The position numbers were made by a program, and so were the translations under genes. Below the pieces are notes generated by a model that was given only the letters and a program-made list of their open reading frames with translations, was not told the origin of the DNA and searched no databases. From Octopus vulgaris (Eukaryota), in contig OX597814.1 in assembly GCA_951406725.2 (NCBI GenBank), positions 145,638,001 through 145,702,000 on the forward strand: a DNA stretch of 64,000 bases, written 5' to 3'. This document shows, piece by piece, positions 1 to 64,000 of this stretch (positions within the stretch are counted from its first letter, which is position 1; each line of letters starts with the position of its first letter).

Positions 1-748
1 TATTGGCCAAAATAGGTCCAGATTGGGATGATGAGCAAGGGGGTGTAAAACAAAAGAGTTTACAAAACACTTTTCATACAAGGATGCCTACACCCCTTCA
101 TTTTGAAGGCTGTGGTCTTAAAGACATGAGGAAAATCCCTGAAAAATCTTCCCCACAAATTTCTTTATAATCATAATCTATGCCATTTGAAAGGGATTTG
201 AATAAATTTTCATTGAAAAATAAGAGAGAAAAAAATTAGATCGAGTTAATTTTCCAAAACTCTTCTCTCCACGCCCTCGGAAAATTCTTTGTCATAAATC
301 CCTATACACATTGAAGCCACAACATCTAAGCGGGATTTGTAGTAAATTTTGTTAAAAAGTATCCATTTTTCTGGATGTCATGATACAATAAATTTGGGGG
401 CGTATACATCTGTAGTAATGCCCTTCTATTTATACGATTTTTTCATTTCATGTTTATTTCATTTATTTTTTGCAATGTTCTCTCACCTCTCTCACACATA
501 CACTGCAAATCTTGTGCTGCTGAATCTATGTTGCTTTGAGGGGAAGGTAAAACTTGACAAACTGTTCTCCATCTGTTGTTGGACTACCGTGATGTTTGTT
601 TAAAAAAGAGAGATTATGACTGTGATAAAATAACGAAAGGAATAATTTCTAAGCAAGTGAGCACTATTATACAAAGAAATAATTAGACATAAAATATTAA
701 AATTATTAGAATTGGGAATCAAATATGAAAATATTATCAAGGGGTAAA

Positions 749-781
749 AAGAAAACCGCCCGGTGGGGTTTCTTCTGCTAG
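749..781 (+). mobile_element. Possible Helitron-like 3' terminus (hairpin followed by CTAG|T)
   Basis: AAGAAAACC(749-757)...GGTTTCTT(767-774) forms an imperfect stem, followed by CTAG at 778-781 and then T. No Rep/helicase sequence is seen. Confidence 0.3.
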
Positions 782-793
782 TATATATAAATA

Positions 794-870
794 TACATAC
801 ATACATACAAACATACATACATACATACATACATACATACATACATACATACATACATTCATACATACAT
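794..870. repeat. (TACA)n microsatellite
   Basis: Direct reading. Confidence 0.95.
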
Positions 871-1178
871 AGAACTGGCACTCCATCGGTTACGACGATG
901 AGGGTTCCAGTTGATCCGAACAACGGAAGAGCCTGCTCGTTAAATTATCGCACAAGTGGCTGAGTACTCCCCAGACACGCGTAAACTTAACGTAGTTCTC
1001 AGGGAGATTCGGCGTGATACAGAGCGTGACAAGGCTTTGAATATCAGGTACAACTTATTTTTGCCAACTGAGTGAACTGGAGCCGCCTAAAATACAGTGC
1101 CATGCTCAGCGCCTCAACGCAGCGTCAGGTATCGAACTCCCGACGTTACGATCGTAAGCTGAATACCCTAACCACTAT
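871..1178 (-). mobile_element. tRNA-derived SINE, family A
   Basis: The minus strand begins TAGTGGTTAGGGTATTCAGC...GGGAGTTCGATACC (pol III box A/box B spacing), followed by a CCAGTTCACTCAG central motif typical of metazoan SINE bodies. Confidence 0.7.
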
Positions 1179-1877
1179 TATCTAAAGTATTGCGGAAAAA
1201 AACAAGGGTGAAACTCAGAGCTGACTTCCAACATTTCATGACACACAGACACACACACAAACACAGACGCACATGTACACACACACACACACACACACAA
1301 ACAAACACACACAAAGCTAAGCACACACACACACACACAAAGCTGAGCACCAATCTAAGCATAGAGAAACGTTCTCTAGTTTTGTCATGTCTATGTTTAT
1401 CTGTGATTTGCATAACTATGGAGTATAAGAAATATCTACTGTAAACCACAAATTCTTTATTTGCTTATTGTTCGTGATATGCCTTCACACACACGCGCGC
1501 ATACACACACAGACACACTGACACATACACACATGCACACAATGATATGTCCATATACACATGGCTGTGCGCCTCGAACCTACGCATATCTGCGCGTTTG
1601 TATATGTGTGTATGTGTGTGTGTCTGTTAATTGCTTTGGACTTATACTTATTCTTGTAAAAGTCTTTGGGGCCGTCTGTGGAATCTGTAATAATTACATC
1701 ACGAAACGCTTGTTTTAACTTATGTTTCAGATTTTACAAAAATTCTTAAATTTGACATTCTAAATTACTGTTACCTCTTATAAAGTGTTAATCTTATCAA
1801 CATATCTCTGCAACATGAGCACCGTCTCATCATCACCTGAATTTATTGAAGATAATTTCTTTGCGACAGTTCTTTTA

Positions 1878-2287
1878 TTCTTTTATTTGTTTCAGTCATT
1901 TGACTACGGTCATGCTGAAGCACCGCCTTTAGTCGAACAGATCGACCCCAGGACTTACTCTTTGTAAGCCTATTACTTATTCTATCGTACTCTTTTCTCG
2001 AACCGCGAAGTTACGGAGATGTAAACACACCAGCATCGGTTATCAAGCAGTGGTGGGGGTGCCAAACACAGACACACAAGCATACACACACCCAATTATA
2101 CACACACACTCACATATTTATACGACGGGCTTCTTTCAGTTTCCGTCTAACAAATCTACTCACAAGGCTTTGCTTGGCCCGATGCTATAGTAGAAGACAC
2201 GTGCCCAATGTGCCATACAATGGGACTGAACCCAGTACCATGTGGTTGGTAAGCAAGCTACTTACCACACAGCAACTCCTGCGCCTT
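1878..2287 (-). mobile_element. tRNA-derived SINE, family B (head AGGCGCAGGAGTGGCTGTGTGGTAAG)
   Basis: Reverse complement of the copy at 3474-3950: box A/B head, internal CA/TA microsatellite, tail CAAATGACTGAAACAAATAAAAGA. Confidence 0.85.
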
Positions 2288-2793
2288 AACGATACTCTTT
2301 GAACTCCATTTTTTCTATTAATCTATAACTACATGTTTGCAACTGCATTAATATTTACGCATGACAATCTGAGAAGGGAAGTATTTCTATTATAGAAAGG
2401 TGTCCTTTTTTCCGTGTTTATAATCTTTGATGTTTCTTTATAGATTGGGAATTGTAAGTCAATTGTTTCTTTTTTTTTTGCGACCATCTCTTACTTTGCA
2501 CCTTATACATCCATTTGTTAAGTATAATACATATTTATTTACAAACAGAATAAACTACATCTACTGAACTCATCACTTAAACATTAATACCTAGATAAAT
2601 CTCCGTTGTCTGACAACTGCAAATCGGATAATTCGACAACTAAATATTATATGTACGATTTGCCCATCTTATCTTAAAATTTTTCAGACACTAGTTTGGT
2701 GCTTCATGAATTACAATGAACGTCAAACTGGAAATATACGCTATAAAAAGAAGATATAAATGTACCTATCACAGTGTCATATTTAATGCATAT

Positions 2794-3185
2794 AGACGCA
2801 GATCTGGCTGTGTTATAAGAAGCTTGCCTCTCAATCATATGGTTCCGGGTTCAGTCCCACAACAACGTGGAACTGTAAGCAAGTGTCTTCTATTGAATCT
2901 TAGGGCCGATCAAAAGCCTTGTGAGACGGAAAGTGAAAGAAGTCGGTCATTTATGTGTGTGTGCGTGTGTGTTCGTGTTTGTTCTCTCACCATCGCTTGA
3001 CAACTGCTGTAGGTGTGTTTACGTCCCCGTTACTCGGCGGTTTGGCAAAAGAGAATGATAGATTAAATACCAGCCTTAAGAAATAGATGATTACTGGGGT
3101 TGATTCAGTTGACCAAAACTTCTTCAAGGCGGTGCCCCACTACGGCCACAGTCTAATGACCGGAACGAGTAAAATATAAAACATA
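2794..3185 (+). mobile_element. SINE family B, diverged copy
   Basis: AGACGCAGATCTGGCTGTGTTATAAG...GGTTCCGGGTTCAGTCCCA head; GGCGGTGCCCCACTACGGCCACAGTC tail. Confidence 0.8.
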
Positions 3186-3240
3186 AAAGTTATGTACCTA
3201 TCTATGTAATCTATGTATCATACTCAACGTATGTGTGTGT

Positions 3241-3278
<38 letters not shown>

Positions 3279-3280
<2 letters not shown>

Positions 3281-3457
3281 GGAGTAAACACATAAATGTG
3301 AAACAAGGTGGAAAAAAGAGTACTCAAATACCAGTGGTAGAGTAATATGTTTTATTTTAAGCAGCAGAAAATTCAACAAAATCTGTTACTCTGAGTTTCT
3401 CGTTGCCGTTCATCAGACAGTTTTTGCTAGAATTTGTTTCTGCTGCTTAAAATAAAA
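3279..3457 (-). mobile_element. Non-coding mini Penelope-like terminal-repeat relic between two (TA)n tracts
   Basis: Carries a minimal hammerhead (3383-3420) enclosed by a perfect 21-bp inverted repeat (3350-3370 / 3437-3457); (TA)n on both flanks. Confidence 0.65.
3383..3420 (-). ncRNA. Minimal type I hammerhead ribozyme motif
   Basis: The minus strand reads ctgt-CTGATGA-acg gcaa cga-GAAA-ctc a gag-TA-acag: intact core, stem I ctgt/acag, GUA cleavage triplet. The first stem II pair is an A-A mismatch. Confidence 0.75.
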
Positions 3458-3473
3458 TATATATATATATATA

Positions 3474-3950
3474 TAGACGTAGGAGTAGCTGTGTGGTAAG
3501 TAGCTTGCTTACGAACCACATGGTTCCGGGTTCAGTCCCACTGCGTGGTACATTAGGCGAGTGTCTTCTACTAAAGCCTTGTGAGTAGATTTGGTAGACG
3601 GAAACTGAAAGAAGCCCGTCGTATATATGTATATGTATGTATGTATTTATATGTATGCATGTATGTATGTATGTATGTATGTGTGTGTGTATGTATGTAT
3701 GTATGTATGTATGTATGTATGTATGTATGTATGTATGTATGTGTGTATATGTTTGTGTGTCTGTGTTTGTCCCCCCTAACATCGCTTGACAACCGATGCT
3801 GGTGTGTTTGCGTCCCTGTCACTTAGCGGTTCGGCAAAAGAGACCGATAGAATAAGTACTGGGCTTACAAAGAATAAATCCCGGAGTGATTTGCCCGACT
3901 AAAGGCGGTGCTCCAGCATGGCCGCAGTCAAATGACTGAAACAAATAAGA
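3474..3950 (+). mobile_element. SINE family B with expanded internal (TATG)n
   Basis: Head, GACGGAAACTGAAAGAAGCCCGTCG, ~120 bp of (TATG)n, then the conserved tail; followed by (GA)n to ~4010. Confidence 0.9.
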
Positions 3951-3953
3951 GAG

Positions 3954-4015
<62 letters not shown>

Positions 4016-4559
4016 TAATATATATATACACCGCTGATATAATTCTCCGCGGTTTTGTTCAAGATAAACCCTATTATGGATATATAAAGCTTTTAAAACT
4101 GGAGAGAGGCGAAACATTGTTCCGATGTTGCTAGCGAAGACATCAGATGCAATTTCGTTCTGTTGGGCCTTGTGAAAGACGTGTACTCACAGTGACCCAC
4201 ATGGATAAGATTTGTGGCCTCCAACAGAATAAACACTAAATAATGCTTTTACTTCATCGCTTGGAGACTGAATAAATAATCCGTTGTACTGACTACCCGC
4301 ACCTAGGTAGGTTTTCTGTTTCCCTCCAATCAATGTTGTAATTTGAAACGTAGCACGTCCGTAAGAGACTATATCTCAGAGGAAAACCGTAGTAACTTGC
4401 TCCTCATCGCTGCATGTACATTAAATATGATACATAGATGAGTATTTTAATGTCATACTGCTTCCGTAGTACACACCAGATTTTACACACACATATGGTG
4501 GGAGACGTATATGCATGTGCGTGCGAATGTGATTTGAATCCAGGCAAAGATAAAAAGAA

Positions 4560-5760
4560 TACTGCAAAAATAGAGAATGCTTAAATAGCCACGAGGTAAG
4601 ACAAAACACCAGCAAATGATGTTATATTAATGGAAGTTTCAAGGGCTGAAAAAAGCATATTTGTGGAAAATACTCCCAAAACATTACATTCGATATTTCA
4701 AGGAGAGAAATGTACCTTTACAAACGAAGGAATGCGAATAACATCTTGTTTATAAGAAGGGTGATAGGGAAGATTTGAAAAAATACAGACACAGGTGCCT
4801 CTTTTCATTCCTCTATAAGTTATTTTGTTCTTCAAATGTTAGAGTCACAAGACTTTTGGAACATCTCAACGTCCAACTGTCGAGCGACGAATTAGATGTT
4901 TGTATTGACTTCTGTACTGTAGACCTCATATTAAATTCTAATATACGAGGGCTGCTGAAAAGTTCTCGGCTTTAAGAGTGTCGCGAAAGGCCTAGGTGGA
5001 GGCCCAAATTCCCGAGTTCTTTTACGGGGCTTAGAATAAAATCATAAATTATCCTCTTCTTTTTTCTTTTACCCAAAGCCAGGAAATTTTAGTACCTCCT
5101 CTTAGCTTCTACAAGCGAAAAACCGGCTCTTGTTTTTTTGCATCAACTTTGTCTATCATGGAAGTAACGCCAATGATGTCGAGTTGAATGCAATTCTTAA
5201 TTCAAGGATATGTCGCACAATACACGAGACATCCATGGGAAGTGACTGCGCTATGTAAAACTGACGTAGATGTGTTCTTACCTCTTAGTGCTTCAGTGGG
5301 GGAGAATGTCAAACATGTAGATATCATCTCTTCAAAACCTCTTCACAGCATGACTCGAAATAGGCATTGGAGAGATTGGTAGGAAAGTGGTATGAGAAAG
5401 CTTCTAATAAACACTCATTTAGCAGAAAACAACGTACACGTAGCAGAAGTCTCACACTTGTTATGGATCAAATTGAGTGGACACACATAGTTCAGTGGTA
5501 GGGCTCAAAACAAAATGTATAACCTGTATAAAAACAAAAAAACGTGCATTCCAAAAACGGAGAACAAAGCCAAATAGTGGTAGGGAATTTTGAATTTGGT
5601 GAAGTAAATAGGTACAAGTGTTTAGAATAGAATAAATAAATTCCGACACGTTACGGCTAGAATTTAGCTCGAGAAGTAGAGTGGAAGTTATTTGCCTCAA
5701 TGAGAGATGTGGTCAAAGCGTAACAGGTCACGATCCTGCTTACTAATATTTTCAGTCGTA
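4560..5760 (+). pseudogene. Heavily decayed RTE-clade LINE reverse transcriptase relic
   Basis: YKKGDREDLKKYRHRCLFSFLYKLF near 4750-4825 resembles KKGDxxDLKNYRPIxLLSxxYKLF. Traces of a GVKQGDxISPKLF-like motif near 5300-5350. Confidence 0.5.
4944..5104. mobile_element. Mariner-type MITE inserted in the RTE relic
   Basis: Left end TACGAGGGCTGCTGAAAAGTTCTCGGCTTT; degenerate right end AAAGCCAGGAAATTTTAGTACCTCCTC. Confidence 0.65.
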
Positions 5761-6066
5761 CCATCCTACTTACGCATTTATCCGCGAGTGAGATGTGGGC
5801 TACAACGAACTAGAAAGAACAGCTGGGTAAAATACAAAGAGTTACTGAAAGGTTCATGGTAGGCATATCGTTCCAGGAGCATATCTAATAGGTCGTAATT
5901 CGAGAATGGAGTGGAGTAATGGAGTAACCAATGTGATCGAAGGCTATCGAAAGCAGAGTTTCCACTGGTCCGGAAACGCAATTAAATGTGAAGTGGAAAC
6001 ACAATTAAGAAAAGAGTGGAAACCAATTGTGTCTGGTGGACAGATCGATGAATATAAATAAAACAA

Positions 6067-6108
6067 GTATTTTACGTTTCGAGCCTACGCTCTTCAACAG
6101 AAAGATAC
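6067..6108 (-). ncRNA. Variant hammerhead-like motif in a Penelope-type end relic
   Basis: Minus strand: gtatcttt-CTGTTGA-a-gagc gtag gctc-GAAA-cg-TA-aaatac. Perfect 4-bp stem II, but A6 is U and there is one extra A. Confidence 0.45.
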
Positions 6109-6182
6109 ACAGAAAAGAAACACGGAGAGAAACAAGGAGAGAAAAAAAAAATGCGTGCAGAAGCTAGCGATTCAACATGGCG

Positions 6183-6227
<45 letters not shown>

Positions 6228-6252
6228 GAGTGTGTATATGTATGTATGTATG

Positions 6253-8958
6253 TTAGTTAGTTAGTTAGTTAGTTAATTTGGCTCAAAAGCAAATAGCAAG
6301 GCCATGTAGGGGGACATGGAGTTAAGTACAGGGTGGTGTTCATGTAAAGAGTTCATGCCACTTGAGGTCCAGGGAGGCTTTGAACAAAGCGGTCGTCGGC
6401 ATCTTCACCATCTCGTCTGGCAGCTTGTTCCACGGATCCGCAACCCGGACGGAGAAAGCTCCTCTCCTGCGATTGAGATGAAATCGTCGCAGGTAGAGCT
6501 TTTCGGAATGACCCCGCAGCCGACGCTCTGGAGCAGGAGTGAAGAACAGCTCTTTCGAGAGGTTACACTTTCCGCTTATGATGTTGTGGGCGAGAATGAG
6601 ATCACCACGGCGGCGGCGTTTTTCAAGAGAATAAAGGTCGAGCGTCCTCAGCCTTTCTTCGTAGGACAAATTTTTGAGACCATGAACCATGCGGGTAGCC
6701 AGCTTCTGGACTCTTTCGAGATGCTGTATGTCTTTGAGGAGATAAGGAGAAGAGGCTTGAATCCCATACTCCAATATGGGTCTCACCAGCGTGACATAGA
6801 GTGGTAGGAATATGGCTGCTGTGAGCATTCCGAATGACCGTCGAATCAAGAACAGAATTCCGCGTGCTTTGTTGGCAGCATGGACGCACTGGGCCGAAGC
6901 CGAAAAGGAGGAATCCACCAAGATACCTAGGTCCTTTACCTGATCGGTCCTCTCCAGCAGCAGACGACCCGGCTCGAAATCAAGTTGAGTTGCAGGAGTA
7001 GAGCCGACAGGCAGATGACAGCACTTTGACACGTTCAGACACAGGTCCCAATCGTTAAACCACTTCCAAATTTGGTGGAGGCATCGACGAAGATCCTCTA
7101 TATTACCTCGAGGAGCGACCAGTTTGATATGGTCGGCAAATAGAAGGGTGTGTTGCGTGAGGTCGTCGGACAAGTCATTTATGAAGACTAAGAACAACAA
7201 GGGCCCAAGCACTGAATCTTCAGGCACGCCACTGCTCGCACTGGAGACGTCGGACCGCGAACCATTAACTTGGACTTGGAAGGAGCGATCTGAGAGGAAG
7301 GCACCAACCCATCGTACAATATCCTGATGGAAACTATATGCTTGAAGCTTGACAAGTAATAGGCGGTGGTTTACCGAGTCAAAAGCTTTGGCAAAGTCCA
7401 GTAAAACGATGTCAACAGCATCACTATCATCGAGGATGCGCGTCACCAATACTTCCATTACTAGTAAGTTGGTCAAGCATGATCTCTTCGGCACGAAGCC
7501 GTGTTGGGAATCAGAGATAGAGGCTGTGTTTAGGAGGTGGAGCATCATACTTTTCTTAAGGATGGTTTCGAACATCTTGCTGATTATTGATGTAAGGGAA
7601 ACCGGTCGGTAGTTAAGCGGGTCTTCGCGGCTCCCTTTCTTGAAAATTGGGCAGATTATCGCTGTTCTCCAGTCTGCAGGTATAACACCCGTCGCCAATG
7701 ACTTATTGAATAGTCGTGTTAAGGGCTCGCAGATGACCGGAGCCAACGCTTTGATAACCCGTGTGTGTATGCCGTCAGGGCCGTGACCCTTGTTGACATC
7801 GAGGCCTTGAATAACACGTTTGACTTCGTCCCGCGTGATGACCAATCGAAGCATTGGAGGTACCGATCTATCAAATGGAGGGGGTTCACGACCATCATCT
7901 TGTTTGAAAATAGTTGAAAAAGCCTCGGCAAATAATTGACTCTGTTGATAAGGGTCCTCAATCGATACGCCTGTTGAGTCCACCAACGTTGCAATCTGGT
8001 TGTTCAAGCGGGAATTCCGCTGGACATGGGCAAAGAAGGTTTTTGGATTGCTACTGGCATTTGCCGCGATTTTGTATTCATAACTGAAGCGTTCTTTCTT
8101 TTCAATTTTCACGGCTCGGTCTCGTTGAGTTTTGTACACCTCAAAAGCTGCAGTCGAATCCAGATTTTTGAATTCAGCCCAAGCAATATCTCTGAGTCGA
8201 CGTTCTCGTTTAACCCTCTTCGTCACCCAGGGCTTGTGTTTCTTCCTCTTGGGAAGCCCAACGGGAACTGCCTGGTCAGTCAAACAGATTACATATGCTT
8301 TGAGGGATGACCATAGTTCGTCAACTGAGGACAACATCATCAGGGATCGCTAGTTCAGAAGCGCGGAAGCCTCGGTTAGAGTTTCAAGATTAATTGCAGA
8401 GAAGACTCTACGTGGCAGCGAAGTAGTCGTGGGCGTAGAAAAAGTTGTGTGCATGACGAACTTCAGGACCGCATGATCACTCTTGGCAAGAGGGGCGCAC
8501 ACAGATACGTCTGACACTGATCTTGGATAGCGGGAGAATACCAGATCTAGCATAGATGGCTGCTGCCCAGACCGATGCCTTGTCGGATATTCAACATGTT
8601 GCGATAGAAAACAATCTTCAGCCACGTCAAGAAGGGCCTGGCCGAACAGGGAAGATGTTGTACAAATTGATGCGGGCCAATCGATCGTGGGAGCGTTGAA
8701 GTCTCCTAGTACCAAACAGTCATGCGAAGCTGAAACGAATCTTATCGCTTCGAGTAAATGAGCATCGTCCTGGGGGTCGGCAAGAGGCGGCCTGTAGACA
8801 GCCAACACGGGCAGGCAAAACTCAGATAGGCTCAGCTTGCAATAGACGGCATCGAATTTTGTTGTAGGCTGAGCATTAGTGGGTAGAATACCGCTGGACG
8901 GTTTGTGCTCAGACTTAACATACACAGCAACACCCCCACCTCGCCTTTTTCCTCTCTG
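6253..8958 (-). mobile_element. 5'-truncated CR1-clade LINE with (CTAA)n tail
   Basis: APE then RT coding sequence, short 3' UTR, (TTAG)n on the plus strand at ~6253-6274; flanked by TA/TATG repeats. Confidence 0.92.
6340..8958 (-). pseudogene. CR1 ORF2 (apurinic endonuclease + reverse transcriptase), disabled
   Basis: APE motifs RGGGVAVYVK, VYRPP, LGDFN, LDLVF, SDH. In-frame TAG at 8350-8352. RT motifs NYRPVSLTS, DFAKAFD, GVPEDSVLGP (normally PQGS), FADH (normally FADD). CR1-type C-terminus LERVQKLATRM...YEERL...RRRRGDLI...RGH...WNKLP. Confidence 0.92.
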
Positions 8959-9958
8959 TATGTATATGTATATATATATACATGTTTATGTATCATATAC
9001 AGATATACATACACACATACACATCTACATACATACATACATACATACATACATACATACATACATTACAAACTCACACACTCACACACAAACACATACA
9101 CACAAATATATCAGAGATACCTTAAACTTATTTCATAGTCTCTGCATTGCTTTCGATATGGCACTATATTTAATTTCCTTCGCTAAAACGAAAAAACATT
9201 GAGTGCAAGTTCAATGAATAAAATGATGTATTTTAAAGACTGAGTATTAATCCCATTCCAAATCGTCAGTTTCACAGTAAAGAAAATCTGTAATGAAAAC
9301 ACAAGGCAGAAGAAATTCCTCTAATACTTCGTTCGCAACAGATGTTTATAACTCATGAATTGGCTCGTGAATGTATCCTTTATTGATGACATACGACTGC
9401 TTTGCGATTCTAATCAGTAAGAAATATGTTTTACATTCTGTATTCATTTTAAAGAAAATTTTTTACTAAATATATACGATGTGTTAAAAATATGTTTTTC
9501 ACAAAATATATATAATTAACTCAATTCTGAAACCATATTCCACAGATTAATTTCGTTAAAGGTTTTTAGGATATCCTTTAGTCAATCTAAACATCTTTAT
9601 CTTGTATCAGCCTTCTGAAATTACATGAAACTGACAATAAATACTGAGAATCCAGCTGTTCATTTCCTTATATAAATATACAAATCCCTAGGCTTGCCTT
9701 TTTAAATAATTAACGAGTATTTAATTGAATTATTACAAATTACGCCCAATGTATTCGCAAGAGTTGTAAAGGCAGAATTTGTGAGTTTTTCCATTTCTAT
9801 TTAAACACATTCAAATTTGCTAACCTTCATGAATATTTTAATATTTTAATGTTACATACAATCCTAATGTAATTTATGATTTGTGCCTAATTAAAATAAA
9901 TTATCAACATAAATATGGTGAAACGCTTAATACTTTCAGAAAATTCAGATACCCTATA

Positions 9959-10037
<79 letters not shown>

Positions 10038-10210
10038 TTGAGGAGTTTCGTTATGGGTATAAAAATATATCATAAACAAATATAAAAAATGGAGAAGAAA
10101 TGTCGAATCAGAAATAGATTTATTGCAAAACTGGATTCAATGCATACGTACATTTCGAAAAACAATGCAAATGTGTAAGAAAGAAATTTTAATCATAGTA
10201 ATTATGATTA

Positions 10211-10342
<132 letters not shown>

Positions 10343-10533
10343 AATACATGAGTGTATTTTTACCTTGTTAAAAATTAACACGGAAAAATAAATAAATAGT
10401 TACCAGGGCAGCAAAAATCTCACAAGTAAAGGTGTTGTAACTCCTTGTTTATAAAGTTAGAAACTTCGTGTTTACGTTGAATATTTTGAATAATATGAAT
10501 AAAAAATGGAGTTAACGCAGGTGTAATCAAATA

Positions 10534-10630
10534 TTTTTACTTTCGACACATGTTTCGAATATTCCACTGATACTATTCAAAAGAATAAATGGTATAAACA
10601 ATGCAATCTTCTCCTCAGGAAAGTGAAAAA
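10534..10630 (-). ncRNA. Type I hammerhead ribozyme of Penelope element 1
   Basis: Minus strand: tttttcactttc-CTGAGGA-gaagatt...aatattc-GAAA-catgtg-TC-gaaagtaaaaa. GUC triplet; predicted cleavage between 10545 and 10544. Confidence 0.85.
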
Positions 10631-10825
10631 AACGAAACTCGTCAATAAGACATTTTAGCAAAAAATGATGGATTTGTATAGCGATAGACAGAACGCTATT
10701 AATATTGTTTAAAAAAACGTTATATGATATAACGTCATAAGTAGCTAACAGAAAGAGTAAAGATATTAATAGTGAATGTTAAATATAAAGGAAATTAAAG
10801 TTTAAATTATATATAATGATAGAGA

Positions 10826-11791
10826 CTACTTATATGCACTAAATGTATGTTTTTGCCAATGCTTACATCTGTATGCTCGCTCTATAACCGTGTTTACTAG
10901 AGTATTTTTAGAAAAGATAATGAAAAATAGCTCAGAATTACAGAGAAGACAGAATTTCTTGCCTTTGTCATATGCTATCGAAATTGAGAGGATCAACCAT
11001 TCTAAATGAAATTGTTCATTGTGGTCTTTTAAATCCCAAATCAGTTTGCTGAGACCGGTACTATTCCGTTTATTTCTATCCCTAAATGTTGAGTAATGGA
11101 TAGAAATTCTTTTAGATAACTCTAACGATGTGCTTCCAATGTAAAATCGTACTTTATTACGAGTACTGATTATACACTGGTATATAGAATTTTTAATCTT
11201 AGAGTTACTTGACATAAACTTAATTCTATTGGAATTGACTTCAGATACAATAACCTTGTTATTAATATTTCTAGAGGGTTGGATGGTATTAGCTAAATTA
11301 ATGTTAGTATTAGTAAATGTATTAATATTTAACAGTTTTTTATTATGAGAAGATATGATTTGCAAGAGATTTTTTGTGTTTGAAAAACCTATCCTAAACT
11401 TATGTGAATTGATTATAGAGTAATATCTAGAATTGTTTGGAAAATTCCTAGCAATAGCTTGACGAAACAGCAGTGGAAGATTAGACTTAATTTGTCTCCC
11501 GTAAGGAATTATTAACCAAATATTTTTACTAGTATTCATAGCGTAATTACTTTTGAAGGTGTTATATTTACTTTGAGATCGATAATAGGGGATTAAATAA
11601 GGGTTATCTGCCTTCATTCGCTTTGTATCGGTGCGTAAGTTACGTTTCTTATCAATAATCCTTTTACGACTAGAAATCTTATCTACATTATTGAATTTAC
11701 AATTAGACTGAGCAGAATCAATGTAGAAAATTTTTTCTGTATAACCTGCTTTGATTAAGGCAGAGTTATAGAATTCAGCGTTATTATTGAA
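10826..11791 (-). CDS. Penelope-like polyprotein C-terminal part (RT thumb, linker, GIY-YIG endonuclease), 5'-partial
   Basis: The frame stays open upstream of the listed 263-aa ORF (FNNNAEFYNSALIKAGY, a PLE thumb motif). Then IISSHNKKLL, SIYQC...FYIGST...KR..H..TF...STGLSKLIWDLK...CLLCNSE...N...CKH. Confidence 0.88.
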   Translation of the reverse strand, partial: FNNNAEFYNSALIKAGYTEKIFYIDSAQSNCKFNNVDKISSRKRIIDKKRNLRTDTKRMKADNPYLIPYYRSQSKYNTFKSNYAMNTSKNIWLIIPYGRQIKSNLPLLFRQAIARNFPNNSRYYSIINSHKFRIGFSNTKNLLQIISSHNKKLLNINTFTNTNINLANTIQPSRNINNKVIVSEVNSNRIKFMSSNSKIKNSIYQCIISTRNKVRFYIGSTSLELSKRISIHYSTFRDRNKRNSTGLSKLIWDLKDHNEQFHLEWLILSISIAYDKGKKFCLLCNSELFFIIFSKNTLVNTVIERAYRCKHWQKHTFSAYK

Positions 11792-12197
11792 ATAGAATTA
11801 AGTTTATGTCAAGTAACTCTAAGATTAAAAATTCTATATACCAGTGTATAATCAGTACTCGTAATAAAGTACGATTTTACATTGGAAGCACATCGTTTTA
11901 GAGTTATCTAAAAGAATTTCTATCCATTACTCAACATTTAGGGATAGAAATAAACGGAATAGTACCGGTCTCAGCAAACTGATTTGGGATTTAAAAGACC
12001 ACAATGAACAATTTCATTTAGAATGGTTGATCCTCTCAATTTCGATAGCATATGACAAAGGCAAGAAATTCTGTCTTCTCTGTAATTCTGAGCTATTTTT
12101 CATTATCTTTTCTAAAAATACTCTAGTAAACACGGTTATAGAGCGAGCATACAGATGTAAGCATTGGCAAAAACATACATTTAGTGCATATAAGTAG
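11791..12197 (+). pseudogene. Inverted second copy of the GIY-YIG domain, frameshifted
   Basis: Reverse complement of 10826-11230, with CATCGTTTTAGAG versus CATCGTTAGAG (+2 T) near 11895. Confidence 0.85.
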
Positions 12198-12463
12198 TCT
12201 CTATCATTATATATAATTTAAACTTTAATTTCCTTTATATTTAACATTCACTATTAATATCCTTACTCTTTCTGTTAGCTACTTATGACGTTATATCATA
12301 TAAAGTTTATTTAAACAATATTAATAGCGTTCTGTCTATCGCTATACAAATCCATCATTCTTTGCTAAAATGTCTTATTGACGAGTTTCGTTTTTTTCAC
12401 TTTCCTGAGAAGATTGCATTGTTTATACCATTTATTCTTTTGAATAGTATCAGTGGAAAAAAA

Positions 12464-12690
<227 letters not shown>

Positions 12691-13570
12691 AAAATTAATC
12701 AAAGGACATACTATGTATGTTTACCTGCTGGGCCTAACAGCCAAAACTCATACTTAAATCGCCAAAATGCACTGATGGTAACTACAGAAATCAACCGAAA
12801 GCAGATCGTAACGTACATTTAAGCATCTGGAGTCAATTGGACCAATTCCTGCATTGTCAAGAATAGCCTGAACTTATTCAGCTCGCGTTACCGTGATGGA
12901 GACTCGCAATCTGTCGTTTTGAAATCTTCGCCGCAACTGATTCGTTTTGCACCGACATCTTTGCAGCCACCAGTGTGGAAATAATCTTGAAACAAGGGCA
13001 AACAATTCACAGGAAATATAATCCTCGAAAAGTTAATTTGCTAAAATTTTCTCATCCCTCCATATTCTTCTATCCCTCTGCCTCTACCTCTCTCCTGTCT
13101 CTCCATGTGACCGGTGTTCGGCCAAGCCTGACCTTTCTTTCTTGGTTCGACTAACATCCGCGCAACATCTATATTCCTCCCCATGCCTCTCATCTCTTAT
13201 GTCCCTGCCGTAAGGCTTCACTTCCACACATGCCAGCTTAATTTAATTCGTCCTTGGTCGAAAAGCCTCTGTTGTCAATGTTCGGTTATTTGCATTTACA
13301 TTTGTGTAACATTTCTCCGTTTTTTTTTTGTCCTTGTTTTCGTATACGTTCCTTGGTTTCTTCCAAGAAATCCAGTACTCTTAGCTTAATTTTTCCTTGG
13401 GGCTGTCCAGAGTGGACCAAGCTCGAGTACAACCAGCAGAAATGGCGAATATAATCTGGAACTCTATTGAGGAAAGAAAACTTCAAATGACCCGTCCTTG
13501 ATTTTTCTTTCCGTTTTTTGTATCATCTAGCTGTCTGGACGTTTTGCTTTCTTGTCCCATTTTTTGTATT

Positions 13571-13605
<35 letters not shown>

Positions 13606-13848
13606 GTATATATTTATACACATACGTATATATATGTATATATATATACATACATTGTATAAAAATATTTATATACATATTATATATATATATATGTCAA
13701 TACACAATATATTTTCCATATAAATTAACGTACATTTAAATACAAAATGCGCCGCCTTACATGCTAGAAGGAGCAGTCAAAACGTCCAAACCACAGTTAA
13801 GAGCAATCTCGAAGGTAATGAAAAATAAAAATAAACCATGTTTTACAG

Positions 13849-13916
13849 CCAGACTTAGGTTTCGAATTTTATTTAGTAAAATAAAATAAGTTGCTAGACG
13901 AAGTTCTAATTAGTGG
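13849..13916 (-). ncRNA. Decayed hammerhead ribozyme relic
   Basis: Minus strand: cca-CTAATTA-gaactt...aaattc-GAAA-cctaag-TC-tgg. Stems I-III and the GUC triplet are retained; the core has two substitutions from CTGATGA. Confidence 0.45.
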
Positions 13917-14781
13917 GTACGCCAAAATTATATGTTAATATAATTTTAGAGTGTTAATATCCACTCCTTTCTCGAATATCCACTTTTTAGATATTCTCCT
14001 GGAACGATATGCCTACCGTAGATGTTTCAGTAACTCTTTGTATTATAGCCAGCTGTTCTTTCTACTTCGTTGTAGCCGATGTCTCATGACTCATGAAAGA
14101 CTAAGCAAAATATACAAATAAATAAATAAATAAATAAATACCTTTAGTATCCTTTCCGTTTGTAAATTTAACCGACCTTTTACCGTTTAAATGTATTACA
14201 TTTAATGACGAAGAGAATTGGTTTGTACAAATCCTGCAGCGTAACTCTGCCGTAGTCCAACCCTATTTGGCTATGTATTAACTCTTCAAATAACTAATTT
14301 TTTTTTGCATGAATTCTCTCATTACACCTATTTGTAAAAGAGTCACTTCATCTCTTCTCAATAAAGGAAGACTGAGTAGATATAATTAATTATTCAATTG
14401 TCGTTCTAGGATCACCAAAGCTTACTTAGCCCTTCGTACATGCACACCTCAACTGACTGGTTCACGAACCCATGTGTTCCCCTAAGGCTAGATATATTTT
14501 CGCGTGTACGCTATGATGCGAAGTAAAATTTTCATCTGAGAGGAACTTCCTAATGGTCTCGTTTACCTATACACACAATAGTAATTTAATATTCCAGCTA
14601 GATGCCAAGAAAATGTCAAATATGCAAATTGGACTATCCACTTTTCTTCAGCTATTAAAAGTAAATGACTCATAAACATTGTGTTCGTGTGTATTTAAGG
14701 ACGTTGTACAGCTACAACACGAAACTCGATGCAGAATTGAAATGTGCAGCATTTATAGATGTTCCGTATTTTGTAACATTG

Positions 14782-14862
14782 ACACCCAATGTAACGTACG
14801 GCAGTATGTTACATTGGGTGTAAAAAATGTAATATACAGCAATATGTTACATTGGATGTAAA
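14782..14862. repeat. 18-bp-stem hairpin with a partial tandem second copy
   Basis: ACACCCAATGTAACGTAC-GGCA-GTATGTTACATTGGGTGT, then AATGTAATATACAGCAATATGTTACATT. Confidence 0.8.
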
Positions 14863-16648
14863 AGTGTTGACTAAAAATCTAAAGATAAGTTGTGTAGTAC
14901 ATTATAGCAGCAAGACGATATATTAACGCACACACATACACACACACACAAATATATATAATAATACAATCATGTACAATAATACCTTATAATCGTAGTC
15001 GGATTCAATGTTGGAATGTTCCTCATAATTATACACACAAAATCTGTTGAACATTATCTCAAATATCTCTCATGTCGTTTTACTTTTAACACATTTAGAT
15101 TCCAGTAAAACAGTAATGTATAAAGTACAGCGTTCGATATAATATTTCAGATACTTCAAACTAGTACACCAGCATGGTCGCAGTACAGAAACGGAAGCCC
15201 GTAAATCAATGAAATAGTAGGCAGAGTGCTTTCCTAAAATTTTCTTAATAAATCTGTATAAAATCACAATGTTTGTATGGTAAGGCAACGTGACTCAGCA
15301 TATATTTCTACATAACAATACTTATATTTTTTATCATCTGAAACATCTTAATCTGATTCTATATGTTGTCCAGTGAGATGTCGTTAAAGTACTACGTCTA
15401 ATTTTCTCGAGTAAACGACGAACATACTGAATATAAAATGCAACGAATAAACCGTAATATTTTATCATGTCGTTATTATTCCTACCACAAACCATCAATG
15501 GCAGTAAAGGAATTGCTTGTAAGTAGATGTAATGAGAAGGAAGGACGTAATATATTTCTGCATCAAATACTTCGTTTATAGTAGAAATTTACACCTTATG
15601 AATTGGCTCGTAAATACAAGGCTTATTATTGGTAGATGACAGCTTTACTTTGCTAATCAGCAACATATTTAACTTGGCACAGTTTTTATACTAAACAAGC
15701 CTGTTGTTAAATATAGTCGATGTCGCACCAACATATGTCTTTCATATATTAATATAATTAACGTCATTCTGAAATCATATACAGTAGTTTGTATGTGTTC
15801 AGGGATTTCGAGGGATATATTTTATTTATTATAAGCATATCTTTATATTGCATCTGCGTTCTTAAATTACATAAAACTGACAATAAATACTATAATTTCA
15901 GCTGTTCGTTTTCTTTTCTAAATGTTATTCATCTCCCTAGGCTTGGTAATATTAGATTCTTAGTGAGCTTTTATCAATTATATAACAACAATTTGATTGA
16001 ATTTGTGCAAATTATACACAATTTCTTCGTAAGTGTATGCTTTGGGGAAGATGTGTGGATCCACCGAGCAGAATTTGTGACTTTATTACTTTTTTCTGTT
16101 CATGCCATTCTAATTCTTTTACGCCACAAATGCCTTTGGGATTCTTGAAATGCTCCATACCATTTCAATAAATTTGAAATACCTAATAAAAGATAAAAAA
16201 AAACAATATATATAATATAAACAAGCTATGTACGTCAGACTTTAGCAACGGACTTCCTTACAAAATTTCCCGATTGTCAGTCTTAATATTTTGATCTGTT
16301 TAACTTTAGACTAACACAAAACTAAACTAAACAATGTAACATCTACATAGCTCACAATACTGTTTAAATTTCTTAACACATCTCGTGAAGAGCAAAAGGA
16401 GAAAAATAAGCGACAATGAAATTTTTATGACAAAGTTTTAAGGTGATATCTGTGTCTAATTTTTAATGTTTACAACGAATTACTTTTTCAAGTCAAGTCA
16501 ATAAATAATCTTGAATATCAGAAGTGTCACTAATACAAACATATGTGGGAAATATAATGGGTATTTAATGTTTTCTTTTATCATTTCGCTGCTATTTTAT
16601 AATTACCGAATACTTAAAGCTGGTTCAAAAAGAAAGTCTTTCAATTTC

Positions 16649-16722
<74 letters not shown>

Positions 16723-17054
16723 TTACAAATATTTTTGTCTGTGGAGACATATTTTTGTAGAAAAAGGAAATAGTAGTCCTTTGACTGCTAAATCTAAAAT
16801 ATTCGGTATGTGGTCTAGGAACTTGTTGAAAAACCCTTAATGTTTTTACCGAATATGATCCTTTTCCATACCGAAATACTACCAGGTGAAATTTGTTGAT
16901 TTTATTAGATCAATTATCTTTCATCCTATATCTGCAATGAGTATATATACATATATATATACTTTGTCATAAAAATTCCATTGTCGCTTTTTCTCCTTTT
17001 GCTCTTCTCAAGATGTGTTAAGAAATTTAAACAGTATTGTGAGCCACACACACA

Positions 17055-17122
<68 letters not shown>

Positions 17123-17194
17123 TATATTCCTGTATCCTGTTATTCTTTTATATGTTTCAGACTTAAGGTTGTGGTCATGTTGATGCACCGCCGG

Positions 17195-17430
17195 TGTAAT
17201 CACCTTTTAATTGCTCAACCCTATACGATTGGATTTGGTGAAGGAGGGAGCTCGACTCTGCTGCCCTCTTTTGAATTTACTGCTTTGGTATTGATTCATC
17301 TGGGATCTTGGATAGTAAGATGCCAAGTTGTTTCTTGAAAACAACTATCCCCACTAGCAGTGCGTCCTTGGATCGCAAACTATTGCAATACATGGTTCTC
17401 ATCTCAGACGGGGCAACTTGGGACCATTGG
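17195..17430 (-). mobile_element. 3' relic of a second CR1-like LINE family
   Basis: Minus-strand translation MRTMYCNSL...VFKKQLGILLSKIPDE...KRAAESSSLLHQ is homologous to 19500-19748. Confidence 0.6.
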
Positions 17431-17603
17431 ACCCATTGTTTCTGCTCTTAAAAGGATTTTATCCTTTATATATACTGTTCAGTATTTATGTGTTGAAAAA
17501 ATATATCTTTCTACTTCTTCGACAATTCCTTTCAACGCTTCAAAAACAAACTTATATTTGTTTACATATGACGTTATATTTATATATATAAAGTGATATA
17601 ATA

Positions 17604-17678
<75 letters not shown>

Positions 17679-17684
17679 TGTGTA

Positions 17685-17731
<47 letters not shown>

Positions 17732-18130
17732 CTGTGTGTGTGTGTACTGCTTTACTTTTAAGCTTCCACATTTACATGCATCAAGAGAGCCATTGAGCGC
17801 ACACGATTTTCGTTGACTTTTTCACAATGGGGATATCTATTAGTCGGATTAGAGCCTGTAACACAGTACGCTTCATGAAGAGAACGCTGGTCTCAGGTAG
17901 ATTTCCAGATTTCGTATTTCTGGAGAGGAATCTTTGCTGTTTACAGAAGGGGTTAGAAAAAGACTAAGGTAAAGAGAAATAGTACTTGCTTAGTCTGGTA
18001 CAGAGCCTGGTAATTCAGTGATGAAAGACATTTACTTGTATCTGTAGCCACAGGAAAAGCGTACATTTTTGCAAAATAGAGAGTTCACTTATTACAGCAT
18101 GAATGGTTGTTAATTAGTAAGACTATACGT

Positions 18131-18352
18131 GTTGGCAGAAACGTTAGCACGCCGGGCGAAAGGCGTAGCCGTATTTCGTCTGTCGTTACATTCTGAGTTC
18201 AAATTCCGCCGAGGTCGACTTTGCCTTTCATCCTTTCGGGGTCGATAAATTAAGTACCAGTTTCGCACTGGGGTCGATGTAATCAACTTAATCCCTTTGT
18301 CTGTCTTTGTTAGTCCCCTCTATGTTTAGCCCCTTGTGGGTAGTAAAGAAAT
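18131..18352 (+). mobile_element. SINE family C (TGGCAGAAACGTTAGCACGCCGGGCGAAA head)
   Basis: Box-B-like GAGTTCAAATTCC and body GAGGTCGACTTTGCCTTTCATCCTTTCGGGGTCGATAAA; related copies at 27450-27897, 37560-37742 and ~44010-44140. Confidence 0.75.
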
Positions 18353-19340
18353 ATATACGTGTTGGAATACCGACGAAATGTTTACTCGTTTCAGTTGCTT
18401 CATACCCAGTTAAGCCCACACACCTCATATTTGTGCCGCACTCACGCACTAAAGGATCTCAGCATTTGTTCAGATTTGAAGTACTGAATGGCCCACACAA
18501 TGCGGGCTTTGCTTTGTGTAATGTTTGTGTCACCGTTTTATATCAAATATTGTAAATCTTATCAACTCATAATAGTTTTAGTCTTGTATTTCCGTGTTTC
18601 ACATTGGCGCAATTTTCTTTAGTTCGTCTTTTATTTATCTAGAGAACGAATTTTGATAATGCTGAATGGGATTAAGTTGTCATTGCACACTTAGGGAATG
18701 TTATCAAGCCTTCTGTTTAATAACAGTTATGCGTGACTTGTCAGTAGTTTCGATATTGAATCTTGATGACGCCTCCCTGAGAATGGTATTTTTATAAGCA
18801 AAGTTTCGTATTATTTGCACAGGATGTGTGTTTAAATGCAATAGCCAGATGGCCAATGAATAACATAGTATGTCAGAATCATTAACTGTCTAATAATACT
18901 TGTGATCCATAACAATTTCACCAAAATCAGCTAAGGATTTTACCTCGATTAAAATGTGCAATTACTTGGCAAAATATACGCATGCATGTAGCTTTCTTAA
19001 TTATTCGACTTCTTCCTTAAAAGAAGGAGCTCGTTTCTAACAAAGAAAGAAAGCGCCTCGCTGAAATTTGAATAACAAGAAGGATAAGTGTTACATGTTG
19101 AATTTTCTACAATGTCACATATATTTTATGTTCTGGTTATATTTTTAATTTGTAGCATACCTCTTAAATGGTCACTTTGTTTGCCTGAAAAGCTTAGCTT
19201 TCGTGATTGTCTCATAAAAAATTGCTAATGACAGCCAAGTGGCTGAGTGGTAAGTAGTTTGCTTCCAAAGCGTATAGTTCCAGGTTCAATCCTCCTGCTT
19301 AGCACGTTGACCAAATGTCTATTACTAAAGAAGCACACCG

Positions 19341-19371
<31 letters not shown>

Positions 19372-19424
19372 GCATACACACACACACATATATATATTAC
19401 ATACATACATACATACGTATATAT

Positions 19425-19748
19425 ATTTATTTATTTATTTATCAGTTGCATCTCAAAGCTGTGCACATACCGGTGCACCACCATTTTGTTACACTATTAT
19501 TGAGAGGGAATTTGATGTCACTACCCTCATTTGCGTCTCCTGTCGCGAGGTAGGTTCACCTGGGATTCTCGACAGAAAGAGAACGAGTTTCATTTGAAAA
19601 CACCTATATCCACTTTGTGTAGCTCCCTCAGGCTCGTTGGGAGAATATTAAACAGTTGTGGGCCCCTGAAACACAGACTGTTGCAGTAACTGGTCCTGAT
19701 AAACGACGGCACGAGTGGAATCTTTGGCACTGTGCAGTGGTGACCCAG
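19425..19748 (-). mobile_element. 3' end of CR1-like LINE (second family)
   Basis: GHHCTVPKIP...RTSYCNSLCFRGPQLFNILP...VFKMKL..FLSRIPGEP...SNSL, then a short 3' UTR and (TAAA)n tail. Confidence 0.7.
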
Positions 19749-19756
19749 CATTCTTA

Positions 19757-20356
<600 letters not shown>

Positions 20357-20712
20357 TGCGTGTGTGTGAGTGTGTGTGTGTGTGTGTACTTAGAAACATT
20401 CTTTATCAATGTTAACCGTTTAGCACAAGCATTGAACTACGAGATTCTGTTTTATGATTACAATAGCAACGAGCTTTTATTTATGACACTGCAATCTAGT
20501 TGGTAATTGACATTTAGTATATCAGCAAATTGGAGTGAGATATTAATTGACCGAAATTATATTCAAATACGTCATTCAATGAAGCAATGGTTATCAATGC
20601 ATTAATGCATTCATATACTTTGATAAGAGCATATTATTAAATATATTTGCGATCATTATAAAATATAACTTTCAATTTATTCTACGGGAATCTAAGTAAA
20701 ATTTGTGATTAC

Positions 20713-20880
20713 TTATATCTATTTCCCCTGGGATGGAAGATGTTGCATATTGCTTCATTAAAATTGATATTTTGAGTAAATGTTTCGATTCCATGCAGAA
20801 CAGAACATTTTCTCATTATTCTCTCCAGCCCATCGTCCACCGAATGAAGAGGGAGCAGATAGGGATCTATTATATTTTCA
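20713..20880 (-). CDS. Candidate internal coding exon of an unidentified host gene
   Basis: Poly-T tract + AAG acceptor, 168 nt open (ENIIDPYLLPLHSVDDGLERIMRKCSVLHGIETFTQNINFNEAICNIFHPRGNRY), GTAAT donor, symmetric phase 2-2. No family recognised. Confidence 0.3.
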
Positions 20881-21337
20881 CTTGATGTAAAAAAAAAAAA
20901 AATAGCAGATATATCTGCTGCACACCACAACGTTGTTTATTATGAGAAAATATAGAATGGTATACATACACAGAAAGCCAAGAAAGACAGGGGTGGGATA
21001 CTTTTAACTATAGGACTGCTAGACAAGAGCTGATGTGTGTTTACACAGCTACTAAAAATTCAGATCTTATGAAAACAAAAAGGGAATTAGTTGTAAACAG
21101 AATAAGGTGGCATAAAACCAAAGTCTTTTAAATATTGTTAGTATAATGGGCTGTAGCGTGAGAAATATTCAAGTCCAAACATAGACCCATGCAAAAAACA
21201 AAAAGAAAAAACTACATTTGTGTTGTAACATTTATAAGTGATTCATATATGTCAATGTTTGGTTTTCTTCCGATTATGTCAATTATTATAAGGGATGCAC
21301 ACACTGCTAATAACTATACTGGAATGCATATTCGTAT

Positions 21338-21419
<82 letters not shown>

Positions 21420-23789
21420 GCGCGCACACACACGCACGCACAAACACACACATCGATATACTACACTCACAAATATTATTGCGAAACAAGATATATTTTA
21501 TTAAACATATATTTTGCATATTTTGACCTACTCCTTATGGCAGATATCGAGCTGATAGTAATTCCGATATAAGAAGTTGATTTTTTTCTCAGTGTAAATT
21601 ATTACTACGTTGTGATGATATCCAGCGATCGCGTAAATATAAAGGTGGCTTAATTACAGTACAGCAATGCCCCGAATGTTTTTACGTTTATGTTTCACAC
21701 GAGATAAAAATATTGCAATATTTTTACGATAGAATTATTGCAGAAATTTGCAAGGAATGACTATTATTATGAATAGAAATCACCTAGCACTTTTCCTCTG
21801 GAGCTTATTCGCTTGATTTGAGTTTCTTGCTAAAAATGAGGAAATTGTTAACCATATACTCTGCTTTTATTAAAATTACTTCCTAATGACATTTTATAAA
21901 TGTCAAAATAAAAGGGGAATATATGGATAAAACCAGAGTGGCGTAACTTGCCCTGTAATTTATAGAACATGTGTTCCTGAAAGAAAACATGCTGTCATCG
22001 CCCTACATTTGACTTGCATAACCTTTTCTATTGATCTCCTATTCTCATCATGATGTTAAAATGTTCTGTAGGTATATGAGTCCACACGTATCGTCACAAA
22101 ATGCACACATGCAAGCATTAACACAAAGACGGAGATACATCCCATATGTATGTTTTGTTGTCATGTATGTGAGTGTGAAGGAATGTGAACTCATGTGTAG
22201 TATCAAACAGGTAAGCTATCTGTCCTGTAATTTCCTACTCCATACCACACGTTTCTGGGATGTCTTGCTTTGCTTATTTTTAAAGTAATTTCGTATGAAG
22301 AGCTTCAACAGAGAGAAACGTTATCATTACATACTGTACATATTTATGCACACATACACAGGCTAGTGCACTCACATATTAGCTTAAAAGGTTACATCAA
22401 CACATTCTGTTCCGGAATAGCTGTCCATACATGTTTAATATGTTGGATATGTCACCAATTCACTTATACACCTAGAAGCATTAGTAGCCAAAGAGGTTCT
22501 CAACTGGCTGAACTTTGACGTGCTGCGCAAGATAATAATGATCGAAATGATAACTTTTAACATAATGCATAAATACACCTTATTGATATAATCATTATCA
22601 CATTCACTACGTGCGATATCATACATTATTGCTGGCGATGTCTTAAGAAGCCAGTTCTGGAATAAGTGATAATCAACCTCGTTGGCTTTTGAACTCTACT
22701 TAATAATTAACACGTAGCACTCTATGATTGACAGATTCATTGGCTCAACTGCACACGCACACACACACACATACACTTACATACACACACATACACACAC
22801 GTACACACATACATACTTATGTGAATGTCTGTGTGTATGTGTGTGTGTTTTACTTGAGCGAATGTATACAACATATTCTGTAGTGATACGATAAGCAGAA
22901 ATCGCTATATCTATGTGCAAAAGAGTTTTGACGATTATATTGACCCTGGTTCTTGATTGCAAGTATATGATTGATCTCGGAAGAAGAAAGAACAAATTTG
23001 AATTCAGCGAGGTTTGAAATCAGAACATAAACACACACGTACTTCACTCCGTATTTCACTCCGATCACTATGTTACCGATTCTTTCATCCACCATCCTGA
23101 CTATGAGATTTAGCTACCATGAAAATATAACACATGAATATATAGTGATATTTCCTTATCCTCTTCCATCAGTGCGTAACCGATTCTGTAGGTCTACGTT
23201 CAAAAGCATGCCGGCTTTTACCAGGCTACCTATAGAGGAATATATTACAGTATAGTACCAAATATGTTCTCGTTTGTAAAGCCGTCGTGGGGCGATTTGA
23301 GGCCATTTAAATGCTAATTCTAGCAGATTAAAAAACAACACAGAGGTCAGTGGTGGTTTTTGATAGTTTGTCTACAAGTTGGCAAAAACCGCAACATGTT
23401 TGACTAAATACATAACTATTACTTTCCCCTTTCACTTCATTCTGAGGGGATCTGTCATTTGAGCCGATTCAAACTGTTATCATGAAATGCAATCAAACCG
23501 AAACGACAATCTGTCTTACTTTCCTACAAAACCGACATTATTTTAAATAAAAAGAAAACGAAATATCATTAATAATAAAATAGAAAACCGAAAACCATCG
23601 ATGAAAAAGAGAAAACAAATGACTTCCGTAGTCTTCTATGGCTCATATCTTAATAGTACTGTTATTTTAATGACAGATATAAACGTTTTCTTTAAGGATT
23701 ACCATTAAACTCTATTGTAAACACGTACACTTTTCTACAGGAAGTTCAATAAACGCCAACGTTTACACGGAGAGCGAACAACAATAAGT

Positions 23790-23930
23790 TTCTTCATCTT
23801 AGACTATCCCGCTCTTCGTGGACCATAGCTTCAAAGAAGATCTCCAGCCAGCAATGTCGTAAGCTCCTTGAGCCTGCTCCCAAGTTAATCCCACATATGT
23901 CAGATCATTCTTCCTATTCCTCAGATAAAC
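23790..23930 (-). mobile_element. RTE-like LINE extreme 3' relic
   Basis: RNDLTYVGLTWEQAQGAYDIAGWRSSLKLWST resembles the RTE terminal W..A...A.DR..WR motif. Confidence 0.4.
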
Positions 23931-24639
23931 CTTGACAGGCTTACCTCAGTTAATACACCACCTTACACAATATTATACACCCTGATATTTCGTAAATCAA
24001 CAGAACTGTTAGGAGTGTTAGAGTATCAAACGCCACACCATTCAGTCGCATATTTTTATATTCCGAGTGAGGATAATGTATTAATTTTGCTATTGAACCT
24101 TCCGGGTGTGATAAAATAATTATCAGTCATCTAATGGAATGGAATTAATAACTTGTAAGCTTTCCTAAAATGTCTGACTTTATGTTAATCTTAGAAACAA
24201 ATTATCTATAATAATACACAAATATGCCTTTTGCTGAAGAAACCATACAAACCATATAACAATAAACAATCAAAATTTCTCTCTTAATATCTCTGTTGTA
24301 TTTCTTTAGAATAGATAAAAATATGATGAGGCTCGATTATAATTATTTTCATTAAGAAATTATAGTGGGAAACAATAACATAAAAACAGACAAAAACGTA
24401 CAATATATTCGTTAAAGTTAAAATTTTTCTAAGATACGATAAAGTTATTGCTGACGCAGGCATTGTGTAAAAATTAAAAGCTTCACTCCTAGAATCCCTG
24501 AAGTAATTGCAAATATTCTTCGTAATTTAATAAAACCACAGATAATTGATTTTTTATATAGTTTCTGGTTTTTATTTTATACAAAATTCTCTAATATAGT
24601 TGTGTTATGATAGAGAAATATTCCACAAAGTGTTGTTGT

Positions 24640-26740
24640 TGTCGATTAGTTCAGGCGAATAGCTGCGCAACTCAACACCTTGTTAAATGCAGACCAAGTA
24701 ACACCAGAGTGGTTGACATTGGGTAGGACAGTGCTGTGCTTGAAAAACATCGATAAAGGCAATACCGTAGAAAATCCCATGCCGATATCATGTTTGCCAC
24801 ATGAGCAGTAGGGTTGAAGGCGTAAGTACAGAGATACGAAGGATCAACTCCTGATAGACAAAACTGTACTTAGAGACTCTAAGAAGAGGAAAATTAACTT
24901 AGCCATCTCATGAATCCACTATCGTATAGCGTACGATGTGATCCCACATTTTTGGATTATGGAATGTATGAACCTATTTGGAATTGCATCGAATATTGAG
25001 CGATTGCTTGAAAAAAGAATGGCGAATTGGAGGACGGACCTGACAGCATACAGAAGAAGTTTAGGGACAGTAGAAATTTAGAGGGGCATCTACCAAGGGG
25101 ACTTCCTGTCCCCACTAATCTTTTCTTTTGTACTGTGCATGTTACTACTAATACTGATCCTAAGGAAAGCAAAAGCTGGGTATATATTCAAGAGCCATCA
25201 ACAAGAATCAACCATTTGTTATTCATTTATGACCTCAAACTTTGTGGTAAAGATGAAGCCCATGTCAGTTCCCTCGTTGATACGGTGTATACTACCAGTG
25301 CTGATATCAGAATGGAGTTCGGACTGAGAAAGTGTGGTGTGTAAGTCTTGAAGAGAGGCAAAATCAAATATGTGGACGGGCTAACGATATCGTCGGAGGA
25401 GGTTATGAAGTAGATAGAAGTGACGAGCTATAAGTACTTGGGGATTTTGGAAATGGATAAATTGATAAAGAAACGAATGACAGAAAAATTTAACGTGGAG
25501 TACTTGCGCAGACTCAGACTGATACTTAAGTCGAAATTAAACGGACGGAATAAGGTCGATGCTATCAACACCTAGGCGGTTGCACTCCTTAGATATGGAG
25601 CAGGGGTAATCGCACGGACAGTAGTCGAACTAAACATCATAAACATCATAGACAAAAAGAATAGGAAGCTGCTAACTAGATATGGGTCACTCCACCGAAA
25701 ATGTGACACAGACAGACTGTATGTATCCAGATAAAAAGGGGAAAGTGGAATTAGTGGATGTGAACACAGCATTAAAGCAGAAGAAATCAACATAGCATGG
25801 TTTGTAAAAAATGCCACAATACCGATATTATTAAAAGTAATAAGTTCACACTGGTGTAGGATGAAAGATTGCAAAGATAAAGCACTATACAAGAAATTTA
25901 AAACGAATGAATCTGAAAATATGTGGGTGAAGAAAAGAATGTTGAAGATAAGACAGAGAGAGAAAAAGGATGGCTGTGGATGACTGACTAAAAGTGATTT
26001 AAAACCAGAAACGAATGCTCTCATCTGTGCTGCGCAAGAGCAAGCGCTAAAAACAAACTACATAAAATACAGAATAGACAACACAGCAAAAAGTGATAAG
26101 TCCAGAATCTGTGGACAAAACGGTGAAATCGTATCGCATATTACAAGCGAATGTACGCCACTAGCCCAGAAAGAATATTAGAGACACCACGACAATATAG
26201 CCAGGCTTGTCTATTGGACACTTTGCAACATGTATGGACTTGACGGAGCAAAACATTGGAACAGCCACAAATCTGAAGGCATCGACGAAAACAGAAATGC
26301 AACGATCCTATGGAATTTTATGATTCAGTGCGACCATGAGATAAATAGGAAGCCATACTAAGTCTTAATTGGGAAAAAACAAACTATGCTGGATCATAGA
26401 TATAGCAAGCCCACCTGATAACAAGGTCTGTGATAAGGAAGAAAGAAAAGGCGAGAGATATGACAGGTTAGCTTGGGAAGTTAAGCAGTTGTGGCCGATG
26501 AAAAAGGTAGCAGTATTACCAGTAATTGTCGGAGCCCTGGGAACAGTGATAAAATATCTCGAGAAGTACATGAAACAAATAGGGGCTGCAATAATGGTGG
26601 AGCACTTGCAGAAAGCAGCACTGCTTGGAACCGCCCGAAAACTCCGGGAGGTGCTCGAATTAAGAGGTGTCACCTTAGTTCTTTGGAATTTAACAGCTGA
26701 CACAGTAGCTCATCTCCTGCGTTAGAAGCTGTGCAAAGGC
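24640..26740 (+). mobile_element. Decayed R4/Dong-clade non-LTR retrotransposon (RT, CCHC knuckle, RLE), ending in (AAT)n
   Basis: Across frameshifts and stops: KDQLLID, GIYQG..LSPL, INHLLFIYDLKL, FGLRKC, YKYLGI, CAAQEQAL.TNY, RICG...HI.SEC..LAQKEY..HD, CWIIDIASP...YDRLAWEV...PVIVGALG. Confidence 0.85.
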
Positions 26741-27012
<272 letters not shown>

Positions 27013-27449
27013 TGCTGATACTCTGGAGGATAAGGAAGAAGAGTAAGAGGATTCTTATTTGTCACAGGAGCGTCAACTGAGGAACAATTACAAGGAGTAG
27101 TTATCATTTGTGGGTTTATATAATATCGCCGAGTAAAAGGAAGTAGATTGAAAGAGAGTTGATGCAAATATACATAGTATATACACAATATATCAAAATC
27201 TGAGCGATATAGTACTTTTGTTACAGGACGTCCCCCACCAGGTTCAATCAAGGAACCCGACATAATCAAAATAATCCAGACCACGAGGGACAATAGCCAT
27301 CCTCCAGCTAGAGGTCTATAATCTACACATTTATGCTGAGATTAGTTCCATTGACTCTAATAATATCCAACACAATCACCCATCTTTTGAGAAATTCACC
27401 AACAAAATTTTAATATAACAATATCAATAAAAAGAACCATAATAATAAT

Positions 27450-27897
27450 GGTTCGAAATTTTTCCACAATGGGGAGGGGATTAATCGATTGCATCATCCT
27501 CAGTGAACAACTGGTACTTATTTTATAATCTCCGAAAGGATGAAATGCAAAGTCAACCTCGGCTGAATTTGAGCTCTGAATGTAGCGACGGGTGAAATAC
27601 CGCGAAGAGTTTCGTCTACCATGCTAACGATTCTGTCAGCTCGCTGCCTTAAAGCCAGCTTGTCGCTTTAACAACGATAATAATCTTTTCTAATCTAGGC
27701 ACAAGGCCCGAAATTTTGGGGGAGGGGCCAGCCGATTAGATAGACACCAGTACGCAACTGGTACTTGATTTATCGACCCTGAAAGGATGAAAAGCAAATT
27801 CGAGCTCGGCGAAATTTGAACTCAAAACGTAAAGACAGACGAAATACCGCTAAGCATTTCGTCAGGCGTGATAACGTTTCTGCCTGCTCACCGCCGT
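27450..27897 (-). mobile_element. Two tandem SINE family C copies
   Basis: 27450-27650 and 27680-27897 both match the reverse complement of 18131-18290. Confidence 0.75.
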
Positions 27898-30800
27898 ACA
27901 ACAATAATAATAATGCTACCATAAGTGTTGAGCGTAATGTAGCAGAGCGGAGGCAATTCTACGATGAGTTTCTAAGCTTTATTTCCATAATTTTACGCAT
28001 TGTACGATATACAGTCATGTGAAACTGAACTTCATTTCATCTTACATGTCAATATAAAGACGCATGATTATGTAGAAAAGTTGATTACTACATCACAACC
28101 ACCTCGTTTCTCTTCCTAAGCATCTCCATATCAAAGTATTACTGCTATTACTTCAAGCATGCTTGAGATAAATATGTTATGTGGATGCAATGCAAAATGA
28201 GCGTGTTTTGCTTAAATTGTTTCATCTTGTTCTTTTCTTGAAATTGTTCAAACAGAAAAATACGTTGAATTTACATCTCTTTTACTTCTCTACTTTCCTG
28301 TTTCTACTTCAATACATTTCTGAAGATATTATATTTAATTGTACATTTTAAAATAATATATACTACATAATGAAAAGAAATTTTCAAAGAATCATGATAC
28401 ATGTCTAAAAGAATCACGTCAAATCAAATTTCTTTTATCATCCGAACCAGTTTAATGGCACTCGTATACATTTCTCTTTCATCTATGTTTCCATTAGAGA
28501 TAATTTGGGCGCTATCAATCTTGAAATTGGTTCAGTCATTAGAAGTCACTTTGTTCAGTAAAATGAATCTATTTCTGATACTTGAATTAGATACACACGA
28601 GGTAAACAAACATTGAATCCATTCAACGTGATGTTTTATGTCAAGATTAAATTTGGTTAGTATCTCTCACATCACCCATCCTTCTGGATTTCTACATTAC
28701 TTCTAGAAATTGCGGAATAACGTACTGTCATTAGTCGTGCACAGTATCACTTCTGTTTTCCGTGAGATCTCATAGAAATGACATTACGTGTAAGAAAGGA
28801 AGAACATTTAATAATATATTAAATACATATACCTACACGAAGAACTAGCGACTGTCGCTCTACAGAAAATAAATTAAAAGGTATATACCAAAACACGATT
28901 AAAAATCGAATAATTCTAGTATAAGTATAAATGCATGCAATTATGTATTTATGTAGGAATATAGATCCAAATGTAACTCGATAATGATATGATAATTATC
29001 TAAAAGGAAAGAGAAATAAAATATTTAATCCTGCTGAAATATATTAAAAACATCGATGATGCTGAAATAATACAGACTAAATTATATTATGCTTCTATGA
29101 TAATTTGTATAAAGTATTGTCATAGACAGTTCGAAACTTATTCGTTAATTTTGTATCTTGGAATACCAATTCAGAAGTTGAATAATAAAAGAGCAACAAT
29201 AAGCTAGGATAAAACATAACAAATAGCATGGGAAAAAATTTTGTTTATATTTTTAAAGAGATTTGTAATTGTTTTCGAAATTTGTATCCATAAAACATTT
29301 GTATAGTGTGTTTAAATTTCTGTTTCCAATTTGCATAGATTCTTTTTTATTTTACTGTTGTCTTGCATTTTCTAATTTATAAGAGTAAAAATTCAGTATT
29401 CCTGAAATTATTCAATATCGCTTCATTAAATCATTAATCCAACGAAATAAATTCGATAAATACGCATAACACTGAGATAAAAACACCACACAAAAATAAA
29501 CCAGTGTTTATAAAATATTGTATTTTAAAATCTTAGACGATTTCTGAATATTTTTTTCTGAATATTAACCATTTTTCTTTGTTACTACTTTCTCATTATT
29601 ATGGAAGGAATGATAGTTGCAAAAATCAGATATCTCTTATGAAGAGGAGAAATGATATTGGATTCTTCCCTCCTTTTCAAAATACAAAGGCAAATAAGGA
29701 AGTCTCTTCGGATGTAAACCATATTTGAAAACATTTTCTAATTTATTTTGTAGCTGTAAATTAAATAGGAAAGATAAGCAGCCATGTGAAAAGTGACATG
29801 CAAATAGTAATTTTCGAGCAGATTGTATTTGGTATAAAAGTTAGTTATATAACAAAAATTGAATATATGATATATTTTAACAAATATCTTGCTAACATTT
29901 CAAAATATTTCCGGTTGGAGACAATTCATATCTGTTACGCAACCATAACCCATAGAAAAGATATCAAGATACAATTTAAAAAAAAGTAATAATGATAATG
30001 TAGGCCGCAGTGTCAAGTCAAAGTAAGGCGATATTTCATTATTAGTCCAGAAAATATTGTAGTTGATTGATTACAGATACTTGTGAAGACTAGCATCTAT
30101 TGTAAAATATTTAAATTACATGTTGTTTTTTTTAAAGAATAATAGTAAATCTGGAATGCGCAAATATCCGTGACTGTTGAATAGACAAATATCCGCTTAC
30201 ACGCAAACGAGCACAAAAAGGAAAAATAAACGAAAAAAAAAAAATTCACGTTATACCTCTAATTATTAAGTTCCTGCAAGATGTTAGGCTTATGCTATTG
30301 ATTTTATTTATTTTATACCAATCATTGTATTTTTTTTCTGTTAAATAGAAATTAAGAATGTGAAAAACAGTAATTTATATCTTAGAAAAACATCAATCTC
30401 ATTCTCTGCGATGAGTTTCAACGAATCTAAAGTTATATACTTTTATTTATGCGATAATAATTGTCGTATGCAGCTATATTTTAAACAACAGTTGAAACCA
30501 CTTGTTATATGCATTGCATGGAAAATGGCACACAGCAGGCCACCCTACATATCTTTGCGTCATAAAGTTCCACTCTTTTGGCAAGTAATTATTCTGAGTT
30601 TGTCTTCTAGAAAGCGCGACCTTTCTATTTAATTTTAAAATCTCAAAGTCCATATTTATATATTTACTCTTCTTTCAATTTCAACTGTATAATTTGCACA
30701 TACATAAAATGTCACCTCGCCTACATGAAACAATTGTTGAGCAATTAGTTATTTATTATAATGTTACAACTTGTGATATTAAAGCATGATGAGGCCTAGT

Positions 30801-31179
30801 GATGAGACAAATTTTTATAAGCAATTAAGCTATGTTTAATGTATCCGAGAATTAGATTTAGTGTTAGCTCAAGCGACGAATTAAGCTTAACAATGAAGAC
30901 AATTACCGGTTTCTCCTCTCACATAGTTTTCTCCATATTAAATCTCATTTACTAAGATTTCGCATATGCGAAGTTATCGAAGATGACGATTGCCCGAAGT
31001 AGCATACAATGAGAGTGAACGTAAAAGGACAAACATTATTTACATTATTTACATTTGACGGATACTTGTCCTCATCTTGTTTGTTGTTAACAAAACAGTT
31101 CGGCTGATATACCCTCAAGCCTTCAGCACGTTTCTTGAGGGAATTTCGAAACTGGGTTTTCATTCCTAAGGTATTTTCG

Positions 31180-31200
31180 ATGTTATTCTTATTATTATTA

Positions 31201-31286
<86 letters not shown>

Positions 31287-31310
31287 ATTATTATTATTAT
31301 TATTATTGTT
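31180..31310. repeat. (ATT)n microsatellite
   Basis: Direct reading. Confidence 0.95.
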
Positions 31311-31867
31311 GAGTGAGAGAGCAGTTCATGCCATCAAAGTGACACTGGGGTAAAATATACGAAGCCCAGTATACCCGTCATGACTACCCGTCTGATAAGG
31401 GTACACCAGGCACATGCATCACAACCATATGTGCGCGACATGGTGATCTCATATCAAGGTAAACAGCACATGACCTTGCAGGTGGGGCCCACTTAGAATT
31501 TTCTTCAGGTCGAGTAACCCATCCTGCTCAAAAGGTCCCTGAATAAGGGTTGTTTAAGGATGTTGAAAGAACCACCCATGTTTCCAGAGGTGAATTATTC
31601 AAACCCCAAAGAATCCTTCTCAACACATGGCTATGATGCTCCCCCACTACTTCTGCTCGTGATCAGAGATGCACATATTGTCAGCCTCTAAACAACATGC
31701 TCAACTGGTTAAGGTAAAAAAACTGACAAGCAAATCTGTGGTATTGAGCAGAATATTTGCTGTAGCCCATCTTTTATACCAAGACAAAACAGTGTACATG
31801 ATAACACTTCCAATCAGTTAAGATCAGAAGCCATGAGAGCCACTGCCTGGTACTGCATCAGGGCATT
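31311..31867 (-). mobile_element. Non-coding ~560-bp element inserted in (TAA)n, copy 1
   Basis: Nearly identical end to end to 45536-46093. (ATT)n on both sides; no pol III boxes or TIRs seen. Strand inferred from the AAT-tail convention of Dong copies. Confidence 0.85.
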
Positions 31868-31873
31868 TATTAA

Positions 31874-31940
<67 letters not shown>

Positions 31941-31963
31941 ATTATTATTATTATTAATATTAA

Positions 31964-32062
<99 letters not shown>

Positions 32063-32084
32063 CATTATTGTTATTACTATTATT
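31868..32084. repeat. (ATT)n microsatellite
   Basis: Direct reading. Confidence 0.95.
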
Positions 32085-32205
32085 AAGGTCACTGCTTGGA
32101 ATAAAACTCGGAATCTTGGGGCTAGTAACCTGTGCTCTTAACCACTACGCCACAGTGTTTAAGAGCGCGGGCTACTAATCCCAAGATTCCGAATTCGACA
32201 CAGCA
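32085..32205. mobile_element. Foldback of two head-to-head tRNA-like arms
   Basis: 32108-32146 is an imperfect inverted repeat of 32154-32192. Each arm reads outward AGTG(G/T)TTAAGAGC..GG.TACTA..CCCAAGATTCCGA.TT. Confidence 0.7.
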
Positions 32206-32633
32206 ATTAAGCTGTGTCGTTTCTGTGGAAGATGCAAGATTGCTCTCTAAATATAGACAGATGTACAAAAGCCAGGAAGATGACCATCATAGCAATCTAT
32301 CACTCAACAAAAAGACAACTCACACGCGCGATTGGCTGAAAAATCAACATGAAATTAAGTGTCGCGGTGCATTCTACGAGTGGTAAGTGGAGAGAAACAG
32401 CATCTGCTGCGTTCAAACAAGTTCATCGTATCTGGGATAAATACTAACAGATTATTAATCACATAGGAATAGGACTGGATGACAGACAATTTAAGATGAC
32501 CCCAATTCAACATGGCATCATAAACCACGCACAGTTGTATATTTGAGGTAGCATTATGTAGTTTAAGTAAATGGGGGAATCGTACACCTTTAGTATTAGG
32601 TCTGTTAATCTCATACATTAATTTGACCAATTA

Positions 32634-32839
32634 CTACTGACACAGGTCTACTGACACATGTCTACTGACACAGGTCCACTGACACAGGTCTACTGACACA
32701 GGTCTACTGACTCAGGTCTACTGACACAGCTTTACTGACACAGGTCCACTGACACACGTCTACCGACACAGGTCCACTGACACAGGTCTACTAGCACAGG
32801 TCTACTGACAAGACTACTGAAACAGGTCTACTGACACAG
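32634..32839. repeat. 14-bp minisatellite (CTACTGACACAGGT), about 14-15 units
   Basis: Direct reading, with unit variants such as CCACTGAC and CATGT. Confidence 0.92.
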
Positions 32840-34229
32840 ATTTTCTCAATCACAGATAAAAAAGTGTTCTTAACAAGATGAAAATATATCATGAATTCAT
32901 CGGATTGAGCCAATTATAATAAATGTAAGCTCTTAGCAAACCAATATTTAAACTGGGTTACATCATTTCAACTTTCCGAGTTTGTAAACAACCAAACTAA
33001 ATATTGTTTACTACAATATGGGTACGTTGATATGAAATGTATGGGTTAACTAAGAATGTCTCAAACAGAAACGGAAATAACTTCAATATTAAAGTATATG
33101 AAACTAACAAAGAAAACAACAATATGGTAAATGCTTTTTGCCATTTTCAGAATATCAGATTAAAACTTGCTGTGAATCATGACATTTTGGATGATATTAT
33201 TTGAATATATTTTTTATTCAGAGGCATCCTTTTGTCGAGTCCAGACTGTGGCATAGACTAGAATTAATACATTGATTTCTGGCAAGACAGATTTATGTAT
33301 TATTAAAAGAAGACAAAGCAATGTAAGTATATACACTGACATATCTATTGGATGCAGATATACATAAACACAGCATCAAATGTGCACATATGAATAATTA
33401 CAAAAGCGCAATTTTGTTGAACTATTTAAAAGTTAGTATAAACTACGAAATGAAGCAAATCATGAAAGACAAATATATTCGTAAATATATTATTCTGGTG
33501 TCTTTTTATGTATATTTTTGGAATTATTTGTAATTTCATCTGTGTAACACGATTATATATTCTGACTACTTTGTGATTTTATAAACAAACAAACGATATT
33601 CATGTAGCTAAGAAAAGTAGTGTACAACCGATAAATGATATACGAACTTAATCACAACTAAATTTGAAGACCATTACTACTGATGCACTAGTTGGTCATA
33701 ACCGTTGTCTTTTCTTCCGAGATATAAATAGTGAATATTATGGAAACGAATAACAAATTTCACATAGTCTGCGACAATCTATGATATAGTTCCTCGTTAT
33801 TTACTATTAGCTTGCATGCCAATGTTACATTATATGATCTATCTGAGATAAACCCAGTCAAGCGAATTTGAGATTATAAACCCAATGTCCAAAGGAAACT
33901 ATCTGAAGGTGTCGTTCAACAACATAAGGTTTCATTTCAAATACTTAATCTAGAGTGAAAGAATATTTCAATTAAATATCAATGCTGTTATTAGTAAAAA
34001 AAAATAACCCTCTGAATCAGAAGTGTTATGATATAAAAGCAAGAAGCAAAGGTGACCAATCAGAACCTTCAATAAACTACAATTTTGTAAATTACAGAAG
34101 ATTCGCTGGAAGTGTGCATCCGCTCAAACAGTGCTGGTAAAGGCACAAATTCTTGTGTTGCTAGACCTCTGGAACGATTCATATCCTAACCAGATGCTAA
34201 ATTAATCAATCTAACCTTTTATCGATCTG

Positions 34230-34325
<96 letters not shown>

Positions 34326-34918
34326 CACTTTTCTCTCTGGTCAACCTCTCATCAACTTCTTCAAGTACCACTTGAAAATTAAAAATTGAGAGAAGAGAGG
34401 CAAGCTTTGTCTAGCGAACGTTTTACAAAAATATGGGTGACTGTAGCAAGGATGGCACGTATGAATGACGAAGCCACCTTGAGCATAATCCTATGAACCC
34501 AGAAATTGAAAACAGAGGGTTACCCACTTGCAAACAAATGTGGTAACATATAACAATATTGACCAAGGTTACCGTGGTCTTTTTCGTAGGCTTTTCTTCC
34601 CACGGATAAACCTTACTTGCTTTCCCCTTTATACCATACATCATGACACTGTGATACACGATCCCTATTGATCATTTTTCTTTCCTCTTCCCCTTTTTTC
34701 CTCTTTTGTCTTCTTTTTTCATTTTCCCTTTCTTTTGGTCCTTTTCCCTTTTTTTTCTTTTCCTTTTTTCCTTTTTTTCTTTTTTTTTGTTCTTTTTTTC
34801 CCTTTTACGATCCCTTTTGATCGAAAACCTACGCCATCTTTTTTTTCTCCCCCAAAAGAAAAGCTCTACCTTGTAACTTGTCCCATCTGTGTGCAGCCCT
34901 GTGTGGCCAATAAAGAAA
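34326..34918 (+). mobile_element. 3' end of a Tx1/L1-clade LINE inside (TATC)n
   Basis: LINFFKYHLK...ERQALSSERFTKIWVTVARMARMN C-terminus (homologous to 35654-35854), pyrimidine-rich 3' UTR, AATAAA at 34909; (TATC)n on both sides. Confidence 0.75.
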
Positions 34919-35035
34919 CTTATCTATCTATCTATCTATCTATCTATCTGTCTGTCTATCTGTCTGTCTATCTACCTATATATATATATATGCGTATGTG
35001 TGTTTGTGAGTCAGTGTGTGTCTATGTGTGTGTCT

Positions 35036-35091
<56 letters not shown>

Positions 35092-35649
35092 TCACACATA
35101 TACACACAATTAATAAAGTAGATACGTTAGCATAATATAAATGTAACAGAGAGAGACAGAGGTTGGAGAGAGGGAGAGAGAGGGAGAGAGGGAGAGGGCT
35201 GCAAAATTTATTGAATAGCCAAAAGCGTCAGAATGTTTAAAATCTAAAAGCGGTGGTCAACAGAGATACCTCCCACCAGATTAATTAATTGTAATTTTGG
35301 AATGTGGGAAATTAGCTATATTTTGGAAAACTGAAGCAAGCAATGCACTTGTTTCCAGTTTATTAGACATCCTCAGCGTATTATGTATATTCAGAACCAT
35401 ACCAATCTGGTTTCGGGCAATTTCTTCCTCTCTTCAGTACTGGACAGCTCATCTGCTAAAGATTAATTTTTTATTAGGGTAATCAATATCGTACATAGGA
35501 AAGGAGAAAACAAGACAATACAAACAATTATTGTTCATATATTTAGTTTTTAAAAATATTGAATAATAGATAATTAAATTTGAGCTTATTTGGGGATTAA
35601 ACCTGATGGGCTGAAAAGCACAGCGACTATGCATTTTCCTTTTACCATG

Positions 35650-36430
35650 AGGATTAAGCAGGGTCACTTGCACCCACCTTTCTTACCACAGTCTTCCATT
35701 TCTTCTCTAACACACATCGTGTCAGGCAACTCCTCTCCAGCCCTATCCTGCTCTTCTGATGATATCTGAAATATGTCTGCAAACCAGGGCTAGAGATGAA
35801 GGATCTCGTCCCGAGTTCTTGTAATCTGGTGTTCCACACATATTCTTTCAACACTTCAACTGAACAGTTTTTTCTTCCGCCATTCTTTACTCCTTGCCAG
35901 TTAATTTATCCAACCTGTTTAAGGCGTAGCGTATAAGGTGAAGCTCGTCTTGGATCGGCCTGCGAGGAATGGCGCATGGCTGCGCTTTCCCTACAAGCTT
36001 CTCCACGACACGCGTTAACCTTTTTGCTAACACCTTGGCCAAAATCTTTAACTCTACATTCAGTAGATTTATGGGCCTGTAATTTCTTATACCGTCCCCG
36101 TTGTTGGGGTCCTTCTGGATCAGCGTCACCACTCTCCGATCAAGTCCGGCATGCTATGATAACACTCAAAGTGTAGACCATCCAGTCCCGGCGACTTGTC
36201 CCAGGCGCACTCGGCCAGAACCTCTTTGACCTCTGGAGGTGTAATCTGTCCTTCACAGCATTCCACCTCACGTGCCGAGAGTCGCGGTCCACCGGCGAGG
36301 AAGCTCTTAATGCACTCACCATGCTCGAGCGCGTCGCTCTGCCCAAACAAACAGGCGAAATGCTGGTGATAGGTCTTTTGCATATTTTTCCGTCCATAGA
36401 TCTTGCGCCCCTATTCGTCAGTTAAAGACT
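35650..36430 (-). pseudogene. Internally deleted Tx1/L1-clade ORF2 relic
   Basis: KSPGLDGL..E.Y and VTLIQKD...NYRPINLLNVELKILAKVLAKRL (RT N-terminus) are joined near 35870 directly to the C-terminal LKEYVWNTR...YFRYH segment. Confidence 0.8.
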
Positions 36431-37487
36431 GCTGTAGGTTTGGTAAAGACGAGTTACTGGGTGAAAGCATATTGCACAGAAGCACCCGTTTTATAGATAT
36501 GATGTTACTAGTCCTGAGCAAGAAAAACTGTATATTATAATGAGGTTTCAGCTCGTATTCCATTTGGATGAATATGGAATTAACTCCTTGTCCACATTAC
36601 TCCTAGGTTCGCTCTCACTGGGGATGGTAGTATATTCCAATTAAAAGCCATGGTTCAAATTGGCAAATTGTAAAACGTTCTTCTCTGTCTACTTGAGAAT
36701 TGAACAAAACTTATGCCTCAGTGGGATATCGGCAGAAAAGGAGACTGAAAAATATACACTGTAAATAAACTGGTAAAAAGCAACGGAAAAATCACTGCGG
36801 TATCTTTCTCAAAGAAAATCATGGCTTGAGAATTTGGCAGGAAGATTTGTGGTCACTGAGTCAATATAATCAGTAATACCACATATAGGAAGATAGAGAC
36901 AGAAATATAGCAAGAGAAAGAGGAATTGATACCATGCGTTTGTTATCTCTGTGAAGTGCTTCTTATCACCAGGGCATCAATTTAAAAGTATACTTGCAAA
37001 TTCTGAGATCTGAACTGCATTCGAAACATTCTGTTCGACATCATATATGTTTGTGTTATTGTTGTCGGTGGTTACCGAAAATTTGTTTGAAATATTTCAG
37101 ATTTTCACAAAAAATATCATAATTTTATACTTTTTCAAAATTAGAAACTCTACGTATAATACTACTGACTGTTGCATTTTCATTTTGTTTCGATGGTGTC
37201 TTACTCTGTTCCATATAATTTTTCATGATGAAGGGCGACTACAGTATTGATTAGGAATTTCTGTGCAAAAGAAAATGAAATTATTTTAAAAGTCAATTTA
37301 TATCATACATCGGTGCGGAAAAGTCTTTCAAACAGTTCATTAAAAATCTGTGTATGAAAGAAAATTTTTAATGAAATTTCTCTATTTCAGTTACATTAGA
37401 AATACATTCAGAATCCTCGGAGTAATTTCAGGCACGTCTGCACAAAGGCACGTTTGAACAAAGTCAGAAGTCAATAATAATATTAAA

Positions 37488-38708
<1,221 letters not shown>

Positions 38709-38759
38709 GAGCAGAATAGACAACACTACCTACAGCGACAAATGCATAATGTGTGGTAG

Positions 38760-39092
38760 GAGGGCTATCGTAAATATTCTGCCCAATAACACAGATTTGC
38801 TTGTCAGTTGTTTGACCTTAACCAGTTGAGCATTCCCTTGGTGGCTGACGATATGTGCATTTCTGATCACGAACAGAATTAGCGGGGGAGCATGATAGCC
38901 TTGTATTGAAAGTAATTTTGGGGGTTTACCACCGGAAAATATGGGTGGTTCGTTCATCATCCTTATACAACTTTTATGCAGGGACCTTTTGAGTGGGATG
39001 GGCTACTCGACCAGAAGAAAATTCTAATTGGACCCCATCTGCAAAGTATTGCGCTGTTTATCTTCATATGAGAACACCATGTCGCGCACGTA
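38760..39092 (+). mobile_element. Older partial copy of the 560-bp non-coding element
   Basis: AAATATTCTGCCCAATAACACAGATTTGCTTGTCAGTTG...CACCATGTCGCGCAC matches the reverse complement of 31430-31770. Confidence 0.8.
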
Positions 39093-40491
39093 CAGAGAGA
39101 AGAAAATAAATTGAGAAGAGAAGAACATGTTAATATTGAAATCACTTGCAAGTTCATTGCAAATCAAGCTTTAAAATAATTATATTCGAAGTCACACAGA
39201 CCAGGCAACTGGTATGGGTTCCGGTTGAAGCTCATTACCAAAGTAAGATATATAGATGAACGTTTCCTGCTTCGAAGTAATCATAAATTGGATGACTAAA
39301 AGCAAAATTTAACTTGTCATCAAGAAAGACAAAGATCTTAAGATCTCAAACTACAGACATAATTTTCAATAAAGTTTCTTGACAGGAGCTTTTGCAAATA
39401 AGGAGCGACATTTATTCTGTATTAAACAGAAAGGTTATCGAAATGACTGCCAAAAAAAGTAAACAACGAAATATAAATAAACAAGCGAAAGAAAAAAATA
39501 AGAATATTAATCAACAATATATTCGTAACATAATGCTTTAGGAGAAGAGCTAATGTAACAAAACCGCGGATTGTTTATAAATTTCCGTATTCTTAGATTT
39601 TTACGACACAGAATATGTTCAAAATTACGTGACATCATTGATTTGTTAAGAGTAAGCACACAAAATTGGACAACAGATTTAACTCTACGTGGGCACCAAC
39701 AAGAAAAAAGTCAAACTGCTTGGTGTTGACAGTTAGTGTTGTTAGTTTTTTCTCTTATCTTCAGGAGCCTAGAACTGATAAATTAAAATGTGGATACTAA
39801 TTAAAATAGCAAAAGAAAGTTAACCATTTATTATTCATAGACGATCCAAAGATTTTTGACACGACTTACAGTATATTGTATCATATTTTCGGTATGCTGA
39901 CAATATATTTTGAGAAAAATAGATGCGGTAATTTCAAGCGCGGAATCCTTTTGAGTAAGAAATGGACATGCTTAACGAGAAAGTACAAGAGGTTGACACT
40001 GATGAGGTTTAAAAATAGCTGTGAGTTATCGAACCTGATTGCATAAAGATTGGATAAAGTAGTAAGGGGAGAATATTTCCAAGAGTTGAGAAAGTTATTA
40101 ATATGCGAGCACGATGACGTAAATACCATAACTTCCACAAAATGATCAGTATCAAACCAAATATTGTCCGTGAATAATCAATTCAATACGGAATTTTTCT
40201 TAAGAAGTCAGTTTTGAAAGTAGTGAGTTTGAACCTAGTTTCCATGATCAAGTAACAAGATACATAAGTAAGTATATCGATAATGAAGATGTCTATGACT
40301 GATGTATAATTTATGGTGAAAAAACCCCCACATACCTTATATGCTCTTGATGTGCGGTAAACAGGGAAAATCCATTTCACGAATATTTGATTGCTCCCTA
40401 GAGCCAGATTCCTTCCATTACATATAGGTTTAAAATGACAGTTGCGTATATAAAGCAGTCATGAATGAAGTTAGTATATAAATGGGGAGCT

Positions 40492-40665
<174 letters not shown>

Positions 40666-41446
40666 TACATACTGTTATTGGTCAAAATTAGTTTTGATGT
40701 GTACAGAAATGTGAGCGTTAATTAACTAATAGATTAATTACATCTGTTTTCTTTGATATATTTTGATTTAAATGACATAAAGTCTGTGTTTATCCGGTCA
40801 GTCAATGTGTTACAACCCAGAACAAGCGAAATCATGAACTCATATTCTATAGAATGCTGTAAAATATAAATTTACGGTTTTCCATACAGTTATTATATTA
40901 CATATTATTATTATATGATTATGTAAACGTATGAAAATGTTATACCCAAAGACATACTCTCTCACATAAAACCATAGACATACACACATATATACACATA
41001 TATATTACATATATACGCATGTGAATAGGCAGGCTCACATAAATATATAGTCTAAACATAAAATGTCTATGCCTCCATATTTGTCGCTCACAAAGCATTT
41101 CATTCACAAACACTCTCTGCATCACTTCTTTTCTATTTTGTATTTCATAAGAATAATTTTATTTTATTAATTTTTATTTTGACTTCATAAGTTTTCCTAG
41201 ATATGTTTAACACTTCATTCGCGAATGATATATGATAAACCTTGTGTGAAAATACGTTCGGAAACGGAAGAAATTATTTGTTACAGCATCTTACTTGCTC
41301 ACGGTGAAAAAAAAACGGAGTAATCTTACATGAACTTCGAGTGTTTTGTGAAAATTTTCTCGTATAGAACTTTTTAATATTTCTATGATCTATCAATATG
41401 TATAATAGCTTCCTGAATCACTACTGCTATATACATACATACATAC

Positions 41447-41480
<34 letters not shown>

Positions 41481-41485
<5 letters not shown>

Positions 41486-41830
41486 CAACAATTGAGGGTA
41501 AAATTAATTAATTATTAATCAATTTCACCAAGTGTTCAGTATGCAAAGGGACCATTTAAGGCGAATTCAAATTATTACATTATATAAAAGGGCTTAGTAA
41601 AATAAATTACTTTGCCGCATACTGAACTCATTAGAAATAGCAGCTAAAAAACTTTTTTAAAGCTATTTCTAATACTTAAAGAAAATCTCTCTCATATATA
41701 GTGTTTGCTTGATTCAACTCACAAAAGTTTGGGGGTAAGGACATTAAAAAATCAAATGCTAAGGTTATTTGAGAACGTACGTTTCAAGATTAGTCAAAAC
41801 AACATTTCTATCTTCAGCTCAGAAACTCCT
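41481..41830 (-). mobile_element. Non-coding Penelope-type terminal-repeat relic between (TA)n tracts
   Basis: Hammerhead-like motif at 41770-41821; stems GTTCAGTATGC/GCATACTGAAC and ATTAGAAATAGC/GCTATTTCTAAT; (TA)n on both flanks. Confidence 0.6.
41770..41821 (-). ncRNA. Hammerhead-like motif, partly decayed
   Basis: Minus strand: tgag-CTGAAGA-taga...tctt-GAAA-cgtacg-TT-ctca. Intact core, palindromic stem III, weak stem II. Confidence 0.6.
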
Positions 41831-41868
41831 TTTATATATATATATATATATATACATATATATGTATG

Positions 41869-42195
<327 letters not shown>

Positions 42196-42799
42196 TATAG
42201 ATATGTGTGTGTTTGAGTTTGTTCGTGTGTGTTGTACGCATGTAAATATTATTTTGTGTTACAGTAAAGTTCTATCGTTACATATGTGCAGTAATTTAAA
42301 TACTTGGAAAGAATTGAATCATTCCCATGTCTACTTTCAGAATAATACTATCCTAGGTTACGTAAGCCGTGGATCTTTGATACGGCTTCGCGTATAGACA
42401 TTTGATTAGAACAAATTTGTTGCGGCAAGGTATCTATTGCAGTATTATTTTCACTAGAGAATCAACTCGATATTAGTTGTGGCTGAGCAGGGAATGATCT
42501 AGACTACAGAATATCCAGGACTCACTGTAAGCATCACCACCACCACCACCACTAGGCGTTCTTAATTTTTTTCGCGCCAAATTCAGAACAACTTCAGCAT
42601 GGCCGCGGCCTTCGGGCTAAAACATTTTTAAGGATTTAAGGATTTATAAAGAGTAAATATCCAAAAGCAAATAACTATATAGACATTATTATTGCTATTA
42701 TTATCTGTGATAAATATAGATGATTGATAATAACAACAACAATAATATAGGTGACTGCAGGCATTAAATAACCATAGATATCTATACAGTTAACGATTC

Positions 42800-42904
42800 T
42801 ATTTATCATAAGGGCACACGAATTTTTCAGTGTCATTGGTGGTTAAGTTGAGTATTTTAGCTCTACTTTCTAGTAGGTAAGCGCCTCATGTGCCCTTATG
42901 ATAA

Positions 42905-42907
<3 letters not shown>
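42800..42907. mobile_element. 108-bp MITE-like element with perfect 19-bp terminal inverted repeats
   Basis: TATTTATCATAAGGGCACA (42800-42818) / TGTGCCCTTATGATAAATA (42889-42907). Confidence 0.7.
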
Positions 42908-42977
<70 letters not shown>

Positions 42978-45049
42978 ATTTGTATTTTTTATTTTTCTTT
43001 ATCGTCAATGATCCGTAGACAAAATTATATCATTCTCACGTCAAGTTTTGCTGTGTCCAAAATATGACCTGGCTGCAAATTCTCTCTGAACCGTTTCTAC
43101 TTCAGATAGTTCCTTCTTGTAGATGGTTTTTGCTCCCTACGACTGGTGAGCACCAACTAATCTTGCCTGTATTGGATGGCTGTCAACACGTCTGAATTCT
43201 CAGACCTTTGATATACAATACTTTTCATCCCGCAGGGTTTCAAAAAATCACCATTCTCACCATGCATGTTTCCTGGGGTTTCCGGTTTAGTTTCCGAATA
43301 TTTACCCATGTAAAAGGTTGTGCTGAAATACATGTTACCGGTAGCACTAGAAGGACCTGACATATACATGTATGTAAGCAAACATATGATCTAGCATTTT
43401 AACGCGGGCCAGTAGCAGAAAAGAACGGCAGATAGTACTTATACCTATACGCATTGGTACGTTACAATTCGAGGAGCTGCTTCACCAAGATTAACTGTTT
43501 TATTAAGGACTTCTTTATCGATTTAGATACAATTTTCTCTAATTCATCTTTTGGAATGTACCGTTTTTATTTTGTTTACTAGTAATAGCAGGAGGAACGC
43601 ATGCATTTGTTGTCTATCGAACAAGATATCTACTAGAATTACGAGAACTTCATATTTACGGCTCTTTTCTCTGTTGCATTTCCAATCGTTCATGGTTGTA
43701 GAAACTGGTGCATCGATGGAATACATTCCACGTATTATATAGTTACCTAATCTCACCGGATTCAACTATGAACTATCATCTTTCCGATGTAATGAAATAT
43801 TATACAAGTATTCACCTCGATGTAATCAATTATAAAACTACCCTTATCAAATTTAAGGCAAGGCATTGGAGCAAATATTGACAATTTTCTCTTCCTCGTT
43901 TTTCTCTTCCTTTCCTTCTTTTACTATTGCTTTTAACGATACTAGTACAGTAATATTTTTATCCCTATTGTTATTGCTATTAATACTGTAGTTATTATTA
44001 AAGTGACAGGCAGGCAGAAACGTTAGGTTGTCGGACAAAATTCTTGCGCCATATATCCTATCCTTTATGTTTTTTAGATCAAATCTCGCAAAGGTCAGTT
44101 TTACTTTTCACCTCTCCAGGAACGATGTAATCAACTATCTCCCAGATGCATAAAAATTGCTGACTTTATGGCAATCGTTTATATATTTATATATTTATAT
44201 ATTTTGAAAAGTTTTCAGCAAGTGCAAAAGATTCTTCTGACCCTCACGTTTGGCTAAATTTGACATTATTTTTCCTATGATTTTCAAAAATAAATTATAT
44301 TTTTATGTACTTCATGTCTTGTTGGCAAAAACTCGTCAGATTTTATTGCATTTAATTCTCGCTTTATATCGAAAATAAATGATTTATGTATTTTCAATGT
44401 TACTTCATTGGCTGTTAACGGCGCCAAAATGTTTGGATTAATATATGTACAAGCATGACTATTATACAAGAAAGTACATTTTACTTCTTCAAATGAATTT
44501 ATTTTGATATCATATTAATATCTTGATTATTATCGTGGTGGGAATTGACTCGATTCATGATGATGCCCAGTGAACCGACTAACACCAACCAAAAAATTTA
44601 GAAAAAAATTAATGAACGAAAGATGGTTCGTGTTCATACTATTTGCTCTTCCTTTGAATCAACACATATCCCCACAGAGTCATGCCTGAATTTATACTCT
44701 TTTTGTGCTAGTTTTGTCTCTTTCCCAAAGATTTTGTCTTTGCTCTCTATGGTTTATTGGTCTTTGACTTTATCACATTCACTCTAATGGCTTGTTCCAG
44801 AATGGTTATAAGTAACTATACAGTTTCTCGGTTCAGGTTTTCGTCCGGCAGGCATAACCAGCATTCTACACATCCAACATTCTAGGGCTGTTGCATGAAT
44901 CGATCATGTTTTTCTAGTTATTTCATTTTTTCGTGTTTCTTTATGTTCTTGAATTATCCTACAATTTCAATACATTTTTGGAAATATTTAGCCGCCGATA
45001 TGTTCCTTACTAACTACGTACCACATGGGTTTTTCGACCCAATAACCTG

Positions 45050-45477
45050 GTACTGATGGTATTTTTGTATTCATCAATATTCTACTCCTTCCCTTCTTCA
45101 GAAAGCTCAAAAGACAACAAGTTAGAAGTTCATTTTGGTATTATGCCTAGGGTGTCATATATTTGGTTTTGTACATAGTGTTGTTCTAGAGAATGTTTAA
45201 GAAAACCATGAGCAAGTTATGATGGTTTTAAAATTTGAGATTAGACAGACGGTATTTTACGTAGGATACGGGCAGTTCCCATGTGCACTATCTTTTGAAT
45301 TTCGGCTATTTTGGGTTTTCCTGGTATCTGAGCTAGGTAGCAATCAGCTCCTTTTGCCATCATTCACAGGGGGCCTAGATTCCACATTTTGCTCATTTCT
45401 ATTTCAAGATCTATATAATTCCTCAGTTTTTGGTAGGTTAAGATCAGAATCCATGAGAGCCACTGCCTGGTACTGCA

Positions 45478-45478
<1 letters not shown>
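45050..45478 (-). mobile_element. Chimeric insertion: 42-nt head of the 560-bp element fused to a Dong 3' end (family C)
   Basis: 45437-45478 matches the element head. Downstream on the minus strand: YQKLRNYIDLEIEMSKMWNL...IPGKPKIAEIQKIVHMGTARILRK, stop near 45241. Confidence 0.75.
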
Positions 45479-45535
<57 letters not shown>

Positions 45536-46093
45536 GAATGAGAGAGCAGTGCATGCCATCAAAGTGACACTGGGGTAAAATATACGAAGCCCTATATACC
45601 CATCATGACTACCCGTCTGATAAGGGTACACCAGGCACATGCATCACAACCATATGTGCGCGACATGGTGATCTCATATCAAGATAAACAGCACATGACC
45701 TTGCAGGTGGGGCCCAGTTAGAATTTTCTTCAGGTTGAGTAGCCCATCCCGCTCAAAAGGTCCCTGAATAAGGGTTGTTTAAGGATATTGAAAGAACCAC
45801 CCATGTTTCCAGAGGTGAATTATTCAAATCCCAAAGAATCCCTCTCAACACATGGCTATGATGCTCTCCCACTACTTCTGCTCGTGATCAGAGATGCACA
45901 TATCGTCAGCCACTAAGGGACATGCTCAACTGGTTAAGGTCAAACAACTGACAAGCAAATCTGTGGTATTGAGCAGAATATTTGCTGTAGCCCATCTTTT
46001 ATACCAAGACAAAACAATGTACATGTTAACACTTCCAATCAGTTAAGATCAGAAGCCATGAGAGCCACTTCCTGGGACTGCATCAGGGCATTT
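45536..46093 (-). mobile_element. Non-coding ~560-bp element inserted in (TAA)n, copy 2
   Basis: Nearly identical to 31311-31867; (ATT)n on both sides. Confidence 0.85.
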
Positions 46094-46405
<312 letters not shown>

Positions 46406-46409
46406 TTAT

Positions 46410-48060
46410 TTTTGAATGAACACGGGATCTGACCCTCTCACCTCTCTGACTTGGTAGCACTGTATGTTAAAATCCCAGAGTAGTTCTGTATTGTTCGTTT
46501 TCCAGTACTCCCTCTGGCTTGTGTTCATACCATTGTTCAGCTCTCTCGAGTTTTGCTTTACCACACAACAACCAGTGAACATATTTGGCCACATAGAATG
46601 TCTCCTTTTGTTTTCACGTTCTGTGAACTTACATCACTCACTATCAATATAGCTTATACTTTCTCCTTTCTCAGAGCTCATCCTACACTGTTGCGAGCCA
46701 ATGCTTTTATCAATGTGATATTTGGTGTAGTATGTTCAGAGAGCTTGTTCCTGAGCGCTGCAAACTAATGCCTTAGTAGGTCATTTTAAGTCTCTTTTCT
46801 GCAGCCATTGCCAGTTTCTATTCCAATCAATCCCATCTTTATTCTTCAAAAACTGTACAGTTTCTTGTCCTGCCAAATGTTTTTCATCTGCTCTCTCTGG
46901 TCTTCCTTAAATCGTGTCGGATCTACGGATTCGTTCACTTTTAAGGTTCCCTGCATTTTCACTGCTTCAGTCATTTTTTCTTTACTCCCTTTGACGGTGG
47001 GCTATTCTCCTCTTCCCTTACGCAACCTTCATAACACCTCAATCTCCGTCCTCCTTCTTTCCTCTTTAAATACAATCTTGACACATCACTCTTGGGCTGT
47101 AGTTCCTCGTTCATTGGCATTGATTTACGTGTTCTCCTGTCTGTCTCTTGTAATTCATACTTCTTCCAAGATACTATCCCATATCTCATCAATGTGTTAA
47201 TTGCTCTAATCTTATAGTGGCCATTCAGCTTCGAATGGAACACAAGCCGAGTCCTCCTCAAATGCACTTTCCTGTACATTTTTTTATCTTGTATTCATTC
47301 ATCTTATTTGTTTCGATGACACCCATGTTCTTATATCCTTCCTCACTGACTTCCTTTATAGTTTCGTCACTTACCAGCTTGATCCTATGGCTTTTACTGA
47401 TTTTTCCCTCATTTGAGAATCATTACACCACATTTTTCGATCCCAAATTCCAAACCAATATTTATGCTAATCATCTGCACAGTTGCCGTCAAACACAGTT
47501 GCCAAAAAATGTTTTCTCGGTCTTCGCAAATAGTTTTAGGTCATCCATAAAGCACGGGTTGTTTACTTTAACCCTGCCTAGCATGCACCCCACACGCATC
47601 TCTCTTAAAACGCTGGTTAGTGGCAGTATGCAGACAACAAATAGGAGAGGCGACAGACTGTCCCCTTTAAAGATTCCTCTTTTGATATTTACCTCTCCCA
47701 ACTTATCTCTCCATGCTGTGAGTTCAGTTCGCCGCGTTGCCATTGAGTTTTGTATTAACTTTACGATATTGTGGGAGTCCTTAAGCAGTTTAAGGCATTC
47801 AATAATCAAGGGTGTGGGACCATGTCATATGCTTTCCTGCAGTCCACCCATGGCATCGCCAATTTGTTTTGTCTCTTCTTGCAGTCAGCCAGGATAGTCT
47901 TATCGATTAATAATTGACCCTTTGTTCTTCTGCTCTTACGTCCACAGCCCTTTTGTTCCACTGGTAGTAAGTCGTTCTCATCTAGGTACTTATAGATGGT
48001 GTCTCCTAGAAGGGGTGTTCACGCGTTATGATTGCTTCTACCTCTTACGTATATACTATT
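46410..48060 (-). mobile_element. Decayed R4/Dong element, family B
   Basis: IKRGIFKGDSLSPLLFV...FMDDLKLFA; KSDVSRLYLKRKEGGR; ELLWDFNIQC...DPV. Confidence 0.85.
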
Positions 48061-48235
48061 TTGGTGGCTGTTGCCTCGTAAGAGTTCATTAGCCTTTTTA
48101 TACAGGTCTTGTTTTGCTTCCTGTAGGGTGTCAAAATAGCAAGATTCATACGCTCTCCTCACAGAGCAAGCTCTGCAGGGCTACCGGTTTAGCGCCGTTG
48201 TCCAGACTACTAAAAATATTATTATTATTATTATT

Positions 48236-50876
48236 CAGTAGTTTTATTTTTATAGCGTGCTTTCACTTCACTACCGAGCGCAGCTCTGTGTGCCTTGGGT
48301 ATGTGCTGTGATTTGTTGTGATGCTCTGATGGTTATTGTATGGAAAGTGTTTTGTGTAGGATGTGTGCAGTGCCTAGTAGTGCAATTTTCTGTATGTTAT
48401 ATGTGTTTGTAAGTACTGGTGTTTTTGTTATGTATTTGTCTGAATATTTTTTTATCATGCCTAATGCACCTACTATGATAGGAATTGTTTCTGTTTTCAG
48501 ATTCCACATTCTAGTTACCTCTATTTCCAGGTCTTTGTATTTTGAGAGTTTCTTCATTTCTTTTAGAGACACGTTGTCATCTGCCGGTATTGATACATCA
48601 ATTAGAAAGCATTTTTTCTTCATGATCTCTGACAACTATATCTGGTCTGTTGGCCTTAATTTCTCTATCTGTGTGTATCGGCATATCCCAGAGTATGGTT
48701 GCTTTCTCGTTTTCTGTGACCTTTTCTGGTGTGTGCCTATACCATCTTTTTTCTGTTGTTATTCCATAATGTTGGCATAGCTTCCAATGTATGTAGGTTC
48801 CAACTCTGTCATGTCTGTGAATATATTCCTTCTTAGCCAGGACTGGGCAGCTAGAGATAATATGATTTATTGTTTCTTGTCCATCTCCACATATTCTGCA
48901 GTTACTTGTAATATTTCTGTTCATTACATGTTTTTGGTAATTTCTGGTGGGGAGGCTTTGGTCTTGTGCTGCAATTAAAAATCCCTCTGTTTCTGCTTTG
49001 AGTCCTGATCTTCTCAACCATTGCTGGGATTTTTCTTTGTCTATTTCTTTTGCGTTTAGTTTAGTGCAGTATTTACCATGAAGGGGTTTTTCTTGCCATC
49101 GTTTTATCATGGCTCGTTGCTGTTCTATTTTTAGTTTGGATTTCATTTGTTTTATAGCTTTTGTTGTTTCTTCATCATCTTCTTCTTCTTCGTGTTTATT
49201 AGGTGGTATGATTTCTTGTTTGTATTTGTCAGCTTCCTTAAATACTGAGAACAGTTATTTGTTTTGCTCGTGTTTTGCTGCTATCTGTATCAGTTTTCCT
49301 TCCTTCTGGAGTAGGTATTTTTGCAGTCCTATGGTGGTTATTTTATAGTGGTTTTCCAGCTGTATAAGGCCTCTACCACCTTCGATACGTTGTATATATA
49401 GTCTTTCTATGTCAGATTTTGGGTGGTGCATCCTAGATCCTGTCAGTATTTTTCTTGTTTTCCTATCTATTTTGGACAGTTCATTTCGTGTCCAGTTAAG
49501 GATATTGTAGCTGTAACTTATAACTGGGACAGCTAAAGTGTTGATACCTATTATCTTGTTTTTAGCATTGAGCTCTGTTTTTAGTATTGATCTAACTCGT
49601 CTATAATATTCTTTTTTTATTTTTCTCTTTCATTTGTGTGTGTTGTGTCTTGTCTAGTTCATGGATTCCTAAGTATTTGTAAGTTTGGCTTTGGTCTAAT
49701 TCTTTTATTTCATTTGCTTCATCTAGTGTGATGTTGTTACTCTTAACTAGTTTTCCTCTCTTCATGGTTACTTTGGCGAATTTTTCTAATCCAAATTTCA
49801 TATCTATTTCTTTGGTAAATCCATGAACTGTCTTTAATAGTGTTTCCAGCTGTTTGTCATTTGCAGCGTATAGTTTTAGGTCATCCATATATAAAAGGTG
49901 GCTGATCGTTTTGCCGTAACATTTATATCCGCATCCAGTTCTATTTCGCATATCAGATAGAGGTGACAGTGCCAAGCAGAAAAGGAGTGGAGAGAGCGTG
50001 TCTCCCTGGAATATTCCTCTTCTAATGGGGATGTCTTTGGTTTTCATGAGTCCCCCTTTTGTTTGGAGGTGTAGGACTGTTTGCCATTTATTCATAGAGT
50101 GCTCTATGAATTTTATGATTGTTGGTGCTACTTTGTTAATGGCTAGTGTTTCGAGGATACATGTGTGGGGGATGCTATCAAACGCTTTTTTGTAGTCAAT
50201 CCAGGCCATACTGAGGCTTTTCTTCTTTCTGTGGCTGTCTTCAGTTACGGCTTTATTAATCATTAGTTGATCTTTACAGCCATATGAGCCTTTGCGGCAT
50301 CCTTTCTGCTCTTCTGGGAACAGCTTGTTTTCGTCCAGGTGCTTGTTCAGCCTTTGCGATATCACTGCAGTAAATGCCTTGAACATAGTAGGGAGGCAGG
50401 TTATTGGTCTGTAGTTTTCTGGTTTTGCTGTTTCATTTGATTTGGGAATTAAGATGGTTTTCCCCTTCGTGAGCCATTCAGGCATTGTCCCTGGCTCTGC
50501 TAGTATGCTGTTAAAGTTTTCAGCCAGCTTTTTGTGCATTCCCGTTAGATATTTCAACCAGAAGTTGGGGATCTTGTCATGCCCAGGTGCCTTCCAGTTG
50601 CTTAGTTTTTGCAGTGCCTGGGTGACCTCTTCAGTTGTTATGGGGGTCCAAAGTTATTCAGATGCCGAGTTTGTTATTTTGATACTCCTTTTTTTTGGCT
50701 GTTCGTTCGCCGACCATATTTCTCTCCAGAATTCTTCCAATTCTTCTGCCGTTGGTGCTGCAGTGACTCCTATTTTATTTTTTCCCAGTTCTTGGTAGTA
50801 CTTTTTGGAGTTGGAGTTGAACTTTTTGTTCTGTTCAAAGAAGCGTTGGCGTTTCTCGTACCGGCGGATCCTTATT

Positions 50877-50878
<2 letters not shown>
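48236..50878 (-). mobile_element. 5'-truncated R4/Dong element, young family A (2.6 kb)
   Basis: (ATT)n on both sides; same 3' UTR as 38394-38490. Confidence 0.95.
48333..50878 (-). pseudogene. RT + CCHC zinc knuckle + restriction-like endonuclease ORF, broken by a few frameshifts
   Basis: NYRPITCL, IDYKKAFDS, GIFQGDTLSPLLF, YMDDLKL, YKYLG; CRICG..ETINHIISSC; RPDIV...LIDVSIP. Breaks fall in A-runs near 49610 and 48615. Confidence 0.93.
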
Positions 50879-50949
<71 letters not shown>

Positions 50950-52729
50950 CATCATTATTATAAATGAAGTGAATATAGGAAAGCTACATATTACATGGAA
51001 TTAATTGTTATATGTAATGATGTACAGGATCGCTACAGTATAAATTTAGTGTCTATTAAAGTATAGCATTAATTTTGCATGTGATTATAAAATAGATGCA
51101 GGGGTCTAACATATGAACACGGAATTTGGCTGCAAATAAAATAGTCAAGTATCCTAACGATACTTAAAGTTATAGAGTACATCGGCAATATAGATTATTA
51201 ATGACTATAAAGCGAAGCGTAAAAAAGTATACCGCCTTTAAAACTTGCAGCATTACTGTCTCCACAATACATTTTACAAATTTCTAGTGGAGACAGTCTA
51301 TAGTTTTCTCAACATTTTGTTGTTAGTCTTTGGTATGTTTTGTTATTTAATCGTCTCTCTTAGTAAGTGAAGATTCCTTAAGTAATAGTGTATTTTATAT
51401 ATGAAATTATATATTGAAAATGACAATTCATATATTACCCAGTTTTTGCACATATCAATATGCAGAGGAAATTATATATATATATATTGTTCATAGACTA
51501 AGCGTATTTCTGCATTCGTAAACTTTTCAGTTTCTAAATACAGTTAATATCGTTTTATACTACTTCATCTAAAATCGAACGCTTCATTCATAAACATTGT
51601 TCTACTGCATATTTATAAATACGTTTTCGTGTATTGTATTCCAGTTGCGTACTATTGCCTGAAACATTTCAAAAACGTCGACTACTCTTCCACAAGTGAA
51701 AATCTAATTTGTTAGAACTACAATTTCCATAAAGTTTTCTAGAATCGGAGAGTTGACATTTGAAAAATACAAAAAGAGAAAAAATGAGCGTACAGGAAAA
51801 TAAATATATTACGACCAAATTAATGAGAAAACACATTCAGCAGCGCTGAACATTGGTAGTTAGAAACAAATTAATATGGATGATAAATTTGTTTGCATAC
51901 TTTCGTTCTTTAATATATATTCCGTAAAATTTCTTACAGTTTAATCATTCCTAATCTATGAATCTATGGCATATGTGTGTATGTGAGTGTGCATATTATG
52001 TGTATATACACATAATATTATATTCACTGACATCGTCTATCAGAAAAATCTATCATGAATTTTATATAGGTAGCATACAGCTTATAACGGCTCTGTTATT
52101 TAAAGTATAGGCTTCACAACTGTTCGCTTCCTTCAATTGTTAAACACTTCTATCCACAATGAAATTTCAATGTGAAAACTCTATTTAAAACAATCACAAA
52201 CTAGGGCAATACTGATTTAGCTAAAGAAATTTTTATATGTATCAGATTCAAACTGTTATTGCTTTCCTGTCCTCGGTACAAGTAATTGCAGGTTTTCACT
52301 AACTGACGGCCCAAATGCATAGAAACAAATCTCAGTAACAGGATGTACAATTTGATTTTCTTTTAATGAAGGAAATAACCAGCTGTGTGTATATATTTGT
52401 AAAATTTCCGAGGCAGACATGGTATATTATATAGAATATATATATATAAAATCGATCTTGAACTTTCTAAATATTTTTATTAAAACTTTAGCAAAAATTT
52501 AATGAAAAATTTAATGACACCGTCGTTTAATGCGCAATATGCAAATTATGTCTAACTATTGCAGTTAGGTCCATAATAATAATTACAATCGAGTTCGGAA
52601 AGAAGTGTGAGGCAACTTATCGTCTGAAGAGATATTAACTGGCTACGAAACGTTTAAGGATGATATTTTTATATCTACTTGCAAAACATTACGCATCCTG
52701 TGCTTTATTAACAGTAGTTTAACTATATA

Positions 52730-52900
52730 TACAAGGGATGTATGAAAAGTTTTGAGCGTTAACCTAGAAACGGGACTGCTTGATGGCCGAGACATTTTTT
52801 TCTGGTAAGGACAGCCTTTTCGGAGTATTATTGCTTATTTTCATGATTCTGATGTTTTTATTCGTTTTGTTGCAGATTTTTGAATAAACAAGTGTCGAGG
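52730..52900. mobile_element. Mariner-like left-end relic
   Basis: TACAAGGGATGTATGAAAAGTTTTGAGC resembles the TACGAGGG..TGAAAAGTT mariner TIR; no partner end found. Confidence 0.4.
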
Positions 52901-52904
52901 TTAC

Positions 52905-53030
52905 AAGTCATTTGATTGCGGCCATGCTGGAGCACCGCCTTTAGTCAAGCAAATCGACCCCGGGACTTATTCTTTGTAAGCCCAGTACTTATTCTATCGG
53001 TCTACTTACCACACAGCCACTCCCGCGCCT
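52905..53030 (-). mobile_element. SINE family B with large internal deletion
   Basis: The head (AGGCGCGGGAGTGGCTGTGTGGTAAGTAG) is joined directly to the tail (ACCGATAGAATAAGTACTGGG). Confidence 0.85.
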
Positions 53031-53196
53031 TCACATAATTTGAACTTAGTCATGAGACAGACAAAACATAAATTCCCAATGTAAAATAAATAATTTTGAT
53101 GAAATTATGTATATATATGTGCGTGTGTATGTATGTGTATGTGTGTGTGTTAATGTGTGTGTGTGTGTAGACAGATATGTGTAAAATTATTTGCAC

Positions 53197-53600
<404 letters not shown>

Positions 53601-53689
53601 AATAAACGCTATCATATATATATATATATATATATCTTTACACATATATATCTAAATGTATATATCAATATATATTTGAGTGTGTGTCC

Positions 53690-53817
<128 letters not shown>

Positions 53818-54714
53818 CTGTCTGTCTGTCTGTTGTCTGTCTGTATATTATTTATCTCCCTTTATATATGCATTTATATACATTTTTACGTACATAAATA
53901 TGTATGCATTTAGACGTGTGTGCGCAAATATATTTTTAAACGTGTGGAGTACCGTAAGTTGTGAATAAATGTTTGTTTCACAGACTTTCTGTCATGTTTG
54001 ATTTATTGCAGAATTAATCATTGTATAATTCAACTATTTGAATACTGGATACGTTCGGGCAAGATAAAAATAGAGAAACATAGATTAAGAAACTACGTCA
54101 GCTCCACATAGTATTTAGTGGTAAACATATATTTTATTTTGCTATCCTCTAATTGCATATTGTCATCACCGTGCTGCTATATTTAGCACGCTTGTGTAAT
54201 TTAGTATGGATGCATACATACGTAGATAGATAGATACATATATAAATACATACATACATACATAACTACATACACGCATACGCACTCATATATACATATA
54301 TGAAAAAGTATGATTATGGGTATCGAAGAGATACCACCATGCTAGAGATAGATGTCAAAACATGATTCTAAATCCCCATTGAATTCATACAGCACAAGGT
54401 GAAAAGATAACTAGACAAATAAATTAGCAAATATTAATGGATAATTCCAGATCCAATTTTCTGGCGCCGTATTAAAATATACTTTGCCTCATCGGTGAGA
54501 TATACGAAAAATAGTACATAATTATAAATATATATATATATATATATATACACTACATTCGAATACTTACGTATACGCTCGTATACATACATATATATGT
54601 ACATATATACATGACTGGTTCAATAGTCCGTCTAAACACTACGTACTATATGGTCATAATACTACCACAATGAATATAATGATGATATAAATATATATAA
54701 ATGTTTATATAAAA

Positions 54715-55002
54715 AAGTTATGGGGACGTAAACACACCAACATCGGTTATCACGCTATGGTGGGGAAGAAAATCACAGACACACAAACACACACACAGAG
54801 ACACGCAGACACACACACACACACACATACGTATATACAACGGTTTTCTTTCAGTTTCCGTCTATTAACTCCCCTCACAAGGAAGCTTCGTTTGGCCCGA
54901 GGCTATGGTAGAAGTCACTTGTCCTAGGTGCTACAATAGGACTGATCCCGGAGCCATGTAGCCGGCGAGTAAGCTTCTTACCACACAACCATTCCTGCGC
55001 CC
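54715..55002 (-). mobile_element. SINE family B, diverged
   Basis: Reverse-complement head CTTACCACACAACCATTCCTGCGCC and body TTTCAGTTTCCGTC. Confidence 0.8.
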
Positions 55003-55025
55003 ATATATATATATATGTATATATA

Positions 55026-55272
<247 letters not shown>

Positions 55273-58200
55273 ATCGAGGCTGTACCGCTACAATTTCTGT
55301 ACAATGAAGAAGACAGGAATTGCATTACAGAACCAACCTGTCCATGAAATTTATAAATCACTCAAGGCTGAGATCCTCTGGAACACATATTATCCATAGA
55401 CCAATCTCAAATGACATAGAAGCATTGCAACTCAAATATTTGGAAATATTTGGTCTGTTGTGGATTGAAATTTTTTAGTATTATTCCGAAAAATATGACC
55501 CCGTAAGCTTTAAACGTTTCGCAGAAATAGAAAATAGGAGAGCTTTCGGCGAACATAATTCCTTTAATGGGCTATAATAATGCCAAGTATAACCTATCTA
55601 TTAATTTCGGACACTGTTGTAAGTGGTGCTGTTTAGTGAGACATAGACAGGCCTTAGCTGAAACATGTCACCTATGTTGAATGTTATATATGACCGTTCC
55701 ACTCTTTCGTATGAATTTTCTAGAATTTGTGTACATTAGAACCTAATGAAAAATTGCATGTAGTTGTTTCGTTATATATTATGTTTGGATTATGAATGCT
55801 TCTTTGCCATGTCCTCATTTTGAGATCTTTTCTAAGAGCCTATTGTAGTAGAAGGTCAGTGCAGTGAGAATGTTTAAGCATGATAGTGAAAAAATAATAT
55901 GTGCTAAAGGTCCGGAGAAATTATGTGTATGTTTTGAATTATATGTGAGAATATCATTAATGTGCAGGAGGAATGTTGAAAACATATAATAATAAAAAAA
56001 AAATTTATTTACAACATAGTTGAAGGTGTAGGAGTCAGAGAGAGAGAGAGAGTATTTAGCAAGCCCTGCATCGGTGCGGTCTTGAAGAAATCTTCCGTTG
56101 CAAGAAAGAGAGAGAGAGATGTCGGAGGAGTGGCAAATTAACCGAGGTGTTCATAAAATAGACACACTTAATTGCGTTAGGGATATAGCATGATACGATA
56201 TTGCTTCTAGGATTAAATCTATGAAAGCTATATAATACTTGGGTTAATAGAGCAAGCCATTGGTATTTCTGTCTCTATGAATGCTGCTATGGAGGTGAGG
56301 CGGTCAACGGTTAGTCATGAAGGACTGTTTTCTTTATAGCAATCTTTATTGATATATTGAAAGTGAATGCACTATTTATCATTGGAAGTAGAAATGGAAA
56401 TAGCTGCACTTTTCGATAGATTAAGTTCGCTCGCACACATGTTCACACACACACACATAGTCTCTCTCTCACTCTCTCTCTCTCTCACACACACTCACAA
56501 ACGCACACACACACACTCACAAACGTGAGGAATACTGAGAAAATGAAAATGTTGGCAGTGATATGATTATTTCCGGATTGTACTTTTTGAGGGTAATCAC
56601 GAAGATGTAATCGGTGACTGTGTAACTGGCGGAGTGATAGACATAGAGATTGTGGTTATGCAGTGTGCATAAATAGGGTGCTGAAAGCAACACGAACTGC
56701 TTGAGTTTATTAAACTGCAGAAATAGATAATTATAGAACGAGAATGGGGTAGGTGGAGACTTAGAATTTCACTTACTTCTTACAAATGGGGCAGAATGTC
56801 GTAAGGAAGTGGGGAGGATGCGGTGTGTTCTCTAGATTAATTTTTTTCAGTGTCGCCAAGTGGTTGACATTAAGGCAGCCGTTAAATAGCTGGCAATGTG
56901 CTCTCTTCAGTTGTATTGCAGTATCGCAGAAACAATGATATATGTTTTTAGAGATGATGTGTCACATTTTTTCATTGTATAAGTAATGTTAAAGAAGAGG
57001 TCTTAAATGTTTTCTGTCATCCATTATACCGACAATATCGGCACAAATTGGTTAACTGAATACTATAGTAGAAAACAATTATTTAACCATAATTTTACGA
57101 TTTGATACCATTTCCAGACAAAATGTGTAAAGACGCAAATAATTCTTATAGTTTCACATTAACCATTACTTATTTATCGCATATATTTGTCTGAGTAGTA
57201 TATGGTGAGCACTTTTAAAGGGGCTCCAAATACGAAGAAGGTTAACTGTTGTTTGGTGTCAGAAGAGCTTTCGAGTGAGGGTGTACTTCACTGCTGTAAC
57301 CATTTTCTAGATAAGTTTAACCTGCCTCTGAGAAATTACTTCTACCGCGAATCCTTGATTATGAGTGACAATAACGAAATCATTCCTTCGAGATAATTTG
57401 TTTATTTTAAGTCAGTTGACTTAATCATTCAGCAGAGAAAACACGGCTAAGAATGCGAAAGACCTCGTTGCTTGTCTTAACCAGGGCGGAATGTTATGCC
57501 TACTTCTGTCAAATTCAGTGCATGTTCTATGTTGCCGTGATGTACCAGTACAGAAAGAGTTGATTGTATAGCATTAGCAGAACATTACTTGAAAATGTAT
57601 TCGAGAAAAACAGAAGCTAAAAAGAAACAATGATAATATGAGTGAAGGAGTTGGGATTTTATGTTGGTAGAATGTTATTTATGTTTCATTCCCAAAGAAA
57701 TTGAGAGGACAACAAATATTAGAATACATAAAATAAAAGTGAAAGTTAAAACAGAGGATTAAGGGGCAAAAATGCTTTCCAGGTTTCTGTCTTCATCTTG
57801 TAGTTCAGAAGGGAAAAAAAATGAAACACATGGTGCCAAAATTAATTTGATATTTATAGATATTTCTATATGTTTTGATTTTTAGCAATAAGTCTCAGTT
57901 CAATTAGAATTCCTGAAATGAAACTACTTTTAATCAAATTCAAATAAATATCAACTTCTACTTTGGATTCGGAATGAAAATTCAAAAAGAAAGAAAACAT
58001 CACACATTATTTATTCCAAAATAAATTGGACCAAGCCGTGGAGGGGTTCAACAACACAATCCCTTTCACAAATTAATAAATATGATGCAAATTTGCTTCA
58101 GAGAGAAACATCACGTATTCCAACTTAAATAAACACTAAACAAATACCCGAGTTAATTTTCTCTTTCTGAATCAGCAAAGAATTCTCGTTTATAAATTAG

Positions 58201-58686
58201 AAAATAGAAATTCTTAAATTACAAACTGACATAACACACCAAAGGCAAGCTTATCAAAGTAACAATTGTAGCTTCAAATTTCGCTAATCCAAAACAAGGC
58301 ATTCATTTCATTTGATATTAAACCAAATGTTGGTATAGAAAATAAGTTTGTCCTAGCAACTAAAACGTAGAAAAACGAATAATACGTACTAGCACACGCA
58401 CAACACACACACACACACGCACATATATATATATATGTATATATATATGTATGTATATATATATATATATATATATTATGTGAAATAGAAAGATGAATAA
58501 TCTTGTAGTAGATTAATCAAAAGTTTAACCGATACCTTAGTAGCAAAAATCACAGCAGTAAAACAGCACGGTTGGAGGTACAACCATATGGTGTTGCAAC
58601 CGTGCGTTGGTGCGGATAATTGAAATTAGAACATTATTGGTGAATTGAAGAAATGGAGCTGAACGCAGATTGAACAGAAATCGTTT

Positions 58687-58780
58687 TATTTCATTCTACA
58701 CGTGTTTCGAAAGGCACAAATTACCAAAATCCGATGGAATAATGGGACCATATTGTGTCTTTCTCTTCAGGAAGAAAATA
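58687..58780 (-). ncRNA. Type I hammerhead ribozyme (left arm of element 2)
   Basis: Reverse complement of 60078-60171. Confidence 0.88.
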
Positions 58781-59048
58781 GGAAATCCGTTGGAAAAACA
58801 AAAACAGAACAGAGGCGGAGCAAAAACAAATCGAACTATGCTCCTAAGAGCCCATGGCGAAACTGTTTATCAGTGTATGTTGAGAACCGGTGGCTGAAGA
58901 ATTCAACGGGTCAAGCATCGGTCAATCATGTGGGTGAGGGTGCGTAGATGTTCTTTGTGACCGAGAATAAAGTTCTGACTATTTAAAGAATATTGGATGT
59001 TTTATAAGGGGCGAGAAAAAATCTGCTAGGATTAGTTTCTGAAATTAG

Positions 59049-59492
59049 AACTGCGTTCCTGTCACTATATTCACAGAAACTAATCCTAGCAGAATTAGAT
59101 TCACGTCGGCGAACTCCAAGATCAAAAACGCCGTCTACCAATGCAAGGTTTACACGGACTCAGATGTCTTCACTTATGTAGGGGCCTCATCCTCAAGATT
59201 GTCTTTGCGTGTCTCCAACCATTACGCAACTTTTCGGGACATGAACAAGCGCCAGACCACGGGACTCAGTAAGCTAATATGGCGACTGAAGGATACGAAC
59301 TTAAGCTACAGGCTGGAATGGTCCATTTTGTCGGTGGCCCTCCCATTTGATAGGGGCAGAAGGCAGTGCAACCTTTGTGTCTCCGAACTCTTCCATATTT
59401 TGTTTGCCAGAGGCCGGATGGTAAACGGGCTTTTACAGTCGGCTTTTCGATGCCCCCATTGGCGGCGTTACACTTATCTGGCTTTTAAATAG
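59049..59492 (+). CDS. GIY-YIG endonuclease domain of Penelope element 2, 5'-partial
   Basis: Open frame upstream of the listed ORF: VTIFTETNPSRIRFTSANSKIKNAVYQCKVYTDSDVFTYVGASS..LSLRVSNHYATF...TTGLSKLIWRLK...CNLCVSE...N...CPH. Colinear with element 1. Confidence 0.88.
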   Translation, partial: NCVPVTIFTETNPSRIRFTSANSKIKNAVYQCKVYTDSDVFTYVGASSSRLSLRVSNHYATFRDMNKRQTTGLSKLIWRLKDTNLSYRLEWSILSVALPFDRGRRQCNLCVSELFHILFARGRMVNGLLQSAFRCPHWRRYTYLAFK

Positions 59493-60077
59493 CGTTTATA
59501 AATAATACCGGCACCCATAGCCCTTGGTAACAAATTATGAAATAGCCTTTAAGATATCTACGATTAACCACTGCAAGGGGAATTACTCCTGTAAGACAAA
59601 CGGGGCTTGGTTTTTTCACAGCGGGGGTTTCCTTGACAAGGCAGGCTTAGATGAACACACACACACATAAAACATGATATATATTTTTTTTTTTCTGCCA
59701 CCCAACGGTTATCACGGCAGTAGCCACTGACAGCCGAACGATCAAACGCACACACGTACACAAAAAATGTTTTCTACCCCTACGCCAACACACACATATA
59801 TAGAACAGTATACACACACACACGTCTCTAAGTAGATTTTTTCTCGCCCCTTATAAAACATCCAATATTCTTTAAATAGTCAGAACTTTATTCTCGGTCA
59901 CAAAGAACATCTACGCACCCTCACCCACATGATTGACCGATGCTTGACCCGTTGAATTCTTCAGCCACCGGTTCTCAACATACACTGATAAACAGTTTCG
60001 CCATGGGCTCTTAGGAGCATAGTTCGATTTGTTTCTGCTCCGCCTCTGTTCTGTTTTTGTTTTTCCAACGGATTTCC

Positions 60078-60171
60078 TATTTTCTTCCTGAAGAGAAAGA
60101 CACAATATGGTCCCATTATTCCATCGGATTTTGGTAATTTGTGCCTTTCGAAACACGTGTAGAATGAAATA
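60078..60171 (+). ncRNA. Type I hammerhead ribozyme (right arm of element 2)
   Basis: tattttcttc-CTGAAGA-gaaagacacaa...ttgtgcctttc-GAAA-cacgtg-TA-gaatgaaata. Stem II 10/11 pairs, GUA triplet, predicted cleavage after 60161. Confidence 0.9.
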
Positions 60172-60220
60172 AAACGATTTCTGTTCAATCTGCGTTCAGC
60201 TCCATTTCTTCAATTCACCA

Positions 60221-60253
<33 letters not shown>

Positions 60254-61214
60254 TATAGGGAGAGAGAGAGAGGGGGAGAGAGAGCAAATATCCATCTCTA
60301 CCCCTTACAGCAATGTTATACACAAAGTAGGAATACCTGAGGCATAATGTTCTGCTTTTATTATGTAGACAGATAGGAATCTCGTGCCTTCAGGGAAGGT
60401 AACTGTGTGTTCTCTCTAAGAATCAAACAGGAGTCATCTTTGAGCTTAAGTGAGAATTGATCCAGCGTTAATTTGATCATTCTTCCATTGTCAGAATATG
60501 TTGGGTTGATAAGTCAGATGGTAGGTTCCTATTGAAGTTTGTTTCGTGACCACCCACACTGTTAGTGGTAGGCTTGGATTCAAGAAATTCTGCTTTGAAA
60601 CTTGAAAAGGTAATGTTCTTTCGTAGGACGTTAATTTTGTTGAGACTATTGCAGGAGTGACTGTGTATGTAGGATTCATGAAGTTAAAAGTAATCAATGG
60701 TAGATGGTTGTTTAACTTTAAATATAAATATTCATAGTATTATTCGCGTGAACATAAATAAGTCTGGTTATTTTATAAGTTTAATTATGATATTTATGCA
60801 TGATTGGGAGAAATTATGGCAGCATTTGAATTTCATATTTGTTAGTAGATTAAAAATACCTCTTTAATATCATCAGGCACCTGTTCATTAACGGGCAATT
60901 CTTTGTGCGAAATTCTAAAATGAGAGCACACTGATTACGAAAGTTGAAGGTTCGTTAATTCAGGGACTTTAAGAAGTTATATTAGCTTTTGGCGATAGAC
61001 ATATGATGTAGAATTTCATTTAGCTTTGGGATTTATTTTTGTTTTGTTTTGTTTTTTTATCAAAGAGTTGACATGTATGGTGAAGTCGTGGATGAAGAGA
61101 GTATCAAAACAATGGATCTCGTATATGGATAGATTTGCACCAGGTGATTGCTGCAATCTAGAATGTGAGAGTAAATAATATTACTGACAGAGCGCATACA
61201 CTGTCTTCTCATTG

Positions 61215-61226
61215 GATATCTATCTG

Positions 61227-61299
<73 letters not shown>

Positions 61300-61304
61300 A
61301 TATG

Positions 61305-61337
<33 letters not shown>

Positions 61338-61686
61338 ATCTATTAATCTATCTATCTATCTATTTCTCTACCTACCTACCTACCTACCTATATATCTATA
61401 TATCTGCCTGTCTGTCCATCCGTCCGTCCGCCTGTCTGTCTGTCTATGTATGTATCTATCTATCTATTTATCTATCTATCTAACTATTTCTACGTATGTA
61501 TGTGTGTGTATAGACTCATAAACATACGTAGATGCATACATTTATACGTACATACATACATGCATACATATATACAAGTGTACATGCATCCATAGATACG
61601 TACATAAATACATACATGCATGCATACATACATACATACATACATACATACATACATACATACATACATACATACATGCATACATG
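61215..61686. repeat. (TATC)n/(TGTC)n/(TACA)n compound microsatellite
   Basis: Direct reading. Confidence 0.9.
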
Positions 61687-62149
61687 AGGCTAGACTGCGG
61701 ATGTTTCAAACAAAGATTTTTGACACCTAGACCTTACTTTCTATAGTATGTATGTGTGTGCGCGCGTCTGTGGAGACAACTATGCCTAGAAAAAAAAGAC
61801 AGCAAAAAAACATGGAATACAATGAATACAACTTTCTGCTTAATGCATATCTCTCTGCTTTCTGATTAGTGTATATTTCTCACGACCGCGGACCGAGTAA
61901 ACAATATACTCACTAGATCTGATAGACTGACTTTAAAAAACTCGGATAATGTACAGTTGTTTATTTGAATGCAAATAAATATATATGCTCCCTTGCGACA
62001 GTCAGTAGGAGATGGTAGGGAAGAGAAGAATTTAGTTAAGAAGTTTGAATGTTGTACTGTAAGTAGAGTATTTGCGCTGGAGCGTATTTTTGACATGCAC
62101 TGTTTCATCGATGAGCGTGTGTGAATGTACGCCTGCATATATCCTTGTG

Positions 62150-62441
62150 GATGAGCGAGAAACCAACAAAACTCCTTGTATCACCAAAGATGAAGTGAAG
62201 GCTAGGATTATGGCAGCATTCGTAAACTTAAATAAGGAGACTGTCCTGAAGAGTTGCAGGAGATTACAAAGTTGTTTGGAGGCCGTGGTTGAAGCCAATG
62301 GTGATTTTATTCAATAAATTTACTCTTTAGCATTTCAAGATATTTTTTATGTAATGTTGGTAAATATATCTATTAAATAAGATGTCAATGTTATTTTTAT
62401 TTTTGGATAATTTAGACGACAGTTTATTCACAGTAGACTGT
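62150..62441 (+). mobile_element. Tc1/mariner (DD37D-like) transposase 3' relic, copy 1
   Basis: ERETNKTPCITKDEVKARI...CRRLQSCLEAVVEANGDFIQ, then an end at TTTATTCACAGTAGACTG-TA. Confidence 0.75.
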
Positions 62442-62569
62442 ATGTATATACATATATAGGTATATCTACAAACTCATTTTAATGGTGAGCAGTAAGTATT
62501 CAAGTGTTTTTATGTGGACTGTTTACCACCACACTAGAACCACACAAGCAGTAGAACCTAGTCATGGAC

Positions 62570-62916
62570 ATCAGACAATTTTGAGACCACACCACCCCTA
62601 ACATCAGGCCACATAACTCTCCAGACTACCACTCTCTTGATTATTATGTGTGGGGTGTAGTTGAACGAGTAACTAACAAAACTCCTTGTATCACCAAAGA
62701 TGAGCTGAAGGCAAGGATTATGGCAGCATTGGCCAACTTAAAAACGGAGAACGTCCTGAAGAGTTGCATGAGATAACAAAGTCGTTTAGAGGCCGTGGGT
62801 GAAGACAATGGCGATTTTATTGAATAAATATTGGTAAACATATCTATTAAAATGAGATGTCAGTGTTATTTTCATTTTTGCATAATTTAGGAGACAGTCT
62901 ATTCACAACAGACTGT
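62570..62916 (+). mobile_element. Tc1/mariner (DD37D-like) transposase 3' relic, copy 2
   Basis: PHNSPDYHSLDYYVWGVVE resembles WPPxSPDLNPLDYxVWG; otherwise parallels copy 1. Confidence 0.75.
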
Positions 62917-62921
62917 ATGTA

Positions 62922-63426
62922 CCATAAATCCTCGAGTATAGTCCGCCCTTGAGTATAATACGCAAGGGATTTTTAGGGGGCTGTACCTCTGAAAAACCTA
63001 AACCTTGTGTATAATACGCACCCCTTCTCTAACTTGAGTCAAGGAAGTATATATAACGTCCTTGGTTTGTAAAAATGTATACGGTAAGGTCCTTTATTAT
63101 TGTATATATAGCATAATGCAAACGGGTAGCATTTTTATGCATTTTGTTTGCAGAAAATAAAGAAACAACTGTAATATTGTTTAATAAATGTTGCTTACTG
63201 CAAGTTATGGATGATTCTTTTATGACTTCATTGCTTTCAAGCTTAGCTTAAGGTATTTTCGCGCCCGACATCACAAAATGCGTCTGAATAAACATTGTAG
63301 GACAGCAAATAGAGAATTGAGCATTGCTTAGAAAATAATTTTCATTTGTAATCTCGCACTCAATACACACTTGGGATTCCGACCTTTAAATTGGGTAAAA
63401 TGCGGATTATACTCGAGGATTTACGG
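62922..63426. mobile_element. pogo/Tc2-like MITE with TA target duplication
   Basis: TA-CCATAAATCCTCGAGTATAGTCCGC ... GCGGATTATACTCGAGGATTTACGG-TA; the empty site is visible in the paralogous unit near 62440. Confidence 0.88.
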
Positions 63427-64000
63427 TATATACATACATAGGTATATGTACAAACTCATTTTAAAGATGAGGAGTAAATGTTCCAGTGTTTTTTTATGTC
63501 CACCGTTTACGACCACACTAGAACCAGGAAGCTCCTTTCAAATTAGGAAGTTTCCTGTAAGTGTAGGCACTTCTGTTTGGTTCCAAGATAGGGAGATGAC
63601 AAGATGCTACATGTAATTCATTTTATTTCTATATCGTTGTTAGATATCTAAAGAATATTTCAGTAATCATTATTATATAAATGCCACAAAGATAATTTTC
63701 GGCAAAACATCCACATTTCAGTAGTATATTCATATGTATAATCAAATGTGTATGATGATGTGGGTGTGTGAGTAGTAAAGTTCCGGGTAGGAGGTATACT
63801 ATATGTCGCTCCCTGAGAACCACCCACCAATGATCTACAAACATCTGATTCTTCTCTCTAACAAGTGTATTTAAAGTATCATAGCAAGTGACCACTATTT
63901 CACTTCATCGGTGATATATGAGAGTGACAGTTCCTACTGTTCTTGATATTAATATTATTGTCATTTTTATAGATGTGAGCATTGTTGCTACAGCATTGAG

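Follow-up and report, generated by a model that had tools for sequence, protein, structure and literature searches.

A Foldback Copy of a Hydra-Like Penelope Retroelement with Two Hammerhead Motifs in the Genome of Octopus vulgaris

Architecture of the foldback

The window analyzed here, a 64,000-nucleotide stretch of Octopus vulgaris DNA (assembly GCA_951406725.2, contig OX597814.1), contains a foldback element at 58478-60223 with the following features:

58454..58476, unstranded: left (TA)n target tract
58478..58634, minus strand: one-sided 157-nt tail, native element sequence past the end of the right copy, covered by family contigs in 4/4 runs compared
58635..59027, minus strand: inverted arm, the 3' UTR/pseudo-LTR of the inverted copy
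58653..58679, plus strand: four A>G sites (58653, 58663, 58676, 58679), editing-like, family level, presumed-RNA run X4
58691..58776, minus strand: left hammerhead, core 58770, predicted cut after 58697, matching the right hammerhead exactly over 60060-60190
59022..59072, minus strand: inverted 51-nt ORF piece, the inferred end of the inverted copy
59073, unstranded: one filler base at the head-to-head junction, as inferred from loose contig ends at 59072 and 59074
59074..59492, plus strand: 5'-truncated ORF end with a GIY-YIG endonuclease domain lacking an upstream start codon
59493..59830, plus strand: single-copy 3' UTR stretch
59831..60223, plus strand: direct arm (3' UTR/pseudo-LTR), terminus 62 nt past the predicted cut site
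60082..60167, plus strand: right hammerhead, core 60088, stem II 60095-60149 (55 nt), predicted cut after 60161
60221..60247, unstranded: right (TA)n target tract, sharing a few A/T bases with the element end

The arms (58635-59027 and 59831-60223) are each 393 nt long and show 2 differences, in agreement with a previous reading of the sequence alone (hereafter, the sequence-only reading), which described near-perfect inverted arms of ~390 bp. One of the differences (59025/59833) sits within junction microhomology, so that the true substitutions between the arms number one (58823/60035). The same reading assigned the locus to Penelope-like elements (PLEs), and the anatomy and the GIY-YIG fold described below bear this out; the segment 58478-58634 is the element's own 157-nt tail, not flank. 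The left and right flanks of the foldback are unrelated to each other. The tail contains a small hairpin (58568-58607), of which a variant form is present in a divergent subfamily represented by loose contig ends.

The native order of the pieces is given by a 1463-nt contig (X2 record 13): upstream ORF, reverse complement of 59022-59072, 59094-59830, and arm. Read on the minus strand, 59022-59072 matches the linker of the homolog P0003, and its overlap with 59074-59093 makes up a 20-nt junction palindrome. The direct copy is truncated at 59074, and it lacks two stretches found in the inverted copy, the 157-nt tail and 31 nt of the ORF. The segment 59040-59051, which matches the tail, was considered as a templated insertion and dropped because it is native ORF sequence.

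No host gene was detected among 148 of the 156 non-repetitive frames of at least 62 aa (the other 8 lie within the element); these frames gave three Pfam matches, all to RT or zf-RVT, and short exons would escape such a search. RT frames are present at 49604-50653 and 6343-8349. Two repeat pairs, 31253-32085/45478-46312 and 37963-38509/48217-48763, are near-identical (95%, direct, and 99%, inverted, respectively) and are located among LINE remnants with (AAT)n. A duplicated fragment at 62063-62921 contains a short frame without a Pfam match that resembles a DNA transposase remnant.

The endonuclease, the hammerheads, and a second foldback

The frame at 59049-59492 is open over 147 aa; its first ~9 codons are a junction artefact contributed by 59022-59072, an inverted piece of the element's own ORF. 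Because the first Met comes only after the GIY-YIG motif, a complete protein is not encoded. The open GIY-YIG frame noticed in the sequence-only reading otherwise holds up. A Pfam search with the 147-aa frame gave no match, a PDB sequence search with its profile returned nothing below E 1.8, and a Foldseek search with its model found no match at E ≤ 0.001, with GIY-YIG chains nonetheless ranking 1-7. The AlphaFold model of the frame (pLDDT 88.9, from an 84-row alignment) has as its top four structural matches the GIY-YIG nucleases I-TevI, T4 EndoII, PD-T4-3, and UvrC, the best being I-TevI (Z 9.5, rmsd 2.4, 89 residues aligned). The motifs encoded in 59074-59492 comprise Y/G/R/E/N plus CxxC..E..N..CxH, and 18 of the 84 aligned members match the Pfam GIY-YIG family at E ≤ 0.1, the query itself being negative. 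Judging by the model, the frame is a C-terminal GIY-YIG endonuclease as in endonuclease-positive (EN+) PLEs. It has 2679 relatives at E ≤ 0.001; longer homologs sought among 87 candidates were not found, and metagenome loci yielded two weak matches at 25-26% identity, with a Pfam scan giving nothing.

Each arm contains a complete type I hammerhead, as the sequence-only reading had noticed, with the full core and stems I-III in type I order, and we obtained the same predicted cut positions, 60161 and 58697. Both cores consist of CTGAAGA, G10.1-C11.1, GAAA, the stem III 8-mer ACACGTGT, and a GUA site; stem I comprises 3 bp, 1 mismatch, and 6 bp, and the stem II region is 55 nt long in both. The stem III 8-mer is self-complementary, and its self-pairing was computed at -10.3 kcal/mol, consistent with the earlier remark that a palindromic stem III suits dimers. 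In the Rfam comparison proposed at that time, Hammerhead_1 aligns over the whole model at 60082-60167, with a score of 14.8 bits (E 0.65 in a 171-nt search) that is below the gathering threshold of 34. At the gathering threshold, the whole 64-kb window gave no Rfam match, and an E-value scan of 58400-60300 (1.9 kb) gave 33 matches, none of them a hammerhead. Both cores are intact, which is expected anyway at the age of the element.

The window contains one more foldback, from a related family:

10340..12458, minus strand: second foldback, arms 10562-11230 and 11791-12458

The arms of this element span 669 nt with 98.7% identity (4 substitutions and 2 small indels), and its endonuclease is 52% identical to that of 58478-60223. 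The ORF at 11797-10829 is an intact 323-aa thumb-linker-endonuclease frame that aligns with the RT-EN homolog P0028 over 231 aa (32% identity, E 2e-30), the RT core being absent from the window; both window copies are truncated. The second element has one whole hammerhead (core 10618, 55-nt stem II, GUC site, predicted cut after 10545), which scores 27 bits against the same gathering threshold of 34 (E 7.6e-5); its core is conserved, the changes in stem I compensate each other, and the palindrome is of the wobble type. The inverted arm ends within stem II. The insertion in stem II probably accounts for the sub-threshold Rfam scores of the hammerheads of both elements (14.8 and 27 bits).

The inverted arm of the second element also shows a 2-nt insertion in its ORF copy and a 3-nt deletion beside the hammerhead core. 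The tails of the two elements (58478-58700 and 10340-10545, both on the minus strand) end ~200-220 nt past the predicted cut and have short motifs in common just after stem I and near the end, with no common reading frame visible by eye. These motifs are possible protein-binding or RT-start signals.

Probable formation of the foldback and predicted fate of its transcripts

The foldback is probably the product of a recent insertion into (TA)n by a Hydra-like Penelope retroelement of very high abundance, the inserted copy being 5'-truncated and non-coding, likely derived from two target-primed cDNAs joined head to head, with the hammerheads being passengers of the duplicated 3' end that are predicted to be inactive in dsRNA. 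All four ends of the two window elements are located within 6 nt of (TA)≥4 tracts, which make up 2.1% of the window, (TA)n insertion being judged here from two insertions. By this route, the RT-endonuclease of the element would nick both strands of (TA)n, and a first cDNA would start 62 nt past the hammerhead cut site and stop at 59074. A second cDNA would start 219 nt past the cut site, giving rise to the 157-nt tail; at a 6-nt microhomology it would skip ~740 nt of the template before stopping 31 nt further upstream, after which the two cDNAs would be joined via one filler base.

The route is reconstructed from a single junction, and self-priming could yield a similar product. Under that scenario, the element and its passive hammerheads would be the same, but one cDNA, or an antisense template, would have snapped back and switched templates to give the foldback. 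The 20-nt palindrome at the junction, the kind of feature for which self-priming has been proposed (PMC3846280), and the single substitution between the arms are compatible with such an origin. However, the 157-nt tail and the 31-nt ORF stretch unique to the inverted copy cannot have been copied from the direct cDNA alone, (TA)n is present at both ends, and the arms of the second element differ by 4 substitutions and 2 small indels. The extra tail and ORF favor two cDNAs over a simple snap-back, and we consider self-priming unlikely.

Of the four cDNA ends deduced for the two elements, three are within ~50 nt of one homologous spot, the linker end (59022-59093; 11230), which may be due to chance. 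A truncation hotspot at the linker end, which both elements suggested, is unsupported given that seven other junctions are scattered.

Contigs of 4 of 24 listed sequencing runs (X1 and X9, DNA; X2 and X4, presumed RNA) were compared with 58478-59830, and these other junctions come from the DNA runs. The summed depth in the DNA runs, which is not equivalent to copy number, is ~4e4 to 1e6 per bin compared to 30-87 for single junction contigs, indicating that the family is very abundant in two organisms. Inversions recur across the family: of the 11 joints listed, 7 mark inversions in other copies and were found in the DNA runs. Each of the 7 is represented by a single contig whose shorter side covers 24-30 letters at 88% likeness, and is flagged as weak. 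The inverted arm includes a whole hammerhead at 2 of these 7 junctions, a part of it at 2, and none at 3, a scatter expected of a random by-product.

Nearest-neighbor folding, a model that leaves tertiary contacts, Mg2+, proteins, and co-transcriptional kinetics outside, places the active monomer 6.0 kcal/mol above the minimum free energy, at ~1e-4 of its own ensemble. The 117-nt motif and its antisense form a duplex at -206 kcal/mol. In the fold predicted for the full foldback transcript, 389 arm positions are paired in register, in keeping with the ~390-bp stem envisaged in the sequence-only reading for a read-through RNA, and 74 of the 74 ribozyme bases are paired in the stem. A transcript from either strand contains the antisense arm first and has no second sense ribozyme; since the one remaining copy is in antisense orientation, there is no dimer partner in cis. 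The competition between cleavage and stem formation proposed in that reading is thus predicted to be lopsided. Were the locus read through, the antisense arm would be made first and would then zip up the sense arm, and the foldback RNA would be a substrate for ADAR or silencing rather than self-cleaving. The real role of the hammerhead would be played where tandem copies are intact, either as a dimer or with the help of proteins. The two hammerheads of the foldback are, according to these folding predictions, likely to be passengers locked in dsRNA.

Transcription and editing were assessed in the same runs. Among the 24 listed runs, 11 from 5 studies are RNA by our guess, and these contain 0.59-0.77 of the sampled words. 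In X4, A>G changes at 58653, 58663, 58676, and 58679 reach 45, 41, 32, and 21%, respectively, compared to at most 0.033% in the DNA runs X1 and X9. The four sites are on the element's antisense strand, inside the arm, 18-44 nt from the predicted cut site, and none of the four has a 5' G (neighbor bias P = 0.10). A>G and T>C together account for 20 of 52 places in X4, whereas the DNA runs give 11 of 49 (P = 0.09; most T>C sites are not among the places listed). X4 carries the native joint and comes without matched DNA of the same individual. The alleles that the copy at 58478-60223 carries at 58914, 59324, and 59537 have frequencies of 0-4% in both DNA runs compared to 36-100% in X4, which suggests a very young, expressed subfamily, and a near-identical copy of 58478-60223 may be expressed. 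Presumed-RNA contigs run unbroken over the predicted cut site (X2 record 9 and X4 record 16); contigs cannot show RNA ends. The earlier suggestion of dsRNA subject to ADAR is thus weakly supported at the level of the family: in one presumed-RNA run, a signal at four arm sites that is nearly absent from the DNA runs is compatible with editing of such stems.

A more ambitious interpretation is that the foldback is a functional switch: the stem and self-cleavage would be in competition, and A-to-I editing would weaken the stem, thereby releasing or tuning the ribozyme. In addition to the two intact cores and the four X4 sites 18-44 nt from the cut site, with their 21-45% A>G and no 5' G, X4 shares rare alleles at 58914 and 59537 with the copy at 58478-60223, and cephalopod editing is known to target repeats (PMC9068888). 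However, the stem exceeds the ribozyme fold in stability by ~200 kcal/mol, there is no dimer partner in cis, two whole hammerheads are retained at only 2 of the 7 other junctions and not in the second element, presumed-RNA contigs pass over the cut site, and the editing signal comes from one run whose RNA status is guessed, with P = 0.10 and P = 0.09. The copy is young, so selection on the foldback is unlikely. We therefore regard the switch as very unlikely, and the same holds for its extended version, an ADAR-controlled ribozyme switch of a mobile, very high-copy Hydra-like subclade without the zinc linker, in which foldback transcripts would be A-to-I edited beside the cut site, gating ribozyme cleavage or silencing of the family. 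Frequent foldback copies may supply edited dsRNA by which the family is marked for silencing.

The least credible origin, which we consider extremely improbable, is that a high-copy repeat became chimeric in the assembly or the library: palindromic chimeras are known in long-read data and none of the 32 contig pieces listed from the four runs spans the junction of 58478-60223 (the best run has 0.80 of the sampled words, and the absence carries no weight), but this junction is structured, with a jump, a filler base, and a one-sided tail, both ends are in (TA)n between two unrelated flanks, independent DNA contig sets show other inversion junctions, and the same layout is documented for PLEs.

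Relationship to known Penelope-like elements

The PLE literature describes the components of this layout. A 5'-truncated inverted copy and a 30-40 bp tail are typical of PLEs, and Penelope-13_HM has an inverted copy and hammerheads on both strands (PMC8557442, including its Files S1 and S2). Inverted pLTRs, common junction palindromes, N-rich inserts, and antisense small RNAs have been reported (PMC3846280), along with opposite-strand hammerhead pairs 100-700 bp apart, including those in Schistosoma, and low, dimer-dependent cleavage by PLE hammerheads (PMC4209133). Nicking and extension of both strands by a PLE protein, with reverse transcription starting at two internal sites, has been shown, and the PLE hammerhead required protein and was dispensable for insertion in vitro (PMC11167929). 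By analogy with these elements, the foldback layout is best viewed as an ordinary PLE by-product, not a special device; its presentation in the sequence-only reading as a special arrangement was overstated, given that such integration by-products are known (PMC8557442, PMC3846280, PMC4209133). Retrozymes have been linked to pLTRs in a preprint (10.64898/2026.07.22.740005). A non-LTR retrozyme was considered for 58478-60223 and rejected because the monomers of such elements are non-coding and arranged in tandem, each with a type I hammerhead, whereas here the two copies face each other and there is an endonuclease frame.

The Hydra clade has been defined by CxxC/CxH, a CxCx5C linker, (TA)n insertion, and canonical hammerheads (Craig et al. 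2021, PMC8557442). The pseudo-LTR inverted copy with a one-sided tail, as in EN+ PLEs, is present here, the tail being longer than described; both window elements contain CxxC and CxH around the conserved E and N, with no CCHH, as is characteristic of Hydra, and, of 150 homologs, 135 have CxxCxxE and 112 have the CxH extension. The Hydra trait of (TA)n insertion is seen at 4/4 ends in two insertions. The CxCx5C linker is absent from the second element, the inverted ORF piece of 58478-60223, P0001, P0002, P0003, P0009, and P0022. A crude regular-expression survey of the linker in 152 proteins classified 44 as CxCxnC, 13 as degenerate, 17 as "other", and 4 as linker-less (one of them falsely), with 42 being too short and 32 having no usable motif.

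We built an endonuclease-only tree of 46 rows, consisting of the two elements and 44 of the top 45 matches (P0007, a 5692-aa repeat, was dropped), that was midpoint-rooted, without an outgroup or named Hydra references. In this tree, the two elements, P0001, P0002, P0003, P0009, P0022, and P0012, the linker of which is unreadable, make up the 8-row side of a branch with 100/99 support among linker-bearing homologs. Judged by these motifs, the family is Hydra-like rather than a filed Hydra member and probably represents a subclade that has no linker yet still targets (TA)n, and whose hammerhead, with a stem II of 55 nt, has been overlooked. In the literature searched, which included few subscription journals and left Repbase outside the scope, we found no description of the present family or of editing-gated PLE hammerheads.

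The new points are modest, namely, the linker-less Hydra-like subclade in (TA)n, the 55-nt stem II, and the 157-nt tail. Because the family targets (TA)n in the absence of the cysteine linker, it lends itself to testing the association between linker and microsatellite targeting drawn in PMC8557442, where Chlamys elements, which lack the linker yet still prefer microsatellites, are a partial precedent. The hammerhead with its 55-nt stem II scores under the Rfam threshold, and PMC8557442 searched core spacings of 7-50 nt, a range that it exceeds, so similar ribozymes may be undercounted.

The closest known system is the Hydra clade of EN+ PLEs, which shares with the present family the C-terminal GIY-YIG domain with CxxC and CxH, the lack of CCHH, (TA)n insertion, and a 3' type I hammerhead, and includes, in Penelope-13_HM, a 5'-truncated inverted copy with hammerheads on both strands (PMC8557442). 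It differs in the CxCx5C linker, which is present in 9/9 rows of Fig. S7 of that paper and absent from the 58478-60223 family, and in the stem II region, which by our own count is 10-24 nt in 26 File S2 rows and 55 nt here; the tails of PLEs are 30-40 nt there, compared to 157 nt in 58478-60223. Hydra-1_Obim from Octopus bimaculoides (PMC8557442) has a Hydra-type endonuclease, a (TA)n preference, and the CTGAAGA core in common with our family, but it retains the cysteine linker and has a 22-nt stem II region and another stem III, and so belongs to a different family.

Adineta vaga Penelope elements resemble the foldback in their inverted pLTRs, tail on one arm, junction palindromes, and microhomology deletions, as well as in the asparagine-rich inserts between RT and EN and antisense small RNAs; they differ in having short tails and visible target-site duplications and are not called Hydra-type in the paper, which is older than the clade (PMC3846280). 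The Poseidon element of Anolis (PAc) similarly has two internal RT starts giving a tail, an AT-rich target, and both strands nicked and extended, but these starts are separated by 30-40 nt and lie within the beginning of the ORF, and its hammerhead is minimal (PMC11167929). Metazoan PLE hammerheads also show the dimer-suited palindromic stem III and opposite-strand pairs (PMC4209133). A stem II region of comparable length, ~53 nt, is listed for Selaginella PLE-X1_sMoe in File S2 of PMC8557442; in contrast to PLE-X1, the long stem II described here belongs to an animal EN+ family and measures 55 nt in two elements with 52%-identical endonucleases.
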